A stretch of DNA of 64,000 bases from an archaeon. GTDB lineage: Archaea > Iainarchaeota > Iainarchaeia > Iainarchaeales > CSSED10-239. Where the stretch lies: assembly GCA_041657425.1 (NCBI GenBank), contig JBBABY010000001.1, forward strand, positions 85,510 to 149,509. Reading direction: 5' to 3'. Under the pieces are notes generated by a model. The model searched no databases. It was not told where the DNA came from and was given only the letters and a program-made list of their open reading frames with translations. Of this stretch, positions 1-64,000 are shown piece by piece. The translations under genes were made by a program, and so were the position numbers. Every line of letters starts with the position of its first letter. Positions within the stretch are counted from its first letter, which is position 1.

Positions 1-1047
1 GGAAATCTGTTACTTACTGTTGATGACCCCACTGGAAAAGTTAATATCGTAGTCATGGATAAACCAGATAATGGAAATGAAACTAACGCAGTTAATCCTA
101 AAGAAATACTAATGGACAATGTGCTTGGATTTAAATGCTCAGTCTTAGGCAAAGATATGCTTATTGCTAAAGAAATAGTATATCCTGATATTCCGTACAT
201 CACTAAACCACAAACATTGAAAGACGACTGCTATGTTGTAATACTTGGAGACACACATGTTGGAAGTAAACTATTTAGAGAAGATGAATTTAATAATTTC
301 ATTGAATGGTTAAATGGATTTAATGCAAGCGACGAAGACAAGAAAATAATCTCTAAAATTAAATATATTATTATTGCTGGAGACTTGGTTGATGGAATTG
401 GTATATACCCTAAGCAATATGATGAACTGGCAATTACTAATATCTTTGAACAGTATAGAGTGTTTGAAGAATTTATTTTAAAGATTCCAGAGACTATGGA
501 AATTTTCTTAATGCCAGGTAATCACGATGCGGTTAGAGTATCTGACCCACAACCAGCAATCCCTGAAAAGTTCATGCCTAATCTTTATACTAAAAAAAAT
601 ATACATCACCTTGGGTCTCCAACTTGGATTGAACTTGAAGGACTATTATTTTTAATATATCACGGAATGGCGCTACACGGGATATTTGGAAAAATCAAAG
701 ATTTAAAAATGGACAAACCTGACTTAGCACAAAAAGAACTAATCAAAAGGAGAGACTTGATGCCACAGTTTGGAGAAAAACAAACATTCATTCCAATCGA
801 GAAAAACTTTTTAACGATTAAAGAACAACCAGATGTTTTTATTTGCGGACACATTCATCATCACGCATATTCTAAATATAAAAGCTGTCACTTGATTAGC
901 ACATCCTGCTGGCAATCCATAACTTCATTTCAAATAGAAATGGGCCACGTACCAACAGTTTCTAAAGCAATACTATTTAATCTAAAAGATCAAAAAGTAT
1001 GTATCAAAGACTTTGAAAAACAAGAAAATAAAACAGAACAGATATGA
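1..1047 (+). CDS. DNA polymerase II (PolD) small subunit DP1, C-terminal part; 5' end outside window
   Basis: Frame 1 is open from base 1 (GNLLLTVDDPTGKVNIVV, OB-fold-like) into ORF 55..1047. Calcineurin-like phosphoesterase motifs VVILGDTHVGS, IIAGDLVDG, PGNHD, GHIHH. ATGA overlap with the following DP2 gene. Confidence 0.9.
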   Translation, partial: GNLLLTVDDPTGKVNIVVMDKPDNGNETNAVNPKEILMDNVLGFKCSVLGKDMLIAKEIVYPDIPYITKPQTLKDDCYVVILGDTHVGSKLFREDEFNNFIEWLNGFNASDEDKKIISKIKYIIIAGDLVDGIGIYPKQYDELAITNIFEQYRVFEEFILKIPETMEIFLMPGNHDAVRVSDPQPAIPEKFMPNLYTKKNIHHLGSPTWIELEGLLFLIYHGMALHGIFGKIKDLKMDKPDLAQKELIKRRDLMPQFGEKQTFIPIEKNFLTIKEQPDVFICGHIHHHAYSKYKSCHLISTSCWQSITSFQIEMGHVPTVSKAILFNLKDQKVCIKDFEKQENKTEQI

Positions 1048-4000
1048 GTGAATTAAATCTATTAGCAAATAAGGAGATTAAAGAATATTATAATAAACTT
1101 ACAAGCGATATAGATGTAGCTGTTGAAATTGCAAGAACTGCAAGAAAGCAAGGAAAAGACTCACATAACGATATTGAATCTATTCCTGCAAAAGGAATTG
1201 CAGAAAAAACTGAACTACTTATTGGTCCGCCAGGTGTTGCAAAAGTATATAATGAACTTTGGGAAAAGCATCATACTCGATTTCCAGTAATGCTTGAAAT
1301 ATTTAATATGATTCTTGATAAAGAACTTGGAAATATTGAAGACCCTGAAAAAAGATTAGATCAAGCACTTAGAACTGCATTAATTATTGAAACAGAGGGC
1401 GTTGTTGTTTCTCCACTTGATGGACTACCATTAATCAAACTTACAAAGAATGAGGACGGAACAGAATTTATTGATATTTATTATGCGGGACCAATTAGAG
1501 CGGCTGGAGGTAACGCACAAACCTTACCTTTACTCTTAGGAGACCTTGCAAGAAAAAAACTTGGTATCGATAGATTTAAACCAAGTAAAAGAGAAATAGA
1601 AAGAGTGATTGAAGAAGCAATGCTTTATCAATCAGAAGTTGTGGCAAGACAACAAAGAGTAACTGAAGCAGAAGTAAGAGTGATGGTGGAGAATTGTCCT
1701 ATCAGAGTAAATAGTTATGCAGATAACGAAGTTGAGATTGTTGCTAATAGAGACATTCCAGGAATTGACACAAACAAAGTTAGAGGGGCAATGTGCCTTG
1801 TTTTAATTGATGGACTTTATGTTAGAGCACTTAAGATTATGAAGACCAGTAAGAAGATTGGACTTGATTGGTCATGGCTTGAAAAACTTGTTAAGGTTAA
1901 AAAGACCGCAGAAGGATTTGAACTTAAACCCTCAAGTAAATACCTTGAAGGATTGGCTGCTGGTAGACCTGTTTTCTCATATCCTTTTAGAGAAGGAGGG
2001 TTTAGACTTAGGTATGGCAAAGCTAGAAACACGGGGCTTATGGCAAAAGCAATTAATCCTGCAACCATGTATGTACTAGACGAATTTATTGCTGTTGGAA
2101 CACACGGAAGAATTGAAAGACCAGGAAAATCTTTACAATACTTTCCATGCTCAACCATTGACGGGCCAATTGTTAGACTTAAGAACAAAGATGTGATTTC
2201 TCTTGATTATGTTAAAGACGCGAAAAAATACGTAAATGACATTGACAAAATATTATTTGTTGGAGACATGCTTATTGCTGTTGGAGACTTTAGAAAATCA
2301 GGACACCCTTTAATCAAATCAGGATATGTAGAAGAAGAATGGCTTGCAGAAACAAATTATCTTTACAGAACAGAAAAAATAAATAAACACGTTCTTGAGA
2401 TGTGTAAAGGATTTTACCAAAACCCTAATCCTTATACAGCCATTGCCTTAAGCTTAAAATATAATATCCCTTTATTCCCTAAATATATCTTTTACTATGA
2501 TCTTCTTAATCACGAAGAACTAAAAATATTAATTAGACACGTAAGAGCAGCAGATAAACTCTTCTCAAATGAAGACGAAAGTACTTCGCGCGAGTCAAGC
2601 GTTGCCGACTCAGAAGATAAAAAAGAAAAAACAACAATTTTAGAAAATATAAAAGAGATCTTTGAAAAAACAATAGACACTATTGATCTTATTGGATTAA
2701 CTGAAATACTTACAAAGAAAGAAACACAAATTATTGGTATCAAGATTGAATATGATACTGAGATCAAAGCCATACTTGAAAAGATAGGACTTGTGCATAA
2801 ATACTTAGAAGAAGAAAATAAAATCTTGATTGAAAAAGAACAAGCATACCCTTTCCTAAAAACTGTTGGAGCAATGAATGCCATTGACCCTATTGAAGAA
2901 TTTAAAGACGAAATTGAAAACCAAGAAAAAACAACTGTAGAAATATTAAGTCATATTTCTAAAATTGAAATTAGAGACAAATCAGGATTTTGGATTGGGG
3001 CAAGAATGGGTAGGCCAGAAGCTGCTCATGAAAGAGTTGTGGCTGGAAAAGTTAATGTATTGTTTCCTATCGGTAAAGGATATGGTAACTCTAGAGATTT
3101 TATTAAAGCAATTAAGAAAAGAGCAGATGGTGCTAACCACAACGACTTTGGAATTAACGATGTTGAGATTAAATCATTTATGTGTCTTACCTGTAAAAAA
3201 ATAATATTTAATAATTATTGTTTTGATTGTAAGACTGAAGCAAAAGAAATTAGAATCTGCTTAAAATGTAATTCACAAACTTCTGACAAGATTTGTAGTA
3301 AATGTAACTTAGAAACAAAAGTTAAGATTGATCATAAGATTAATATTGATAGACTTATTGAACATGCCGCAAACAACCTAAGAGTAGGAATGCCTGAAAG
3401 CCTGAATGGAGTAAAAGCACTTGTTAGTAGAGATAAAGTTTCTGAACCACTTGAAAAAGGAATCTTAAGAGCCAAGCATAATGTTTCTATCTTTAGAGAC
3501 GGCACTTGTAGATATGAAGCATTAAACGCAACCATCTCACAAGTATCTGCTAAAGAACTTGGAATTACACTTGAAAAATTAAAAGAACTTGGATATAAAA
3601 AAGACTATCTTGATAATGATCTTAAAGACGAAAACCAAAGAGCATCAATCTTTCCTCAAGACATTATTGTTGATGACAACTGCGGAGAATACTTCTTAAG
3701 AGTGTCACAATTTATTGATGATGAACTTGAGAAGTTTTATGAACTTCCAAAGTTTTATAACTCTAAAACAAAAGAAGACCTTATTGGCCAACTTGTTATT
3801 GGTCTTGCCCCACACACGTCTGCTGGAATTGTTGGAAGAATTATTGGTTACTCTAAATCTAAACTTGCGTGGGGACACCCTTATTACATAACTGCAAAAA
3901 GAAGAAACGTTGATGGAGACCAAGACTCAATGTTATTGTTAATGGACTCTATGCTTAATTTCTCTAACAGTTATTTAAGTTCAGGAAGAGGAGGAAGAAT

Positions 4001-4658
4001 GGACGCGCCTATTGCTTTTACTACTGTTCTCTCGCCATTTGAGATAGATGATGAATCACATGATATTGAAACAAACACTGAATATCCATTTGAATTTTAC
4101 CAAGCAAGTAAAACCTTTACTGAAGCAGATAAGGTTCCTGAAATTATTAATGCAGGAAAATTACTTGGAACAGACAAGCAATACGATTGTATAAAATTTA
4201 CACACGACACCAATTGTTTTGATGAAGGCCCTAAGCAAAGTTCTTATATTTCCATCAAGTCAATGCATGACAAAGTACAGAAACAAGCAAAACTTCAAGA
4301 AAGAATCCTTGCAGTAGATAACAAAGATTCTTTAGAAAGACTTCTTCATTATCATTTATTCCCAGACATCATTGGTAACACCAGAGCGTTTGCAAGACAG
4401 AAACTAAGATGCGTTAAATGTAATAAAAAGTTTAGAAGAATTCCACTTTCTGGTGTTTGTGATTGCGGAGGAAAATTAATCTTGACAATCGCACAAGGAT
4501 CCATAAAGAAATATTTGGAAGTTGCAAAAAACTTAGTAATTGATTATCAACTAAACCCACATCTTTTACAAAGACTAAACATAAGTGAAGACGAAATCAA
4601 CAGCCTCTTCTCAGACAAAGAAGCAAGAATGCAGAAGTCGTTGTCTGAATATTTTTAA
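1044..4658 (+). CDS. DNA polymerase II (PolD) large catalytic subunit DP2
   Basis: 1204 aa. Motifs GARMGRPE, LAPHTSAGIVGRIIG and KRRNVDGDQDS (acidic catalytic motif). Several CxxC zinc modules (CLTCKK..CFDCK, CLKCN..CSKCN, CVKCNKKF..CDCGG). Translationally coupled to DP1. Confidence 0.92.
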   Translation: MSELNLLANKEIKEYYNKLTSDIDVAVEIARTARKQGKDSHNDIESIPAKGIAEKTELLIGPPGVAKVYNELWEKHHTRFPVMLEIFNMILDKELGNIEDPEKRLDQALRTALIIETEGVVVSPLDGLPLIKLTKNEDGTEFIDIYYAGPIRAAGGNAQTLPLLLGDLARKKLGIDRFKPSKREIERVIEEAMLYQSEVVARQQRVTEAEVRVMVENCPIRVNSYADNEVEIVANRDIPGIDTNKVRGAMCLVLIDGLYVRALKIMKTSKKIGLDWSWLEKLVKVKKTAEGFELKPSSKYLEGLAAGRPVFSYPFREGGFRLRYGKARNTGLMAKAINPATMYVLDEFIAVGTHGRIERPGKSLQYFPCSTIDGPIVRLKNKDVISLDYVKDAKKYVNDIDKILFVGDMLIAVGDFRKSGHPLIKSGYVEEEWLAETNYLYRTEKINKHVLEMCKGFYQNPNPYTAIALSLKYNIPLFPKYIFYYDLLNHEELKILIRHVRAADKLFSNEDESTSRESSVADSEDKKEKTTILENIKEIFEKTIDTIDLIGLTEILTKKETQIIGIKIEYDTEIKAILEKIGLVHKYLEEENKILIEKEQAYPFLKTVGAMNAIDPIEEFKDEIENQEKTTVEILSHISKIEIRDKSGFWIGARMGRPEAAHERVVAGKVNVLFPIGKGYGNSRDFIKAIKKRADGANHNDFGINDVEIKSFMCLTCKKIIFNNYCFDCKTEAKEIRICLKCNSQTSDKICSKCNLETKVKIDHKINIDRLIEHAANNLRVGMPESLNGVKALVSRDKVSEPLEKGILRAKHNVSIFRDGTCRYEALNATISQVSAKELGITLEKLKELGYKKDYLDNDLKDENQRASIFPQDIIVDDNCGEYFLRVSQFIDDELEKFYELPKFYNSKTKEDLIGQLVIGLAPHTSAGIVGRIIGYSKSKLAWGHPYYITAKRRNVDGDQDSMLLLMDSMLNFSNSYLSSGRGGRMDAPIAFTTVLSPFEIDDESHDIETNTEYPFEFYQASKTFTEADKVPEIINAGKLLGTDKQYDCIKFTHDTNCFDEGPKQSSYISIKSMHDKVQKQAKLQERILAVDNKDSLERLLHYHLFPDIIGNTRAFARQKLRCVKCNKKFRRIPLSGVCDCGGKLILTIAQGSIKKYLEVAKNLVIDYQLNPHLLQRLNISEDEINSLFSDKEARMQKSLSEYF
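4613..4658 (+). repeat. Copy 1 of a 46-bp direct repeat; this is the functional 3' end of polD DP2 (DKEARMQKSLSEYF*)
   Basis: agacaaagaagcaagaatgcagaagtcgttgtctgaatatttttaa matches 5611..5656 at 42 of 46 positions by eye. Confidence 0.9.
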
Positions 4659-4664
4659 AAAAGG

Positions 4665-5525
4665 TTATTTATATTTTGGTTTTCTTTTTTTCTTACTTTT
4701 TAATATTAATCTTTTTTGCTTTTCAGGAATTGTTAAATAATTATCTTTATTTGAAATCTTTCTTCCAAGCCCTTTCTCCACTTCTTTTCTTGCATTGCCT
4801 ACAATTGCACCGCCTTTCTTTGCAACCACTTTGGATTTTAAATAACCTTGTGCATCTTCTTTAACTGTAATTTCCTTAGTTACTTTTTCCCCTAACATTG
4901 AGAAAATCAATTCAAACTCGTCCATATGGTCTCTTAAATTTTCATTATTTAAACCTTTGAATTTCTTATATTCGTTAGGCGTCATATCAAAAGTAGCTTT
5001 TGAAATTTCAGCTGTAAGAATTGAAAACTCTTTTTTTTCCTTTACTCCTCTTTTCTTCCATTCGTCAGTTAGTTCATCCCTAACAGCTATCCCTCTAATT
5101 CTCTTTTCAATCCATTCATCGGAGTAACCTTTAGCTATAAAAAGAGCCTTCATTCTTTTTTGAGCAAGCTCTGGATTTTGTATCTCTTGTATTCTTTCAT
5201 AACCCACTTGAGAAAGCCACAGTTTGAAAGGTTCTGCTTTTGGGGAGGGAATTGATTGAATTAATCTAAATGCGCCTTTAATAGATATACAATTTAAATT
5301 TTGTTTACCACCAACTGTATCTATCAAAAGGGGGGTGGCAATTTGCCCCCACCCTTTATTAAAAGATTCGTCTCTTCTTCTCATATCTTTTAAATATCCT
5401 GATGGATCTTTAGAATCAGTTAATACCTCAACTATATCGGTCGCAACAACCCACCATTCTTCATTAAACCAAGTTCTTCTAATTTTCTTGTTTTCAAAAA
5501 TAACTATTGAATTATTTGTTTCCAT
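4665..5525 (-). CDS. Bro-N / DinD-like (phage antirepressor family) DNA-binding protein
   Basis: 286 aa. The N-terminal Bro-N-like segment (IVIFENKKIRRTWFNEEWWVVATDIVEVL, CISIKGAFRLIQSIPSPKAEPFKLWL) and the following region (GYERIQEIQNPELAQKRM, LTDEWKKRG, NLRDHM) resemble the widespread bacterial Bro-N/DNA-damage-inducible protein D family as I recall it. Convergent with polD; the stop codons are 6 nt apart. Confidence 0.7.
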   Translation of the reverse strand: METNNSIVIFENKKIRRTWFNEEWWVVATDIVEVLTDSKDPSGYLKDMRRRDESFNKGWGQIATPLLIDTVGGKQNLNCISIKGAFRLIQSIPSPKAEPFKLWLSQVGYERIQEIQNPELAQKRMKALFIAKGYSDEWIEKRIRGIAVRDELTDEWKKRGVKEKKEFSILTAEISKATFDMTPNEYKKFKGLNNENLRDHMDEFELIFSMLGEKVTKEITVKEDAQGYLKSKVVAKKGGAIVGNARKEVEKGLGRKISNKDNYLTIPEKQKRLILKSKKKRKPKYK

Positions 5526-5610
5526 AAACTTTTCACCAATTATATATACTTTATAATTGGCAATATAAAAAGCTTTCTAGGGTGGCTGTCCAGTGCGAAA
5601 TAGTATTTTT

Positions 5611-5656
5611 AGACAAAGAAGCAAGAATGCAGAAATCGTTATCTGAATTTTTCTAA
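5611..5656 (+). repeat. Copy 2 of the 46-bp repeat; a displaced, orphan polD DP2 3' end (DKEARMQKSLSEFF*)
   Basis: agacaaagaagcaagaatgcagaaatcgttatctgaatttttctaa keeps the reading frame and stop codon of the DP2 C-terminus but has no upstream ORF. About 15 nt after the stop also resemble the sequence after copy 1 (gttatatttc vs ggttatttatatttt). Confidence 0.85.
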
Positions 5657-5675
5657 AAATTAGTTATATTTCAGA

Positions 5676-5819
5676 TTATTTTTTAGCATACTTGAATGGC
5701 GCAGCTTTAAGAGACGAGATTGATTGAATAATTCAAAATGTGCCTTTTATATTTGCACAATCTGTTTCATAATATTTGCCATCATAAGATATTAGTTTCA
5801 GTTGGTAACAAAATGTCAC
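5676..5819 (-). pseudogene. Decayed remnant of a second Bro-N/DinD-like gene
   Basis: The minus-strand translation VTFCYQLKLISYDGKYYETDCANIKGTF*IIQSISSLKAAPFKYAKK* aligns with GQIATPLLIDTVGGKQNLNCISIKGAFRLIQSIPSPKAEPFKLW of the intact gene. It has an in-frame stop at 5733..5735 and a large internal deletion. Confidence 0.55.
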
Positions 5820-5875
5820 CGACTTATTGTGATTTATATCTAATAAATCTATAACACAATTTACATTAATCCTAA

Positions 5876-7960
5876 TCAAGCATCGCGGATACAAAAAAAT
5901 GGCAAAGCGACGTTTTTTGCGTGAGGCTCATGATCGTGATTAGCAGTATCAAATGCATATGCGTAATTGTGGTTTTCAACTTTACTTGTACTGGACCAAT
6001 ATGGGCCACCAGGATAAATCGTAGAATTGTATATTGTATAAATGTCTGGATTTGTAATAGCGGCTATTTGATTTTTTGCGGGAAGATACCAATCACTCCA
6101 ACCATGATAATTTAAATCTGCACAAATGCTTGCTGCAATTGGTCTATCATTACAATTATTAACAATCATATTTGTATTATTAGAACCATTATCATCTGAT
6201 ATTGCCCCAATATATATATACCCTTGACAACCCCAGCTTTTTAAAGATCGATTAGAAATATAGAACGCAATATTTGACTGACCGTTTAGTTTTGCATACG
6301 AAATATCATCATTTACAAAATATAAATTAGAGACAATATTACTTGGTAACATGCCGTCTTTATAAGCTCGTGCCTTTATTGTTTGTTGTACCGTCAGTGT
6401 TATTGGATCTGTATATTGAGAACTACTTGGTGTTGGATAAAGACCGTTTTTTGTATAATAAATTGTTGCTCCAGGAGTTTCACAATTTAGAGTTACAATT
6501 TGACCCCATGGATAAATTCCCCCGCCGGGAGTTACTGTTACTTTTGAAACTGTTGAAACTGTATAATTAAATGTCCCGGTTGAACTTGACAGATATCCTG
6601 TTTTGTAAGCTTTTGCTTTAAGTGTTAAACTTTCACTGATTATGATTGGCTCTGAATAAATTGCAGAAGTTTCAGTTGGTTCTGTTCCATCAAGAGTAAA
6701 TCTTATTGTTGCGCCAGTTGTTGTTGTACTTAAAACAACTCCAGAATTATAAGCGACATTACCTGATGATTGATTTGCAGTTGGAGTTGAAACTGTTGAA
6801 ACTGTATAATTAAATGTTACTATTGCACTTGGCTGATTATTTAGTTTAAATGCTTTTGCTTTTATTATTGTATTACTATTGATTGTAAACGGAGTATTAT
6901 TATAAATAACAGACTCTTCATTTGGTTCGCTACCATCGAGAGTGTATCTTAGGTATGCACCAGGCGTGACCGTTTCTAAAACTACATTAGCACCATAACT
7001 AACATTACCATCAGATGGAGAAGAAACTGGATTTGAAACTGTTGGAGGTATAAAATTAAATGTTATTGTTGCACTTGGTTGATATCCTGCCTTGTAAGCT
7101 TTTGCTTTAATAACTGTTGTACTTGTTATTGTAAAAGGATTAGAATAAATTAAAGAATTTTCTGTTGGTTCGCTACCATCAAGTGTATATTTAATTATTG
7201 ACCCATTTGTTGGTGTGCTTAGACTTACAGACTGACTGTAATTAACATTACCAGGAGGTGGAGAAGAGACCGGAATTGCTACAGTATTAACTGCATAAAT
7301 AAATGTAGCAGTTTCACTAGGATCATAATTGTCTTTGAAAGCTTTTGCTTTAAGTGTTAAACTTTCATTGATTGTAATTGGTCCGGAATATACTGTTGAA
7401 GATGTTGTTGGATCGGTCCCATTAGTAGTGTATCTAATTGTTGCACTACTTGTTGTAGTGCTTAAACTTACTTGAGATTGATAATTAACAACTCCTGATG
7501 GCTGAGATGCTATCGGAGTCTCTGCTATTATTATATAATCAAATGTGGCAGTTAAACTGGATTGCCAATTTGGCTTGTAAGCTTTAGATTTAAGTGTAGT
7601 GGAACGGTTGATTGTTAACGGTTCAGAATAAATCGCAGAACTTTCTGTAGGTTCGCTCCCATCTAAAGTGTATCTGGCTGTTGCCCCAGGAGTTGAGACA
7701 TTGAGGCTTACATATTGAACAGAAGTATATGTATTAGTGTTGGGATTTACGGTAGGTGTTGCTACAATATATAGGTTTGGTCGTAAAGGCGCCTCTTTTA
7801 AATCTGGAGATGATTCAGATAATCCTTTAGTAAAAACCGTTTCAGAGGCTTTACCTATAACTTCTATATTAGATATTAAAAGATAACCAATTATTATTAC
7901 TAATAAAAGTGCAATTATAATATATAAATATTTTTTATTTTTATTATTTGATTTTTTCAT
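5876..7960 (-). CDS. Secreted/anchored surface protein: six tandem ~80-aa Ig-like repeats (chitobiase/hexosaminidase C-terminal-like) plus a C-terminal DUF1566 (Lcl-like) domain
   Basis: N-terminal TM/signal segment YLYIIIALLLVIIIGYLL. Six repeats of the pattern A(T/Y)(I/L)RYTLDGSEPTxxSxxYSxPxTIxxxxxxKAKAYKxG. C-terminus has GWSDWYLPAKNQI...YWSSTS...FFCIRDA, typical of DUF1566. Confidence 0.7.
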   Translation of the reverse strand: MKKSNNKNKKYLYIIIALLLVIIIGYLLISNIEVIGKASETVFTKGLSESSPDLKEAPLRPNLYIVATPTVNPNTNTYTSVQYVSLNVSTPGATARYTLDGSEPTESSAIYSEPLTINRSTTLKSKAYKPNWQSSLTATFDYIIIAETPIASQPSGVVNYQSQVSLSTTTSSATIRYTTNGTDPTTSSTVYSGPITINESLTLKAKAFKDNYDPSETATFIYAVNTVAIPVSSPPPGNVNYSQSVSLSTPTNGSIIKYTLDGSEPTENSLIYSNPFTITSTTVIKAKAYKAGYQPSATITFNFIPPTVSNPVSSPSDGNVSYGANVVLETVTPGAYLRYTLDGSEPNEESVIYNNTPFTINSNTIIKAKAFKLNNQPSAIVTFNYTVSTVSTPTANQSSGNVAYNSGVVLSTTTTGATIRFTLDGTEPTETSAIYSEPIIISESLTLKAKAYKTGYLSSSTGTFNYTVSTVSKVTVTPGGGIYPWGQIVTLNCETPGATIYYTKNGLYPTPSSSQYTDPITLTVQQTIKARAYKDGMLPSNIVSNLYFVNDDISYAKLNGQSNIAFYISNRSLKSWGCQGYIYIGAISDDNGSNNTNMIVNNCNDRPIAASICADLNYHGWSDWYLPAKNQIAAITNPDIYTIYNSTIYPGGPYWSSTSKVENHNYAYAFDTANHDHEPHAKNVALPFFCIRDA
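6314..7765 (-). repeat. Intragenic tandem repeat region (6 units of about 243 bp) of the adhesin gene
   Basis: Repeat units at about aa 66-549. A perfect 30-nt DNA repeat tgaaactgttgaaactgtataattaaatgt occurs at 6545..6574 and 6788..6817, exactly 243 nt (one unit) apart. Confidence 0.8.
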
Positions 7961-8141
7961 GTTACTTTTCCCAATTTATAAATTAATATTAAATATATTG
8001 TGTTGCATAACTCTTTTAAATAATATGGTCACCTATACCTAGGAAGTTGTTTAAATTTCTAAATAACTTCGAAAATAAAAAGATTAATAAAAAAAGGAAA
8101 AAAATATTTGCTTTTTAAAAAAAATTTGAAGATATGTTTCT

Positions 8142-9284
8142 TTAAAACTCAACATATTCTTTAAACTTATCTTGTATCTTCTTTTTTGTTTTTTCATCAA
8201 TCTTTCCAAGCTTTCCTAGAAGATCTTTGTATTCTCTATTGACATCAACGGGTTCTGCAAGAATTACTTTTACAAAAAGAGAACCATGAACTCCTCTTCT
8301 GTTCGGATCTGGAACGCCTTTACCTGATATTTTAAAAGTAGTTTCTGGTCTTGTGTTTGCTGGAATGGAAAGAGTTATTGTATCTTGAATACCTTTTATT
8401 TTTATTTTTGTACCAAGTATTAAGTCGCTGTAAATAATTGGAACTTCACAATATAAATCATAAATTGCTCTCTTAAAGAAATCATGCTCTTTAACAAACA
8501 CTTGAATAAATAAATCACCTGCTTCACCATTGTGACTATTGCCTCCCCCTCTTAATCTTATAACATCTCCGTTATTTACTCCTGCAGGGATATCAACTGT
8601 CATTGTTGTTGTTGTCTTGGTATGGCCTTTTGCTCCACACACTTTACAAGGGTCAGAAATGGTTGTACCATGACCTTGACACTTAGAACAAAGCTGTTCG
8701 ATTGCAAACATACCAAATGGTGTTTGCTTTCTTATCATTGTTCTTCCTCTTCCTCCGCAAGCATCACAAGTTTTTCTAGCTTTTGATTTAGAACCTGTAC
8801 CGTCACAAGCATCACACACAATATCTTTTGGCATTCTTATTTCTTGCTTTCCTCCTTTAACAGAAGTTACAAAATCAATACTTATTCTTGTTTTTAAATC
8901 AAGCTCTGCCCATTCTTGCCTTTTAGTGTGAGACGATTGTCTAAAACCAGAACTGCCAAAGATATCCTCTCTTGAAAAACCAAACCTAGAGAAAACATCA
9001 GACAAGTCAAAATCAAAATCATCACTATCAAAATTAGAAGAATAACTATATCCTCCACTTGTTCCATTAAAAGAAGCATCGCCTACCATATCATATTGCT
9101 TTCTTTTGTTCTCATCACCTAACACAGAATACGCGTGAGTAATTTCTTTTAACTTCTCTTCAGCATTTGGTTCTTTAGAAATATCAGGGTGATACTTCTT
9201 TACTAACTGCTTGTAAGCAGTTTTTAATTCCTCTTGTGAAGAATTTTTCTTAACACCCATTATTTCATAAAGATCTTTTGCCAA
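8142..9284 (-). CDS. dnaJ: Chaperone DnaJ (Hsp40)
   Basis: J domain with HPD (KKYHPDISK). Four CxxCxGxG repeats (CDACDGTG, CDACGGRG, CSKCQGHG, CKVCGAKG). Lies downstream of dnaK. Confidence 0.95.
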   Translation of the reverse strand: MAKDLYEIMGVKKNSSQEELKTAYKQLVKKYHPDISKEPNAEEKLKEITHAYSVLGDENKRKQYDMVGDASFNGTSGGYSYSSNFDSDDFDFDLSDVFSRFGFSREDIFGSSGFRQSSHTKRQEWAELDLKTRISIDFVTSVKGGKQEIRMPKDIVCDACDGTGSKSKARKTCDACGGRGRTMIRKQTPFGMFAIEQLCSKCQGHGTTISDPCKVCGAKGHTKTTTTMTVDIPAGVNNGDVIRLRGGGNSHNGEAGDLFIQVFVKEHDFFKRAIYDLYCEVPIIYSDLILGTKIKIKGIQDTITLSIPANTRPETTFKISGKGVPDPNRRGVHGSLFVKVILAEPVDVNREYKDLLGKLGKIDEKTKKKIQDKFKEYVEF

Positions 9285-9312
9285 TTCTAATCACGTCTTT
9301 TGTATTGTATTT

Positions 9313-11157
9313 TTATTTATCATCAACAGTATAGTCCGCATCTACTGTTTTACCTTTATCTTTTCCTTTCTCTTCTTCTTTTGGTTCTTCTTGTTCTTGA
9401 GAAGCTTGACCTTGAGAAGCGTTTTGATAAAGCTTCTTTGATACTTCATAAACCTTTGACTGAAGAGCATTTGTTTTTTCTTCTAAGTCTTCTGCATCAG
9501 TTTCAATTGATGTTTTTAATTCCTCTTTTAATCTTTTTATTTCTTCTACATCTTCAGGAGAAAGTTTATCCTTTGCTTCCTCAAGAACTGAATCAACTGA
9601 ATAGATAAGAGTTTCTGCTTTATGTCTTACTTCAATTTTTTCTTGAGTCTTCTTATCTTCATCTGCATGTTCTTCTGCTTCTTTTTTCATTCTTTCAATT
9701 TCTTCTTTTGTTAATGATGTTGAAGAAGTAATTTTTATTGTTTGGACTTTTCCGGTCCCTAAATCTTTTGCTGAAACATTGATTATTCCATTTGCATCAA
9801 TATCAAAAGTTACTTCAATTTGAGGAACACCTCTTGGTGCTGGAGGTATACCAACTAACTGGAATCTTCCTAGTGTCAAATTATCTTTTGCAAGTGGCCT
9901 TTCACCTTGAAGAACGTGAATGTCAACAGATGTCTGAGAATCTGAAGCTGTTGAAAAGATTTGTGATTTCTTTGTTGGAATTGTTGTGTTTCTTTCTAGT
10001 AACTTTGTAAAGACACCACCTAGTGTTTCTATTCCCATTGATAATGGAGTGACATCAAGAAGAAGAATATCTTTAACTTCTCCTTGAAGAATTGCGCCTT
10101 GGATTGCGGCACCCATTGCTACTACTTCATCTGGATTAATTGATTTGTTTGCTTTCTTTCCTGTTAATTTTTCAACTAACTCTACAACCTTTGGAATTCT
10201 TGTTGAACCTCCAACTAAGATTACTTCATCAATCTTAGAAATATCTAACTTTGAATCAGCAATTGCTTGCTTTGTTGGAATTCCTAATCTTTTAAAAATG
10301 TCTGCACACATGTCTTCAAGCTTTGCTCTTGTTAGTTCTACATTTAAGTGTTTTGGACCTTCAGGAGTTGCTGTAACATATGGAATATTTATTGTTGCTT
10401 TTAGAGTTGTTGATAATTCTATCTTTACTTTTTCTGCTTCATCTTTTAATCTCTGCATTGCCATTTTATCTTTTGTTAAATCAATTCCTTCTTTCTTTTT
10501 AAACTCATTTGCTAAATAATCAATTATCTTTTGATCAATATCGTCTCCACCTAAATGATTGTCGCCAGCTGTTGATTTAACTTCAAACACGCCGTCTGAT
10601 AGTTCTAAGATTGAAACATCAAAAGTGCCTCCACCAAAATCAAAGACAAGGATGGTGTGCGCATGTTTCTTGTCAAGACCATAAGCTAGAGCCGCTGCTG
10701 TTGGTTCATTAATTATTCTTAAAACTTCTAAACCTGCAATCTCTCCAGCAGCCTTTGTTGCTTTCCTTTGAGCATCTGAGAAATATGCAGGAACTGTGAT
10801 TACTGCCTTTGTTATCTTTTGGCCTAGTTGTTCCTCTGCATCTTTTTTTAATTTCTGTAAAATATATGCAGAAATTTGTTCTGGAGATTGTGGTTTTCCC
10901 CCAAGCATTACTTTCTCATTTGTACCCATTTTTCTTTTAATAGAATAAATAGTATTATCTGTGTTAACTACGGCTTGTCTTTTTGCAAGAGCACCCACGA
11001 TTATTTCGCCATTACTTAGACCAACAACAGACGGAGTAATCCTTGCGCCTTCAGTGTTAATTATTACCTTTGGTTGTCCTGCTTCAACAATAGAAACTGC
11101 AGAATATGTTGTTCCTAAATCAATACCTATTACTTTTGAATTGTCTTTATTTACCAT
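9313..11157 (-). CDS. dnaK: Chaperone DnaK (Hsp70)
   Basis: [38 protein letters not shown] and an acidic C-terminal tail. The ORF-track start (11166) is a GTG inside an AAGGTGAT Shine-Dalgarno-like motif, so the ATG 9 nt downstream was chosen. Confidence 0.95.
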
Positions 11158-11169
11158 ATTTATCACCTT

Positions 11170-11685
11170 TTATTTTTTAATTTCTTCTTTAATTTTATAA
11201 ATGCCAACAATTACTTTTGCTGGTTTTACTAATCTCTTGTTTTGAAAATACCCTTCTTCTATTATTGTAATTACTTTATTATTATATTTCTCATCTTCTA
11301 CTTCTTGTTGTAGAATACAATCACTTGTGTTATGATCAAAAACTTTTCCTAGAACATCAATCTTCTCTAGATTAAATCTTTTTAGAGTTACATCATAGTT
11401 AATTAAAAGATGAGTCAATGTATCTTTTAGCTTTTCATCAGTTTCTGCAGAGATTGCTTTTGCTAATATATCTCTGTAACCCAGAAAATCATTAAAAATT
11501 CTTGAAGATTCCATAAAAACTATTTCTCTGGTCTCTCTTTCTATTCTATTCTTATAATTAATAAACTCAGCTTGAGATCTTTGAAGAAGATTTAGATATT
11601 CTTTTGAAAGATTATCTTGTTCTTCAAGTTTTTTCTTTATTAATTCTATTTGTTCTTGAACTGTTATTTCATTATCTGCACTCAT
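11170..11685 (-). CDS. grpE: Nucleotide exchange factor GrpE
   Basis: 171 aa with a coiled-coil N-terminus and a GrpE-like C-terminal part. Classical grpE-dnaK-dnaJ order, with 12 nt before dnaK. Confidence 0.8.
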   Translation of the reverse strand: MSADNEITVQEQIELIKKKLEEQDNLSKEYLNLLQRSQAEFINYKNRIERETREIVFMESSRIFNDFLGYRDILAKAISAETDEKLKDTLTHLLINYDVTLKRFNLEKIDVLGKVFDHNTSDCILQQEVEDEKYNNKVITIIEEGYFQNKRLVKPAKVIVGIYKIKEEIKK

Positions 11686-11839
11686 GGTTAATCTTTAATT
11701 TTTATTTTATTACTAAATCGTTTCTTTGGATAAAATTATTTATCCTTTACTCTAATGTATTAATGTAGCAAAACTAATAAATGCTTTTTGCTGTCTAGTT
11801 TATAATAATTTGCTTTTTTAGGGGTGTTTTGGAGAAGAA

Positions 11840-12256
11840 TTAGATAATTTTCACTGACATTTCTTCTCCTTTACTATTATATGCCACAAAACTTTCTGGA
11901 GAGTATGGATAGTGAGCAATTATGTTTATAGATTTACTGGAAAAGAAACGAAGGTCTGCAGTTGAGGGATGGGAATAGTTATTTGGATGAGAATGAACTG
12001 AGCCTATAACAGATAATGACATAGGCACAAGATCCGTTCTTATGCTAGAAGAAAATAAATTATTGGTGGTTGCGGGAATGATATAAATATCGTCAATTAT
12101 CTTATCATCTTTATCTCCTACAAGCATTCCACTAAACTCATTTGGATAAGCAGCTTTTGCAAGTTCCATAATTGAAAGAACTATGTTTTTCTTTATTTTC
12201 CAAATATCTGTCACATTATCAAATCCATTAAATAAAAAATAAAATTGTAGGCACAA
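11840..12256 (-). CDS. JAB1/MPN/Mov34 (JAMM) metalloprotease; start uncertain
   Basis: AYPNEFSGMLVG (active-site Glu) and GSVHSHPNNYSHPSTADL (HxHx7SxxD JAMM motif). The upstream-most start overlaps the preceding gene by 29 nt. Confidence 0.8.
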   Translation of the reverse strand: MCLQFYFLFNGFDNVTDIWKIKKNIVLSIMELAKAAYPNEFSGMLVGDKDDKIIDDIYIIPATTNNLFSSSIRTDLVPMSLSVIGSVHSHPNNYSHPSTADLRFFSSKSINIIAHYPYSPESFVAYNSKGEEMSVKII

Positions 12257-13421
12257 TTAAATAAGACATAAGAAACAATTTGTTTTTATTATAAACTATT
12301 GGCAAGAAACCTATTGCACAAGAAAGAATAATCAGAAATACACTCCAAACATTAGTGATTGCAATAATCAATCCTACTGAGAAAAGAATAACACTTAAAT
12401 TTACTTTTGTATGATCGAAAGTCGAAATACAAGAAATGATTGGAAACGAGAAATAAAACAAGAACAAGCAGGTGGCGCCAATCACTAACAGAAAAACAAA
12501 ACCTAAAAGAAAGATATCAGGAATTGAGAAACTAGCAATCACTCCTTGCTCTAGCAAAATTGACACAAAACCTATTCTGGACTTTCTAAATGTAATTGCC
12601 ATAAAAAAATAAATCAAGATTACAGAGATTAGAGTACTTGAAAAAAGAATTAGTTTTTCGGTAGAGTTATCTTTTTCTTTAAACAATGAAGACAAGCCCA
12701 TGGACAGCCCAGGACTTATGGATGGAACAATCGCAATAATACTAGAGAAAAGGGTGCCTAAAAAAGAATTATAGAGAATCATCTTTAAACTCACTATTTC
12801 TTGGACAAACTTGGATCGATTATCTGTTCCCGAAATCTTGAAATAAAGCATTAACAACTGAGGCAAGGCAAATAATCCAAAGATACACGGGAGAAGGGGC
12901 CCCGAAAAAAAGAAATTATACTTTAGTGTTAGTACCCCTAACGTTCCAGAAAAAAGAATGATCAGAAAAGCAAGCACTTTTCCAGAAATTGATTCTTGTT
13001 GAAAAATAAGATGAATTAAAATTAAAAACAACACTCCAAAAATCAGAACATAGAAATCAGAGAATAATACAAAAAGAACATAAAAAAGTGGCAAGAACAA
13101 AACTGCAAAAATCCCTCCAAAAATAAAACCATAAAGGAAAAGAGTTATTTGGGATTTAATCTCAGAGACTGAAGAACTGCTTGCGCGTCCAAGAAATAGT
13201 GCAAAGGTGTCACTAGTCTGTGTCCTAAATAACAATAATGGCAGTATCCCAGTAATGGTCATTGAAACAGCAATTGAAAAAAATAAATAAAAAGAATCCG
13301 GAAAAATCGAAAACACGCCCGCTGCGCACAAAAGATAAGCCAGAAGATTTATGTGAAAATTTGGAATTAATCCAAAGATTATTCCAAGCGCAGTCCCAAG
13401 AAGAATTTCAAAAAATAACAT
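12228..13421 (-). CDS. Polytopic membrane protein, possibly TctA/DUF112 family permease
   Basis: 397 aa with about 10 or more hydrophobic segments. Two half-repeats carry G-x-I-P-like loops (GIIFGLIPNFHINLL; AIVPSISPGLSMGL) reminiscent of TctA. The family assignment is tentative. Confidence 0.4.
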   Translation of the reverse strand: MLFFEILLGTALGIIFGLIPNFHINLLAYLLCAAGVFSIFPDSFYLFFSIAVSMTITGILPLLLFRTQTSDTFALFLGRASSSSVSEIKSQITLFLYGFIFGGIFAVLFLPLFYVLFVLFSDFYVLIFGVLFLILIHLIFQQESISGKVLAFLIILFSGTLGVLTLKYNFFFSGPLLPCIFGLFALPQLLMLYFKISGTDNRSKFVQEIVSLKMILYNSFLGTLFSSIIAIVPSISPGLSMGLSSLFKEKDNSTEKLILFSSTLISVILIYFFMAITFRKSRIGFVSILLEQGVIASFSIPDIFLLGFVFLLVIGATCLFLFYFSFPIISCISTFDHTKVNLSVILFSVGLIIAITNVWSVFLIILSCAIGFLPIVYNKNKLFLMSYLIVPTILFFI

Positions 13422-13440
13422 AATCCTTTCTCTCCAGTTA

Positions 13441-13833
13441 TTATGAATAATCGAGATTATTTACTTCGAAATATATTTTATAAATAACTATCTCTGAAAC
13501 GCCATAATACTTTTCAAATCTGGCTTTTACTTTTATTTGAAGATTGTCACGCATAGCCGTTTTTAATTTCTCAATTATGCGTGTGCTCGGATTGAAATAA
13601 ACCGCTTTAATACAATTACTAGAATCACAAAACTCGAAAAATAAAGTATTTGATTTCACTTCTATGGATTTAATCTGACCAATTACAACGTACACTGATT
13701 CTTTTATATCTCCTGACAACAAATCAGAAACTATAACTTCAGCACACTCAAAGAAATAAGTAATTATAAATAATCCAAGTAATCCAAAAATACAAGTGAA
13801 GATTATTATCTTTCTAAAATCATCATCAAACAT
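13441..13833 (-). CDS. Membrane-anchored OB-fold (tRNA_anti-like nucleic-acid-binding fold) protein
   Basis: N-terminal TM IIIFTCIFGLLGLFIITYFF. It is followed by the pattern VYVVIGQIKSIEVKSNTLFFEFCDSSNCIKAVYF...LQIKVKARFEKYYGVSEIVIYKI, typical of PF01336-type OB folds. Confidence 0.5.
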   Translation of the reverse strand: MFDDDFRKIIIFTCIFGLLGLFIITYFFECAEVIVSDLLSGDIKESVYVVIGQIKSIEVKSNTLFFEFCDSSNCIKAVYFNPSTRIIEKLKTAMRDNLQIKVKARFEKYYGVSEIVIYKIYFEVNNLDYS

Positions 13834-14419
13834 TTCTCTTCTTTTTAGAGATGCTTGTGTTTTTTCTTGCTTTTATTTGTTTTGGTTTGATTTTTTGTAA
13901 TTTCGCAACTTTTGGTAAAATTTTAGAGTTATCACAAATTACATCAATTACTGCAATTGGCTTTCTAAAAATGGTGTTATCTAACTTTAAAGATACAATT
14001 GCTTTATGGTTTAATTTCTTAGTGGTTTCAATAGTATAAATTTTATTTAAATTATGAAATGGATCGAGTATCTTTACTTGCGCGGTTTTTTGTGTCGAAA
14101 AAATCACTTCTCCAAAGGTCGTGTTAAATAGTATCTTGGAACAATATAGAAATGCAACCAAAATACAAGTTAAGATTATCATATAAGTAAGACTAGTTAA
14201 ATAACCAGCAATTAAGAAAAGAACGGACAGAACCAGAAAGCCAATCCCGTTAAAGAAAAACTTTGTTCTGTTATATTCAAACTCCGGAAGTATCAATAAT
14301 CCAAATAAAAATAATAAGCAAATCAATAAAATTTTCAAAAATAAATTATGTGGCACGAACAAATTAACAAAAACACTAATTAAGAAAAACAATTGAAATA
14401 ATAAATATCGTCCATTCAT
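13826..14419 (-). CDS. Membrane protein with four predicted TM segments and a soluble C-terminal beta-rich domain plus basic tail; function unknown
   Basis: The ORF-track start at 14491 overlaps the upstream pilin-like gene by 56 nt. The internal ATG at 14419 (MNGRYLLFQLFF) leaves a 16-nt gap and was chosen instead. Confidence 0.5.
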   Translation of the reverse strand: MNGRYLLFQLFFLISVFVNLFVPHNLFLKILLICLLFLFGLLILPEFEYNRTKFFFNGIGFLVLSVLFLIAGYLTSLTYMIILTCILVAFLYCSKILFNTTFGEVIFSTQKTAQVKILDPFHNLNKIYTIETTKKLNHKAIVSLKLDNTIFRKPIAVIDVICDNSKILPKVAKLQKIKPKQIKARKNTSISKKKRNV

Positions 14420-14435
14420 GTAATTTTCCTTTATT

Positions 14436-14795
14436 TTAATTAATATAAATAAATGCCAAATTGATATTATTGAAATCAGTTGATCTCTCAAGAGTTGTTA
14501 TAGTTGTAGAGTAATTGTCATCAGACAGATTAAAATCTTCGCTGTTTCGGTTTATATATAGCATTAGAGAAAGATTAGAATCATTAACTGAATAGTCAAT
14601 TTTATCCAATTGTGCTCTAGAATCCATTGTTGAGAAAATATCTAGAGTCCTTAATTTTACTTTTGAAATTGATTTGTTGACGTTTGTTGTACCAAAGATG
14701 GAATTTGAAAAAAATATAGTTAATAATAGCATGATCCCTATTACTATAACAAACTCTAAACTTACTTGTGCTTTCTTATTCATGTATTTTCTCAT
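14436..14795 (-). CDS. Pilin-like protein with class III (type IV prepilin) signal peptide
   Basis: MRKYMNKKA-QVSLEFVIVIGIMLLL: basic N-terminus, KA/Q junction, Glu at +5, hydrophobic helix. Confidence 0.7.
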   Translation of the reverse strand: MRKYMNKKAQVSLEFVIVIGIMLLLTIFFSNSIFGTTNVNKSISKVKLRTLDIFSTMDSRAQLDKIDYSVNDSNLSLMLYINRNSEDFNLSDDNYSTTITTLERSTDFNNINLAFIYIN

Positions 14796-14797
14796 TT

Positions 14798-15259
14798 TTA
14801 TTCTGGGATGATTGAAATTTCGCCAGTATTTGTTTTCTGAATCTCTACTGTGCCTCTATATCCTGGCCCTATCTTGTCACAGGTAACACTTTGGTTAGTA
14901 TAGATGTCTCTTTTAAAGTTGCAAACCCCGTTACTATCACAACCTGTCGGTATTGGGTTTTGCTTTGAGATAGTTATTGTATAGTCTATTTCGCTAGCTG
15001 TAGCATTACAATCTAGCGTTGTATTATTTGGCAAATAGAAATAAACTTGTCTTTTACCATAACCTTCTTGACTTGCTAACTGCTCTATGTTTGAAGATAA
15101 GCTATCTATGTTCTTTTTGGTTAAGACAATTGCTTGCGTGTCTTTTAATACATTTTCTGAAAACTCAATTGATGGGAGTATCATTGATTGAAAGAATAAT
15201 AAAAATATCGCAAGTAATATTATTAATTCAATTGCAAGTTGTCCTTTTTTGTTTAACAT
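14798..15259 (-). CDS. Pilin-like protein with class III signal peptide
   Basis: MLNKKG-QLAIELIILLAIFLLFF. Confidence 0.7.
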   Translation of the reverse strand: MLNKKGQLAIELIILLAIFLLFFQSMILPSIEFSENVLKDTQAIVLTKKNIDSLSSNIEQLASQEGYGKRQVYFYLPNNTTLDCNATASEIDYTITISKQNPIPTGCDSNGVCNFKRDIYTNQSVTCDKIGPGYRGTVEIQKTNTGEISIIPE

Positions 15260-15273
15260 ATTTGTTTCCTAAT

Positions 15274-16380
15274 TTAAAATAATATAATTAATATAAATGC
15301 GAGAAGAACTGCCGGAGTAAATGCAATCGTCTTCTTTAGATATATTTTATTGTCTATTAATTTATAGTTATACATCTCTTTTAAAAATACTATGTCTTTA
15401 GGGGTTATCCCGCAGGCTTTATTAGAATCAATTTTTAGGCCCTTGTAATAGGTTCCATTTGCCATTTCCATTACTCTTTTTAAGAATCCTTGTTTTTTTA
15501 ATATTAGTTTTCTTCTAGAATAATAGTAATTCTCTGTAGGGATATCTCCTTCTTTTAATTGCGCAATTGTCTTTATCTCCACAAACACCTTATCTTTGAT
15601 GAATCTGTAATAGATAATGACTACTGAAAATAAAAATATAAATAATAATGTATTGATTACAGTTATTCCTAGATTATAGGTTAATTGAGTATTTGTTAAG
15701 ATAAATAAAAAAAACATAACCAAGTATCCTGAAAAAACAACTAAATAAAATAACTGTTTTTTGATTTGTAAGCAAAAAATGAGATAAGTTAATACAAACG
15801 ACAACACTAGTGTATAAAATATACTTGAAAAATCACATAAGAAAAGGATTAATCCCACTAAAGTAACAACTAGAACTGAATCAAATATTAACCTCAGATT
15901 TTGTTTTGAGAAAATCTCTTTTATCACAACTAACAAATATCTTTTTTTGAATAACAAGTATTTAGAATAGATAAATATCCACGGAAGTGTCATAAACACA
16001 CTTGTAAAGAATAAAAGGATTGGAAAGATAGGGAGTTGCATTATCTTTTCTTGGCCTATATTAAATAACTGTAATGTGGCGCTTCCACTAGGCACTAGAA
16101 ACGCCATAGCGATAAATAACTTTACGTCTCCTCCAGCAATCACTCCAAATTCCCAAAGCAAAAAGAAAACAATAAAAGAAATGATTACTGAATACAAAAG
16201 AGAAAGTAAAGAAGAATAGTTCTTAGTATAAACTGCAAAAATCACATTGAATACTAGCCCAAACACCAAGAAAAACAAAATTAGTTTATTAGATATAGTT
16301 CTAGTTTTAAAATCAGAATAAGACGCAATTAATAGAAATACAAAAACAAAGAAGATAATAACTATATTAGCATATAACAT
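15274..16380 (-). CDS. Type IV prepilin peptidase (A24 aspartyl protease; PibD/EppA/FlaK family)
   Basis: Polytopic. First catalytic Asp context ASYSDFKTRTISN, second GVIAGGDVKLFIAMAF (GxGD-like). Carries an extra soluble insertion and extension near the C-terminus. Confidence 0.85.
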   Translation of the reverse strand: MLYANIVIIFFVFVFLLIASYSDFKTRTISNKLILFFLVFGLVFNVIFAVYTKNYSSLLSLLYSVIISFIVFFLLWEFGVIAGGDVKLFIAMAFLVPSGSATLQLFNIGQEKIMQLPIFPILLFFTSVFMTLPWIFIYSKYLLFKKRYLLVVIKEIFSKQNLRLIFDSVLVVTLVGLILFLCDFSSIFYTLVLSFVLTYLIFCLQIKKQLFYLVVFSGYLVMFFLFILTNTQLTYNLGITVINTLLFIFLFSVVIIYYRFIKDKVFVEIKTIAQLKEGDIPTENYYYSRRKLILKKQGFLKRVMEMANGTYYKGLKIDSNKACGITPKDIVFLKEMYNYKLIDNKIYLKKTIAFTPAVLLAFILIILF

Positions 16381-16405
16381 ATTTTTCTTAATTTTTTATT
16401 TAAAA

Positions 16406-16588
16406 CTACATTGTTACTAGGATATTATCTCTATAATTTAGTATCTTTGCTTTAGCAACAGATATTAGAACACTTAAATTAACTATCATAATTCCAGTAA
16501 TAATAACAAGCATTACTCCAAAGACAATCATAATTAGGTACTCTAGAGAAACCTGTGCTTTATTGTCGTTAAGTAATGTTTTAATCAT
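16406..16588 (-). CDS. Short pilin-like protein with class III signal peptide
   Basis: MIKTLLNDNKA-QVSLEYLIMIVFGVMLVII. Confidence 0.65.
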   Translation of the reverse strand: MIKTLLNDNKAQVSLEYLIMIVFGVMLVIITGIMIVNLSVLISVAKAKILNYRDNILVTM

Positions 16589-16605
16589 ATTTTATACAAT
16601 TTCTC

Positions 16606-17052
16606 CTAATTATGCGCAGTACAATTTGAACTTGGCGCGGATGGTTGTGAGTATGCTACAGTTGGTGCTGTTTTCTTTGCAATCAAGGAGTAATTATATT
16701 TCGTCCCTGCATTCATTGAATTAGTGTATACTAATGTATTAGCTTTTGGACGACAATTACTAAGATCTGGAATCCCTTCTTTAGTCACACAATACTCGGT
16801 CACTCCATCCGTTGGAGAGAGATTAATAGTAAATGTTACAGCAGTCGTACTACAATCCACTGCAAGAATAATTGGTGAAATTATTGTATTATCCAAAAAA
16901 TTCTCATACTTTTCGTTTTGTTTAGAAGTATTATCTGTGCTTTTACTACTCATAGAAATAATAATAGACACAACTATCACTGCAACAAGAATTGCGCCTC
17001 CTATAATTAGTAAATATTCTATTGCGCCTTGTCCTTTAGTTTTTAAGTTCAT
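16606..17052 (-). CDS. Type IV pilin-like protein
   Basis: MNLKTKG-QGAIEYLLIIGGAILVAVIVV followed by a Thr/Ser-rich globular domain. Confidence 0.75.
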   Translation of the reverse strand: MNLKTKGQGAIEYLLIIGGAILVAVIVVSIIISMSSKSTDNTSKQNEKYENFLDNTIISPIILAVDCSTTAVTFTINLSPTDGVTEYCVTKEGIPDLSNCRPKANTLVYTNSMNAGTKYNYSLIAKKTAPTVAYSQPSAPSSNCTAHN

Positions 17053-17133
17053 ATTATTCCTTTAAATTAATTAATAAAAAAATTAAAATGAGTGTTTTAA
17101 AACACTCAAATTTATACTACTTCAGTTATTAAT

Positions 17134-17634
17134 CTATGGATATACGAAATTATATTTCATAGATGTTGCTGATTTTGATTGACCTGCAGCTGATGTTGCT
17201 GTTGCGACTAATTCTACAGAATATGCGTGAGAAGTGGCACAATCTAATGCTGGAGTCCATCTCTCTGAATTGAAGACAATTTCATCTCCGCTAGCAGGTA
17301 TATCGACATCAGATGTTAATACTGTTACTCCGTTTGCCTCATATAAATTTGCAGCATAAGTTACGTTCGTTGAATCTGCAACTGCTCCTGTATAAATTAG
17401 GCGTAATTCTAGCTTTTTATCATCAGCTGAACATGAAACAACTGCAACGCTTGTAAGTGTTGGTGGGGTTGGTGTTGATAAAACATCTGTTGCTTTTCTT
17501 GCTTGTGTTTCAACATTTGATTTGTTTTGACCGCCCATTCCTACAAGTAATGCAATTACAATTACTGCAATTAATACTGCACCACCGATAAGTAATAGGT
17601 ATTCAAGTGCTCCTTGTCCTTTATTAAACTTCAT
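17134..17634 (-). CDS. Type IV pilin-like protein (candidate major pilin)
   Basis: MKFNKG-QGALEYLLLIGGAVLIAVIVIALLV. It has its own long AT-rich upstream region, and its codon usage is visibly more GC-rich and biased. Confidence 0.75.
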   Translation of the reverse strand: MKFNKGQGALEYLLLIGGAVLIAVIVIALLVGMGGQNKSNVETQARKATDVLSTPTPPTLTSVAVVSCSADDKKLELRLIYTGAVADSTNVTYAANLYEANGVTVLTSDVDIPASGDEIVFNSERWTPALDCATSHAYSVELVATATSAAGQSKSATSMKYNFVYP

Positions 17635-17750
17635 TTTATATTCCTCCTTTGAAATATCTTTTTATTTTTTTAATATTATTTATTATATCTTTTATATATA
17701 ATAAAATCATTACTAATTATTGTTGTCGATTATATTTATATACCTTTCGG

Positions 17751-17769
17751 TTTAGTTTGGCAAACTAAA
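17751..17769. promoter_or_regulatory. Perfect 9+1+9 palindrome TTTAGTTTG-G-CAAACTAAA between a minor pilin gene and the candidate major pilin gene
   Basis: Read directly from the sequence. It lies 38 nt after the stop of 17807..17989 and 117 nt upstream of the ATG at 17634. Confidence 0.4.
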
Positions 17770-17806
17770 TTAGGTGCTTAACATCAACAATTGTGTGTGC
17801 AAGAAA

Positions 17807-17989
17807 TTAAATTTTCCCCGCGGTGCTTGCGTCTTGATATCCTTTTATTTTTACACTATTCTTGTAAGACATCTGTTTTAAATAATAACCAACAAGAATT
17901 GCAGCAAGAACTATAATCCCTACAATTAACAATGCTTCTACGCTTACTTGTCCTTTTTTTTCTTTAATTAATTTATTTAGTGTATTCAT
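17807..17989 (-). CDS. Short pilin-like protein with class III signal peptide
   Basis: MNTLNKLIKEKKG-QVSVEALLIVGIIVLAAILVGYY. Confidence 0.7.
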   Translation of the reverse strand: MNTLNKLIKEKKGQVSVEALLIVGIIVLAAILVGYYLKQMSYKNSVKIKGYQDASTAGKI

Positions 17990-17992
17990 AAT

Positions 17993-18901
17993 TTATGCCG
18001 CCATTGTAAGCATTCCGGAGATTAAAACTTGTGCTCCCCAATATATTAAATATGCAATTATAATCATAATTGGAAAAAATATAATTGCATTTGTAAATTT
18101 TCCTTCTCTCATTAAACTAATAATTACAGCAGCTGCTGCAACTTCTAATAACACATACAAATCTAACAATAACACCATTATTACTTGTGTTGCCTTTGAA
18201 ATTTCTAATGCTTCAGCAGAAGCAATTCCCGAAGTTGTTGCAACTGTTGTTAAAAACTGGGTAATTACATTTGTTAAACCAAAAATAAACGGAGCAATAA
18301 CAGCACCTGCTGCAAAAATAAAAATTGTCTGAAGCATTGTCTTAGTTTCTCTTTCTTTTTTAATTCTAAACATTTGCTTGGTGTCACTTGCAATATCTTC
18401 TAAAACTTCTGATAATTGTGCACCAGTTTTCAAACATTCCTGGATCAAAGTAATTGTTCTTCTAACTATTTTTGATTCTATCCTTAGAGCCATATGATCT
18501 AATGCTTGAGACATATTATCTCCCATTTCTAATCTTCTAACAATTTCATTAAATTCGTTAGACAATGGACCAAAATCAGCAGAACTTACTTCTCTTAAAG
18601 CATAATCAAAAGAAGACCCAGATTTCATAGTGTCTGCAATCAATCTTAAAGCTTCTGGCCAATATCTTTCAATCTCTCCAAGATTCTTATTATACATATA
18701 ATAAGGAATACCTATTCCTAAATCTAAAATGATTGTAGCAACTAAAAATCCTAGTTTTGAATTTATTAAAAATACAAGCCCTCCAAGAACTATAGAGGCC
18801 ATAACAAAGAACGCAATCCAATATAATGCAGGTATCTTTAACTTAATTGAATAAAGATATATTTGGTATTTGTCTAATAGTTTTGACATTCTTTTTATCA
18901 C
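17993..18901 (-). CDS. Type IV pilus/archaellum-type membrane platform protein (T2SSF/TadC/FlaJ-like)
   Basis: 302 aa. Cytoplasmic helical T2SSF-like domain (GSSFDYALREVSSADFGPLSNEFNEIVRRLEMGDNMSQALDHMALR) flanked by TM segments. Confidence 0.8.
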   Translation of the reverse strand: MIKRMSKLLDKYQIYLYSIKLKIPALYWIAFFVMASIVLGGLVFLINSKLGFLVATIILDLGIGIPYYMYNKNLGEIERYWPEALRLIADTMKSGSSFDYALREVSSADFGPLSNEFNEIVRRLEMGDNMSQALDHMALRIESKIVRRTITLIQECLKTGAQLSEVLEDIASDTKQMFRIKKERETKTMLQTIFIFAAGAVIAPFIFGLTNVITQFLTTVATTSGIASAEALEISKATQVIMVLLLDLYVLLEVAAAAVIISLMREGKFTNAIIFFPIMIIIAYLIYWGAQVLISGMLTMAA

Positions 18902-18904
18902 ATT

Positions 18905-20053
18905 TTATATTTTTGGTTCTATCATTTTTATGTAAAATGAAATAAATACAAATATTGTAGGCATTACAACTAAATATATTATTGTTAATAATGCTGGAGT
19001 TAATACGCCTGGCATAAACGAGGTACCGCCTTGCCCAATCGGAGCATTAGCGATTGCACTTAATATTGCTAAAAATACAGGCAATACGATTGCTACGAAA
19101 ATAAAAATAATCCCAAAGAAGTTCATCTTTTCTCCAAAGACTTTTGAAGACTCCATTAAATCAAAGGTAACTGTATCTGCAACCCCATCAATACTTTGAG
19201 AAAGATTACCACCAGTATTTAATGTTCTAACAATATGAAATATTGCAATATTGAAATTCTTAGATTGACTTCTAAGTGCCATGTGCCTTAATGCGGTTTT
19301 TGTGTCTGTTCCATTTTCAATTTCTATAACTGTTCTTGCCATTTCTTCAGATAAAACTCCATAATCATTCTTTGCAACAGACTGTAAAGTTTTATATAAC
19401 CCAATACCTGCTTGTAATTCTGTAGATATGTGTCTTAAAACATATGGTAGTTCAGTATCTATAAATATACCTCTCATTTTAGCTTTCTGCATAGGTACAA
19501 GATATGAAAACGAAATTAAAGATGTAAAGAAAATTCCAAAAACTACAAATGGAATAGTAAACAAAAATAACGGATTAACTATCGCAAGAATTACTATCAT
19601 TAAAAAAGTAATAAGTGTAGTTAATAAAAACGAATAAATTACAGACAAAACCAAATGTTGCACAAGTGTTTTTTTAATATCTGCAGAATAAAGATAAAAT
19701 GCAATCTTTCTTCCAAAACTTATTTTTAATATTTGTTTTACAATTGCATTAATTAAATCTTTAAATAATTTATAAATTTCTACAACCCCTTTATCTACTC
19801 CTGAATTTGCACCAGAGGTTAATTTTATTTCAGTATCAATATCTAATTTAGAAAGCTTACCTTCAGAAATTATATCTCTTAATTCTTTTAAGTGACCTTC
19901 AGAGACCGGGCCGGTAATCCCTTTAGCTCTATCTTTATCTTTAAGCTTATTAACAATATTCTGAACAGCATCTAAATCTACGCCAGATTTAGATTTACTA
20001 TCTTTATCTAATTCTTTCTTTAGAATATTTAATCTTTTATCTTCTTCTTGCAT
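18905..20053 (-). CDS. Type IV pilus membrane platform protein (T2SSF/TadB/FlaJ-like)
   Basis: 382 aa. T2SSF-like domain (LRHISTELQAGIGLYKTLQSVAKNDYGVLSEEMARTVIEIENGTDTKTALRHMALR) plus TM segments. Paired with the 302-aa paralog. Confidence 0.8.
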   Translation of the reverse strand: MQEEDKRLNILKKELDKDSKSKSGVDLDAVQNIVNKLKDKDRAKGITGPVSEGHLKELRDIISEGKLSKLDIDTEIKLTSGANSGVDKGVVEIYKLFKDLINAIVKQILKISFGRKIAFYLYSADIKKTLVQHLVLSVIYSFLLTTLITFLMIVILAIVNPLFLFTIPFVVFGIFFTSLISFSYLVPMQKAKMRGIFIDTELPYVLRHISTELQAGIGLYKTLQSVAKNDYGVLSEEMARTVIEIENGTDTKTALRHMALRSQSKNFNIAIFHIVRTLNTGGNLSQSIDGVADTVTFDLMESSKVFGEKMNFFGIIFIFVAIVLPVFLAILSAIANAPIGQGGTSFMPGVLTPALLTIIYLVVMPTIFVFISFYIKMIEPKI

Positions 20054-20062
20054 TTTTGTATA

Positions 20063-21844
20063 TCACATATTCATTTTATCTTTTGCATAATTTTCTTGAA
20101 TAGCTTTTGAAACATCATCTATTGATCTTATATTTCTTTTAACTAAATCATTTAAAATACTTATCCTTTTTTCTAAATTTGCTCTAATGTCTGAATCTGT
20201 ATTTTTGGTATAAGTTTTTATGATATCAAAATAGACAATCGGTTGTTCTGTTCTTTCTAAATTATCTGTTTGTGGGTTCCATCTAAAGATAATATTTGCC
20301 TGAGGACTATTTTCATAAACTCCGGAAATCTCTGCAATCTCAGTTATCCTTCTTACTTGTCCTTTTGCAGTATTTATTCTTTTTTCAACAATAATAAAAT
20401 CTAGACCAGCAAGCATCATCAATGGAACTTCCATTGGCGGAGACGTAATTCTGACAAGTGTTTCTCTTGCAGAATTTGCGTGAAGAGTTCCCATACAACC
20501 ATCGTGACCAGTATTCATTGCAGTAAACAAAGTACTTGCTTCTGCACTTCTAATTTCACCAACTATTACTCTATCAGGCCTCATTCTTAATGTGTTTTTT
20601 ACAAGCACTTCTAAGGTTAATTCTCCTGTGCCCTCTAAACCTGGGGGCCTTCCTTCAAAACGAATTACATGCTTAATTGGTAATTTCAATTCTGCAGTAT
20701 CTTCAATTGTTAAAACTCTATTGGAATCAGGAATGAAATTTGCAAGCACATTTAATAGTGTAGTTTTTCCAGAACCGGTTCCTCCAGAGATTATTGCATT
20801 AGCAGGCTTTGCTCCAAATCCTTCAACACAACACCAAAGAAATGCAGCGGTCTCTAAATTAAGAGTTCCAAAATTAATTAAATCCACAATTGTATATGGA
20901 TCTTCTCTAAATTTTCTAATTGTTATAGTTGAACCATCAATAGATGCAGGAGGGATCGTGGCATTAACACGAGAACCATCTGGTAATCTTGCATCAAGTA
21001 ATGGACTAGAGATATCTACTCTTCTTCCTAAAATTCTTGCTATCTTATCAATAATATCTTGCACTTCTTCGTCTGTATAAAATATTATATTAGTATACAT
21101 CATTCCGTAATCTTTATGATAAACATAAGTTGGTTTTTTTGGACCAATAATCATTATTTCTTCAAGCTTGTTATCGTGAATTAACGAATCTATCATTCCA
21201 AATCCAACCATCTCAGTAACTACTGCTTTTGCATAGAAGTCAAATAAGTGTTTTGGAACATTTATTTCAGGAGCATTTTCTAATATTTCTAAAATTTTTT
21301 GATAATAAAGATTTTGTCTTTGATTTTCATCTCTTATTTTATAAGGATCAGTCGTAACTAATCTTGTAGTTGCTTCTTTTAATGTATTAATAATTAATTT
21401 CTGGCTTGGACTAGGTTTTGGAATACTAGTTTTATAGTATAATAAAGATTCTCCAGGAACTCTATAAATTTCTGCATCTCCGTATTTTGTAACTAATTTA
21501 CCTGTTGACTCCCATTTATTAATTAAACTATCTGCTTCTTTTTCATCTTTAATATCGTCCATCATATTTTTAATTGATTCATTACTTGGCTTTGAAACTA
21601 AATTATTTATTTTTATTTCTCCAGTTGTTTTTGGTGGCGTTATAAATAGATCTTTTAAATTATCTAATTTCTGATCAGCGACATTTACCTCTACTTTTGC
21701 AGTGTTTGCTTTTGTCACAGAATCCAAAGATACTTGCGTAGATTTGGCTTCTTGTGGTTTAAGTGCGCTATCTTCAGTTACTTTTGTAACTCTTGCAACA
21801 TCTTTTGCCATTTGAGCTTTTAATTCATCTATGTATGATACCAA
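20063..21844 (-). CDS. Type II/IV secretion family ATPase (archaeal pilus assembly ATPase, FlaI/PilB/TadA-like)
   Basis: Walker A ISGGTGSGKTTLLNVL, Asp box/Walker B VLTIEDTAEL, RPDRVIVGEIR, His box MNTGHDGCMGTLHANS. Confidence 0.9.
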   Translation of the reverse strand: MVSYIDELKAQMAKDVARVTKVTEDSALKPQEAKSTQVSLDSVTKANTAKVEVNVADQKLDNLKDLFITPPKTTGEIKINNLVSKPSNESIKNMMDDIKDEKEADSLINKWESTGKLVTKYGDAEIYRVPGESLLYYKTSIPKPSPSQKLIINTLKEATTRLVTTDPYKIRDENQRQNLYYQKILEILENAPEINVPKHLFDFYAKAVVTEMVGFGMIDSLIHDNKLEEIMIIGPKKPTYVYHKDYGMMYTNIIFYTDEEVQDIIDKIARILGRRVDISSPLLDARLPDGSRVNATIPPASIDGSTITIRKFREDPYTIVDLINFGTLNLETAAFLWCCVEGFGAKPANAIISGGTGSGKTTLLNVLANFIPDSNRVLTIEDTAELKLPIKHVIRFEGRPPGLEGTGELTLEVLVKNTLRMRPDRVIVGEIRSAEASTLFTAMNTGHDGCMGTLHANSARETLVRITSPPMEVPLMMLAGLDFIIVEKRINTAKGQVRRITEIAEISGVYENSPQANIIFRWNPQTDNLERTEQPIVYFDIIKTYTKNTDSDIRANLEKRISILNDLVKRNIRSIDDVSKAIQENYAKDKMNM

Positions 21845-21857
21845 TTTTTCACCTAAA

Positions 21858-22820
21858 TTATTCTATTAAAATTATCTGGGCAATTAACGCCTCTAATTGT
21901 ATTCGATCATTAGCACCTTGTACTAATCTATAATTAAACTCTGCAATCTTATCTATTATTTTTAATTTTCTATCTGTACTTATCTTAGTATCTGGGTATG
22001 CAATTATTCTTTTATATATGTGACTTATTATATCTTCTCCAGATAACCCGTGATCAAACAATAATGTTTCAAGTACAGTCCTTGCTTTCATAAAATCTTT
22101 TACTAAACACGCATCAATTAAATTATTAATATCTTGTGGCTGAGCAGAATTTGAAACTACATATATGTCTTTTTCAGTTATGTTATCACTTGTCGAAGCC
22201 GCAGTTTGTAAAAGATTAATTGCAGTTCTTAAATCGCCTTCAGAAACCTCATTAATTGCAGCAATTGCTTCTTTATCAATTTTTATTTTTTCTTCTTTAA
22301 CAATATATTCGATTCTATCTCTTATATCTTCTTTTGTTAATGGTTTAAATTTAAATAAAGCACACCTACTCTGTATTGGTGGAATTAATTTAGAGGAATA
22401 ATTTGCATTTAAGATAAATCTAACTGTCGTTGTATATTTTTCCATGGTTCTTCTTAATGCTTGTTGTGCTTCAGAAGTTAAAGCATCTGCTTCATCTAAA
22501 AATATAATTTTAAAACTAGAAGTTAAAGCAATAGTTCTTGCAAAATCTTTTATTGCGCCTCTAACCACTCCAATCCCTCTTTCATCACTTGCATTTAATT
22601 CTAGAAAATCTTGAGAATATCCATCTCCAAACATTTCTTTAGCAAGAGCGATTGCGCAACAGGTCTTTCCTACACCTGGCGGTCCTGCAAACAACATATT
22701 AGGAATTGACTTGTGTTCTACATATTTTTTTAATTTAGACACAACGTGTTGTTGCCCAGAAATATCATCTAATCTATATGGCCTATACTTTTCGGTCCAT
22801 GGAGCTGATGATGCAATCAT
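21858..22820 (-). CDS. rfcS: Replication factor C small subunit
   Basis: PWTEKYRP, GPPGVGKT, IIFLDEADALT, PPIQSRCALFKF (SRC motif). Confidence 0.93.
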   Translation of the reverse strand: MIASSAPWTEKYRPYRLDDISGQQHVVSKLKKYVEHKSIPNMLFAGPPGVGKTCCAIALAKEMFGDGYSQDFLELNASDERGIGVVRGAIKDFARTIALTSSFKIIFLDEADALTSEAQQALRRTMEKYTTTVRFILNANYSSKLIPPIQSRCALFKFKPLTKEDIRDRIEYIVKEEKIKIDKEAIAAINEVSEGDLRTAINLLQTAASTSDNITEKDIYVVSNSAQPQDINNLIDACLVKDFMKARTVLETLLFDHGLSGEDIISHIYKRIIAYPDTKISTDRKLKIIDKIAEFNYRLVQGANDRIQLEALIAQIILIE

Positions 22821-22964
22821 AATTATTCAAATTAATATCTTATATTCTATTATATATTAGCTATTTTATTTGTCTAACAACTTGTTTTTAAATATATTCT
22901 TTTAATTTTCTAAACCATTTAAAACACTTTTGTGTAAGTATATATTATATCAAATGTGATTTTT

Positions 22965-23351
22965 ATGAATAAAATACTAAAAACAAGTATATTTTTTATT
23001 TTTGCTTATGTAATTGCTGAAGCAATTGTATACTTTTTATCAAAAGATAATTTCTTTACAAGCCCAATGTATATCTTACTTCCAATTGTGGGATTTTTTG
23101 GATTATTCTTTATAACTCCATTAATTGAAGAATATACAAAATGGAATGGCTGGGTAATATTTACTTTATTTATAGTAATCTCTTTATTTGCTTATTGGCT
23201 TGTTGCTTATATCTATGCTTATGAAATATATGTGGTACTAAATAATTCAACAGTTCCTAAAGACATTAGATTTTGGAATCAATTAATAACTTCTGCATTT
23301 TTTAGCTTTGTAATAGCCGGAGCCATTGGAATAATTGCTTCTAAAAAATAA
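22965..23351 (+). CDS. Small membrane protein (four TM segments), unknown function
   Basis: Hydrophobic segments. The first ATG, 9 nt after the GTG used by the ORF track, was chosen. Confidence 0.5.
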   Translation: MNKILKTSIFFIFAYVIAEAIVYFLSKDNFFTSPMYILLPIVGFFGLFFITPLIEEYTKWNGWVIFTLFIVISLFAYWLVAYIYAYEIYVVLNNSTVPKDIRFWNQLITSAFFSFVIAGAIGIIASKK

Positions 23352-23363
23352 TTTTGTTAAATC

Positions 23364-24596
23364 ATGTTTTCTATTTTTATTAAAACATTCGGTTGCACAT
23401 TAAACCAAAGAGATAGTCTAGATATCATCAAAGATATTTCTATAACATACTCTGAAAAACTTGCAAATATTATTATAATTAATACTTGCGGAGTAAAGGA
23501 ACAAACAGAGATTAAGATTTACAAATACATCAGAGACAATTTAAAAGATTTAAAAAATAAAGAAATAATTATTACCGGGTGTCTTGTAGATATTGATTCT
23601 AGCAAATTAAAGGAATTACTTCCTAAAGCTAAAATGTTTGGAATAAAAGACAAACCAAAATTATTAAAATATCTTGATCAATATAGAATAAAAAAGAATA
23701 ATAAAGAAAAATTAGAAATAAGCAAAATCATAATTATTGCAAACGGATGTTTGGGAAACTGTTCTTATTGCGCAGTTAAATTTGCAAGAGGCAAACTAAA
23801 AAGTAAAACTATTGAACAAATAACAAAAGAAATTAAAGAGGCATTAGCAAACGGCACAAAAGAAATACTTCTGACTGCTCAAGATACTGGTTGTTATGGA
23901 GTTGATATAAACACAAATATTGGCGAATTATTAAAAGAAGCAACGCTAATTTCTGGACAATTTAAAATCAGATTAGGCATGGGCAACCCCCAACATTTTA
24001 AAAACTACAAAAAAGAAATTGTTAACGCAATGAAGTCTGAAAAAATGTATAAATTCCTGCATGTGCCTTTACAAAGTGGAAATGATGAAATATTAAGAAA
24101 AATGAACAGATATTATTCTGTTAAAGAATATCTTGATTTAATTAATTATTTTAAAAAAAATATTAAAGGATTAACAGTAGCTACGGACGTCATTGTTGGA
24201 TTTCCTACAGAAACAGATAAACAATTTAAAGATACTTTAAAAATTATTGAAAAGTGCAATTTCGATATGGTCAATATATCTAGATTTGGACAAAGAAAAA
24301 ATGTTGAAGCAAACAACTACAAAGATTTACCTGGAGAAATAAAAAAAGAAAGATCTAGAATAACTACAGAATTATGTTTTAAAATTGCCTTAAAAAATAA
24401 CAAAACACAAATTGGCAAAACAAAAGAAATAATAATAGTAGAAAAAGGAAAAAATAACACTTGGATGGGAAGAACTAATGAATACTCTGCAGTTATTGTT
24501 TCGACCCCCTTCAAACTTGGGCAAATTACTAAATGCAAGATAATAGATGCAAAACGCGGTTATTTGATAGGAACTGTCAATTTAATAAAAAGTTAA
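23364..24596 (+). CDS. MiaB-like tRNA methylthiotransferase (archaeal/eukaryotic MtaB/CDKAL1 type)
   Basis: UPF0004 N-domain (IKTFGCTLNQRDS, NTCGVK), radical SAM cluster CLGNCSYCAVKFARG, C-terminal TRAM-like domain. Confidence 0.85.
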   Translation: MFSIFIKTFGCTLNQRDSLDIIKDISITYSEKLANIIIINTCGVKEQTEIKIYKYIRDNLKDLKNKEIIITGCLVDIDSSKLKELLPKAKMFGIKDKPKLLKYLDQYRIKKNNKEKLEISKIIIIANGCLGNCSYCAVKFARGKLKSKTIEQITKEIKEALANGTKEILLTAQDTGCYGVDINTNIGELLKEATLISGQFKIRLGMGNPQHFKNYKKEIVNAMKSEKMYKFLHVPLQSGNDEILRKMNRYYSVKEYLDLINYFKKNIKGLTVATDVIVGFPTETDKQFKDTLKIIEKCNFDMVNISRFGQRKNVEANNYKDLPGEIKKERSRITTELCFKIALKNNKTQIGKTKEIIIVEKGKNNTWMGRTNEYSAVIVSTPFKLGQITKCKIIDAKRGYLIGTVNLIKS

Positions 24597-24690
24597 TTAT
24601 TTAAAAAGAATTCTATTTATATATTATATAAACTAAGTATAGTTATTATAAAAATATGGAAAGACAAGTATTAAATAAAAAGGGATTATT

Positions 24691-25404
24691 ATGAGTATGG
24701 ATATTGCAGTTGCTTTAAAAAAATATTTACAAAATATCAAAATGGTTTTTGCGTCAAGTTTATTATTAATATTTACTTTATTTTTAGTAAATCCATTATT
24801 TAGTATATCTGGTGGAAGTCTAAACTTAACCTATAATCTTCTTAATCAAGATCCATTAATTATAATATTAACTGTTGTCGCATTTATTGCAATTGTTTTT
24901 GCATATACTTTATTACAAACAATTACAGTTTACAAAGTTGAGAGAGAATATGATTTTGAAAATAAAAACTCTACAGAAATTAGAAGGCCATTTCTAGAAC
25001 TATTAAAATTTAATATTTCTTTTTATTTATTATTATATATTGTCCTTTGTTTTTTATTTGATTTTGAATTATTAAACAACATTTGGATTAATATTGTATT
25101 ACTAATAATAACTTTAGTATTCTGGTTCATCCCACAAATTATAATTATGGAAAAACAAACTGCAGAATATGCACTTATCATAAATGTAAATTATATTAGA
25201 AAGAATTGGTTATATTTTTTATATTTATTTGTAACGGTTTTTATCTTGACACTTCTAACTTACATCATTGACGTGCTATTTGGAATATTTGCGGGGCCAA
25301 TTGTAGCAACCGTTTTCTTTGTGGTGTTTGTAATACCATTTATTGAAATCTTAAAAACCGAGGTGTACTTAGATAAATATGATCTATTAAAGCCAATGAG
25401 ATAA
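24691..25404 (+). CDS. Polytopic membrane protein, unknown function
   Basis: 237 aa with five to six hydrophobic helices; no recognisable motif. Confidence 0.5.
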   Translation: MSMDIAVALKKYLQNIKMVFASSLLLIFTLFLVNPLFSISGGSLNLTYNLLNQDPLIIILTVVAFIAIVFAYTLLQTITVYKVEREYDFENKNSTEIRRPFLELLKFNISFYLLLYIVLCFLFDFELLNNIWINIVLLIITLVFWFIPQIIIMEKQTAEYALIINVNYIRKNWLYFLYLFVTVFILTLLTYIIDVLFGIFAGPIVATVFFVVFVIPFIEILKTEVYLDKYDLLKPMR

Positions 25405-25441
25405 TTATAAAATATATAAAAACTAAAAAAAGAGAAATAAT

Positions 25442-25912
25442 ATGCAAGTAATTGATAAAATTGACAAATACATTATTGAACAATTAGCAATAAATGGGAG
25501 AATTTCTTTTGCAAATATCGCCAAAGAAATCAATCTAACAGATGTTGCAATTAAGAAAAGACTAGATAGATTAATGCAAAGAGGTATAATTAAATCAATT
25601 AGTGCAGAAATTGATTATGAAATATTAGGATTTAATGAAAAAATAGAAATACTTATCTCTATTGACCCTGCAAAACAAAACGACATTCTTAAGAAATTAA
25701 AAGACATGGAAGATGTTAAAGAAGTTGTGGAAGTTACAGGGGAATATAATGTTCTTGCAAGAGTCATGGCACTTGATAAATCAGATCTTAAAACATTGCT
25801 CGATAATATCTTTAAAGTTGATGGAATCACAAAGATAAGCATACTTACAATTTTAAAAGAACACAAAAATAGTAAAAACCTTCCAAGAAAAATATTACAA
25901 ACTACATTCTAA
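25442..25912 (+). CDS. Lrp/AsnC family transcriptional regulator
   Basis: N-terminal HTH (DKYIIEQLAINGRISFANIAKEINLTDVAIKKRLDRL) plus a RAM-like C-terminal domain. Confidence 0.85.
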   Translation: MQVIDKIDKYIIEQLAINGRISFANIAKEINLTDVAIKKRLDRLMQRGIIKSISAEIDYEILGFNEKIEILISIDPAKQNDILKKLKDMEDVKEVVEVTGEYNVLARVMALDKSDLKTLLDNIFKVDGITKISILTILKEHKNSKNLPRKILQTTF

Positions 25913-25922
25913 ATTGAAAAAA

Positions 25923-28211
25923 ATGGACTTAATAATTTCAGAGAAAAGCATTGCAGGACAAAGGATTGCAAACATTCTCTCTAAGGGCAAACTTACTACT
26001 GTTATTGAAAATGGGGTAAATTGCTTTTCTTTTAATTACGACGGAAAAGATACTCTTGTAATACCTTTAAGAGGGCACATCAGTACTGTTGATTTTGTAG
26101 GAGATAATAATTATTGGAACATCTACACTCTTGACCTTCTTGCAGAAAAAGAACTAACTTATCTGCAAGTTGAAAAAAACATTATTGCTTGCCTAAAAAA
26201 AAAAAGACCGGGTTTAGAAAATATAGTTGTTGCAACAGATGCCGATAGAGAAGGAGAAGCAATTGGTGTCGAAGCATACAACTACGTTATTGAAAATAAT
26301 AAAAACACTAAATTGCACAGGGCATATTTCAGTGCTTTAACTGAAAGTGAAATCTTTGAATCTTGGAAAAATTTAAGAAAGGTTGATTTTAATTATGCAG
26401 ATTCTGTTTTTGCTCGCCAAGAAGTTGATCTTCTGTGGGGTGCAATATTAACTAGATACCTGTCAGTCGTTGCAAACAGAAAAGGAAAACAATTTATTTC
26501 TGCTGGAAGAGTTCAAACTCCACTTTTAAATTTCATAGTTGAAAGAGAACTTGAAAGACTAAAGTTTGTTCCAGAGAAATATATTGAAATAATCGCAAAT
26601 TTTGAAAAAGATAAAATTAAATTTTCAGGAGCTCACAAAGATGGAAAAATCTTTGAGATTGAAAGAGCTAAAAAGATATTTGAAGATATCAAAAATGAAA
26701 AAACAGGAATAGTTAAAGCAGTTTCAAAAAAAGAAAAAGTCTTACAAAGACCTGAACCGTTTAATACAACTAGTTTTCTTAGAGCGGCTTCAAGCGTCTT
26801 TGGGATAAGCACTAATCAAGCAATAAATTATGCTGAAAGCTTATATCAACAAGGACTACTTAGTTACCCTAGAACAGATAACACAGTCTATCCTGCAAGT
26901 GTCAATCTAACCGAAATTGTTAATCTTGTTGCTCAAGATAAAGATTACAAAGAAGTGGCTAAAGAAATACTCTCTAAACCACTTAATCCATCAAGAGGAG
27001 AAAAAGAAACAACAGATCACCCTCCAATCTATCCAGTTGGCTATTCTAATAAACTAAACGGGGGAGAACAAAAAATTTATGATCTTGTTGTTAGAAGATT
27101 CTTAGCAACACTTTACAAAGATGCAAGAACAGAAAATATTTCTGCAATTATTGATATTAAGAAAGAACCATTTATTGTTAATGGGCAAACCATTATCGAA
27201 CCTGGTTGGAAAAAAATATATTATTTCTCTAAACTTAATGAAACAATACTTCCTGATTTAAAGAAAGAAGGCCTAGTTCCAATTATTGATATTATTAGAG
27301 ACGATAAAGAAACAACGCCACCTAGCCATTATACAGAATCTGGACTTATCAAACTAATGGATGAACAAAACCTTGGTACAAAATCTACTAGGCCAGTAAT
27401 AATTAAAAAACTAAGAGACAGAGGATATATCCAAGGGACTAAAAGCATTACTGCAACTAATATTGCTATTGCTGTTTGTTCAGTTCTTAATAAACACTGT
27501 GAAACTATAACTAACCCTAAACTTACTGCCACAACTGAAGAAGAAATGGATCTTGTAGCTGCTGGAAAGAAAGCAAAAAAAGACGTTGTTGACGAAACAA
27601 GAATTATACTTAAAGATATTATTAAAATATTAGTTAAAGAGAAAAATGAAATATCACAAGAACTTAGAACTGCAACAAGAAGTGATTCAGTTCTTGGTAA
27701 ATGTGTTCAGTGCGGAAAAAACGATTTAATTGTAAGAATAAGTAAAAACAATAAACAATTTGCTGCTTGCTCTGGTTATCCTGCTTGTAAGAACACCTTT
27801 CCGCTTCCTCAAAAATATAAAGTTGAAGGAACAGGAAAAGTCTGTGAAGAATGTAAATACCCAATTATCAAGATACTTACAAGACGTGGAGGAATTGAAG
27901 TTTGCTTAAACCACAAATGTTCAAAAAGAATTGAACAACAAAAAGAATACGAAGAAAGAATAAAAGAGAAGAATGAACAGAAAGAAGAAAGAGCAAAAAT
28001 AAAAGCAGTAAAGACTGAAGAAAAAGAAAAACTTAAAATCCAAAAAGCAGAAGAAAAAGAAAAGCTAAGAGCAGAGAAACTAAAACTTAAAGAAGAAAGT
28101 AAAATTGTGCGCGAGCTGAACGAAACCAGTTCTGCAAAAGTAAAGGCTACAACCGCTAAAAACGTTAAAGAAAAAACCCCTGCAAAAGTGTCTGCCAAAA
28201 AAATAAAATAA
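25923..28211 (+). CDS. topA: DNA topoisomerase IA (archaeal TopA/Topo III-like) with C-terminal zinc ribbons and a Lys/Glu-rich tail
   Basis: Toprim (LIISEKSIAG, VVATDADREGEAIG), active-site Tyr context GLLSYPRTDNT, Zn ribbons CVQCGK..CSGYPACK and CEECKYP..CLNHKC. ATG at 25923 chosen over the TTG at 25914. Confidence 0.9.
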   Translation: MDLIISEKSIAGQRIANILSKGKLTTVIENGVNCFSFNYDGKDTLVIPLRGHISTVDFVGDNNYWNIYTLDLLAEKELTYLQVEKNIIACLKKKRPGLENIVVATDADREGEAIGVEAYNYVIENNKNTKLHRAYFSALTESEIFESWKNLRKVDFNYADSVFARQEVDLLWGAILTRYLSVVANRKGKQFISAGRVQTPLLNFIVERELERLKFVPEKYIEIIANFEKDKIKFSGAHKDGKIFEIERAKKIFEDIKNEKTGIVKAVSKKEKVLQRPEPFNTTSFLRAASSVFGISTNQAINYAESLYQQGLLSYPRTDNTVYPASVNLTEIVNLVAQDKDYKEVAKEILSKPLNPSRGEKETTDHPPIYPVGYSNKLNGGEQKIYDLVVRRFLATLYKDARTENISAIIDIKKEPFIVNGQTIIEPGWKKIYYFSKLNETILPDLKKEGLVPIIDIIRDDKETTPPSHYTESGLIKLMDEQNLGTKSTRPVIIKKLRDRGYIQGTKSITATNIAIAVCSVLNKHCETITNPKLTATTEEEMDLVAAGKKAKKDVVDETRIILKDIIKILVKEKNEISQELRTATRSDSVLGKCVQCGKNDLIVRISKNNKQFAACSGYPACKNTFPLPQKYKVEGTGKVCEECKYPIIKILTRRGGIEVCLNHKCSKRIEQQKEYEERIKEKNEQKEERAKIKAVKTEEKEKLKIQKAEEKEKLRAEKLKLKEESKIVRELNETSSAKVKATTAKNVKEKTPAKVSAKKIK

Positions 28212-28257
28212 AAAGTAAACTAATTCTTTAGAATAAAAATAATCAACAATAATAACT

Positions 28258-28497
28258 ATGCAACTAAAAAATAAAAAAATCAATCTATTTATTGGACTTA
28301 AAAAGAAAGACTTAGTTACAAACATTACTAAGAAACACGCACTTGAAGTAATTAGTAAATGTCTTAAAAAAATAAAAGTAACTGACTATAATATACATTT
28401 CATTTCTGGATTTTGGAATGCAAAGGCAGAAAAAACACTATATATTAGTTTTATTAATACTGAAAATATTGATTATAAACAACTAACTCAAGAATAA
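28258..28497 (+). CDS. Small hypothetical protein; the reading frame appears interrupted near its 3' end (see findings)
   Basis: 79-aa ORF. A sensible continuation (INAIKKELDQEAILVEIIAADYAFL*) follows in the -1 frame up to 28571. Confidence 0.4.
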   Translation: MQLKNKKINLFIGLKKKDLVTNITKKHALEVISKCLKKIKVTDYNIHFISGFWNAKAEKTLYISFINTENIDYKQLTQE

Positions 28498-28661
28498 ATG
28501 CAATAAAAAAAGAACTAGATCAAGAAGCAATACTTGTAGAAATCATCGCCGCAGATTATGCGTTTTTATAAATTATTATCTAATACGTTTGCTATGATCT
28601 TTAATTCTATTGTAGTGCAGTTTTTAAATTATTTCTAACATTGTATATATGTGAAAAAGTA

Positions 28662-30851
28662 ATGAATATTGAAAAAGCAAAACTTACTGTTAGAGAAGCA
28701 GATATATCTGATGTTGGTAAGGATATTGTTAAGATTGATCCAATTGTCTTTGATAAACTTAAACTCACTACTGGAGACACAATTAAAATTAGTAGTATCA
28801 AACAAGACAAATCTGTGCTTGCTTATGCAGTTAAAGGAAAAGTTACAGATACTGGGATTAACACCATTAAGATGGATGGCAATTTAAGATTCAATTCTAA
28901 TTCTAAGATTGATGATGAAGTGTATATAGAAAAAATAGATTGTTTAGTTGCTCAAAGCATAACTCTTGCACCACCAATTGAAATACCTGATCTTAAAAGA
29001 AATGATATCGGAAGTTATATTCACGACAGAATAATAAACAAAAATGTACTAGAAGGAAATGTTATTGTTATTAGAGGAATAAAAATATTTGTTAATGAAG
29101 AATCGAGAGATCTTTCTTTAACAGTTACAAAAACTTTACCAAAAGGCCCAGTAAAGATTACTCCAGTAACTAAATTAATAATTTCAGAAAAACCAATTGA
29201 AACAAGTAAATACGGAATTACTTATGATGATATTGGGGGTTTAAAAAAAGAAATAGAAAGCATTAGAGAAATGGTTGAATTACCAATCAGAAGACCAGAG
29301 GTTTTTAAGAAACTTGGAATTACTGCTCCTAAAGGAATACTTCTTTACGGGCCTCCAGGAACTGGAAAAACATTACTTGCTAAAGCAGTTGCTTCAGAAA
29401 CAGACTCTCATTTTACAATAATTAATGGACCAGAAATTGTTAGTGGAGTTTATGGAAAATCAGAAGAAAATTTAAGAAATATATTTGAAGAAGCAGGAAA
29501 GCAAGAAAGCGCAATTATTTTTATTGATGAAATTGATTCAATTGCTCCAAGAAGAGAAAACATCCATGGGGAAACAGAAAAAAGAATTGTTGCTCAGTTA
29601 CTTACATTAATGGATGGATTAAAATCGAGAGGTAATGTCGTTGTTATTGGAGCGACAAATATCCCTGAAGCAGTTGATCCAGCTCTTAGAAGACCAGGAA
29701 GATTTGATAGAGAGATTGAAATTGGAATACCAACAAAAGACTCTAGAAAAGAAATATTTATGGTGCACACCAGAGGTATGCCATTAACTGATGACATCAA
29801 GATTGATGAATTACTTGAACTTACAAACGGATTCTCTGGAGCGGACATTTCTGCACTATGTAGAGAAGCTGCAATTAAAGCACTTAAAAGATTAATGCCA
29901 AGAATTAATAAAGAAGCAGGAAATGAATTATCCAAAGAGATAATGGACGCTTTAGTTATAACAAGACAAGATTTCTTAGATGCACTTAATATTGTTGAAC
30001 CATCCGCTATTAGAGAAATAATGGTAACAATACCAAATACCAAATGGGCAGATGTTGGCGGACTAGAAGAAACAAAACAACAATTAAAAGAAATGATTGA
30101 ATGGCCAATGAAACATAAAGAACTTTTTGAAAAAGTAGGAATTACTGCCCCTCGTGGAGTATTACTATATGGGCCTCCAGGAACTGGAAAAACCCTTCTT
30201 GCTAAAGCAATAGCTACAGAAACTAATGCAAACTTTATTTCAATCAAAGGCCCTGAAGTTTTTAATAAATGGGTTGGAGAATCTGAAAAAAAAATAAGAG
30301 ACATATTCAAAAAAGCAAGACAACTTGCACCAAGTATTGTTTTTATAGACGAAATTGATTCAATTACAAGTAATAGAAGTGGACTTGGAACCAACGATTC
30401 AAAAAATAACGTAATTGCTCAATTACTATCGGAAATTGATGGGGTATCAAATCTTAAAGATATTATTATTATTGGAGCAACCAATAGACCAGATTTAATT
30501 GACCCTGCATTTCTTAGACCAGGAAGATTTGAAAAACTTTTGTTAGTCCCATTACCTGATGAAAAAACCAGAGAAAAAATATTTGAAGTATATATTGGTA
30601 AAATGCAAGTAGATAAAAAAATAGATGTTAAAGAATTCGCTAAAACTACTGATGGATTCTCTGGAGCAGAGATTGAAGCAGTTTGTAGAGAAGCAGGACT
30701 TTCAAGGATTAGAGAGATTGTAGAAGAAACAGAAAAAGGAAAGAAAATTGAAAGTAAGCCTGTGGTTACAAAAGAAGCATTTACTAAAGCAATTGAAAAA
30801 TATAAAGTAAAAAACGAAAACAAAGAAGAAAAAGATTATTCAATTAGATAA
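28662..30851 (+). CDS. cdc48: CDC48/VCP-like AAA+ ATPase
   Basis: N-domain (LTVREADISDVGKDIVKIDP) plus two AAA modules, each with GPPGTGKTLLAKA and IIFIDEIDS / IVFIDEIDS. ATG at 28662 chosen over the upstream TTG. Confidence 0.93.
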   Translation: MNIEKAKLTVREADISDVGKDIVKIDPIVFDKLKLTTGDTIKISSIKQDKSVLAYAVKGKVTDTGINTIKMDGNLRFNSNSKIDDEVYIEKIDCLVAQSITLAPPIEIPDLKRNDIGSYIHDRIINKNVLEGNVIVIRGIKIFVNEESRDLSLTVTKTLPKGPVKITPVTKLIISEKPIETSKYGITYDDIGGLKKEIESIREMVELPIRRPEVFKKLGITAPKGILLYGPPGTGKTLLAKAVASETDSHFTIINGPEIVSGVYGKSEENLRNIFEEAGKQESAIIFIDEIDSIAPRRENIHGETEKRIVAQLLTLMDGLKSRGNVVVIGATNIPEAVDPALRRPGRFDREIEIGIPTKDSRKEIFMVHTRGMPLTDDIKIDELLELTNGFSGADISALCREAAIKALKRLMPRINKEAGNELSKEIMDALVITRQDFLDALNIVEPSAIREIMVTIPNTKWADVGGLEETKQQLKEMIEWPMKHKELFEKVGITAPRGVLLYGPPGTGKTLLAKAIATETNANFISIKGPEVFNKWVGESEKKIRDIFKKARQLAPSIVFIDEIDSITSNRSGLGTNDSKNNVIAQLLSEIDGVSNLKDIIIIGATNRPDLIDPAFLRPGRFEKLLLVPLPDEKTREKIFEVYIGKMQVDKKIDVKEFAKTTDGFSGAEIEAVCREAGLSRIREIVEETEKGKKIESKPVVTKEAFTKAIEKYKVKNENKEEKDYSIR

Positions 30852-31136
30852 TTATTTTTCGTATTTTTCTTTTAAATATGCGCCCAGTCTTATTATTTGT
30901 TTCTTCTTCTTTTCAATTAGTTTATCTCTGTAAGTTCTGCCTTTTGTAAGTAGTCCCATCTTAATAAGTTTTTCTTCACTTGCTTTTAATTTAGATAATT
31001 TGCCAACTTTGATATATTTATCTAATTCAGATCTCACTATAAAATTAAAATAATTATCCACTTCAGATTTATGTTTTTCTAATAATTGTTTTGCAACGAC
31101 TGTTCTTTTTGCTGGCCTTTTTAATATAGTGGGCAT
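30852..31136 (-). CDS. Small basic hypothetical protein (last gene of the nrd operon)
   Basis: 94 aa, Lys/Arg-rich, no recognisable motif. Starts 1 nt after the preceding gene. Confidence 0.4.
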   Translation of the reverse strand: MPTILKRPAKRTVVAKQLLEKHKSEVDNYFNFIVRSELDKYIKVGKLSKLKASEEKLIKMGLLTKGRTYRDKLIEKKKKQIIRLGAYLKEKYEK

Positions 31137-31137
31137 T

Positions 31138-31422
31138 TTATAATGTTTTTCTTTTATTTAAACTTCTTCTTACCATGTCTTCCCATCTTTTTCCAAGAAG
31201 TGTTGGCTTAAAGATCTTATAGATGAATAATTCTTGAAGAATCAAAGATATTGACCAACCTGTAAGTAATACCGTTATTGTGTATTTTTGGAATGTTGGG
31301 ACCTGAAAGATTATGTTAAGTATTATAAACAATAATAAGATTACAAAAAAGAGAAACAGCTGCTCATAAAATGGTTTTAACTCTAGTATTCTTTTTTCTA
31401 TTATTTCTTCTTCTGGTGTCAT
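31138..31422 (-). CDS. Small two-TM membrane protein (2TM-domain-like)
   Basis: Two hydrophobic helices (LFLFFVILLLFIILNIIF, VLLTGWSISLILQELFIY) with a basic C-terminus. Confidence 0.45.
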   Translation of the reverse strand: MTPEEEIIEKRILELKPFYEQLFLFFVILLLFIILNIIFQVPTFQKYTITVLLTGWSISLILQELFIYKIFKPTLLGKRWEDMVRRSLNKRKTL

Positions 31423-31447
31423 AATTGTTTCCTCTAATCTACTGCAA

Positions 31448-33487
31448 CTACAAACTCTTTAATCCTTTTCTATCTTCGGTATTGAATTCTTTTTGATGCC
31501 CATTTAGTTTCTCTGGAAGGAAAAGAGAATTTCCTATCTTATGACTTTCTATAATGAGGCTTTTTATTTCTTGCGCCGAGATATCTTCTGACAGATATAT
31601 TTTAGTATTTACTGTTCCATCAATATTTTTTGCAAATGCTGCTTGTAATCTTATTAAGAATAATGGTTCTATATGCTTTGCTTTTGGGAATCTCTTTTTA
31701 ATATCTTCTGGCACTGCAGATTCTACTTCTTCTTCAGACCAGTTTAGATTTAAATCAGAAACTAATAATGACAAATCTTTATTTATTTTATCTGACTTAT
31801 ATCCATTTACCCAAGATATTTGTTTATAATTCATCATTGGTTTTATTCCGTTACTGCATTCATTAGCTACAGAATAAAAATCTGAAGAGATTATAGAAAA
31901 AGTTGTTGAATTTCTAAGGCCATATTTCTTAATATTATTTCTAAGCTCTATCCAATCAATTGTAGGCATATTTTTTATTAATTTTTTAGAAATATCCATA
32001 TCATTAGAAAACAATGTTTTTTGAACAGGCGTTTTTTCAAAATTAAAGTTTGGAAGTTCATATTTACTTTTTATATATTTTAAAAATGGGCCCTTTGTTT
32101 TTGAAAGTTCTGTGGATTTAAGTTTTGAATAAAATCCTATGAAATCAGATAAAGAATCTGCAAAACAGATTGCATCATCGCTATTATAAGGGATATTTAA
32201 TTTTGAAAGAAGTGTTGCAAAACCAGTAATGGATAAATAAATCTGTCTAGATTCTTTTGCTTTCTGAGTATATTCTTCATTTATGTGTTTAGATAAATCT
32301 ATGGAATTATCTAAAAATTCTATTGCGTCCCAAGTGATTGATTTTAATCTCTGCCAATCAAATGTTTTAGAATTTGCTGTTGCATTAACTAATTTAGAAA
32401 CATCAATTACTCCACTAACAAAGGTATTATCTTCAAGAACGGGCTGATAGCCAACAGAAGATATTGCGTATTGATCATAATTAGTAAATGGATTTTTTTT
32501 ATTTATTGTGTCTATAAATATCAAATCAATTTTCTCTCCAGCGACTATTTTTGAAGAAACTAAATCAAATATTGTAGAAGGGCATATTTTTCTTATTTGC
32601 TCATCAACTGAATAATCTTGATTATTTATATAGTTTTCAATAAATCTATCAGGGATTAATATTGCAAAATTTTCTGAATCCTTAGATAGCCCGTTATTAA
32701 TAAATGAAATAATATCTGGATGCTCTATAGAAATATAAAATAAGTTATTGGAGGTATTTGTATTATACCCTATCATTGATTTTGCAGAAATAAATAAATC
32801 TGCGATTTTTAAAGGTCCGCATGCTTTCTTATTAATTGACTTTACTTTCTCCTTTTCTGATCTCACATTAGAAAGATTTACAGATACAGAAGAACCATAT
32901 TTTTGAACTTTACTTGAAAGTGCTAAATCATCAAATATACTTTCTAAAGTGTCCTTAATTTTAAAATTATATCCTGAAGATATTTGCTGATTAAGAGCAA
33001 TTTCTCGTAAAATTGTAGAACTTGGGTAAAAATATCCTTCTCTAATATAATCAAATATTTTTTTATTTAATTTTTCAGATTGGTTATTTTGTAATTTATT
33101 AATTTGCGTATTTATTGCTATTAATTTTGAAGAGGCACTGTCTGCATCTTCTATATTTAATATGTTTTTTAAAATTCTATCTTTCAATTCAGAATCGATT
33201 AATGATTGATCAGGTTTACTTTTTTTTAAAATATAAGACTGAAGTAATTCTGTTTGTGCTTCTTTAAGTAATGTATCTTTAATTATGCCCTCATAGTTTT
33301 CAAAAGATATTGATTCGGAGTGTTTTGCATTAACTTTATCAATTATTAAAAACGCTAATTTTTCTGCAAGATTTAAATTTGGTTCGCCAATATTGCACAT
33401 CGTTTCAAATAACATTATTGTGGTTTTTTCTTTTGAGAGTTCTTCTTTTTCTCCAGATTTATGCAAAATAGTGTTTACAAAAGTCAT
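31448..33487 (-). CDS. Ribonucleotide reductase class II-like alpha-chain paralog with N-terminal ATP-cone; the catalytic cysteines appear substituted (probable pseudoenzyme)
   Basis: ATP-cone-like N-terminus (ILHKSGEKEELSKEK...YEGIIKDTLLKEAQTELLQSYILKK). RNR barrel homology: YGSSVSVNLSNVRS, ISIEHPDIISFINN, SRQIYLSITGFATLLSKLNIPYNSDDA, RNSTTFSIISSDFYSVANECSNGIKP. The finger-loop region reads SSVGYQPVLEDNTFVSGVIDV where class II enzymes have [21 protein letters not shown]. Confidence 0.65.
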   Translation of the reverse strand: MTFVNTILHKSGEKEELSKEKTTIMLFETMCNIGEPNLNLAEKLAFLIIDKVNAKHSESISFENYEGIIKDTLLKEAQTELLQSYILKKSKPDQSLIDSELKDRILKNILNIEDADSASSKLIAINTQINKLQNNQSEKLNKKIFDYIREGYFYPSSTILREIALNQQISSGYNFKIKDTLESIFDDLALSSKVQKYGSSVSVNLSNVRSEKEKVKSINKKACGPLKIADLFISAKSMIGYNTNTSNNLFYISIEHPDIISFINNGLSKDSENFAILIPDRFIENYINNQDYSVDEQIRKICPSTIFDLVSSKIVAGEKIDLIFIDTINKKNPFTNYDQYAISSVGYQPVLEDNTFVSGVIDVSKLVNATANSKTFDWQRLKSITWDAIEFLDNSIDLSKHINEEYTQKAKESRQIYLSITGFATLLSKLNIPYNSDDAICFADSLSDFIGFYSKLKSTELSKTKGPFLKYIKSKYELPNFNFEKTPVQKTLFSNDMDISKKLIKNMPTIDWIELRNNIKKYGLRNSTTFSIISSDFYSVANECSNGIKPMMNYKQISWVNGYKSDKINKDLSLLVSDLNLNWSEEEVESAVPEDIKKRFPKAKHIEPLFLIRLQAAFAKNIDGTVNTKIYLSEDISAQEIKSLIIESHKIGNSLFLPEKLNGHQKEFNTEDRKGLKSL

Positions 33488-33506
33488 ATCTAATCTTCTC
33501 CAAATA

Positions 33507-34166
33507 TTATCTTAACGTATACCTTTTATCCTCTTTTGATAACTCTCTAAATATTGTCGTTGGTAAATTATATTTTTTTATGGTATTCTTATTCACGAAA
33601 TCTTGGACGAACACAAGTTGTCCTTTTGTAGATTCTAACATTTTATTAAAACTATCAAATGTTAACTCTGGATGTGTTGTAACTCTAAGTTCGCATGGGA
33701 TCAATGATTGTTTTAATAATTCTAATGATTTTTTTATATTTTCTATCGGAACTTTTGTATATTTTGCATAATTGTCAAAACTATCCTTTAAGTCCATAGC
33801 AATATAATCTACTAATCTCTCTGCGATTACTTTTTTCAAAATTTCTGGATTTGATCCATTAGTATCTAATTTTACTAAATACCCTTTTGCTTTTATCTCT
33901 TTTATAAAATCTATTAATTCCTGCCCATAGATCGTTGGTTCCCCACCACTTAAAACTACAGCATCAATTAGTCCTTTTCTATTATCCAAGAAATAATAAA
34001 TTTCTTGAATATCTAGTTCTTTTTCGTATAATTCTTTTAATACTAATTGTTTATTGTAACAAAAACCGCAATTGAAATTACATCCTTTAAAAAATATAAT
34101 GCACGCAATTTTATTTGGATAATCAATAGTACTAAATTTCTCAATGGCGCCAATTTTTAATGTCAT
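33507..34166 (-). CDS. nrdG: Anaerobic ribonucleoside-triphosphate reductase activating protein (radical SAM)
   Basis: FFKGCNFNCGFCYN (CxxxCxxC), VVLSGGEPT. 219 aa, immediately downstream of the nrdD parts. Confidence 0.88.
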   Translation of the reverse strand: MTLKIGAIEKFSTIDYPNKIACIIFFKGCNFNCGFCYNKQLVLKELYEKELDIQEIYYFLDNRKGLIDAVVLSGGEPTIYGQELIDFIKEIKAKGYLVKLDTNGSNPEILKKVIAERLVDYIAMDLKDSFDNYAKYTKVPIENIKKSLELLKQSLIPCELRVTTHPELTFDSFNKMLESTKGQLVFVQDFVNKNTIKKYNLPTTIFRELSKEDKRYTLR

Positions 34167-34178
34167 TTTATTATCACA

Positions 34179-34322
34179 TTATTTTTCAGGAACATTAAAC
34201 AATTTTCTATCCTTATATTCTGCTTGCTTTCCGTAATTCCAAGCATCAACTCTTCTAACGTATCCCACAACCCTAGAATATATTTCACATTTTTGTCTTT
34301 TACATTCAGTTTCTTCGCTCAT
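34179..34322 (-). CDS. Stand-alone glycyl-radical domain of class III RNR (47 aa; not in the ORF track)
   Basis: Hand translation gives MSEETECKRQKCEIYSRVVGYVRRVDAWNYGKQAEYKDRKLFNVPEK*. It contains the RVxGY glycyl-radical motif and the WNxGKxxExxxR tail that normally end NrdD. The ATG is 21 nt after the nrdD stop, in a different frame, and is preceded by AAGGGGGT. Confidence 0.75.
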   Translation of the reverse strand: MSEETECKRQKCEIYSRVVGYVRRVDAWNYGKQAEYKDRKLFNVPEK

Positions 34323-34331
34323 TTTATTTAA

Positions 34332-34339
34332 ACCCCCTT
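34332..34339 (-). promoter_or_regulatory. Shine-Dalgarno-like AAGGGGGT, 9 nt upstream of the ATG of the glycyl-radical mini-ORF
   Basis: Read on the minus strand between the nrdD stop (34343..34345) and the ATG at 34322. Confidence 0.45.
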
Positions 34340-34342
34340 GTT

Positions 34343-37327
34343 TTATTCTTTAATATAACCTATTTCTGTATCACATTTTGGACAATACTCGTGCTCTCCA
34401 AATAGATATCCGTGTTTTGGACAAATAGAGAAAGTAGGAGTAAACGTAAAATATGGCAATTTATATTTGTTTGTTATTTTTTGAATTAATGATTTGATTG
34501 CTTCTTTAGATGGTTTCTTTTCTCCAATAAAGAAATGTATTACTGTGCCGCCGGTATATTTACATTGTAAATCATCTTGTAATTCTAATATTTCAAAAAT
34601 ATCAGATGTATAATTTACAGGTATTTGAGTTGAATTTGTATAATATGGTTGTGCTCCATCATTTTGAAAATTATTTTCATTTGCAACAATAATAGAAGGA
34701 AATTTCTTTTTATCATGGCTTGCAAATCTATAAGTTGTGCCTTCTCCAGGTGTTGCTTCTAAATTATATAAAGCCCCTGTATCTTCTTGATATTTCTGTA
34801 TCTTCTCTCTCATAAAATCCATAACTTTATTTGCAAATGCCGTTCCTTTAGGTGTGTAAATTTCCTCTCCTAAAAAATTAAGACAAGACTCATTCATTCC
34901 AAGTAAACCAATTGTCGAAAAATGATTCTTCCAATAACTTCCAAATCTATCTTTAATTGTTTTAAGATTATATTTAGAATAAGGGTATAATCCATCATCC
35001 GTATATTTTTCTACAATCTTTCTTTTGATATCTAATGATTTTCTTGAAAGATCCATTAAATGTCCTAAAGTTTCAAAATATTCTTCTTCAGTTTTTGTAA
35101 GATAACCTATTTGAGCAAGATTAATTGTTACAACACCAATTGAACCAGTCAAAGGATTTGATCCAAATAAACCTCCTCCTCTTTTCTGTAATTCTCTATT
35201 ATCAAGCCTCAATCTACAACACATGCTTCTGGCATCTTCTGGTTTCATATCAGAATTAACAAAATTTGCAAAGTAAGGCGTTCCATATTTTATTGTTAAA
35301 TCAATTAATTTATCTGCTAATGGACTATTCCATTCAAATTCTTTAGTAACATTTATGGTAGGTATTGGGAAAGAAAACATATTACCACCAGCATCTCCTT
35401 CTAACAACACATCGAGAAGTGCCATATTGAATATATCCATTTCTTTTGTAAATTCTCCATAGGTTTTATCTTGAGGCTTACCTCCAATTATTACTGGTTG
35501 ATCTTTAAGGGTTGAAGGAATTGTTAGATCAAGAGTAATATTACTAAATGGAGTATTTCCTGTGATAAATACTTTCCCATTTCTTTTAGCAATTACGGTT
35601 TCGTTATCTGTATTTGGACACCAAATTATTCCATTATAATCTACTTCTTTTATTTCTGTTATAGTTGTATCTTTGTGCTGTATTATTCTTAGAACAAATA
35701 TTGGTTTTTTACCTATTGTTGGTTTTCTTACTAAAGTTGTAAATCCATATCCTGCTAAGACGCACATATGCTGTAAACCATAGAGAATATCCACAGAAGT
35801 TGTAGAAATTTTAAATTCGTCGGTTCCATCTCCTTTATTGTATGTTTCTAAAAATAATCTTGCTTGTTTTTCATTAGCAGAAAATAATTCTACAGGTATA
35901 AATTTAATATTACTTTCGTCACTAAACCAAGAATGAACTAATCTCGAACTTGCTGCGTTTAACTTCAGATGATTAACAGGCAAACCTAAACCAACGTGCT
36001 TACTTTCAGAAAATTTTAATTTAAAATAATTCAATAGATCTTTTATTTCTTTATATTCTTTATTATTTTTTATTTCTGATTGATATAACTTTATATTCCT
36101 TGAATTTCTGTGCTTATGATAAGGTTGCTCTGAACTGCCTTCTGCAATAACCCACGCAACTAATTTAATTTTCTCTTCGTTCCAACTTATGCCTTTATTA
36201 TTGTTATTTCCTGCAATTGGAATAATGATTGGAGACTTCATTTTTTTTATATTCTCAACTTCTTCTAAAATGAATTTTTCTCCAACATTAAATAATTTTC
36301 TAACCATTCTATGTTTTGGAGAAATTAATTGATCCTGTATTCTATTTCTTACATTATACATTTTTCCTGAATATTCTCTTACAAATAGTTTCTTAATTGG
36401 CAAATCTTCTAGTTTTCCTGTTTTTATATTAAATGTTTTAATTATATTTCCAACTTTTAAATCCTGATGAGTTTGCCAACCATCTTCTGTTAATATTTCA
36501 GTATCTTCTGACATACATTGATAACCAACTCTAGTTGGTACATTCATATTGTAAATAAATTTTTCCAAATCTGCTTTTACTCTTGCATAATCTAGTTTAT
36601 CATAATAGATAAAGGGTGCAAGAAGTGTATCGAAATTACTAAATGCTTGAGCACCTGCAGCCTCTCCTTGTAAAGTATAAATAAAATTAACAATCTGACC
36701 TAGTGCTGTATCAAAATGTTTAGCTGGAGAGCATACAATTTTTCCTGGGCCTCCTCTAAAACCATTTTGTAAAACTGCCTGAAGATCCCAACCCACACAA
36801 TATGGACCAAGAGTACAAAGATCATGTATATGTAATTGTCTTTTTTCATGCGCCTCTTTTATTTCTGTAGGATATATTTTCTTTACCCAATAATCTGATA
36901 TTACTTTTGTAGATAGATAATTATTTAGACCTTGTAAAGAATAATCCATATTACTATTCTCTTTAACCTGCCAATCTGAAATATTAATATAACTTTCAAC
37001 CGCATTCGTACTATCTATTAAACTTGATATTTGTCTTATATCATCGTGTTGCTTTCTATAAATTACATAAGCTTTAACTAATTTTGTTAATCCTTCTTTT
37101 ATTAAAACATCTTCAACTATATCTTGAATATTATTTACGGTTGGCAATTTGTTATTTTCAAAATATTCTTGATTAATTGCATTATCTATTTTCTTAGTTA
37201 AATAATCTGCTAAATCTATATCTGGATTATCAATTGCATCTAATGCCTTTAAAATCGCCAATTTAATTTTATATATATTATAATCAATCTTCTCTTCTTT
37301 TCTATTAATTATTTGTTTTGCGTGCAT
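34343..37327 (-). CDS. nrdD: Anaerobic (class III) ribonucleoside-triphosphate reductase large fragment; contains an intein and lacks the glycyl-radical tail
   Basis: ATP-cone N-terminus. NrdD core motifs ARSMCCRLRLD, GGGLFGSNPLTGSIGVVTINL, and the Zn site CPKHGY..CPKCD at the end. The protein stops after TEIGYIKE, before any RVxGY motif. Confidence 0.9.
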   Translation of the reverse strand: MHAKQIINRKEEKIDYNIYKIKLAILKALDAIDNPDIDLADYLTKKIDNAINQEYFENNKLPTVNNIQDIVEDVLIKEGLTKLVKAYVIYRKQHDDIRQISSLIDSTNAVESYINISDWQVKENSNMDYSLQGLNNYLSTKVISDYWVKKIYPTEIKEAHEKRQLHIHDLCTLGPYCVGWDLQAVLQNGFRGGPGKIVCSPAKHFDTALGQIVNFIYTLQGEAAGAQAFSNFDTLLAPFIYYDKLDYARVKADLEKFIYNMNVPTRVGYQCMSEDTEILTEDGWQTHQDLKVGNIIKTFNIKTGKLEDLPIKKLFVREYSGKMYNVRNRIQDQLISPKHRMVRKLFNVGEKFILEEVENIKKMKSPIIIPIAGNNNNKGISWNEEKIKLVAWVIAEGSSEQPYHKHRNSRNIKLYQSEIKNNKEYKEIKDLLNYFKLKFSESKHVGLGLPVNHLKLNAASSRLVHSWFSDESNIKFIPVELFSANEKQARLFLETYNKGDGTDEFKISTTSVDILYGLQHMCVLAGYGFTTLVRKPTIGKKPIFVLRIIQHKDTTITEIKEVDYNGIIWCPNTDNETVIAKRNGKVFITGNTPFSNITLDLTIPSTLKDQPVIIGGKPQDKTYGEFTKEMDIFNMALLDVLLEGDAGGNMFSFPIPTINVTKEFEWNSPLADKLIDLTIKYGTPYFANFVNSDMKPEDARSMCCRLRLDNRELQKRGGGLFGSNPLTGSIGVVTINLAQIGYLTKTEEEYFETLGHLMDLSRKSLDIKRKIVEKYTDDGLYPYSKYNLKTIKDRFGSYWKNHFSTIGLLGMNESCLNFLGEEIYTPKGTAFANKVMDFMREKIQKYQEDTGALYNLEATPGEGTTYRFASHDKKKFPSIIVANENNFQNDGAQPYYTNSTQIPVNYTSDIFEILELQDDLQCKYTGGTVIHFFIGEKKPSKEAIKSLIQKITNKYKLPYFTFTPTFSICPKHGYLFGEHEYCPKCDTEIGYIKE
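35555..36517 (-). mobile_element. Intein (321 aa) with LAGLIDADG homing-endonuclease domain inside nrdD
   Basis: Extein junctions are NVPTRVGYQ / C...FITGN / TPFSNITLD. N-terminal Cys (block A CMSEDTEILTEDG), block B-like ISPKHRM, two LAGLIDADG motifs (KLVAWVIAEGSS, LFLETYNKGDGT), C-terminal Asn followed by Thr+1. Codon positions were checked on the DNA (tgt at 36515..36517, aat at 35555..35557 on the complement). Confidence 0.85.
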
Positions 37328-37390
37328 AGTTATCAGATTTAATTATAATTTAAAAAAAGTATAGAAGAGTAGTTCATTGGGTTTATAAAG

Positions 37391-37503
37391 GATATCGGTT
37401 TTGCCTGTTAAATCACATATAATGAGGATTAACAGGACGCACCATAGTCTATCGATTTACAAACTAAAGTGCTGCTTTGTTTTTATTTTGAAAACCGAAT
37501 ATC
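37391..37503. other. About 113-nt helix-closed structured element in the nrdD-xerA divergent intergenic region (candidate ncRNA or regulatory structure)
   Basis: Outer helix GATATCGGTTTT (37391..37402) pairs with AAAACCGAATATC (37491..37503) with one bulge. Inner perfect 8-bp hairpin CCTGTTAA (37404..37411) / TTAACAGG (37429..37436). Locally higher GC than the flanks. Confidence 0.3.
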
Positions 37504-37597
37504 TAAATTAGATATATACATAAACCATTATTTTGAGTTATAAATTTGTTTTCGGCATAATGCTTGTTTTTAATTATATCTATAATCTATATTTATT

Positions 37598-38458
37598 ATG
37601 ACTGAAATAAGAAAGGAAAATCTAAATTTTGAAATTTTAAAAAAATTCGAAAATGAATTAAATATTATTGGATATAGTCAAAAAACTATTGAAACTTATT
37701 TAACATATTTAAACATGTTCTCTAATTATTTACAAAAAGATCTAAGAGAAATTAATTCTGATGATATCATAAATTTTCTATCCTATTTAAAATCCAAAAA
37801 AAACTCCGGTTCATCTACTCTTAATTTAGTTTTATCTGCAATAAAACATTTTTATAAAGATTTTTTGAAAATCAATTTAGTTATTGATATTAAATTACCA
37901 AAGAAAGCAAAGAAAATACCTATTATATTAACTGAAAAAGAAATTAAAGACTTAATAGCTAATACTAAGAATTATAGAAATGTATTAATTATAGAATTTT
38001 TATTTTCAACTGGAGTTCGTGTATCTGAGTGTGTTAACATGAAAATTGATAATCTTAATTTTGATGAATGCACTGGCAACGTTCTTGCAGGGAAAGGAAA
38101 TAAAGATAGAATTATTATTCTTTCAAAAAAATGGGTTGAGGATTATCAAAAATATTTAGCTGAAAGAAATAAAACAATTAAATCAGAATATTTATTTTGT
38201 TCAGATAGTGGAAAATCTTTGTCAGTTGATACTCTTCAAAAATTTTTAAATGTATCAGCAAAGAAAGCCGGTATAACAAAAAAGATTAGCCCTCATAAAT
38301 TAAGACATTCTTTTGCAACAAGTTTACTTGAAAATGATGTTAATATTAGATATATACAACAATTACTAGGGCACGCTAATCTTAATACTACTCAAATATA
38401 TACTAAAGTGAATACAAATAAACTAAAAGAGATCAAAAACCCACTAGATAACATGTAA
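37598..38458 (+). CDS. xerA: XerA/XerC/XerD-like tyrosine recombinase
   Basis: N-terminal SAM-like domain (GYSQKTIETYLTYLNMF). Catalytic residues in TGVRVSEC, HKLRHSFATSLLE, LLGHANLNTTQIYTKV. 286 aa, the usual XerA size. Confidence 0.85.
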   Translation: MTEIRKENLNFEILKKFENELNIIGYSQKTIETYLTYLNMFSNYLQKDLREINSDDIINFLSYLKSKKNSGSSTLNLVLSAIKHFYKDFLKINLVIDIKLPKKAKKIPIILTEKEIKDLIANTKNYRNVLIIEFLFSTGVRVSECVNMKIDNLNFDECTGNVLAGKGNKDRIIILSKKWVEDYQKYLAERNKTIKSEYLFCSDSGKSLSVDTLQKFLNVSAKKAGITKKISPHKLRHSFATSLLENDVNIRYIQQLLGHANLNTTQIYTKVNTNKLKEIKNPLDNM

Positions 38459-38645
38459 TCACAAAAAATGCAACATTTACCCCCTCACTTCCTGTATTAC
38501 AGTATAAATTCATCTTAAATCTTGGTTTGGAAAGCAAACTATTATACAAATTATTTTTACTTTTAAAAATAGAAATCTATATAAATGCTTTGTACATACT
38601 TTTAGTATATTATTAAATAATATTTAATTATTGGAGGAAGAAAAC

Positions 38646-39011
38646 ATGACAATGAGAATTTCAAAGTTATTCGGTATGGATTTATATGAAACAAACGCTA
38701 CATACAGAGGAAAAGTTTATGATTTAGTTGTAAACTTAGAATCAGGTATAATTGAAACAATTACTACACAGCCATTAAAAGTTAGCTCTAAAAAAGAAGC
38801 TAAAAAAATAATGACTGAACATAGTATACCTTATAAAAAAGTAATATCAGTTGATGATATAATACTTATTAATTCAGGTAATGTTCCAGTAGCAGAAAGA
38901 GAAGTTTCAAGAGAACATATAGTTGATGAACCAAGTAACGACAATGATTCAAAGATCAGAAAGAAATACATTGGTTATAAGAGTAAATACTCAACTGCAG
39001 GAAGAAGATAA
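38646..39011 (+). CDS. PRC-barrel domain protein
   Basis: ISKLFGMDLYETNATYRGKVYDLVVNLESGIIETI fits the PRC-barrel pattern. GGAGG sits upstream of the ATG at 38646. Confidence 0.6.
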   Translation: MTMRISKLFGMDLYETNATYRGKVYDLVVNLESGIIETITTQPLKVSSKKEAKKIMTEHSIPYKKVISVDDIILINSGNVPVAEREVSREHIVDEPSNDNDSKIRKKYIGYKSKYSTAGRR

Positions 39012-39190
39012 ATAATTAATCTTCTTTTTTATTTTTTTATTTAATTACTATTTCTATTTTATTAAATTTTATCTTAAAATAAGTGTAGACAATATGGCCC
39101 TTAACTTCTTGTATTGATTATAAATTTTAAACGCTTTATATTATGTATAGGTTTCTAAAAATAAATTTTAATAAAATAAGTTTAAATACT

Positions 39191-39214
39191 TATATATATA
39201 TATATATATATATA
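39191..39214. repeat. (TA)12 dinucleotide microsatellite
   Basis: Read directly; ends 64 nt upstream of the ATG at 39278. Confidence 0.95.
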
Positions 39215-39277
39215 ATTATACATAACTATATTTATAATATACTAATAAATAATACAGGAACAATGGGGTAGGCATAT

Positions 39278-39931
39278 ATGGGAAAAATTATAAGTAATTA
39301 TATAAAATACAAGTTTATATTTAATAATAATATTAATCATTCAGCTTATCTATATCAAAAAGTGTTTAGATCAATCTATGGATATACTCAAAACGTTACT
39401 AAAAAGGATAAAAAAACATATTTATATCATAGAGAAGGAGTTTTAGAAAATATACCTTATATTAAGTCAGGAAAGAATAGTATAGTTATTCCAATAGATA
39501 CAGAACATAGTATAATTAATTTTTTTAATACAGGAAAGAGTCCTATACATAACTTTAGAGAAAAAGGAGAGTGGACAATTGATTATACAATAGAAAAAGT
39601 AGAAATTGACGATACAGATATAATAAGAAATATAGATAGTTATATTGATTCATTAGTAATTATTTCTTTAGATGGTAATAATAAAAAATTATTAGATGAA
39701 TTAAATAAATTAATAACAGATAGCGAATATCTATCTAAATATAAAAAAGCAAATAAAGATAATTTAATTAATAAGATGAAGATTATTCAAAATATAGATT
39801 GGATAATTAAATGTAAAGATAAGTCGGAGAAAGTAAAGTTATTTTATGAATTATATAATAAAGTAAATGAATTGTTTTATAGTTCTAGTAAGATAATTGA
39901 TCCAAGTAATAAAGTAGAAGATAATGTATAA
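39278..39931 (+). CDS. Hypothetical protein (217 aa), very AT-rich gene
   Basis: Long ORF with no recognisable catalytic motif. The N-terminal half has an alternating beta/alpha pattern and the C-terminal half is helical and Lys/Asn-rich. Confidence 0.4.
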   Translation: MGKIISNYIKYKFIFNNNINHSAYLYQKVFRSIYGYTQNVTKKDKKTYLYHREGVLENIPYIKSGKNSIVIPIDTEHSIINFFNTGKSPIHNFREKGEWTIDYTIEKVEIDDTDIIRNIDSYIDSLVIISLDGNNKKLLDELNKLITDSEYLSKYKKANKDNLINKMKIIQNIDWIIKCKDKSEKVKLFYELYNKVNELFYSSSKIIDPSNKVEDNV

Positions 39932-39950
39932 AAATGATTTAATCAATAAA

Positions 39951-40487
39951 TTATTCTTTCTCTATGATTATTACATTTTTTTTCCAAGTTCTTTTTTTTC
40001 CAGTGTTATTTAATTTTATCAAATTTATGTCTGTTAGTGTCTTTATATAAGGATACAGACTCTTTTCATTTTGATATTCTATATTGTATTGTAATTTAAT
40101 TCTATTTTTTAAATCTTCCATATCTATCCATTCATCATCAGGAAGACAATTAATAATGTGTTCTGCTTGGGTGTTTTCTCTAGCCTTTATTATATCCCAT
40201 ATTGTATTTATTTTTTTAGAATCAATTTTAGATATATCGTAGATCTTTAAATTTTCTTTATTTTTAATTTCATTAGTATTATGTAGATTTTCCATTTCTA
40301 ATTGATTTACATTTATTTTATTATTTGTGTTTTGTATATTATTTTCAGGATTAGAAATTTGATTATTGTAATTATGGTAATTACTTGAATTATTTTGATT
40401 ATCTGCATATATATTTTGGTAATTGCTTATCTTTTCTTTTTTAATCAAACCTAATTTGATTAATAACTTTTGAAATATATTACTCAT
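39951..40487 (-). CDS. Hypothetical protein with an Asn-rich low-complexity N-terminal half and a winged-helix-like C-terminal domain
   Basis: NYQNIYADNQNNSSNYHNYNNQISNPENNIQNTNNKINVNQ, then IWDIIKARENTQAEHIINCLPDDEWIDMEDLKNRIK...YPYIKTLTDINLIKLNNTGKKRTWKK (wHTH-like). The iteron array starts 12 nt upstream of its ATG. Confidence 0.45.
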   Translation of the reverse strand: MSNIFQKLLIKLGLIKKEKISNYQNIYADNQNNSSNYHNYNNQISNPENNIQNTNNKINVNQLEMENLHNTNEIKNKENLKIYDISKIDSKKINTIWDIIKARENTQAEHIINCLPDDEWIDMEDLKNRIKLQYNIEYQNEKSLYPYIKTLTDINLIKLNNTGKKRTWKKNVIIIEKE

Positions 40488-40498
40488 ATTATAATATA

Positions 40499-40693
40499 GT
40501 AATTACGGTAATTATTATAAATAGATAGGTAATTACTGTAATTATATTTAGTGGTTTTCAGTCATTACCGTAATTACTTAGAGATTTTTTATTTAGTAAA
40601 ATAAATCTGAATTTTATTATGTATAATTTAGTTTTAATTAGTTTAAAAAAATGATAAAATTACAGTAATTACTCAAGATTTAACGGTAATTAC
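40499..40693. repeat. Array of five bipartite 17-bp iteron-like sites built from the palindromic octamer GTAATTAC
   Basis: GTAATTAC-G-GTAATTAT 40499..40515; GTAATTAC-T-GTAATTAT 40529..40545; GTCATTAC-C-GTAATTAC 40561..40577; AAAATTAC-A-GTAATTAC 40656..40672; GATTTAAC-G-GTAATTAC 40677..40693. Confidence 0.8.
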
Positions 40694-40954
40694 CAATATT
40701 ATAATCAATAATTAGGTAGTAATGCGGTTAATAAGGATAATAAAAACGTAATATCTAAAAATAGAATTGAATTGCGCTTTATTTGTTAATAAGAGTTAAA
40801 ATATGTCGTTTAATTAAACTTTTTAAAGCCAGAGATATCTTCCAAATCTGTCCAAGATTTAGTGTATTTGATTAAATAATAAAGTAAAAAATAAGTAATT
40901 TCTGGCTATATAAAATGAAGTATTATATTAAATAAATGTTAAAAAAAGTAATTA

Positions 40955-41029
40955 TAGCGGAGGATGGATTTGAACCATCGACCTTCGGGTTATGAGCCCG
41001 ACGGGCACTCCAGACTGCCCCACCCCGCT
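40955..41029 (-). tRNA. Initiator tRNA-Met (CAT)
   Basis: Cloverleaf folded by hand: AGCGGGG acceptor with A1:U72, anticodon stem with three G:C pairs (GGG/CCC) flanking CTCATAA, T-loop TTCAAAT. 75 nt, no intron, no encoded CCA. Confidence 0.88.
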
Positions 41030-41138
41030 TAAAATGATTTAAAGTAGTTTTAAAATAATAAGTTATATTACTGAAGGTATAATATAATTACTATACAAAA
41101 ACTATATAAACAAATTCTATTTGGTTAATTGATTAGAA

Positions 41139-41717
41139 TTATTCGCAAATATAGCCTGTTGTTCTATCTTCTATCTTATTTACAATACCTTGTAATCTTT
41201 CAATGTTTTTAGCAATTATAGCTTTCTTTTTCTTTAAACTATTAGCTAATGTTTTAGAATTCATAATCTCTAACGTTTTATTACAATTAGGGCATTTAAA
41301 ATTATAAGCTGCCGCAACTTCAAAAGGCACATCTATACATTTCTTAGGACAATAGAAGTAATCTCTCCCTTGCTGTAAGCTTAAAGTTTCTTCAATTTTC
41401 TTAAGACTCTCAATCTCGCTTTCCATAACTAGTTCAATAATTTTCTTAAATTTTATTTCCCAGTAGAAATCAAACATATTTTGATTATTTCTAACTTTTT
41501 TATAACAAGCAATCCCTCTATAGTGAAGACTATTAAGAGTAGATCTAATAGTAGTAATTTTCTTCTTTAATTTTTCAGAAATTTCTTCAGGTGAATAAGA
41601 TTTATCTGTATTATACATTTTAATGATTTCTGGAGCTAATGGACCAGCAACTTGTTCTAAAAATTGTTTTGTTGTTTTATCAATTAGCATTTCTTTTTTA
41701 AGTTTATTTAATGTCAT
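41139..41717 (-). CDS. tfe: Transcription factor E (TFE, TFIIE-alpha homolog)
   Basis: Winged-helix N-terminus (EEISEKLKKKITTIRSTLNSLHYRGIACYKK) and Zn ribbon YFYCPKKC...FKCPNCNKTLE. Confidence 0.8.
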   Translation of the reverse strand: MTLNKLKKEMLIDKTTKQFLEQVAGPLAPEIIKMYNTDKSYSPEEISEKLKKKITTIRSTLNSLHYRGIACYKKVRNNQNMFDFYWEIKFKKIIELVMESEIESLKKIEETLSLQQGRDYFYCPKKCIDVPFEVAAAYNFKCPNCNKTLEIMNSKTLANSLKKKKAIIAKNIERLQGIVNKIEDRTTGYICE

Positions 41718-41775
41718 TAAGTTTTCACCTTGAAACTAAAGAATATAGAAATTATATATATTAATACCAAACTCA

Positions 41776-42321
41776 TTATAAACTAATAACTTTTTTTATA
41801 GTATTACTTGGTATAATTTTTATTTTACTATTATCAAATGGTTTATTCATACAATCAGGGTCGATTAAATAAAGAATCAAACCTAACGCAGATACTTCGC
41901 TATGTGGTTGATTGCCAATTGCAATATTAAAATCTGCGAGTTCATAATATTCTTTAGGCACTTTTGAACCACCTACAATTAAAAGTAAGTTTTTAGAAAT
42001 TTTTTCTTTTTTTATTTCTTCAATTTTTTCTAGAACTGGAAGTCCATACATTGTTAAGTGAATTACTATTCCTTGATTTTCTTTAAATTTCTTTACAAAA
42101 GATAAAGGTTCCGCAGTATATTCTATTTTGAAATCCCCACCCCAATTTTCATTAATTTTAGAAAGCACTTCAATTATAGTACTATCTTCCACTCCTGAAA
42201 AATAAAACTCATTTGCTCCAAAAGCTCTAGATACTAAAGCACAATGAGTAGTTATTCTTTTATCTCTGTAAGGTCTGTGGTCTAATCTTAAGATAGTAAG
42301 TTTATAAACATTTTGAGTCAT
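41776..42321 (-). CDS. tRNA (cytidine56-2'-O)-methyltransferase aTrm56 (SPOUT)
   Basis: ILRLDHRPYRDKRITTHCALVSRAFGA and the C-terminal SPOUT knot region (IAIGNQPHSEVSALGLILY). Confidence 0.8.
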   Translation of the reverse strand: MTQNVYKLTILRLDHRPYRDKRITTHCALVSRAFGANEFYFSGVEDSTIIEVLSKINENWGGDFKIEYTAEPLSFVKKFKENQGIVIHLTMYGLPVLEKIEEIKKEKISKNLLLIVGGSKVPKEYYELADFNIAIGNQPHSEVSALGLILYLIDPDCMNKPFDNSKIKIIPSNTIKKVISL

Positions 42322-42383
42322 AAATATAATATATACAAATTGATTATATATATTTCGACTTTAGTAATATTACCCAAACAATT

Positions 42384-42457
42384 GGATCTGTAGCTCAGCT
42401 TGGTAGAGCACGGGACTTTTAATCCCGGTGTCGAGGGTTCGAATCCCTCCAGGTTCA
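42384..42457 (+). tRNA. tRNA-Lys (TTT)
   Basis: Hand-folded cloverleaf: GGATCTG/CAGGTTC acceptor (two G:U pairs), anticodon loop CTTTTAA, T-loop TTCGAAT. Confidence 0.85.
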
Positions 42458-42470
42458 ATCCAAATATATT

Positions 42471-42544
42471 GGGCTCGTAGCTCAGCTTGGTAGAGCACAA
42501 GACTCTTAATCTTGGTGTCGAGGGTTCAAATCCCTTCGGGCTCA
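42471..42544 (+). tRNA. tRNA-Lys (CTT)
   Basis: GGGCTCG/CGGGCTC acceptor, anticodon loop CTCTTAA, T-loop TTCAAAT. Confidence 0.88.
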
Positions 42545-42564
42545 CATTTAGTAAAATCAGTTTT

Positions 42565-42638
42565 GAGACTGTAGCTCAGCCTGGGAGAGCAATAGGCTGA
42601 AGACCTATGTGTCGTGGGTCCAAATCCCATCAGTCTCA
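42565..42638 (+). tRNA. tRNA-Phe (GAA), with a non-canonical T-loop
   Basis: GAGACTG/CAGTCTC acceptor, anticodon loop CTGAAGA. The T-arm GTGGG-TCCAAAT-CCCAT has C at position 55 instead of the near-universal U. Confidence 0.8.
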
Positions 42639-42672
42639 TATTTTACTAAATTTAAAAGAAGAATCGGAAGCC

Positions 42673-45081
42673 ATGGAAAAAAACTTAACTCCAATGATGA
42701 AACAATATTTGGAAACCAAGAAAGAATTTCCAGACGGTATATTACTATTTAGGGCTGGAGACTTCTATGAGATGTTTTATGATGATGCAAAAATAGCATC
42801 GCAAATTCTTAATATAACTCTCACTAAAAGAGGAAAAAATGAAACAGAGGCACCATTAGCAGGCATACCTTATCACGCTCTTGATCCTTATGTATCTAAA
42901 CTAATTAAAGCAGGGAAAAAGGTAGTAATTTGTGAGCAAATAGAAGACCCAAAATTTGCAAAAGGATTAGTAAAGAGAGCAGTGACTAGAATTATAACTC
43001 CAAGTACTGTTTTTACAGACAACTATGAAAACAATTATCTTTGTTCAATTTCTAAACAAAAAGAAAGTTTTGGTTTTTCGTTAATTGATATAACTACTGG
43101 AGAATTCAAGACAAATACATTTAATACATTTAGTGAGATATTAAATGAATTAAGTTTAATTAAACCTAAAGAACTAATTATTACAAAAAATATATTAGAT
43201 AATTTTGATCAGATTAATTTAATAAAAAAATCAATTTCTAATGTAATTATTAATTATACAGATAATTTAGATATAGGAATTTCTAAAGCAAAATTATTAG
43301 ATCACTTTGGAGCAAGGTTTAATTCTTTTGGAATAATCGATCAACAGGCAATTGTTTCATCTTATAATGCAATTAAATATTTGAAAGACACTCAATTTTT
43401 AGATTTAAAATATATTAATACAATTAAAGAATACAATTTAAATAAATACATAAAAATCGACAGAAAGACTGCTGCAAATTTAGAGATTGTATCTAATTTA
43501 AGAGATAATTCTACAAACAATAGTTTATTTTCTATAATTAATAATACAAAGACAGCCTTAGGACACAGAAAATTATATTTCGATTTATTACATCCATTAA
43601 CAGATAAACAAGAAATCTTAGAATTAAATTTAGCAGTAAAAGAAATAAAAGAAAATGTATTTCTTCAAGAAGAGTTAAGTCAACAATTATCTTATATTGG
43701 AGATTTAGAGAAAATAATAAGTAAGATCGGATTTGGTAATTGTAATCCTAGAGATTTAATTGCTTTAAAACAAAGTTTACAGATTATTCCAAATATAAAA
43801 ACAACACTGCAAGATGGCGATTCAAATAAATTAAAAGAAATAAGAGAAAATCTAGTTAGTTTAAATAATATAGTTAAATTAATAGACGCAGGGGTTGTTG
43901 ATTCTCCTCCATTAAGTATAAGAGAAGGAGGATTTATTAAACCTCAATTTTCTAAAGAATTATATGATATTACTAATATAAATAAAACTACAAATTCTTG
44001 GTTAATGGAATACGAAGCAGAATTAAAACAAAAAACAAATATTAAATCTTTAAAATTAAAATTTAATAAAATATTTGGGTATTATATAGAAATTCCAAAA
44101 GCACAAGCAATTAATCTTCCAGAATATCTAGAAAGAAAGCAAACATTAGTTAATTGTGAAAGATATACGACTATAGAGTTAAGCGAAAAAGAATCTATGG
44201 TAATGCACGCAAAAGAAAGAAGAGAAGAACTAGAATATAGTATATTTTTAGAAATATGTAAAGAAATATTAAGTGATCAAGAATCAATAAGAGAGCTTGC
44301 AAAATATGTAGCTCAATTAGATGAATTATATTCTTTTGCTTATATAAGTAATAAAAATGATTATTGCATCCCGAAATTAGATAATTCAGACATCGTTCAA
44401 TTTAAAGATTTAAGGCATCCATTAATTGAACAACAACACTCCTTTATTCCAAATGATTGTAATTTAGATTTAAATAATAGGACTATGATAATTACTGGCC
44501 CTAATATGGCAGGAAAGAGTAGTTATATGAGAAGTGTATGTCTTTCACTAATTATTGGACACACAGGGTGTTTTATTCCTGCAACTGCTGCTCACATTGG
44601 AGAAATAGATGCAATTTATACTAGAGTTGGCGCATCTGACGATATAATTCATGGGCAAAGTACATTTCTTGTAGAGATGTCAGAGGTCGCTTATATTTTA
44701 AACAATGCCACAAAAGATAGTGTAGTTATTTTAGATGAAATAGGCAGAGGTACAAGTACATTTGATGGAATAAGTATTGCTTGGTCAGTTGTGAAATATT
44801 TTAATAACACAATAAAATGCAAAACTCTACTTGCAACTCATTATCATATATTAAATAAAATGGAAGAAACTAATTCAGGAATTTGCAATTATCATGTAAC
44901 TGCCAAAGAAGAAGGAGATAGTCTCCATTTTTATCACAAATTACAGAAAGGCGGAATTAATAAAAGTTATGGGATACAAGTTGCAAAATTAGCGGGTGTA
45001 AATAAAGAAATAATAGATAGTGCTTTAGCAATACAAAAAGATTTAGAAAATAATTCTTTTTTAAAAAAGAATGAATTGTGA
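42673..45081 (+). CDS. mutS: DNA mismatch repair protein MutS (bacterial MutS1 type)
   Basis: LTPMMKQYLETKKEFPDGILLFRAGDFYEMF, Walker A GPNMAGKSSYMR, DEIGRGTSTFDG. The track ORF start at 42607 lies inside tRNA-Phe, so the ATG at 42673 was chosen. Confidence 0.92.
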   Translation: MEKNLTPMMKQYLETKKEFPDGILLFRAGDFYEMFYDDAKIASQILNITLTKRGKNETEAPLAGIPYHALDPYVSKLIKAGKKVVICEQIEDPKFAKGLVKRAVTRIITPSTVFTDNYENNYLCSISKQKESFGFSLIDITTGEFKTNTFNTFSEILNELSLIKPKELIITKNILDNFDQINLIKKSISNVIINYTDNLDIGISKAKLLDHFGARFNSFGIIDQQAIVSSYNAIKYLKDTQFLDLKYINTIKEYNLNKYIKIDRKTAANLEIVSNLRDNSTNNSLFSIINNTKTALGHRKLYFDLLHPLTDKQEILELNLAVKEIKENVFLQEELSQQLSYIGDLEKIISKIGFGNCNPRDLIALKQSLQIIPNIKTTLQDGDSNKLKEIRENLVSLNNIVKLIDAGVVDSPPLSIREGGFIKPQFSKELYDITNINKTTNSWLMEYEAELKQKTNIKSLKLKFNKIFGYYIEIPKAQAINLPEYLERKQTLVNCERYTTIELSEKESMVMHAKERREELEYSIFLEICKEILSDQESIRELAKYVAQLDELYSFAYISNKNDYCIPKLDNSDIVQFKDLRHPLIEQQHSFIPNDCNLDLNNRTMIITGPNMAGKSSYMRSVCLSLIIGHTGCFIPATAAHIGEIDAIYTRVGASDDIIHGQSTFLVEMSEVAYILNNATKDSVVILDEIGRGTSTFDGISIAWSVVKYFNNTIKCKTLLATHYHILNKMEETNSGICNYHVTAKEEGDSLHFYHKLQKGGINKSYGIQVAKLAGVNKEIIDSALAIQKDLENNSFLKKNEL

Positions 45082-45089
45082 AAATTAAA

Positions 45090-46844
45090 ATGATAAAGAA
45101 ATTAAGTCAAGAAACAATTAATTTAATAAGTGCGGGAGAAGTTATAGAGGGCCCAAGCGATATATTAAAAGAATTAATTGAAAATTCTATTGATGCAGGA
45201 GCAAAATCTATTGTCATTAAATTAAAAAATTGCGGAATAGATTTAATCGAAATAAAAGATGACGGTTCGGGAATTAGTAAAGAAGATTTAGAGGTTTGTA
45301 CTCAAAGACACACCACAAGTAAACTAGAAAAAATTGATGACCTTTATTCAATAGCCACTTTTGGTTTTAGAGGAGAAGCATTATCAAGTATCAATTCAAT
45401 TTCTAAAATGGAGATTATCAGTACTGATAATGATGCTGGGCAAGGGTATATTTTAAGAAATGGCGAAATAAAATCAATTTCTTCTCCAAGAGGTACAATC
45501 ATAAAAATCGAAGATTTATTCTACAACGTCCCAGTAAGAAAGAAATTTCTAAAATCAAAAACATTTGAATTAGCTAAGGCAAACAACACAATACTAGAAT
45601 TTGTAATACAATATCCAGAAATTAGATTTCAGATATTCTCTGATAAAAAAGAAGATACTTATCCTAAAACCACTCCAGAAAATAGATATTCTCAGGTTTT
45701 TGGTAAAGATATATTGTCTAAAGTAAATACTATTGATCAAAAATCTGAAATTTTAAAAATAAGAGGAATAATAGCTAAACCTAAACATTATTTTTTTTAT
45801 CCCTCTAATTTTTTATATATTAATAAAAGACCAGTAATTAGTACACAGGTAAATAAGATTATTATTAATTCTTATAAAGACTATTTAATGACACACCAAA
45901 AGCCATTCTTTGTGTTGTTTATTGAACTTGATTCAAAGACAATAGATGTTAACATTCATCCTAAAAAAAGATTTGTAAAAATACAAAACGAATTTTTATT
46001 TAATTCCGGATTAAAAGAAATTATTAATTCTGTGCTTTTTTCAAATACGAAAGAAACAGTAGTTTCAGAAGACAATAGACAAATTACGGATTTTTTAGGT
46101 AATTCGTTTAATGTTGAATACCCTGTGAGTTCTAATAACTTAAATTCTCCAAATCAATTAGATTATTTAATAAAAGAGAATTCAGATATCAAAAATGAAT
46201 TAAAAAATAAAGATATATTTTATTTTACAAATAAAACAGAAGAGATTAGAAAAGTTGTGCTTGATGCACATGAAATAAACGAAATTGCGGGGCAAGTATT
46301 TGATACATTTATTGTATGTAAAACTCCTGATGGTTTATTGTTAATAGATCAACACGCTGCAGAAGAAAGAATAAATTTAGAAAAAAATAGATTAGCATAT
46401 TCTTCTGAATTTAAAATACAAAATTTAGTTATTCCCCAAAAATTAGATTTTATTTCGGATATTCAAAAAGAGTTTATATTAATTAATAAAAAGTTATTGG
46501 CAGATTTAGGATTTACTATTGAATTAAAAAGAGAGAGATTATATTTAATCACAATTCCTGAATTTTTAGAGCATTATTTCGATTATAAGTTTTTTTTAGA
46601 ACTGCTTCAAAATATTGAAGAATCAAATAATTTTGATATTGCCAAAATTAAAGATAAGATTTTAAAATTGAAATCCTGTAAAGAATCAATAAAAGCAAAC
46701 GCTCCTCTAAGCATTTCTCAAATATATAATTTGATTGTAAATTTAGATAAGTGTCAAGACAAAGGGATATGCGCACACGGAAGGCCCACTTATATTTTGA
46801 TTAATAAAAAAGAATTAAATAAAATGTTTAAAAGGATTATTTAA
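45090..46844 (+). CDS. mutL: DNA mismatch repair protein MutL
   Basis: GHKL ATPase motifs (ISAGEVIEGPSDILKELIENSIDAG, DDGSGI, FGFRGEAL). C-terminal dimerisation/endonuclease region (QHAAEERINLE, CAHGRPT). Confidence 0.9.
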   Translation: MIKKLSQETINLISAGEVIEGPSDILKELIENSIDAGAKSIVIKLKNCGIDLIEIKDDGSGISKEDLEVCTQRHTTSKLEKIDDLYSIATFGFRGEALSSINSISKMEIISTDNDAGQGYILRNGEIKSISSPRGTIIKIEDLFYNVPVRKKFLKSKTFELAKANNTILEFVIQYPEIRFQIFSDKKEDTYPKTTPENRYSQVFGKDILSKVNTIDQKSEILKIRGIIAKPKHYFFYPSNFLYINKRPVISTQVNKIIINSYKDYLMTHQKPFFVLFIELDSKTIDVNIHPKKRFVKIQNEFLFNSGLKEIINSVLFSNTKETVVSEDNRQITDFLGNSFNVEYPVSSNNLNSPNQLDYLIKENSDIKNELKNKDIFYFTNKTEEIRKVVLDAHEINEIAGQVFDTFIVCKTPDGLLLIDQHAAEERINLEKNRLAYSSEFKIQNLVIPQKLDFISDIQKEFILINKKLLADLGFTIELKRERLYLITIPEFLEHYFDYKFFLELLQNIEESNNFDIAKIKDKILKLKSCKESIKANAPLSISQIYNLIVNLDKCQDKGICAHGRPTYILINKKELNKMFKRII

Positions 46845-46846
46845 TA

Positions 46847-48022
46847 TTATAGTCTAACAATCCAAACATATATTAAAATAGTAATCAGTAAGAACACTCC
46901 AATCATTTCCTTTACATAATCTTTTTTAATATCTGTATTAATAGTAATAAGTTGAGCGCTAACCCCATTTTCAGTATTTCCTACATTATAATATATTGTG
47001 GCATTAAGAGTGTGCTTTCCGATTTCATCAGTGATTATTTCAAAAGGGATTTCTTCAACTGCATATTTATTTAACATTTCAATTTGTCTTTTTGATAAAG
47101 TAATTTTATTATCAAAATTAGTTTCTATAGTAATATTCTCTATGTCGCTTTCAGACACATTTTTTATTATGATTTTACCTTGCGTTGGTTCATTAATGAT
47201 TACATCTCTAGGTGTGTCGATATAAACTTCAATTTTATTTTGGTTTTCCACTAGATTTATTTTTTCTTGTTTTGCATATATTGTTTTTGTATTTTTAAAT
47301 TCATCTATATATGTTAATTTTGCTTGCGGTGTTGCAAAACTAATTGTTTTGTTTGCTTTCAAAAAGTATTTTAACACTTTCGTCTCTCCTGGAAGTATTT
47401 CTCCAGAATAATTAGTCTCTCCAGAAACCGTCTCTAGATTTGAATTTTTAAGAAATATATCGTCTGCATAAATTATATTTACAGTTACTGTTTTCGGACT
47501 GTTATTTTCTGCATAGATTTCAATAGGTATTAACACATTATTATATCTTTCAGTGGTTAACACTTTTTGGTAAAATTCTGCAGGTTTAATTTCTCCAATA
47601 AGATACGTTCCAACCGTGCTTCTATTGGATATAATTACAAGAGGCAATACGAAATTCTCAACACACAATTTCAATTGATTATTTTCATTTAATTTTCCAG
47701 TTAATTCTAGATAATTACTAGCAACTAAATCTTTTGCAAAAATAACACCTTGTAAATTATCATTAAGATATATACTTAGATTAAGGTCATCTTTTATAGG
47801 AATGTAATTTTCTATAATTATATTTGAAAATAATCTAGTTTCTGTAGTTTGATTTAATTTTTTAAAGTCATAAATTTTACATAAATTGGTATTTTCTGAG
47901 ACCTTTAGATTTCCGTATCCAAGTTCTGAAAAATTAATTGAATCAATTTTATCTGCAACAACTAAATTAAGTGCAAGTGTTAATAATAAAATAACAAGTA
48001 TTTTTTTAAACATATATATCAC
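46847..48022 (-). CDS. Exported protein with Ig-like (CARDB/NEW3-like) modules and a C-terminal TM anchor
   Basis: N-terminal signal KKILVILLLTLALNLVVA, C-terminal helix MIGVFLLITILIYVWIV. Beta-rich segments such as GKIIIKNVSESDIENITIETNF. Domain naming is tentative. Confidence 0.45.
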   Translation of the reverse strand: MIYMFKKILVILLLTLALNLVVADKIDSINFSELGYGNLKVSENTNLCKIYDFKKLNQTTETRLFSNIIIENYIPIKDDLNLSIYLNDNLQGVIFAKDLVASNYLELTGKLNENNQLKLCVENFVLPLVIISNRSTVGTYLIGEIKPAEFYQKVLTTERYNNVLIPIEIYAENNSPKTVTVNIIYADDIFLKNSNLETVSGETNYSGEILPGETKVLKYFLKANKTISFATPQAKLTYIDEFKNTKTIYAKQEKINLVENQNKIEVYIDTPRDVIINEPTQGKIIIKNVSESDIENITIETNFDNKITLSKRQIEMLNKYAVEEIPFEIITDEIGKHTLNATIYYNVGNTENGVSAQLITINTDIKKDYVKEMIGVFLLITILIYVWIVRL

Positions 48023-48110
48023 ATTTTATGGTATTAAGTAATATATAATATAGAACATTTTATTTAAATATCTTACTTTTGAGCAATTATAAGATATAAG
48101 CAAAGTAAAC

Positions 48111-51100
48111 CTAATAATGTCTCAATATCTTTTGTTTTTTATCTTCTTTACTTAGTTTTTTCCGACCTTTTTTTCCAAATATAGCTGCGCTAATCGCAAC
48201 AACAAAAAACACCCCTGCGATTGCAAATAATTGATAATTAATTTTAGAAACTGGCGCAGTTCTAGTGTTTAATAGTTTTATGTTTGTAATCACTGTCAAA
48301 TATTTTTTATTTTCGTAATCTTTTTTTATTGTTTCTATTTTAGTAGTATTTTCTTGTATTTTAGCTATTTTTGAATTATTTAAATTATTTAATTCAGTAG
48401 TTGCATCTTTTTTAAATTGAGCTAATCCATTAATAACTAGATTTATTTCATTATTTAAATCTTTTAATCTATCAATACTAACAACATCTGTGTTTTGTAA
48501 GGCTTCAGAATAATCATTAATACTATAGGGTTTGCTAAAATCATAATTATTTTCTTTAAAAGAAACCGTATCTAGATAACTTAATTTTTTTTTCAATCTA
48601 GTTGCATCATCAACAGTAATTATTGGGTAATATTTTACTGCATAAAGGTCTGCAAGAGTAATGTCTGCATAAACCCAATTTACTTCATCAATTGCATCTA
48701 ATATATTCGTTTTATCTAATTCTGCAAAATAATTTATATATTCATTTGTTTCTTTTGATTTATTTTTTATTTTTTCATTTATTTCTGCTTCTATATTCAC
48801 TAGCTCTATTTGGTTGTTTTCTGAAAAAGTAAGTGCATTTAATTTATTTATGGTTTCAGAATCAATTGTATCGGTATTTTTGCCTAGATCAATGAGGTTT
48901 TTAATTTTGTTTTTAAAATCAGTATTTTTGATATTCTCTTGTGTTTTATACCTGGCACTTATAGTATTCTCTAGAGCGATAATTTTTTTATATGCCTCTA
49001 TGGGGGTTGTATTAATTAATTCTTCGATTTTATTTAATTCAATTTCTTCATCTGCAGTTAATTGAAGTTCAAGTATTTGTGAAATAATTAGATTGATATT
49101 ATCTATTAATTGTAATTTTTGTTTATATTCTTTTTCAAGAACACTTAATTTCGTTCTTAAAGAATATATTTTATTTATTTCTTCAAAAGTGTAATTATTT
49201 TTTGGGAGTAATTCTCCAATTTCTGGCAATAGCATTTTACTTTTAGTTGAAATGTCACTAAATTCACAATTATTTAATAAATTTATTCTAGAGAGGATAT
49301 CTTGAACTTCGGAATCCACAAACGCAAGATCTTCTATTAAATTTATTTCAATAGTTTTTTCTTCTTGGATTTTAAAGCAAGTATTTATACTTAATTTTCC
49401 ATATTCTTTGTACGCATTTGTATTCTTTACATTTCCATTTTCTTTTACTAGTGCTACACAATTCTGGCAATTTGTAATTACTAATTCTCCGCAGAATTCT
49501 TCAGGATATACATTTTTTATCCTAAATTTATCTACAAGGATTGTCTCATTTGATTCAGTGTTTGTATTTTGTTCTAAATTTGTTATTGCCAGAATTTGAG
49601 CATAATATAATATTTTATTTTCTTTTTGAGTAATATATTCTATTTCTTGATTTTCTGTTAATTTATAATTCAAGGGGTCTATAAGCACAACTTGTCCAAG
49701 ATTTAGTGTATCGACCACCCCAATTACCTTATTTTGTATAATTGCTTCTAGTAGTGATTGATCTAAACTTAAAGTTATTACTTTTGTAGAAATTGTTCTT
49801 TGATTTTTGTAATTAATTTTGAATGTATTAATGCCTTCGACTAATATATCTATGCAGATTTCGTTTTTATTGATTTTTAAACTAGAATCTAAGCTATTCA
49901 TTACTGCTAAATTTATATCATTTGGAGAAAAACAAAAATCTGTAATTGTGAGGGTTCCGGGATTTTCAATTTTTAACACATATCCATTATCAGAATATAC
50001 GATTTCATAATTTTTTAAAACCGTTTCCAACAGCCGGCCTTGCCAAATTTTTAAAAGTTGTTTATTAATTTTATTTAATTCTGAAAGATAACTATCAATA
50101 TTTATTATAATTTTATAATTGGGATATTTTTGATATCCTTCTATTTTATCTTCGTAATCCAGCAAAAGTATTTGTGTATCAAAATTTAATTCAAAAGTTT
50201 TTATGCTTTCAATTACGTTTTTATTTTCAGAAATTAATGTAAAATATAACAAGATTTGAGTATCATCTTCTAGAATATAATTATATTGATTCAAAACATC
50301 GATGCATTCAAAATCTATATTTAAGTTTGCGTCTTCTAGATAGCCTAAACTAATTAGTTTGCTATAATTTGATAAGCAATTTCTATTACTTAGTGCGTCT
50401 TTTAATTTCTGGCAATATTCTAATTTCGCAACCCCATTTTTTTCAAGATTGTAATTTTCAATAATTACTTTAAAATACCAATTATTGTAATCTTTTGCGT
50501 CTTTAATAACTATATCACAATATTTTAGTTTTGTATTTAATATACTATTTTCATTTTCTGCAGTTAGTTTAGTGTCTTCAAGTGTTGCACTTAATTCTTT
50601 AAGTTTAGCAAGATAAAATCCAAATTTTAGTTGATTTCTAGAATATTTTTGTTTATAATCTAAAAACAAATCTTGGTCGTCAGAAGAGAGATAGTTTATG
50701 TCCTCATTAATATTTTTTTCTAAACTTGCAATTCGTTCAAAAACAATCTTTAGATCTATATTTATTTTATTGTTCAATTCAATAAATTTTTTAAACAAAG
50801 AATCATTTGCTCCAAGATGTTTATCAAAAAGAATATATAAATTATAATTGTCTGCCTTAGAGAGATTAGTATTTATTTTTCTAAAGTTTTCAAAAGTAGA
50901 TAATTTAGAGAATACAAAATTACTTGATTTAGAAATGATTGGAAGTTTTAACTCTTGTTCAGGATTATCAATATAGTCTTTATAATATGCGTAAATATCT
51001 ATATAATTAACACTTGACATATAGCTTTTTGCAAATCCAAATTCTTTAGCAAGTTCACTTGCTTTTTGTGCTTCTCTCTTTAAAATAGAAACATAACTTT

Positions 51101-51638
51101 CATTTCCAATTTCTTCATCTCTAAGTTCATTTAAATTTTGATTAAGTATTACAAAATCTGTATATATTTCTTCTTCATTAATTTTTTCCATCCCATTTTC
51201 TTTCAAATATATAGTATAATTCTTTAGAATCTCAATACTTTTCTGAAATGCTTGATCTTCATAACTAAAGATTTTAGAAATATAGAAGAAAAGATTATTA
51301 ATGGATTTAATAATTTGCAAATCTTTTTCTCCTGCACAAAATCCGTTAATATTTTGGATCTCGGTTTTTGCTTTATTAAAATAATAAACTGCTGATGCAA
51401 TATTATTCTTGTATATTAAAATTTGATTTTTGGTATCTATTGGAATCTCTTCAGACATAACCCATCCCGAAGAGTTGATTTTTTTAAAACAATCAGAGAT
51501 TTTTGAGCAATCATAGATGCTTGTTTCAGAATAATCAGTAGAAGATAAACACAGTTGTTTTTCTCTTGTAGAAATTAAATCAAGGCATCCACTAAATAAT
51601 ACTAGTATTAATACGCAAAAAAATATAATCCACTTCAT
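48111..51638 (-). CDS. Giant (1175 aa) exported coiled-coil-rich protein with lipobox-like signal end and a C-terminal TM anchor
   Basis: MKWIIFFCVLILVLFSGC at the N-terminus. Long Asn/Lys/Glu/Ile-rich helical regions. C-terminal YQLFAIAGVFFVVAISAAIFGKKGRKK. Confidence 0.45.
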   Translation of the reverse strand: MKWIIFFCVLILVLFSGCLDLISTREKQLCLSSTDYSETSIYDCSKISDCFKKINSSGWVMSEEIPIDTKNQILIYKNNIASAVYYFNKAKTEIQNINGFCAGEKDLQIIKSINNLFFYISKIFSYEDQAFQKSIEILKNYTIYLKENGMEKINEEEIYTDFVILNQNLNELRDEEIGNESYVSILKREAQKASELAKEFGFAKSYMSSVNYIDIYAYYKDYIDNPEQELKLPIISKSSNFVFSKLSTFENFRKINTNLSKADNYNLYILFDKHLGANDSLFKKFIELNNKINIDLKIVFERIASLEKNINEDINYLSSDDQDLFLDYKQKYSRNQLKFGFYLAKLKELSATLEDTKLTAENENSILNTKLKYCDIVIKDAKDYNNWYFKVIIENYNLEKNGVAKLEYCQKLKDALSNRNCLSNYSKLISLGYLEDANLNIDFECIDVLNQYNYILEDDTQILLYFTLISENKNVIESIKTFELNFDTQILLLDYEDKIEGYQKYPNYKIIINIDSYLSELNKINKQLLKIWQGRLLETVLKNYEIVYSDNGYVLKIENPGTLTITDFCFSPNDINLAVMNSLDSSLKINKNEICIDILVEGINTFKINYKNQRTISTKVITLSLDQSLLEAIIQNKVIGVVDTLNLGQVVLIDPLNYKLTENQEIEYITQKENKILYYAQILAITNLEQNTNTESNETILVDKFRIKNVYPEEFCGELVITNCQNCVALVKENGNVKNTNAYKEYGKLSINTCFKIQEEKTIEINLIEDLAFVDSEVQDILSRINLLNNCEFSDISTKSKMLLPEIGELLPKNNYTFEEINKIYSLRTKLSVLEKEYKQKLQLIDNINLIISQILELQLTADEEIELNKIEELINTTPIEAYKKIIALENTISARYKTQENIKNTDFKNKIKNLIDLGKNTDTIDSETINKLNALTFSENNQIELVNIEAEINEKIKNKSKETNEYINYFAELDKTNILDAIDEVNWVYADITLADLYAVKYYPIITVDDATRLKKKLSYLDTVSFKENNYDFSKPYSINDYSEALQNTDVVSIDRLKDLNNEINLVINGLAQFKKDATTELNNLNNSKIAKIQENTTKIETIKKDYENKKYLTVITNIKLLNTRTAPVSKINYQLFAIAGVFFVVAISAAIFGKKGRKKLSKEDKKQKILRHY

Positions 51639-51735
51639 AGAGGTATTTTAGATCAAAAGAGCAATATAAAATCATATGCATGATATTTTTGTAAAAACTA
51701 GAAAAAGAGATAAAGAAAAGGTAAGAATACAAAAA

Positions 51736-52086
51736 TTAATATTTTACAATTCCTTGTGCGTTTATTGTTATTACAGTGAACTTAATTTTTTTTTCCATAA
51801 GTAAAGCTAAAACTGCACTGTGTTCTTTTCCACTGCCTGAGTGAATATTTAGATCGATATCCTTAGCGTCAGTAGGCATTTGTTTTTCAAGATCTGTCAT
51901 TATTTCACTAAATCCTTTTCTTGGGTCAATAATTATCCAATTAATTGGTTTAGTACAATTAAATTTATCTTGTGCCCATTCATTTGAGATTAAATACACC
52001 TTGTCATAATCTACATTATCGATTATGTGTGCGACTTGTCCCCAAGTACCTTTTCCTGTACTTAATATTCCTAAAAATGCTTTCAT
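51736..52086 (-). CDS. Small alpha/beta hypothetical protein (116 aa)
   Basis: Glycine-rich loops STGKGTWGQ and HSGSGKEHSAVLALL; no confident family assignment. Confidence 0.4.
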   Translation of the reverse strand: MKAFLGILSTGKGTWGQVAHIIDNVDYDKVYLISNEWAQDKFNCTKPINWIIIDPRKGFSEIMTDLEKQMPTDAKDIDLNIHSGSGKEHSAVLALLMEKKIKFTVITINAQGIVKY

Positions 52087-52104
52087 TGTTTATCACCGTT
52101 TTTT

Positions 52105-52428
52105 TTATATTAAACTAAATTCTTGTTTTGTTTGCGTATATAATGTAATGAATCTTTTACCTTTGTCTGTAAGAAAATAAACTATATTGTCGTTTACTTT
52201 TATTTTTTTCACAAGATCTCTTTGTAATAGAGTATCTAATATATTATATAATATAATATCTTTTTTTATATATATGTCTTTCCCTACTATATTTTTGATA
52301 TTTTGAAGATCTTGGCTATCTTTTTCTAGGATTTCCAAAATTTTAAGATATTCTTTAGCATTTAGCACATCATATAATCTAGGCTCGTCAGCTAACATTT
52401 TTAGCAACACATCTTTATTTTCGCTCAT
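52105..52428 (-). CDS. Small winged-helix DNA-binding protein
   Basis: EYLKILEILEKDSQDLQNIKNIVG...ILYNILDTLLQRDLVKKIKVNDNIVYFLTDKGKRF fits a wHTH (ArsR/MarR/PadR-like) pattern. Confidence 0.55.
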   Translation of the reverse strand: MSENKDVLLKMLADEPRLYDVLNAKEYLKILEILEKDSQDLQNIKNIVGKDIYIKKDIILYNILDTLLQRDLVKKIKVNDNIVYFLTDKGKRFITLYTQTKQEFSLI

Positions 52429-52443
52429 AATATCATCTACACC

Positions 52444-53979
52444 TTAAACATTTTTAATCATATATGGTTCTGATAGTTTATATCCTTGGTTCTTATAGTA
52501 CTCTCTAACCCCAATCCCACTAATTATCACAATTTTGGTAAATCCTTCAATTTTAGCTTGTTTTTCTGCTTCTTTAAGTAATTTCTTGCCAATTCCTCTG
52601 TGCTGTATATTTTTATCATCAAAATGAGTAGTTTGTCCATAAACGTGCAGTTCTCTAATAATCGCGGTTTTTTTATCTATTTGTTTTATGAAGGGACAAG
52701 CAGGAAATCTAAGTCTAATAAATCCTAATAAGTACCCTTCTTTATTCGCAGAAATAAATAATTCTTTACCATCAGACGCCAAATATTCTTCTTTTTCTAT
52801 TTTATATCCTTTTATATTTGCTAATTGGCCTTTAGGTTCATTACATCTAATGCAATTACATTTAGTCCCTCTAATCTTAAGTTCATTTTCTACATATTGT
52901 CTTAGATTACTTTTCTTTATGCCTGCAATAATCTTAGTTGCGGGAATATCTCTTTGTATTCTCATTATTCTAACCCATTTAGGCGTAATTTCTTTAATGT
53001 CTGCAATTAACTTAACGGTTTTATCAAAAGTATATTCTTTGTATTCTCCAGAATAATACATTTTTTCTAACTTGGTTCCGCCGATTACTAAGCAAGGATA
53101 TATCTTAATCATATCTGGGCAGAAATCAGGATTGTTAAATATTTTTTTAAAAGAATCTAAGTCTTTTTTGTAATCGCTCCCAGGTAATCCTAGCATTACA
53201 TGATATAGCACTTTAAATCCCGCATCCTTTAATTCTTTAGTTGCTCTTATGATTTCTTTAACATCGTGCCCTCTATTTATAAATTTAAGAACTTTATTAT
53301 TAATTATTTGTGCGCCAATTTCTACTCTTGTGCCTCCAAAATTAAGTAATCTTTCAATTGTTTCTTTATCACAAAAATCTGGTCTTGTTTCAAAAGTTAT
53401 TCCTACAATTCTGTTTTTAGAAATCATTGCTTTTTTCTTGAGTTTATTTAAATCTTTTTCAGTTTCTTTAGAATTAGTAATTTCTTGTAAGACTGATTTA
53501 ATAAATTCATCTTGATATTTTTTTTCTGTTGCAGGAAATGTTCCTCCCATAACAATTAATTCAATTTTATTAATGGGATGTCCTGTAGCCTCTAATTGTT
53601 TTAATCTATCTTTAATCTGCGCTCGCGGATCAAAATTATTTCTCTTTGCTCTCATACTTGCAGGTTCAAAACCAGTATAGCTTCTAGGAGCATTAGCCCA
53701 ATTAGGGCAATATATACATTTTCCTGGACAATCTCCAGGCCTTGTCATTATTGCGACAATTGTAACTCCTGATTGTGTTCTCCCTGGTTTAGTTATTAGA
53801 AATTCAGGAGGGTTAGTGATTCCAAGAGCAAAAAATATGTCTGAAGTTAATGGCATTTTCTTAAGTGCATATTTTTTAGAAAATTGTATTTTTTTGACTT
53901 CAAATTGTTGTTTAGACATTTTCTGAGTTGCACAGTTTTTAAAAAACTTAGCAATTTTCTTTTTGTATAATTCGTCCAT
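52444..53979 (-). CDS. elp3: Elp3 homolog (radical SAM + GNAT; tRNA U34 carboxymethylation enzyme)
   Basis: Radical SAM cluster DCPGKCIYCPN, ELIVMGGTF, C-terminal GNAT (QHRGIGKKLLKEAEKQAK). 511 aa. Confidence 0.88.
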   Translation of the reverse strand: MDELYKKKIAKFFKNCATQKMSKQQFEVKKIQFSKKYALKKMPLTSDIFFALGITNPPEFLITKPGRTQSGVTIVAIMTRPGDCPGKCIYCPNWANAPRSYTGFEPASMRAKRNNFDPRAQIKDRLKQLEATGHPINKIELIVMGGTFPATEKKYQDEFIKSVLQEITNSKETEKDLNKLKKKAMISKNRIVGITFETRPDFCDKETIERLLNFGGTRVEIGAQIINNKVLKFINRGHDVKEIIRATKELKDAGFKVLYHVMLGLPGSDYKKDLDSFKKIFNNPDFCPDMIKIYPCLVIGGTKLEKMYYSGEYKEYTFDKTVKLIADIKEITPKWVRIMRIQRDIPATKIIAGIKKSNLRQYVENELKIRGTKCNCIRCNEPKGQLANIKGYKIEKEEYLASDGKELFISANKEGYLLGFIRLRFPACPFIKQIDKKTAIIRELHVYGQTTHFDDKNIQHRGIGKKLLKEAEKQAKIEGFTKIVIISGIGVREYYKNQGYKLSEPYMIKNV

Positions 53980-54003
53980 AATTAAAATAATTTAAAGAAA
54001 GAA

Positions 54004-54858
54004 TTATTCAGAGATAATTCTTATAACATTATTAAAGAAATAAACTGGTATTGAATTAAGTGAAAATGTAGGAAAATTATAAAGGTTTGCGCCATATAAT
54101 GCACTTAAATCTTTTTGAATATATAATTTTGCATATTCTGTATTTCTTTCAAATAGCACTTTGTTAAAGAAAGTATTTGTTGGCAATAAATTGTTCTGCG
54201 TTTCCATGTCCGTATAAATATATATCTCGAAGTCTTTATCTCCAATAGATTTAGGCACAAACGAATAATTTACTTCAACAGTTCCGCTTGGCTGTAATAC
54301 TACTACTTCGTTTTTTTTTAATTTTCCTGTGATTTTTGAATCAAACCAACTGATTGGCAAATTAGAGGAAACCGTAATTCTTTTTGTAGTTATAGATTTA
54401 TTAATTACTTTTATTTTAATATCTTTCTTTACTCCAAATTTTATGGTTTTATCAAATGGCAAAATAAATGTGGAAATTGCATTATTAGAAATATTTACTT
54501 TTAGATACGCGTCTTTTGTTTCATTTGTTTTGGTATTCTTTAGAACAACTCTTATTTGTTGATCTCCAATGGTATTTTCTTTTATTCTTGCAATAGTAAA
54601 TATGCTTTCTTTTGTAACTTGTGTATTTTCAAAAAAGATATAGTTTGCTCCAATTGCATCAGTAGTAATAACATCATATTCTTCGCCTTCATTTAGAAAA
54701 AAGCTTATTAAGAAATATTCTCCGGGAGCGACAGTTCCAAGTTCAATTGCACTATTGTCAATTTCGTCAGTCATTATTGGTTCAAGCATTTGTAGTGCGT
54801 GAATCTTTGGTACAATCAGTAAAATTATAAAAATTAAAAATATTTTTTTATTAAACAT
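54004..54858 (-). CDS. Exported beta-rich (Ig-like) protein, unknown function
   Basis: Signal peptide KKIFLIFIILLIVPKIHA. Beta-strand-rich repeats resemble those of 46847..48022. Confidence 0.4.
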   Translation of the reverse strand: MFNKKIFLIFIILLIVPKIHALQMLEPIMTDEIDNSAIELGTVAPGEYFLISFFLNEGEEYDVITTDAIGANYIFFENTQVTKESIFTIARIKENTIGDQQIRVVLKNTKTNETKDAYLKVNISNNAISTFILPFDKTIKFGVKKDIKIKVINKSITTKRITVSSNLPISWFDSKITGKLKKNEVVVLQPSGTVEVNYSFVPKSIGDKDFEIYIYTDMETQNNLLPTNTFFNKVLFERNTEYAKLYIQKDLSALYGANLYNFPTFSLNSIPVYFFNNVIRIISE

Positions 54859-54988
54859 AAACTATTCCTTTTTTTCTTTTTTAACAACTATATGTTAGTT
54901 ATATATTATTTTTGTTATATATAATATATACTAAATTATTTATAAACCTAATTAAATTGTTTAGAAAGCTAATTAATACCGAATAATT

Positions 54989-55606
54989 ATGAATACAAAT
55001 TTAATAGACTCAAGATTTGCGATGTTAAAGAAACATCACGCACAAACATTACGAGATGCGATGGAGAAAGACCAAGTAGATTCTCCTGTAATTCCTTTTC
55101 TTTTAGAGGTGGTTAAGATTCCAGACATTTATACCTCGAGTAGTTGTTCAGGAAGATTAATGCTCCTTGGAGGAGATGAAGATGAAAATAAAAAGTTTTC
55201 AGGGTTTGTTAATAGATATCATAGATTAGTCACTTATGACGAAGTAAAAAGAGATGTAGAGAACTTTAATACAGGATATTTGTGGTTAAAAGTAGAACCC
55301 TTCATCTTTCATTTTGCAACTAAGGATTATGCAAAAGCAAAAGAAATACTTGATTTCTGTAGAGAACAAGGGCTTAAAAAAGCAGGGATAATCAGTGCAA
55401 AAGAGGGAAGATTTACTTGTGAAGTCACTCACACAGTATTTATTTCAACACTTATTAAAATTGACAAAAATCAATTAGTAACTGATGATTATTTGAAGAT
55501 ATTAGTAGATATTGCAAATAAGAAATTAGAAATTAATTTTAAAAAGTTAGAAGAATTTGAAAATTCCTTTTTAAAGAAATTCCAAATTAAAGTTAAAGGC
55601 AAATAG
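54989..55606 (+). CDS. taw3: tRNA wybutosine-synthesizing protein 3 homolog (Taw3/TYW3)
   Basis: DSPVIPFLLEVVKIPDIYTSSSCSGRLML carries the SSCSGR signature of TYW3. Confidence 0.75.
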   Translation: MNTNLIDSRFAMLKKHHAQTLRDAMEKDQVDSPVIPFLLEVVKIPDIYTSSSCSGRLMLLGGDEDENKKFSGFVNRYHRLVTYDEVKRDVENFNTGYLWLKVEPFIFHFATKDYAKAKEILDFCREQGLKKAGIISAKEGRFTCEVTHTVFISTLIKIDKNQLVTDDYLKILVDIANKKLEINFKKLEEFENSFLKKFQIKVKGK

Positions 55607-55609
55607 TAC

Positions 55610-56587
55610 TTATTTTTTCTTCTTTTTTGGTTTATCTGCGATTTGTGCATTCTTAAGATAATTTTGGATTAGTGGCAAATATTCTGCAAATTGTTCTTTT
55701 TCTGTTTTATTTACCTTAAGACTACCAGAATCTAATTTTTTAGAAACCGATTGTAAAAGATTTGTAACTTCCATAGGAAAGATTATTTTTGAAGATTGGC
55801 CTTCTCCGATTTTTTCAAGTGCTTTAATGTAATAGTAAAGCATTGTTTTATCTGACAATTGGTCTGTGGCGTCTCTAATTGCTACAATTTTGGCTTTTTC
55901 AGATTCTGCATCTTCAAACACCGCAAGTTTTCTTTGAACTGCGGCTTTTTGGCGGTGCATTGATTCTATAATTTCTTCTGGAATTTGAAGGTCTCTAATT
56001 TCAACTGCATTAATTTTAATTCCCCATTCTTTTGCAACGTCTTTTAATGATTCTGTAATTTTTTTGTTAATGGATTCTGTATTTGTAATGACATTAGCAA
56101 GATCGAATTCTCCAAGTACATCTCTTAATCTGGAGATTACATAAAGTGATGATGCTTTTTTATAATCTTCAACTTTAATAACAGAATTAATTACGCTTTC
56201 TTTAGCCGAATCTACAGAAAGGTAAAGTATTGCATCAATCGTTACTCTTATATTGTCTTTAGTAATAATTTGTTGAACAGGCACATCAACAACTTGTGTT
56301 CTTAATGACACAAGTACGTGTTTTTCAATAATCGGTAGCACTATTGTCCAACCAGGACCTCCCACCCTATTTACTTTTCCAAATGTAAAGATTACTGCTC
56401 TCTCATAATCTTTTAGTTGTAATATTATATTTGAAGCAAATAATAAATATAAAAATGCAGAGCAAATCAGAATTATTAAGATTATATTTTTTACGCTTTC
56501 ATTTGTAATTAAAAATAAATTAATAATAATTACTAATGCAAATATAATTATTGCAAAAAACAAGTTTTTAATTTTTTGGTCGTTCAT
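55610..56587 (-). CDS. SPFH/band 7 (stomatin/prohibitin-like) membrane protein
   Basis: N-terminal TM hairpin, then an SPFH core (YERAVIFTFGKV, VDVPVQQIITKDNIRVTIDAILY, INAVEIRDLQIPEEI). Confidence 0.85.
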   Translation of the reverse strand: MNDQKIKNLFFAIIIFALVIIINLFLITNESVKNIILIILICSAFLYLLFASNIILQLKDYERAVIFTFGKVNRVGGPGWTIVLPIIEKHVLVSLRTQVVDVPVQQIITKDNIRVTIDAILYLSVDSAKESVINSVIKVEDYKKASSLYVISRLRDVLGEFDLANVITNTESINKKITESLKDVAKEWGIKINAVEIRDLQIPEEIIESMHRQKAAVQRKLAVFEDAESEKAKIVAIRDATDQLSDKTMLYYYIKALEKIGEGQSSKIIFPMEVTNLLQSVSKKLDSGSLKVNKTEKEQFAEYLPLIQNYLKNAQIADKPKKKKK

Positions 56588-56721
56588 TTTTTAGCTCTGT
56601 TTACTTTTTATATATTAAGATAATATTTTAAATGCTTTTATATATTTAATCCTATATATATTATATAAATAACATTTATTAATCTTTTACAATTAAGTTG
56701 TAATTAAGAAAAGGTGCAATT

Positions 56722-57996
56722 TTGACTAAAACTGAAGATAAAAAAAAGGAAGTGCCTTTAATTCACGAGAAAGTATTGCCCGTTCAAGAGCATTTACTTA
56801 TACTTACAGTTGATAGAGATAACGATATTGGAAAACAATTAGGAGTTTCTGGCCCAATTATTGGGTATGATAATAATTTAAAATTAGCAACAGATTTAAT
56901 TCTTAAAGATCCAGAAGAATCAGATGCAAATGCAATTTTTGCAACTCTGAAGAAATATACAGAATTAAAGAAAGATTATGTAGTCGAGATTGCAACATTA
57001 ACTGGCCATTCAAAAGAGAATCTATTTTTTGCGGACAAAAACATCGCATTACAACTAAAAGGCGTTTTAGAAGTGTTTCCTGCAAGTGCGTTTGTTTTAG
57101 TTACAGACGGAGCCGAAGATGATCAGGTAGTTCCAATTATTCAAAACTTTGGGCCAATAATTTCTAAAGAAGTTGTAGTTGTAAGACAATCTCAAGCTCT
57201 AGAAAGCGTTTACTATACTGCAAAGAAAGCACTTAAAGATCCTGCATTCTCTAGAATTATTTTTGGAGTGCCTGCGATAATTTTACTTTTATTCTTCTTT
57301 TTCAAAGTGTATGCGTTTCAAATAATTGCATTAGTTCTAGGAGTTTATTTCTTAATTAAAGGATTTAATTTAGAACCTAAATTGATTAATTTTATCACAG
57401 ATATTTTTTCTAGATTTTCAATATCAAGAATTAGTTTTCCGTTCTATATTGCAAGTCTATTTTTCTTAATATATACTATAGTTACTGGTGCAAACTTATT
57501 TTTTGTAAATTCTAATTTTGTATTTTGGCAAAGAAGTATATTTGTATTAAGAGCAGTTTTATTATATTTGGTATTTTGTGTTGCAGCATATGTAGTGGGC
57601 GGAATAATTGATTTATTTTATTCGAGATCATTATATAAAATTGGAGAGTATATATTTGCACTTGTTGCTACATTTGTATTTTCTGGGTTGTTAGATATTT
57701 CTTTACAATTTGTATTAGGAGATTTGAAATTTCAGACATTTATATATGTGATTTTATTTTCTACATTATTCTTATTTATATTACATAGAATTACGAGTGT
57801 ATTTGATATAACTAAAGATGTTACAGATTTACTGGTGGGGCTTCCCGTAGTTTCAAAGTATGGGGTTTGGTTAGGAGAGATAATTGCTGTAGATAAAGAT
57901 AGACAGACTGTCAGTTATAAGAATAGAAACGGCAGAGTAGTAACAGTTTTATCAAAAAAGCACTTCTTTATACAAGACGGACAAGTAATTATTTGA
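56722..57996 (+). CDS. DUF373-family archaeal membrane protein
   Basis: Soluble N-domain (LILTVDRDNDIGKQLGVSGPIIG, FVLVTDGAEDDQVVPIIQ) followed by six or more TM helices. Probable TTG start preceded by AAGGTG. Confidence 0.65.
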   Translation: MTKTEDKKKEVPLIHEKVLPVQEHLLILTVDRDNDIGKQLGVSGPIIGYDNNLKLATDLILKDPEESDANAIFATLKKYTELKKDYVVEIATLTGHSKENLFFADKNIALQLKGVLEVFPASAFVLVTDGAEDDQVVPIIQNFGPIISKEVVVVRQSQALESVYYTAKKALKDPAFSRIIFGVPAIILLLFFFFKVYAFQIIALVLGVYFLIKGFNLEPKLINFITDIFSRFSISRISFPFYIASLFFLIYTIVTGANLFFVNSNFVFWQRSIFVLRAVLLYLVFCVAAYVVGGIIDLFYSRSLYKIGEYIFALVATFVFSGLLDISLQFVLGDLKFQTFIYVILFSTLFLFILHRITSVFDITKDVTDLLVGLPVVSKYGVWLGEIIAVDKDRQTVSYKNRNGRVVTVLSKKHFFIQDGQVII

Positions 57997-58139
57997 GTTA
58001 GTGGTTTATATTCCAAACTTTTTACAAGATTTTAACGCAATTTTTTGAACAGAAAGGTATATATATTAATTGCCTAACAATATAATTGAATTAGTAATAT
58101 TAAAACTAAAAATAATAATAAAAAAGAGGTTTAAATAAC

Positions 58140-58418
58140 ATGTATAAATACGCAATAGCAAGACAACTTGCAACAAAAAAATTAATAACAAATAGAGGAG
58201 ATAATATCGGAAGACTTGTTGATTTAATGGTTAACGAAGTTACTGGAGATGTAGAGGCTTTATTAGTTGAAGTTGATCCATCATCTAAAGTTGTTAAACA
58301 ATTAGATATTCAAGGAAACTTAATTGAAGTACCATACAAGAGTGTACTTGCAGTTTCTGATGTTTTCGTAATCGATGAAAAAACATTATTAACAAAAGAT
58401 GAAGGAACTTTTAATTAA
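58140..58418 (+). CDS. PRC-barrel domain protein
   Basis: LITNRGDNIGRLVDLMVNEVTGDVEALLVEV fits the PRC-barrel pattern. Confidence 0.65.
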   Translation: MYKYAIARQLATKKLITNRGDNIGRLVDLMVNEVTGDVEALLVEVDPSSKVVKQLDIQGNLIEVPYKSVLAVSDVFVIDEKTLLTKDEGTFN

Positions 58419-58484
58419 AGTTTCTCGCTTTTTTTCTTATTCTTTTTTTGTAATTTAAATTCTTATAATTAGTGTAGTTCTATT

Positions 58485-59579
58485 TCACTCTTTAATTTCT
58501 AAAATATAGCTTCTTGCTTTAGAGTCAATACTTTTGATTCTTAACTCTTTTTGATTTTTTGAGAAATAGTCATTTAGCTTGTTTATGATTTCTGCAGGAG
58601 GAACTTTCTTGTCTTTAGCAATTGTTATTTGCGTGTTTAATTTATCGATAATTGGCATATACTCATATATCTTCTGGCCTTCAATTTCAAGTATGTGCGC
58701 AATTTTAAGATAGTTTTCTTTTGTTTTTAGTTGGCTATCTCTAATTGAAAGTTGCTTATTCCCTTTTGTTGTTTCTTCTTTAGTGTCTAATTGCTTAATA
58801 TTTTCCGAATAGTTATCGGAAATGCCTTTAAAGAATTCAATAATGTTTAATTTACATTCTCCTGTTTTTATAAGTATGATATATCCGCTATTATTTTTAT
58901 TTGCTTTAAGTTCTAATTCTGGAGTTAAAATGTCATATGATTTTTTGATTGTAGAAATAATTTCGTTCTTAGTTTTTATTTCTCCAATATATGCAGGAGA
59001 AACATTATATTCTTTAACAATATAGCTTATTGTCCCTTTAATATCTAAATCTTTAGTTTCAATAAGTAATTGTTCTTCTGTTGCGTTTTTTATATCTTTA
59101 CTTTGGGGGAATATATATTTTTCATATTTCTTAACTGTTCTATCCTTCCATTCTTCTTTTTGTTTTGCAGTTATAATATTAAATTCAAGATCTGTCAAGA
59201 TTATATTCGAATTACTAAAAAATTCAAATATTAAATAATAAATATCAAGTTTAAAATATACTACTCTATTGTTTTTATCTTGTTTAATTTCGTGAATTTT
59301 TTGATTATAAAGTTTCTTTTTTAAAAATTTAATTAATCCTCCGCATTCAGAGTTTGTTGGATAAATTAATTCTGTTACAAAAAGGATTTGTGGAGTAACA
59401 ATTAGTTCTTTAGTTTTAGTTTTGTGTATTTTAAATTTTAAAATATTATTTTCCTCATAATTAACTAATTGTATATTATTAATATATCCATTCAAGAATT
59501 CATCTTCAAGTTCTTTAACGATATAAAAGAAAGCGGCGCTTGTAACATCTATTTTTTTCATAAACTTACTCTGTATCAA
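58485..59579 (-). CDS. NFACT-N (Rqc2/FbpA N-terminal) domain protein, short form with coiled coil only
   Basis: VTSAAFFYIVKELEDEFLNGYINNIQLVNYEENNILKFKIH...ELIVTPQILFVTE...FLKKKLYNQKIHEIKQDKNNRVVYFKLD...FFSNSNIILTD matches the NFACT-N layout. No NFACT-R/C part is present. Confidence 0.55.
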   Translation of the reverse strand: MIQSKFMKKIDVTSAAFFYIVKELEDEFLNGYINNIQLVNYEENNILKFKIHKTKTKELIVTPQILFVTELIYPTNSECGGLIKFLKKKLYNQKIHEIKQDKNNRVVYFKLDIYYLIFEFFSNSNIILTDLEFNIITAKQKEEWKDRTVKKYEKYIFPQSKDIKNATEEQLLIETKDLDIKGTISYIVKEYNVSPAYIGEIKTKNEIISTIKKSYDILTPELELKANKNNSGYIILIKTGECKLNIIEFFKGISDNYSENIKQLDTKEETTKGNKQLSIRDSQLKTKENYLKIAHILEIEGQKIYEYMPIIDKLNTQITIAKDKKVPPAEIINKLNDYFSKNQKELRIKSIDSKARSYILEIKE

Positions 59580-60624
59580 TATAATTGTTTTGATTATATT
59601 TATAAATTATTTTTTTAATTTTAAGATTATTATATTTATAATTTTCTAATAACTTTTTTTCGTCAGTGTTTATAAACATTTCAAATGGCCCCTTTTGCGT
59701 TAAATCAAAGATATAGTGTTGATTCTTATATTTAGTTTTAACAAATGCGTGAGTTTTATCATCTTCAAGTAAAACCACAAACACCATGGTTTCTTGGTCT
59801 CCTAGCCCTTGCATAGCAGAACATAACAAGGAAGACGCGTCTTGTTCATCAGCAATTTTAGTTTTAAATATAAGTGTTGCGTCCATCCAATAAAGTACTT
59901 TTATATCAGTTTTTATAACTTCAATTTCTGATTTAAAAAACATATATATTTTTCTTAATGCTTCAATATAATCTTTAGAATATTCATAGCCAATTGGTTT
60001 ATACTTAGAGACAATACTTTTAATTGTTAAATCATTAGGATTTACCATTGCTTTTATTTGAGAGATGGTCTTTTTTTCTTGTTCGTTAATATTATCTTTA
60101 TATTTATCAAGTATTTGTTCGTAGTATTTATTTTGCAAATTATCTTGAATAGAGGTAGAGATATTTCTGGTTCCAGACAAGTTTTTTACAAAGTCTTCAA
60201 GTTCTTTTACTCTAGTTTTAAGATTATCTCTCTCTAACTTAGTTTCATTAAGTTCTCCTTTAAGTTTAATATTTTGAAATCTTAAATCTCCACCTGTGTC
60301 TTGGTTTTTTTGTAAGTTGGTAAGTTTTGATACTTCTGTATTTATTTCATTATCAATTTTTTCAAGTTCATTATTAATATACTTTAAAGTATTTGCATAA
60401 GAGTCATCGCTAATGCTTTTTGCACTATACTTAAATGATGCTTCTTCTTTCTTCTTTAATAGTTCTCTCTTTTTATCATTAAGATTTTCAATCTTTTGCC
60501 AAGCATTCTGTTCTTGGCTAACTGGAACATTTATTCTTTTTCTAAGGTTAATATATGTAATTATAGTTCCAAATACCATTAGTATAACTGCAATTATAAT
60601 AACCTGTATAAAGTTTATATTCAT
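59566..60624 (-). CDS. Membrane-anchored coiled-coil protein with a possible transglutaminase-like Cys-His-Asp core
   Basis: N-terminal TM VIIIAVILMVFGTIITYI, then a long coiled coil. C-terminal DASSLLCSAMQGLG...THAFVKTKYKNQHYIFDLT has C, H and D spaced as in transglutaminase-like folds. Overlaps the next gene by 14 nt. Confidence 0.35.
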   Translation of the reverse strand: MNINFIQVIIIAVILMVFGTIITYINLRKRINVPVSQEQNAWQKIENLNDKKRELLKKKEEASFKYSAKSISDDSYANTLKYINNELEKIDNEINTEVSKLTNLQKNQDTGGDLRFQNIKLKGELNETKLERDNLKTRVKELEDFVKNLSGTRNISTSIQDNLQNKYYEQILDKYKDNINEQEKKTISQIKAMVNPNDLTIKSIVSKYKPIGYEYSKDYIEALRKIYMFFKSEIEVIKTDIKVLYWMDATLIFKTKIADEQDASSLLCSAMQGLGDQETMVFVVLLEDDKTHAFVKTKYKNQHYIFDLTQKGPFEMFINTDEKKLLENYKYNNLKIKKIIYKYNQNNYIDTE

Positions 60625-60846
60625 TTTGTATCTTTCTTTAATTATTGTTATTATTAATATATAGCTATAATTTATTTATATATATTGTGATTTTTAACTT
60701 TTTAACTGCACTTTAATTAGATTACATAAATAATCCATTTATAAAGATTTACTTTCTATATATTATATAGCTAAAATATTTAAATTAAGCTAAATATATT
60801 AGCAATTTACAAATTTGTTTATTATAAAAATATGGAGGAATAATGT

Positions 60847-62106
60847 ATGGCATCAACAAAACCAAAGATTAATGTTATCTTTATTGGACACATTGATCAC
60901 GGTAAGTCAACCACAGTTGGTCGTGTAATGTACGACACAAAAAATTTAAGTGACCAGGATTATAGAAAGTTACAAGCAATCGCTGAAGAAAAGGGAAAAG
61001 GAACATTTGCTTTCGCATACCTTATGGATGTAACTAAAGAAGAAAGAGACAGAGGAATTACAATTGATGTAAACTATAAGAAGTTAGATACTGAAAAATA
61101 TAGTTTCACAGTAATTGATGCTCCAGGCCACCAAGATTATGTTAAGAACATGATTACAGGTACTGCTCAATCAGATGCTGCAGTTTTAGTAATTGCTGCA
61201 AAAGATGGAATAATGTCTCAAACTAAGGAACACGCTTTCCTTGCTCAAGTTATGGGTATTAAACAAATAATTATCGCAGTTAACAAGATGGATGAAGTAA
61301 ATTACACAGAAGAAGGATTTAATAAAGTAAAGACAGATATTCAAGCTTTATTAAAGGGAAAATTTAAGGATGATCAAATCCAAATAGTTCCTATTTCTGC
61401 ATGGAATGGAGAAAATATAATTAAAGCATCAGATAAAATGCCTTGGTATAAAGGCGTTAATTTAGTTGCAGCAATGAATAATTTTACAGCTCCAGAAGTA
61501 TTAACAGGAAAGCCATTAAGATTACCAATTCAAGACGTTTATTCAATTAAAGGAGTCGGTATGGTTCCAGTTGGTAGAGTTGAAACAGGTATCCTTAGAC
61601 CAAATGATAAAGTAATCATTATGCCTGAAGGAATTGCTACACAAATAAAAACAGTTGAAGCACACCACGAACAATTACCAGAAGCAGGCCCAGGAGACAA
61701 CATTGGTTTCAATATTAGAAATGTTGAAAAAGGAGCAATTAAAAGAGGTTCAGTTGTAGGTCCAGAGAACGATCCACCAACGGTTGCTGAATCATTCTTA
61801 GCTCAAATAATTGTGTTAAACCACCCAACAGCAATTACTGCTGGTTACACTCCGGTTTTCCACATACACACAGCACAAATGTCCTGTTCAATAACAGAAC
61901 TTGTAAGAAAAGTTGCACCAACAGTTGAAGAGAATCCAAAGTTCTTAAAGACTGGAGATGCAGCAATAGTAAGAATTAAACCAACACAACCACTTGTTTG
62001 TGAAACATTCAAGGACTTCCCACAATTAGGTAGATTCGCTATCAGAGATATGGGTAAGACAGTTGCAGCTGGAGTAATAACAGAAATAAAAAAGAGAGTT
62101 AAGTAA
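60847..62106 (+). CDS. tuf: Translation elongation factor EF-1 alpha
   Basis: GHIDHGKST, DAPGH, NKMD, SAW, and conserved domains II/III (GRVETG). Confidence 0.95.
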   Translation: MASTKPKINVIFIGHIDHGKSTTVGRVMYDTKNLSDQDYRKLQAIAEEKGKGTFAFAYLMDVTKEERDRGITIDVNYKKLDTEKYSFTVIDAPGHQDYVKNMITGTAQSDAAVLVIAAKDGIMSQTKEHAFLAQVMGIKQIIIAVNKMDEVNYTEEGFNKVKTDIQALLKGKFKDDQIQIVPISAWNGENIIKASDKMPWYKGVNLVAAMNNFTAPEVLTGKPLRLPIQDVYSIKGVGMVPVGRVETGILRPNDKVIIMPEGIATQIKTVEAHHEQLPEAGPGDNIGFNIRNVEKGAIKRGSVVGPENDPPTVAESFLAQIIVLNHPTAITAGYTPVFHIHTAQMSCSITELVRKVAPTVEENPKFLKTGDAAIVRIKPTQPLVCETFKDFPQLGRFAIRDMGKTVAAGVITEIKKRVK

Positions 62107-62141
62107 CTCTTTTTTTTAATTAAATTTTAAAAGGAAAAATT

Positions 62142-62450
62142 ATGCAAACAGCAAGAGTAATAGTTACAGGAACAGATTACAAAAAGGTTACAGATTTTTG
62201 CAATGAAATATTAGATGTTGCTTCAAAAAGTGGAGTAAAGCACACAGGAATAATCCCTTTAAAGACAAAGAGATTAGTTGTTCCATTAAGAAGAGGAGTT
62301 TCAGCTGGTGGAACAGAAACCTATGAGAAATATCAATTAAGAATTCATAAAAGAATAATTGATATTAAGGCAGACGATAAAATCTTAAGAAGAATAATGA
62401 GAGTCGATGTGCCTACTGATCTTCAAATTGGTATTGAGTTAAAGAATTAA
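62142..62450 (+). CDS. rps10: 30S ribosomal protein S10
   Basis: 102 aa. RVIVTGTDYKKVTDFCNEIL...HKRIIDI pattern, in the canonical position after EF-1 alpha. Confidence 0.9.
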   Translation: MQTARVIVTGTDYKKVTDFCNEILDVASKSGVKHTGIIPLKTKRLVVPLRRGVSAGGTETYEKYQLRIHKRIIDIKADDKILRRIMRVDVPTDLQIGIELKN

Positions 62451-62550
62451 ATTTCTCAATTTCCTCTTTGTTAAAAAGAGCAGCAACAGTTTTTCAATTG
62501 CAAGTATATTAATCTTTTTTGTTTATAAAATTTTAACAAAGCAAAACTAA

Positions 62551-63921
62551 ATGTTAAAAAATACTAAAAAAAATATTTTTGTTGATGAGAACAGCAAAAT
62601 AAAAATTATTTCTAATAAAACTCTATTTTCTAAACTGGATAAGTCTGCAATCGCTCAGCTTTATTCTATATCTAAACTTCCAAGCGTTTCTAATTATATT
62701 TGTGGTTTCCCTGATCTTCATATTGGTCACGGTGTTCCTGTTGGTTCTGCTTTTGCAAGTGATTTAGAAAATAATCCTATCATCAGTCCAAAGGCCGTTG
62801 GTGTTGACATTAATTGTGGAATACGTTTAGTAAGAACAAATCTTTTTTCTAAAGACATAACTGATAAGCAGTATAAAGAAATTATTAAAGCTTTTGAAAA
62901 GCTTCCAATCGGTCTTTCAAAAGATGGAGTAAAGATAACAAAACAAGATTTACTTGATATTTGTTATGAAGGAATAGAATGGGCCGTAAAGCACAGTTAC
63001 GCAGATAAGTTTGATAAGTTATATACAGATCATTCCGGTTGTTTTGAAGATGCTAGCCCAATACATTTTTCAAAATCTATGATTGAAACAGGATTACAAC
63101 AATTAGGAACACTTGGTCAAGGCAATCATTTTATTGATTTAGTTGTTGTTGATGAGTTGTTTGATAAAGCTTTTTGTAAAGAACATAAAATTCAAAAAGA
63201 TGAATTAATGATAATGCTTCACACAGGCTCTCGTGGTCTTGGCTTTCAAGTAGCAAGTGATTATACAAATAAAGCAACTAATAAAGAACCATTTGAATAT
63301 TTTGATTTTAATTCAAAGCTTGGTCAAGAATATTATGCAAGCATGTGTGCGGCAGCAAATTTTGCATATTGTAATCGCGCAGTTTTAACAAATACAGTAG
63401 TTCAAGCACTAGAAAAAACATTAAATCTTGGACAAAGCGAAATCCACCCGAAACTTCTTTACGATTTATCGCACAACATCGCAACAATCGAAGTGCATAA
63501 TAAAAATAAATATTTAGTTACAAGAAAAGGTGCAGTTCGTTGCAACTTACCTGAAGAACAAAATGCTCGTTCAAGATTTTTTGAAACTGGAACTCCAATT
63601 ATTCTTCCTGGTTCAATGCTTGACACAAGTCACGTTCTTTTACCAAAGCCAAAAATAAAGAAAGAAACATTTTCAACAATTGCTCATGGCTGCGGAAGAA
63701 AAATGTCAAGAACTGATGCAAAGTCAAAAATTACAGCAATACAACTAAAGCAAGATCTTCTAAAGAAAGGAATCTATCTTTCAGGTCATTCAGAAAATGT
63801 ATTAAGAGAAGAAAATCCTGCAGCTTACAAATCATCAGCAGAAGTTATTGATTCAATAGTTGGCGCTGGCCTTGCAAAAAAAGCATTTAGTTTAAAACCA
63901 AAAGTAGTAATCACAGGCTAA
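62551..63921 (+). CDS. rtcB: RNA-splicing ligase RtcB
   Basis: GFPDLHIGHGVPVG, DINCGIR, GTLGQGNHFIDL, HTGSRGLG, AHGCGRKMSR. Confidence 0.92.
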   Translation: MLKNTKKNIFVDENSKIKIISNKTLFSKLDKSAIAQLYSISKLPSVSNYICGFPDLHIGHGVPVGSAFASDLENNPIISPKAVGVDINCGIRLVRTNLFSKDITDKQYKEIIKAFEKLPIGLSKDGVKITKQDLLDICYEGIEWAVKHSYADKFDKLYTDHSGCFEDASPIHFSKSMIETGLQQLGTLGQGNHFIDLVVVDELFDKAFCKEHKIQKDELMIMLHTGSRGLGFQVASDYTNKATNKEPFEYFDFNSKLGQEYYASMCAAANFAYCNRAVLTNTVVQALEKTLNLGQSEIHPKLLYDLSHNIATIEVHNKNKYLVTRKGAVRCNLPEEQNARSRFFETGTPIILPGSMLDTSHVLLPKPKIKKETFSTIAHGCGRKMSRTDAKSKITAIQLKQDLLKKGIYLSGHSENVLREENPAAYKSSAEVIDSIVGAGLAKKAFSLKPKVVITG

Positions 63922-63941
63922 AAATAAAAGGAGAAATAAAC

Positions 63942-64000
63942 ATGCATGACATAAAACTATTATCTTGTAAATCAGGAGAGCATTTTGCAAAGAGTATTTT
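63942..64000 (+). CDS. prs: Probable ribose-phosphate pyrophosphokinase, N-terminal 19 codons only (runs off window)
   Basis: MHDIKLLSCKSGEHFAKSI resembles the Prs N-terminus (MKIxSGSSxxxLAxxIA), with AAAGGAG upstream. Very short, so tentative. Confidence 0.4.
   Translation, partial: MHDIKLLSCKSGEHFAKSI

Follow-up and report, generated by a model that had tools for sequence, protein, structure and literature searches.

The class III ribonucleotide reductase (RNR) operon found in the stretch of archaeal DNA analysed here, a window of 64,000 nucleotides, raises the question of why a protein with the fold of a class II RNR, though devoid of catalytic residues, is encoded directly behind nrdG. 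The first-pass annotation described this protein, hereafter pseudo-RNR, as an RNR alpha barrel of the class II type, and both sequence and structure agree: Pfam PF02867 (Ribonuc_red_lgC), representing the RNR barrel, is matched with an E-value of 6.5e-55, phmmer aligns the protein to Thermotoga maritima NrdJ (1xje) at 1.5e-28, and the T. maritima NrdJ structures are the top PDB matches (Foldseek, E ~4e-31, TM 0.64-0.78) of an AlphaFold2 model with a pLDDT of 84.6 and a pTM of 0.86. Like the dimeric class II enzyme of T. maritima (PDB 1xje, 3o0o), pseudo-RNR is a ten-stranded alpha/beta barrel with a finger hairpin, preceded by an ATP-cone-like domain where many archaeal NrdJ proteins have an ATP-cone, and every motif quoted in the first-pass annotation was located in the translation. 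Identity to any canonical NrdJ does not exceed 29%, and the protein scores below the curated NrdJ values (207.0 bits versus 399.95 for TIGR02504, NrdJ_Z; 208.8 versus 961 for NF006417). An ATP-cone-like domain and the RNR barrel were the only domains detected, with no match to the N-terminal helical domain PF00317 or to Zn_ribbon_NrdR.

Alignment to T. maritima NrdJ by MAFFT established that the finger-loop residues Asn320, Cys322, Glu324 and Cys333 correspond to Ser343, Val345, Tyr347 and Phe356 of pseudo-RNR, which is the gapless register in which the loss of the thiyl-radical cysteine and its partners had originally been proposed, while MAFFT and phmmer agree that Cys134 is replaced by Gly172, the N-terminal redox motif LSACF reading ISSGY as had also been noted. 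The two alignments differ by a shift of one residue at the finger-loop tip and are otherwise in agreement; in the model, residues 343-348 (SSVGYQ, without cysteine) form the tip of the hairpin and are flanked by strands 340-342 and 349-351, an arrangement compatible with either register. Pseudo-RNR contains just five cysteines, at positions 31, 223, 302, 441 and 544, and as none is present between residues 303 and 440 no alternative register can rescue the active site, so that the shift is immaterial and an active RNR with its catalytic triad in another register is ruled out. The same replacements are seen across the 28 sequences of the clade, where the columns of Cys134, Asn320, Cys322, Glu324 and Cys333 are occupied by Gly/Ser, Ser, Val/Ile (Lys in one member), Tyr/Phe/Leu/Met/Asn and Phe, respectively, and where the C-terminal cysteine column is missing from all members. 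Only C31 and C223 are conserved in the family, neither at a catalytic position. The alignments and the model thus show a class II-derived protein that is predicted to be incapable of ribonucleotide reduction.

The loss extends well beyond the catalytic residues, albeit selectively. When 91 alignment columns conserved at 85% or more among 93 canonical NrdJ sequences were compared, 32 were found to be kept by the family, including D179, R209 and the HPD, FLDN and RN motifs, as against 48 lost, which include all catalytic residues, the GGG motif, loop 2, APTG, GLGVMG, SKT.N, KG.T.YR and the C-terminal cysteine. Arg209, in the highly conserved equivalent of loop 1, and Asp179, upstream of it, correspond to Arg171 and Asp141 of T. 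maritima NrdJ, a pair which we take to serve the dNTP specificity site on account of the structures from T. maritima and from E. coli, where the equivalent residues are Asp232 and Arg262, although its retention could be structural alone. The substrate-phosphate loops have fared differently: at the apical loop, over 97% of NrdJ sequences have P-N-S-P or P-A-G-R (PMC8365446), as compared to P-S-S-T in pseudo-RNR and P-S-T-N or P-S-I-N in a divergent subgroup, and the distal loop reads (S/F)SDFYS in the family in place of the canonical APTG(T/S)IS. Loop 2, which in genuine RNRs provides main-chain contacts to the effector base (PMC3267527), is wholly remodelled, and near the adenosyl pocket, as located in PMC9531940, the family has replaced SKT.N as well as KG.T.YR of betaJ. 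Two of the four best conserved 15-residue segments of the family are 34-48, in the ATP-cone-derived domain, and 209-223, within loop 1.

Pseudo-RNR itself matches the Pfam ATP-cone (PF03477) only weakly, at an E-value of 0.019 and 15.9 bits versus a gathering cut-off of 25.8; a match at E <= 0.01 is obtained for 24 of the 27 clade members, the best being 3.2e-9, and residues 6-87 of the model adopt the beta-hairpin and four helices expected of an ATP-cone, in keeping with the ATP-cone-like N-terminus originally proposed. Only one segment of the family is better conserved than the loop between helices 1 and 2, GEPNLNLAEKL. The Lys-Arg dyad of the canonical KRDG motif varies across the clade, however, which makes canonical ATP/dATP binding by pseudo-RNR doubtful.

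Table 1. Positions in the window of the nrd cluster, of its putative promoter element and of the pseudo-RNR features discussed in the text
Feature	Positions	Strand	Basis and remarks
94-aa basic protein	30852..31136	-	ORF; separated from the 2TM gene by 1 nt; closes the same-strand cluster
94-aa two-transmembrane (2TM) protein	31138..31422	-	Pfam 2TM, E 5.9e-07; 25 nt downstream of pseudo-RNR
Pseudo-RNR gene	31448..33487	-	679-aa class II (NrdJ)-derived protein without catalytic residues; PF02867; T. maritima NrdJ as top PDB match
Finger-loop hairpin, residues 340-351	32435..32470	-	Tip SSVGYQ replaces NPCGE(Q/I); DSSP of the model, alignments
Loop 1 equivalent of the dNTP specificity site, residues 209-225, RSEKEKVKSINKKACGP	32813..32863	-	Mapping to T. 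maritima NrdJ; highly conserved in the family
ATP-cone-derived domain, residues 1-95	33203..33487	-	KRDG reads HKSG; weak Pfam ATP-cone match; secondary structure of the model
nrdG, class III RNR radical-SAM activase	33507..34166	-	TIGR02495 (NrdG2), 179.6 bits versus cut-off 131; Radical_SAM, E 1.7e-21
Stand-alone 47-aa glycyl-radical peptide, SRVVGY motif	34179..34322	-	NF006126 positions 646-683 of 684
nrdD large part, 994 aa, with ATP-cone and intein	34343..37327	-	NF006126, Pfam NRDD, ATP-cone
Intein within nrdD, approximately residues 271-591	35555..36517	-	Weak intein_Nterm match; intein-free orthologues
BRE/TATA-like putative promoter element, AAAACCGATATC CTTTATAAAC	37381..37403	-	54-76 nt upstream of the nrdD start

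The coordinates of the pseudo-RNR gene (Table 1) and its position on the same strand as nrdG, starting 19 nt past the nrdG stop codon, were reproduced, and a GGAG-like Shine-Dalgarno sequence lies between the two genes. The cluster runs in the order nrdD, glycyl-radical peptide, nrdG and pseudo-RNR, often followed by the 2TM gene. Intergenic gaps measure approximately 5-32 nt, and within the 64-kb window Shine-Dalgarno-like sequences are seen. An alignment of eight upstream regions identified the BRE/TATA-like element ahead of nrdD as their best conserved block, and this element probably acts as the promoter; the tight same-strand layout behind a single conserved promoter-like element suggests that the cluster is co-transcribed. 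The 2TM protein was also present downstream of pseudo-RNR in loci L001, L005-L008, L010 and L012, whereas the 94-aa basic protein gave no match in Pfam, NCBIfam or PADLOC and none by BLASTP in the related loci. An 'integrase' gene adjoining the cluster was assigned to the housekeeping archaeal XerA (NF040815, 271 bits versus a cut-off of 220). The archaeal origin of the DNA is confirmed by genes for PolD, RtcB, an Elp3-like protein and XerA. Four tRNAs are present in the window, no rRNA was found in it, and its GC content is low at 25-33%, on the strength of which a DPANN-type archaeon may be guessed at.

NrdD and NrdG both score above their equivalog cut-offs. NrdD reaches 954.8 bits with NF006126 against a cut-off of 548, and matches Pfam NRDD at 2.1e-167 and the ATP-cone at 3e-13; as judged by these profiles the neighbours are a genuine class III system. 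NrdD is naturally split, as the NF006126 match of its large part extends only to model position 651 of 684 and stops before the glycyl-radical motif, SRVVGY being encoded on the separate 47-aa ORF, which from its place in the same model is the detached C-terminus of NrdD. The glycyl-radical peptide is likewise a separate ORF in all related loci, and in other lineages also. The large part of NrdD is further interrupted by a probable intein, for which there is a weak intein_Nterm match at residues 271-332 and to either side of which the intein-free orthologues (L001, L004, L008, L009 and L012) align, at NrdD residues 1-270 and 592-994.

Homologous protein clusters numbered 28, sharing 35-100% identity, and all 28 lack the catalytic residues. 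All except one, a fragment, are full length (645-727 aa), dN/dS of pseudo-RNR ranges from 0.05 to 0.2 across pairs, and for the closest pair the value is 0.072 (dS 0.80) as compared to 0.112 for nrdG and 0.038 for nrdD. These intact orthologues and low dN/dS values indicate that pseudo-RNR is very probably a maintained pseudoenzyme, as the first-pass annotation had it, rather than a gene in decay. It does evolve faster than NrdD in the related loci, where its identity is 37-69% against 70-91% for NrdD, and this could be taken to point to a functionless remnant; with 27 of 28 sequences full length over such a range of divergence and a dN/dS as low as that of nrdG, gene decay was rejected, and a decaying remnant is as hard to credit as an active RNR disguised by misalignment, given the cysteine-free stretch and the modelled tip described above. 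The order nrdD, 44-50-aa glycyl-radical peptide, nrdG and pseudo-RNR was found in 12 of 12 loci compared, as well as in further loci. The family is, however, limited to one lineage of 9 GTDB species which is collinear in its neighbouring genes also (XerA, PRC, TFIIE, CDC48, Top1 and AsnC), and the linkage to nrdDG therefore does not constitute independent evidence of a functional connection. Thus no alternative register, broken set of orthologues or missing linkage was encountered, and the expectation that the Cys-less state and the operon position would be conserved under purifying selection stands as regards the Cys-less state and the gene order, while as regards linkage to nrdDG it holds in one lineage only.

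Searches further afield returned little. A profile search of 1.84 billion representatives recovered only five from the family (P0018, P0024, P0093 and the fragments P0028 and P0098). Among metagenomic NrdJ-like sequences, P0101, P0103, P0129, P0132, P0222 and P0229 similarly have a class II barrel in which the thiyl cysteine and other catalytic residues are replaced; a rough neighbour-joining tree puts P0101 closest to the family, yet it is a singleton, related next to canonical NrdJ proteins at 40% identity, and its catalytic loss looks like a separate event rather than a sign of family membership. A wider family of nrdDG-linked pseudo-RNRs was accordingly rejected, the linkage being without independent recurrence and the other deficient NrdJ-like sequences scattered. 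A viral or mobile origin was also rejected, as no family members were found in IMG/VR and the neighbouring 'integrase' is the housekeeping XerA, and so was membership of a defence system, PADLOC giving no match for pseudo-RNR or for the two small downstream proteins.

What, then, does the protein do? Selection appears to have preserved the barrel scaffold with its dimer-interface helices, Asp179/Arg209, loop 1 and the ATP-cone-derived domain, and the reading we prefer, at a probability of roughly 0.35-0.4, is that of a non-catalytic nucleotide-sensing accessory of the class III system. This preference is owed to the retained Asp/Arg pair and loop 1, the ATP-cone-derived N-terminus and the position in the operon. 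Pseudo-RNR would bind dNTPs at the remnant of the specificity site, its remodelled ATP-cone might bind adenine nucleotides or a protein partner, and it would then report or buffer dNTP levels or modulate the activity of NrdD or NrdG. Against this reading count the remodelling of loop 2, the varying Lys-Arg dyad and the restriction of the nrdDG linkage to one collinear lineage. NrdD has an ATP-cone and a specificity site of its own, so that the need for a sensor acting in trans is not obvious, and P0101, a fully Cys-less relative and the one outside the family for which the gene context was inspected, is not located beside nrdDG. The bolder proposal that pseudo-RNR is the first dedicated non-catalytic allosteric subunit of a class III RNR, a class II barrel pared down to its dNTP specificity site and a remodelled ATP-cone that would sense nucleotide pools, control NrdD or NrdG in trans and replace NrdR-type control in this lineage, is distinctly unlikely. 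NrdR was found upstream in three of four split-nrdD operons of other lineages, a small sample in which all lack pseudo-RNR, and was not found in the flanks seen of the pseudo-RNR loci; the two may possibly be complementary in distribution.

It may just be that an ancestral nrdJ beside nrdDG lost catalysis and was recruited elsewhere, for instance as a scaffold or binding partner, leaving a structural or moonlighting pseudoenzyme which is unrelated to sensing or to NrdD and whose position is merely historical. The collinearity of the entire neighbourhood, owing to which linkage says little about function, is in line with such a history, as are the eroded Lys-Arg dyad of the ATP-cone and the fact that segments 515-529, 34-48 and 462-476, among the most conserved, are peculiar to the family and not known to take part in nucleotide binding; herpesvirus R1 homologues offer a precedent of dead RNR subunits with unrelated roles. 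Such a recruitment is somewhat unlikely nonetheless, as the spacing, the Shine-Dalgarno-like sequences and the single promoter-like element point to co-expression with nrdDG, and the effector site selectively kept its loop 1 and Asp/Arg pair while the remaining ligand sites were lost.

Conversion of the barrel into a new enzyme with a reaction other than that of an RNR, such as nucleotide chemistry without radicals or an adenosylcobalamin reaction whose 5'-deoxyadenosyl radical acts on the substrate directly, with no thiyl relay, would be in line with the strong selection (dN/dS 0.05-0.2) and with the polar residues S343, Q348, E255, D362, S364, D536 and S539, which do not vary within the family and lie in or near what was once the active site; it is improbable given the loss of the substrate-phosphate loops, the betaJ pocket residues and SKT.N, and given that Pfam, NCBIfam and PADLOC gave neither a cofactor signature nor a catalytic motif of another kind. 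Very improbable, finally, is a role as holder or chaperone of the detached glycyl-radical domain, with the Cys-less barrel docking or protecting the 47-aa peptide, or NrdG. Within the lineage pseudo-RNR always occurs alongside a split NrdD with a separate 44-50-aa radical peptide, and the pocket above the finger loop of class II enzymes corresponds to the site that receives the glycyl-radical domain in class III enzymes. This comparison of the two pockets is supported in part by PMC9531940. Operons of split nrdD, peptide and nrdG that lack pseudo-RNR were found, however, in at least four other lineages, and since the split enzyme evidently does not need pseudo-RNR there, a coupling between the two is weakened.

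Pseudo-RNR can be compared to several known systems. From T. maritima NrdJ it is set apart by the absence of the five catalytic residues, loop 2, the phosphate loops, the GGG motif, the betaJ residues and the cysteine tail. The betaherpesvirus R1 homologues (MCMV M45, HCMV UL45) have lost their catalytic residues and are conserved in a non-enzymatic role, though they are class I-derived viral proteins whose targets are the cell-death and innate-immunity signalling of the host, whereas pseudo-RNR is class II-derived, cellular and situated within a class III operon. Yeast Rnr4 is a non-catalytic partner of the small subunit Rnr2 and is kept to support the active enzyme; it is, however, a beta-subunit paralogue which heterodimerises within its own class, while pseudo-RNR is an alpha-type class II barrel beside a class III enzyme. 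Like NrdR, the repressor of nrd operons, pseudo-RNR is a non-catalytic protein encoded among nrd genes and has an ATP-cone-like domain, but unlike NrdR, which combines a Zn-ribbon with an ATP-cone, it has no recognisable DNA-binding domain and is encoded downstream rather than upstream of nrdD. To our knowledge, the known dead RNR homologues are viral (herpesvirus M45/UL45) or eukaryotic and of the beta type (yeast Rnr4). The literature searched gave no account of a prokaryotic RNR large subunit that is conserved although catalytically dead, and nothing relevant on RNR pseudoenzymes, on Cys-less NrdJ proteins or on NrdD being split; sequences of this kind are not discussed in a large paper on RNR phylogeny either.

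As some sources label genes of this family 'ribonucleoside-diphosphate reductase alpha', metabolic reconstructions could wrongly assign a B12-dependent RNR to these small-genome archaea. RNRs are among the best-studied allosteric enzymes, and the family presents a natural dissection of the class II scaffold, in which the catalytic and substrate sites, loop 2 and, in all likelihood, the cofactor pocket have been erased while an effector-site remnant and an ATP-cone-like domain have been kept. If dNTP binding or regulation of NrdD by pseudo-RNR proves true, it would represent a new layer of dNTP-pool control, and the protein would provide a natural 'specificity-site-only' RNR for studies of allostery.

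The product of the flagged ORF (679 aa; here pseudo-RNR) is an RNR-derived pseudoenzyme, and we conclude with high confidence that it descends from class II RNR (NrdJ) and is maintained beside an active class III system. The first-pass annotation had described an RNR barrel with its catalytic residues replaced, which was correct as judged by a match to the barrel domain PF02867 (E 6.5e-55), computed alignments and a structural model. By sequence, the nearest protein of known structure is T. maritima NrdJ (phmmer E 1.5e-28), structures of which were also the top PDB matches (E ~4e-31, TM 0.64-0.78) of a confident AlphaFold2 model built with 27 homologues (pLDDT 84.6, pTM 0.86). Mapping of the catalytic positions via phmmer residue numbers and MAFFT alignments with canonical NrdJ placed Gly172, Ser343, Val345, Tyr347 and Phe356 at T. 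maritima Cys134, Asn320, Cys322, Glu324 and Cys333, respectively. The gapless finger-loop register proposed earlier was the same in MAFFT and phmmer displaced the tip by one residue, a shift that is immaterial as pseudo-RNR contains only five cysteines (31, 223, 302, 441 and 544), none of them between residues 303 and 440; this absence also contradicts misalignment of an active RNR. In the model, strands 340-342 and 349-351 make up the finger hairpin, whose tip is SSVGYQ.

Of 91 alignment columns with at least 85% conservation across 93 canonical NrdJ sequences, the pseudo-RNR family retains 32, and 48 are lost. The losses include all five catalytic residues, the GGG, GLGVMG and SKT.N motifs, loop 2 (canonical QGG.RRGA, GYNTNTSNN in pseudo-RNR), the distal phosphate loop APTG, the C-terminal cysteine and the betaJ motif KG.T.YR, the betaJ strand of NrdJ being one that lines the adenosyl pocket (PMC9531940). 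The apical phosphate loop, P-N-S-P or P-A-G-R in >97% of NrdJ sequences (PMC8365446), reads P-S-S-T; no PF00317 helical domain was detected in pseudo-RNR, and its NrdJ equivalog score of 207 lies below the cut-off of 400. Retained are the structural core motifs HPD, FLDN, RN and PY.S, together with Asp179 and Arg209, which phmmer mapping equates with T. maritima Asp141 and Arg171. The E. coli R1 counterparts, Asp232 and Arg262, presumably make contacts with the dNTP specificity effector at its sugar and phosphates. Within the family, conservation is highest in the 15-residue windows 515-529 (LRNNIKKYGLRNSTT), 34-48 (GEPNLNLAEKLAFLI, within the ATP-cone-like domain), 462-476 and 209-223 (RSEKEKVKSINKKAC), the last being equivalent to specificity-site loop 1, residues 259-278 in E. 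coli (PMC4728125). Homology of the N-terminal domain to the ATP-cone was detected in 24 of 27 members, and the model shows the fold expected of it. Because family members differ at the Lys-Arg of the canonical KRDG motif, canonical ATP/dATP binding by this domain is doubtful; its helix1-helix2 loop is invariant, which suggests a new, possibly protein-binding surface. The only conserved cysteines are C31 (93%) and C223 (96%), neither of them invariant or at a catalytic position.

The family is real but narrow. A search of 5.8 billion proteins recovered 28 clusters of homologues (35-100% identity), 27 of 645-727 aa and one a fragment, below which identity drops sharply to canonical NrdJ at ≤28%; when 1.84 billion representatives were searched exhaustively with a profile, only five from the family were recovered. 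Members occur in nine archaeal species of the GTDB set, and none was found in IMG/VR. As the catalytic residues are all absent in every member, their loss is ancestral to the family. For the least saturated pair of related loci (L001/L005, dS 0.80), Nei-Gojobori dN/dS was 0.072 for pseudo-RNR, 0.112 for nrdG and 0.038 for nrdD. Protein identity across related loci was 37-69% for pseudo-RNR, 70-91% for NrdD and 55-70% for NrdG, pseudo-RNR thus evolving faster than NrdD and about as fast as NrdG. The earlier view of a maintained pseudoenzyme, not a decaying gene, is borne out by the 27 full-length clusters and by dN/dS values of 0.05-0.2 in other pairs; decay or misalignment is contradicted by the data and scarcely credible.

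The window has a low GC content (25-33%) and carries the archaeal markers PolD DP2, RtcB, an Elp3-like gene and XerA. Pseudo-RNR lies there in a compact same-strand cluster with gaps of 1-25 nt and a purine-rich Shine-Dalgarno-like sequence ahead of every start codon; its own start, 19 nt past the nrdG stop as first annotated, was confirmed. Both NrdD (954.8 versus 548) and NrdG (179.6 versus 131) score above their NCBI equivalog cut-offs, and the gene layout indicates that pseudo-RNR and the active class III system probably form one transcription unit. Upstream of nrdD, the block best conserved across eight related loci resembles a BRE/TATA element, AAAACCGATA(T/G)CCTTTATAAAC, and reads AAAACCGATATCCTTTATAAAC. 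Directly 5' of it stands an inverted repeat, CCTGTTAA-N17-TTAACAGG, partly kept in relatives as CTGTAA...TTACAG, which may be an operator for some regulator. The 2TM gene begins 25 nt after pseudo-RNR, encodes a membrane protein and keeps its downstream position in most loci, including most close relatives; the basic-protein gene follows after 1 nt, and its product matched nothing in the databases, nor anything in the related loci by BLASTP. Elsewhere in the window, bacterial-type MutS and MutL genes lie side by side directly past a three-tRNA-gene cluster; as the listed MutS ORF overlaps the third tRNA at its start, translation probably begins at a codon farther downstream.

Features of the window discussed in the text
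Feature	Position	Strand	Remarks
nrdD	34343..37327	-	994 aa
Intein in NrdD	~35555..36517	-	residues ~271-591
Glycyl-radical peptide	34179..34322	-	47 aa
nrdG	33507..34166	-	radical-SAM activase
Pseudo-RNR	31448..33487	-	679 aa
2TM protein gene	31138..31422	-	94 aa
Basic-protein gene	30852..31136	-	94 aa
BRE/TATA-like element	37381..37403		upstream of nrdD
BRE/TATA-like block and inverted repeat	37381..37436	-	
MutS and MutL genes and preceding tRNA genes	42607..46844 and 42384..42638	+	

NrdD is naturally split in this lineage, the large ORF ending at model position 651 of 684 and the glycyl-radical motif SRVVGY standing on a separate ORF with its own ribosome-binding site. The split is kept in all related loci with a variable junction (small gaps or 4-17 nt overlaps), and stand-alone glycyl-radical peptides form 82 clusters, also in other lineages, including a Falkowbacteria genome and a TARA marine scaffold; no description of a naturally split NrdD was found in the searched literature. 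Besides the window, loci with a split NrdD are L001, L004-L013 and L088-L092. The NrdD intein recurs in L005, L006, L007 and L010; L001, L004, L008, L009 and L012 are intein-free, and the 905-aa NrdD ORF of L002/L013 suggests a different or differently sized insertion.

The order nrdD, 44-50-aa peptide, nrdG, pseudo-RNR was found in all 12 loci compared (gaps ~5-32 nt), and further loci agree. Collinearity extends to the wider neighbourhood (XerA, PRC and TFIIE on one side; CDC48, Top1 and AsnC on the other), so the conserved order is in part a product of common descent within one lineage, not of independent selection for linkage. Independent recurrence of a Cys-less NrdJ linked to nrdDG was not found among NrdJ-like metagenomic proteins. 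Some of these have incomplete catalytic sets (P0101, P0103, P0129, P0132, P0222, P0229; also P0104, P0175, P0210), certain of them without the thiyl Cys and others with thiyl Cys and Glu but without the redox cysteine pair. The nearest to the family, P0101, is a singleton with 40% identity to canonical NrdJ, and its gene neighbours are an epimerase and RadA, not nrdDG. Two others, P0094 (1600 aa) and P0095 (1351 aa), carry two complete tandem NrdJ modules per polypeptide, each with LS(G/S/K)CF and N(P/V)CGEQPL(L/F)P(Y/F)ESCNL motifs, and would represent two class II RNR copies fused head to tail in nature.

Functionally, pseudo-RNR is most economically read as a non-catalytic nucleotide-binding accessory, a reading to which we assign a probability of roughly 0.35-0.4: the barrel, pared down to the effector site at its dimer interface and joined to a remodelled ATP-cone, would sense or buffer dNTPs, or modulate NrdD/NrdG. 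Bearing on this is the occurrence of NrdR, an ATP-cone repressor, directly upstream in three of four split-nrdD operons of other lineages that have no pseudo-RNR, and its absence from the flanks seen of pseudo-RNR loci, a pattern that is suggestive in a small sample of four operons. An NrdR encoded upstream of a split nrdD in L091 (3018..3455; Zn-ribbon and ATP-cone) is of bacterial type and shares its contig with archaeal/eukaryotic-type Rpb5, Rpb2 and Rpb1 genes, which suggests NrdR in an archaeon.

A moonlighting role unrelated to nucleotide sensing or NrdD, the operon position being historical, is rather unlikely, and a new enzymatic activity considerably more so. Slightly less probable again is a role in holding the detached glycyl-radical peptide, a reading weakened because split nrdD operons occur without pseudo-RNR in four loci of other lineages.

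Pseudo-RNR shares its scaffold with dimeric NrdJ, yet of the six defining features tested it lacks five, and classing it as an NrdJ enzyme is therefore not warranted. The nearest conceptual precedents, the inactive R1 homologues of herpesviruses (M45/UL45) and Rnr4 of yeast, differ from it in class, host and context, and the searched literature described neither a Cys-less NrdJ-type protein in prokaryotes nor any association of one with nrdDG. Its interest to RNR specialists is tempered by a narrow distribution and by a role that is as yet putative.

Follow-up and report, generated by a model that had tools for sequence, protein, structure and literature searches.

A probable two-piece class III ribonucleotide reductase with its radical glycine encoded on a separate 47-residue chain

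Introduction

Does the radical glycine in class III ribonucleotide reductase (RNR) have to belong to the same polypeptide as the catalytic barrel? To our knowledge, glycyl-radical enzymes generally carry the radical glycine on the catalytic chain, with one textbook exception, GrcA, a repair part for pyruvate formate-lyase (PFL). In the 64,000-nucleotide stretch of DNA analysed here (the window), the class III RNR gene nrdD stops short of the glycyl-radical motif, and a 47-codon ORF encoding that motif lies between nrdD and the activase gene nrdG. A sequence-only reading had proposed a functional two-piece enzyme, with a frameshift or an assembly lesion as the alternative. We find that the split is a real enzyme layout, not a sequencing error or a pseudogene, and consider it probable (about 0.8) that the locus encodes a naturally split class III RNR with the radical peptide docked non-covalently. 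The layout is apparently undescribed so far, and no published description of a split class III NrdD was found in the searchable literature.

Results

The large chain ends before the glycyl-radical loop

The genes nrdD-large, nrdD-small and nrdG lie head to tail and, judged from their arrangement, look like a single operon (Table 1). nrdD-large matches Pfam NRDD (558.6 bits, cut-off 26.2), NCBIfam NF006126 (954.8 bits, cut-off 548) and TIGR02487 (481.7 bits, cut-off 326). As the sequence-only reading had claimed, the chain ends after the zinc site and before RVxGY: the matches stop at position 529 of 562 in Pfam NRDD and 651 of 684 in NF006126, leaving out the last ~33 profile positions, the part that bears RVxGY. 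The C-terminal RVxGY loop that marks the barrel polypeptide of a class III RNR is absent from nrdD-large, whose C-terminus is ...YCPKCDTEIGYIKE, just past the zinc ribbon. Its nearest homologues (at least 70% identity) all terminate at the same point.

Table 1. Positions of the features of the split nrdD locus in the window
Feature	Positions	Strand	Remarks
nrdD-large	34343..37327	minus	class III RNR catalytic chain, 994 aa precursor; stop TAA 34343..34345
ATP-cone (aa 5-95 of nrdD-large)	37043..37315	minus	Pfam PF03477, E 3e-13
Intein-like 321-aa insertion (aa 271-591 of nrdD-large)	35555..36517	minus	clean against P0083
Finger-loop Cys-Cys (SMCCRLRLD), presumed thiyl radical site	35216..35221	minus	invariant C382/C383
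Zinc-ribbon ligand motif C-P-K-H...C-P-K-C, end of nrdD-large	34373..34423	minus	aligned to T. maritima NrdD
20-nt intercistronic spacer	34323..34342	minus	Shine-Dalgarno-like AAGGGGGT at 34332..34339
nrdD-small, 47-aa glycyl-radical subunit	34179..34322	minus	ATG start; stop TAA 34179..34181
Radical Gly20 codon of nrdD-small (RVVGY)	34263..34265	minus	
nrdG, radical-SAM activase	33507..34166	minus	12 nt after nrdD-small
Class II-like RNR gene	31448..33487		adjoins nrdG

The large chain comprises an ATP-cone, an NxN flap, an α/β barrel with a Cys finger loop and a zinc ribbon, and is without a glycyl-radical loop. In a 95-sequence alignment of homologues (A2), C382 and C383 are invariant; SMCCRLRLD is the likely thiyl-radical site by homology to NrdD structures. 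In the same alignment C648, C661 and C664 of the zinc ribbon are invariant and H651 nearly so. T. maritima NrdD has a C..H..CxxC zinc motif (PMC4493059), with which CPKH...CPKC aligns, and the zinc ligands are therefore placed on the large chain. The glycyl-radical domain, which had been taken to be separate as a whole, is thus separate only in its Gly loop and C-terminal tail; the half with the zinc ribbon remains part of the large chain.

The intein-like insert begins with Cys, ends in GN and is followed by Thr. P0083 (676 aa) is without it and is 88-91% identical to nrdD-large across the two flanks. The insert gave only a weak match to NCBIfam intein_Nterm (E 0.0066), and no match when searched against Pfam. 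Its excision by protein splicing would leave a large chain of 673 aa, and it sits away from the break between the large and small chains.

The missing part is encoded by the next gene

nrdD-small encodes MSEETECKRQKCEIYSRVVGYVRRVDAWNYGKQAEYKDRKLFNVPEK, with the Gly loop RVVGY and a WNxGKQAE tail (WNYGKQAE). It matches Pfam NRDD at positions 526-562 of 562 (E 2.2e-10), exactly the part missing from the large chain, which bears out its earlier identification as the NrdD C-terminus, encoded in another frame behind a Shine-Dalgarno (SD) motif. The two chains tile the full NrdD profile with an overlap of 4-6 positions and no residues missing. A search against Pfam Gly_radical (PF01228) gave no match, the only matches being to NRDD/NrdD-family models. 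The frame of nrdD-small is -1 relative to nrdD, and the G-run of AAGGGGGT ends 10 nt ahead of the ATG. The 12-nt distance to nrdG given earlier agrees with the coordinates; the gap to nrdD, given as 21 nt, is in fact 20 nt, and the ORF described as unannotated is already in GenBank as an identical protein (MFA5745354.1) adjoining the large chain MFA5745355.1.

nrdG matches TIGR02495 (NrdG2) at 179.6 bits (cut-off 131.15), as well as Pfam Radical_SAM and Fer4_12, and the order large-small-nrdG is kept in relatives. Among the remaining large ORFs scanned in the window no other glycyl-radical enzyme was found, and an Rfam scan of the window returned tRNAs only.

The split recurs in two domains and is under selection

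The sequence-only reading had suggested aligning related genomes to see whether the split and the mini-ORF recur, and they do. An adjacent large/small pair is present in at least 44 of 80 species-representative genomes, all split members seen here being from metagenome-assembled genomes, and about 22 are contiguous. Pair-bearing genomes include DPANN archaea, Patescibacteria, Bipolaricaulota and others. The large-small-nrdG triad occurs in archaeal contigs of many samples and in one Falkowbacteria genome, and 120 blocks of the sequence collection list P0018, a homologue of 49 aa. Furthermore, in a reverse check on Gly-less large chains picked without reference to a small gene, four of four were followed by an NRDD ORF of 46-89 aa and then by a radical-SAM gene.

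Homologues of 37-162 aa make up a large family. We found 82 stand-alone small homologues of 37-83 aa, and S16, R17, V19 and G20 of nrdD-small are invariant in 35 small-chain homologues. At a threshold of E<=1e-3, an exhaustive search yielded 2273 cluster representatives; among the best 150 of these every one is short (48-162 aa), and 138 of the 147 examined from them start with Met. When the core of the small gene is compared among the closest archaeal relatives, pS comes to 0.57-0.96 and pN to 0.04-0.09, and dN/dS of the small gene is 0.02-0.09; these values indicate that the gene is under strong purifying selection.

Two other settings of such proteins were observed. In L085 a stand-alone NrdD-type Gly-radical protein adjoins a complete NrdD and NrdG, and unlinked orphan NrdD-type Gly-radical proteins with their own CxxC...CxxC ribbon occur in Desulfobacterales and elsewhere.

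The break could in principle come from a sequencing or assembly indel, or nrdD could be a recent pseudogene whose role is taken over by the adjacent class II-like RNR, a gene that could make nrdD dispensable. However, independent assemblies and samples show the identical arrangement, the split recurs in many lineages, and the layout is common to the 44 or more species-level genomes with the pair counted above. Synonymous sites are near saturation among split relatives while the peptide is almost unchanged, the large chain, small chain and nrdG are all intact and conserved, and a one-base fix would not yield a canonical junction. We therefore regard artefact or decay as extremely improbable, and the two-piece reading gains from the same recurrence, from the purifying selection and from the cistron-like junctions described below.

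The junctions behave as ordinary cistron boundaries

At 54 homologous loci, the relative frames of the large and small genes are distributed 23/16/15, and the stop codons are TAA in 32, TGA in 14 and TAG in 8; gaps between the two genes at homologous loci range from -104 to +222 nt. The small gene starts with ATG in 51 of the 54, and 37 are preceded by an SD-like motif 4 nt or longer. Gene order is large-nrdG-small at Halanaerobiales and Bacillota loci, and for some small genes the 5 kb around them contain no nrdD. Together, the junctions behave as ordinary cistron boundaries.

These data also bear on recoding, in which a -1 frameshift, stop read-through or bypass would give a one-chain NrdD with a slightly longer linker. 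In the window, reading upstream from the ATG of the small ORF, its frame stays open for 9 codons and runs two codons into the end of nrdD; both ORFs share a frame at 15 of the 54 loci, and contiguous relatives with long linkers show that a fused product of this kind would be viable. At about a quarter of loci, those with a shared frame and a single stop in between, some read-through may take place. However, as read from the window sequence, the small-gene frame opens no earlier than two codons ahead of the nrdD stop, leaving a -1 shift region two codons long that holds no slippery heptamer, and with three frames, three stops, overlaps and gaps as wide as those above, no one mechanism could be conserved. 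Almost all small ORFs begin at an ATG of their own, mostly behind an SD, nrdG stands between the two genes in Halanaerobiales, and recoding does not fit the small genes that have no nrdD nearby. Recoding as the general explanation is thus very unlikely, and translation of the small chain as a separate protein is the reading we follow below.

The break lies in a variable linker

Split and contiguous states alternate among close relatives. Over 673 aa the split L026 shares 86% identity with the contiguous L030, and the contiguous L016 is 79-80% identical to the split L031 and L052. Split and contiguous members are intermingled in a rough neighbour-joining tree that leaves the number of fission and fusion events uncertain.

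Eight contiguous relatives (L016, L027, L030, L057, P0105, P0107, P0118 and P0201) carry CPxCDxEIGY and KRxKCEVYSRVVGY in one chain with a variable linker in between. As both motifs occur in one chain of unsplit relatives, the break lies in this linker. It had been proposed that the end of the large chain is a degenerate copy of the radical loop, left by a partial duplication. The contiguous relatives argue otherwise, since they carry both motifs, and the KC...EI resemblance is ancestral sequence rather than a scar. At the DNA level, the proposed duplication comes down to one 9-nt exact match (AAAATGTGA), and its local alignment score, reached by 1298 of 2000 shuffles, is not significant. Nor was a mobile element found between the fragments, either in the window spacer of 20 nt or in the gaps of relatives (up to 222 nt), which hold no ORF.

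A structure model is compatible with docking

An AlphaFold2 (AF2) model of the spliced large chain and the small chain joined as one chain scored a pLDDT of 87.1 and a pTM of 0.80, and its top PDB matches are all class III RNRs (NrdD). The small chain is modelled as a canonical Gly hairpin (E686-691/E694-697) with a pLDDT of 84-91, and the junction block scores 71. The input was an artificial fusion and the alignment includes contiguous homologues, so that the model shows compatibility with docking rather than binding of the free peptide.

Discussion

The analysis shows the gene anatomy, the recurrence, the independent behaviour of the cistrons, the purifying selection and the homology of every part, all of which fit a class III RNR made as two proteins. 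We infer that these assemble non-covalently, that NrdG activates the small chain and that the complex is enzymatically active. The large chain would supply the ATP-cone, NxN flap, barrel with Cys finger loop and zinc ribbon, while the 47-aa product, translated from its own SD and ATG, would supply only the buried Gly hairpin and the C-terminal tail. On docking, the hairpin would enter the barrel opposite the finger loop, with the tail running over the surface; NrdG would then take a hydrogen atom from Gly20 to leave a stable radical, and catalysis would proceed as in a one-chain NrdD. Since a radical exposed on a free 47-aa peptide would make it unstable, activation would have to be coupled to docking. 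The linker in which the chain is broken, between zinc ribbon and Gly loop, is presumably flexible, and the glycyl-radical domain of P. copri NrdD is highly mobile (PMC11226230). With the only radical site on a separate peptide, and with close relatives having repeatedly gained or lost the break, a covalent link from barrel to Gly loop appears to be dispensable, in a layout that DPANN archaea, CPR bacteria and other phyla have conserved.

Why the chain should be split is a further question. Oxygen destroys glycyl-radical enzymes, the chain being cleaved at the radical glycine. The split might have been selected so that an oxygen-damaged 47-aa peptide is swapped as a radical cartridge and the large chain (673-994 aa) is spared, much as GrcA/YfiD repairs PFL but built into the enzyme; this would refine the two-piece reading, not exclude it. 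The recurrence of the split in many lineages, the strong SD of the small gene and its place directly ahead of the activase gene point this way, as do the NrdD-type Gly-radical proteins in spare-part-like settings (L085 and the Desulfobacterales orphans) and the precedent of GrcA, which acts in trans on PFL (PMC8683613). On the other hand, alternation of split and contiguous states at 79-86% identity is explained no less well by near-neutral fission and fusion, most carriers are strictly anaerobic symbionts with small genomes, and the window peptide is the sole radical site rather than a spare. A GrcA-like replaceable role for the peptide is plausible, and selection for it as the cause of the split a tentative proposal. 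It is similarly conjectural that autonomous glycyl-radical peptides of the NrdD type belong to a large family that has gone unrecognised, acting as a consumable, NrdG-recharged cartridge in split enzymes and, in the longer zinc-ribbon forms, as GrcA-like spares for one-chain NrdDs.

For annotation, the lack of a glycyl-radical motif is no reason to label a large chain a pseudogene, and the mini-ORFs should be kept; surveys of RNRs and metabolic reconstructions for CPR and DPANN genomes rest on such calls. For the old question of how an activase draws out and recharges the buried Gly loop, this locus, if the two-piece reading is true, offers a natural system whose loop and barrel can be handled, labelled and titrated separately. 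The layout also suggests that organisms meeting transient oxygen might make DNA precursors with a radical cofactor that can be renewed; an exchangeable NrdD radical subunit, if true, would extend spare-part repair from PFL to DNA-precursor synthesis.

The nearest known system is the one-chain NrdD/NrdG of the T. maritima type (NF006126/PRK08270; 4COI/4U3E, 8P23, 1HK8), which shares the ATP-cone, barrel, Cys finger loop, zinc ribbon, RVVGY loop, WNxGKQAE tail and adjoining radical-SAM activase, and whose contiguous members show 57-61% identity; here, in contrast, the chain is broken between zinc ribbon and Gly loop, and the radical glycine is on the separate product. Two-ORF RNRs are known in other settings. 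In P. aeruginosa, the class II NrdJa and NrdJb are encoded by two consecutive ORFs and assemble non-covalently (PMC4520616), likewise an RNR catalytic chain in two ORFs with a C-terminal functional module on the second. However, NrdJb belongs to another RNR class and is large, with a zinc finger and a redox Cys pair and no radical site, the radical coming from adenosylcobalamin. Among phages, the nrdA-a/nrdA-b pieces of Aeromonas phage Aeh1 assemble into active enzyme without splicing (PMC3045599), introns, inteins or homing endonucleases can break up nrdD (PMC3653736), and Jug phages carry a terminal 91-aa nrdD fragment with no evidence of splicing (PMC12880540). These phage-specific splits arose from mobile elements that are still in place, whereas here one defined structural break is conserved in cellular lineages of two domains. 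GrcA/YfiD resembles the peptide as a small stand-alone radical-Gly protein, presumably activated by the parent's activase and presumed to function in trans. It differs in being homologous to the PFL C-terminus (Pfam Gly_radical), at ~127 aa against a 47-aa NrdD homologue that is without a fold-stabilising extra domain. Furthermore, GrcA is a spare for a parent with its own glycine, while among the window ORFs the adjacent NrdD has no Gly loop and the peptide is the enzyme's only radical site; the longer zinc-ribbon stand-alone forms of L085 and Desulfobacterales are closer analogues of GrcA.

Two neighboring genes together tile one NrdD

In the window, two consecutive minus-strand genes, nrdD and a 47-codon ORF, precede nrdG (see table). 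The product of the first, the large chain, is a catalytic NrdD that lacks the glycyl radical loop; it matches the Pfam NRDD profile up to position 529 of 562 and NF006126 with 954.8 bits (cut-off 548) up to position 651 of 684. The small chain matches NRDD positions 526–562 of 562 (E 2.2e-10). Judged from these profile matches, the two ORFs tile one NrdD. This is the layout described by the sequence-only reading, with two corrections: the spacer is 20 nt long rather than 21 nt, and the small ORF, which had been called unannotated, has an identical protein in GenBank (MFA5745354.1; the large chain is MFA5745355.1, both from an "archaeon" MAG). PolD DP2 and CDC48 genes are also present in the window, and the DNA is archaeal chromosomal.

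Features of the nrdD locus and other positions in the window
Feature	Coordinates	Strand	Details
nrdD (large)	34343..37327	minus	994 aa; C-terminus ...FSICPKHGYLFGEHEYCPKCDTEIGYIKE, then stop
Intein-like insertion, 321 aa	35555..36517	minus	aa 271-591 of the large chain; conserved barrel site VGYQ/C...GN/TPFSN
DTEIGY, large-chain tail	34355..34372	minus	conserved; flanks the break
Spacer, 20 nt	34323..34342	minus	contains AAGGGGGT at 34332..34339
Small ORF, 47 codons	34179..34322	minus	ATG start; product MSEETECKRQKCEIYSRVVGYVRRVDAWNYGKQAEYKDRKLFNVPEK
C12 of small chain	34287..34289	minus	conserved Cys eight residues before the radical Gly
nrdG	33507..34166	minus	start 12 nt past small ORF; TIGR02495 cut-off exceeded
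Class II-like (NrdJ-like) RNR	31448..33487	minus	divergent, 679 aa; directly after nrdG
1175-aa ORF	48111..51638	minus	no Pfam match found at E<=1e-5

The class II-like RNR scores far below the NCBIfam cut-off (208.8 vs 961). The order nrdD, small gene, nrdG and class II-like gene is also found in archaeal contigs from many samples, and it is retained in the related archaeal contigs L001–L004, where an ATP-cone is reported too. One small-chain homologue, P0018, is listed in 120 blocks of the sequence collection.

The intein-like insertion in the large chain has Cys as its first residue and Asn as its last, is followed by Thr, and has Gly, not His, as its penultimate residue. Compared with P0083, a homologous protein without the insert whose flanks are 88–91% identical, the insertion is clean, and it is thus polymorphic among close relatives, whose lengths are 675–707 vs 992–1000 aa. 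The Pfam scan of the insert gave no match, and the NCBIfam intein_Nterm match was sub-threshold only.

The break lies in a variable linker

In T. maritima NrdD, the C-terminal loop that bears the glycyl radical is separated from the last barrel strand by an inserted zinc ribbon with ligands C, H, C and C (PMC4493059). CPKH...CPKC of the window aligns with this motif, so the whole zinc site stays on the large chain, and by alignment the small chain is the Gly hairpin plus tail and nothing more. Among PDB sequences, the C-terminal extein of the large chain matches NrdD structures; phmmer with the 47-aa peptide, too short a query, found nothing at E<=1. The position of C12 is occupied by Cys in most split and contiguous forms and by T, A, M or P in some. 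An inter-chain zinc site with this Cys (KC-EIYSR) as fourth ligand is not supported, since all four ligand equivalents lie on the large chain; the replacements at the Cys position in some small chains also argue against it.

With the fused sequence as query, 43 of the 120 best homologues lack the Gly loop, among them every one of the 21 that reach 70% identity; the other 77 are contiguous, with one chain. Contiguous relatives hold both the large-chain tail motif and the radical motif, so the break lies inside a variable linker, in a subclade whose zinc ribbon is followed by a DxEIGY motif. DxEIGY is common to split and long-linker contiguous forms and is missing from short-linker ones. The sequence-only reading had taken the tail of the large chain for a degenerate copy of the radical motif and proposed a partial duplication as the source of the split. 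Both "copies" occur in one chain in the contiguous loci L016 (CPTCDKENNYKEGDAESALKRTKCEVYSRVVGY) and L030 (CPICDEEIGLKKSAKAKSLERKRTRCEVYSRVVGY) and in the homologous proteins P0105, P0107, P0118 and P0201. Furthermore, the two DNA segments have only AAAATGTGA (9 nt) in common, a match that is not significant, its score being reached by 65% of shuffles. The observation of the split is confirmed; its explanation by rearrangement is rejected.

Separate cistrons rather than recoding

The small ORF is in the −1 frame relative to nrdD, this frame is shut by a TAA that lies only two codons before the nrdD stop, and the window junction contains no slippery heptamer. We compared 54 split loci, among them that of the window, a small number of redundant contigs, and L047 and L085, which are not large/small pairs. 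The three relative frames occur 23, 16 and 15 times, the large gene stops with TAA (32), TGA (14) or TAG (8), and the intergenic gap ranges from −104 to +222 nt (median 18). The small gene starts with ATG in 51/54 and is preceded by an SD-like motif of at least 4 nt in 37/54. Because frames, stops and gaps are mixed and the small genes have their own ATG and SD, the junctions, as far as their sequences tell, behave as neighboring cistrons rather than as a conserved recoding signal.

The small chain recurs and is under selection

With the 47-aa peptide as query, 82 proteins were retrieved, each 37–83 aa long. In the alignment of small-chain homologues, S16, R17, V19, G20, G31, K32, E35 and R39 are invariant, and the short leader at the N-terminus varies. 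Searching 1.84 billion cluster representatives with HMMER gave 2273 matches at E<=1e-3; the best 150 of these all have lengths of 48–162 aa, and 138 of the 147 examined among them start with Met. Scanning one genome per GTDB species yielded 80 loci: in at least 44 the Gly motif is on a short ORF directly behind a zinc-ribbon-terminated large nrdD, and about 22 are contiguous. In the reverse direction, four Gly-less large chains were chosen from the homologue list blind to the small gene, and all four are followed by an ORF of 46–89 aa matching Pfam NRDD and then by a radical-SAM gene.

Carriers include Archaea (Woesearchaeota, Pacearchaeota, Nanoarchaeota, Micrarchaeota, Iainarchaeota and Thermoplasmatota), Patescibacteria (Dojkabacteria/WS6, Saccharibacteria, Falkowbacteria, Parcubacteria and Uhrbacteria) and other bacteria (Bipolaricaulota, Halanaerobiales and a Calditerrivibrio MAG). 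One Falkowbacteria genome has nrdR, nrdD (685 aa), a 117-nt gap, a 51-aa ORF and nrdG. In three loci from Halanaerobiales and Bacillota MAGs (L063, L069 and L079), the order is large nrdD, nrdG and a 51-aa glycyl radical gene, with a single in-frame stop dividing the nrdG ORF from the small gene; the L079 large chain has an additional insertion of ~180 aa. In L075 (2750..5120), besides the separate small gene, the large chain is seemingly broken again just ahead of the zinc ribbon: tblastn aligns it in two pieces (2750-4657 and 4641-4763) that lie in different frames. Either a further split or a sequencing error could explain this.

Among the closest archaeal relatives, synonymous sites in the small-gene core are near saturation (pS 0.57–0.96), non-synonymous change is 4–9%, and dN/dS is 0.02–0.09. 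Together, recurrence, frame diversity and dN/dS rule out an assembly or frameshift error and uphold the two-piece enzyme that had been read from the window. On sequence evidence, the window encodes a class III RNR of two chains, the smaller a 47-aa radical subunit, and this form is widespread among uncultured archaea and bacteria; we put the probability of a genuine, functional two-chain enzyme at roughly four in five.

Repeated switching between one and two chains

A single origin of the split is not supported: in a neighbor-joining tree of the last 300 barrel residues, too crude for event counts, split and contiguous forms are interleaved, and split L026 and contiguous L030 share 86% identity across 673 aa. 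Similarly, contiguous L016 is 79–80% identical to split L031 and L052. These observations indicate that fission, fusion or both have been repeated and recent. The L026 junction reads ...KTK-TAA-GGAGG-AATTGAC-ATG, in frame, with stop, SD and start placed into the linker. Given such switching, one-chain and two-chain enzymes would be functionally interchangeable, within the resolution of this rough tree. The split may be near-neutral, or it may provide a renewable radical cartridge, an exchangeable peptide as in GrcA.

Structural model and proposed mechanism

We modeled the presumably spliced large chain (673 aa, insert removed) and the small chain as one sequence, with 95 homologues (pLDDT 87.1, pTM 0.80). 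In this model, the small chain adopts the canonical hairpin (E686-691/E694-697, pLDDT 84–91) with Gly693 at the tip, followed by a tail helix (703-711), and pLDDT drops to 71 in the junction block (residues 671-680). The best PDB matches of the model are all class III RNRs, from P. copri, S. thermophilus, T. maritima and T4. In P. copri NrdD, cryo-EM and HDX show a highly mobile glycyl radical domain, in which the loop is buried and the tail extends across the surface to the NxN flap (PMC11226230). The large chain retains this flap (KENSNM), with E123 and N126 invariant and N124 nearly so. We propose that the peptide docks non-covalently by its hairpin and tail, although the model, being built from a fused chain, is no proof of free-peptide binding. 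NrdG would then form the radical on Gly20 of the small chain, and catalysis would presumably be otherwise canonical.

Comparison with known systems

Full-text searches of the literature turned up split class II RNR, the class I RNR of phage Aeh1 and phage nrdD fragmented by mobile elements, but no cellular split class III RNR; subscription-only papers and RNRdb notes lay outside this searchable scope, so "undescribed" is provisional. Nor did the searchable literature describe a GrcA-style spare-part role for class III RNR.

The scan also returned longer stand-alone NrdD-type glycyl radical proteins of ~85–110 aa, in L085, in five loci from Desulfobacterales/Thermodesulfobacteriota (L025, L047, L059, L065 and L070), in L062 (Nealsonbacteria) and in L056 (Lentisphaerae). 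All but that of L056 have their own CxxC...CxxC ribbon. In L085 the protein (~3220..3480, matched by the small chain of the window at 3274..3384) lies between a complete one-chain NrdD and NrdG; for the other seven genes (~4700..5110), no NrdD or NrdG was found within 5 kb. By analogy with GrcA, these longer forms resemble spare parts for class III RNR.

The two-chain enzyme shares all defining features of canonical NrdD but one, having the Gly loop off the catalytic chain. It resembles GrcA/YfiD in that an autonomous mini-protein bears the radical, but the small chain is not a member of that family. It lacks homology to the PFL-type Gly_radical domain, and it is the only radical site of its enzyme, not a spare. 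Split class II NrdJa/NrdJb is likewise an RNR in two consecutive ORFs, but its second chain bears no radical (PMC4520616). Phage RNR genes are cut up by introns, inteins or homing endonucleases, a different cause (PMC3045599, PMC3653736, PMC12880540). Jug phages, however, have a terminal 91-aa nrdD fragment without evidence of splicing (PMC12880540), which may be a parallel.
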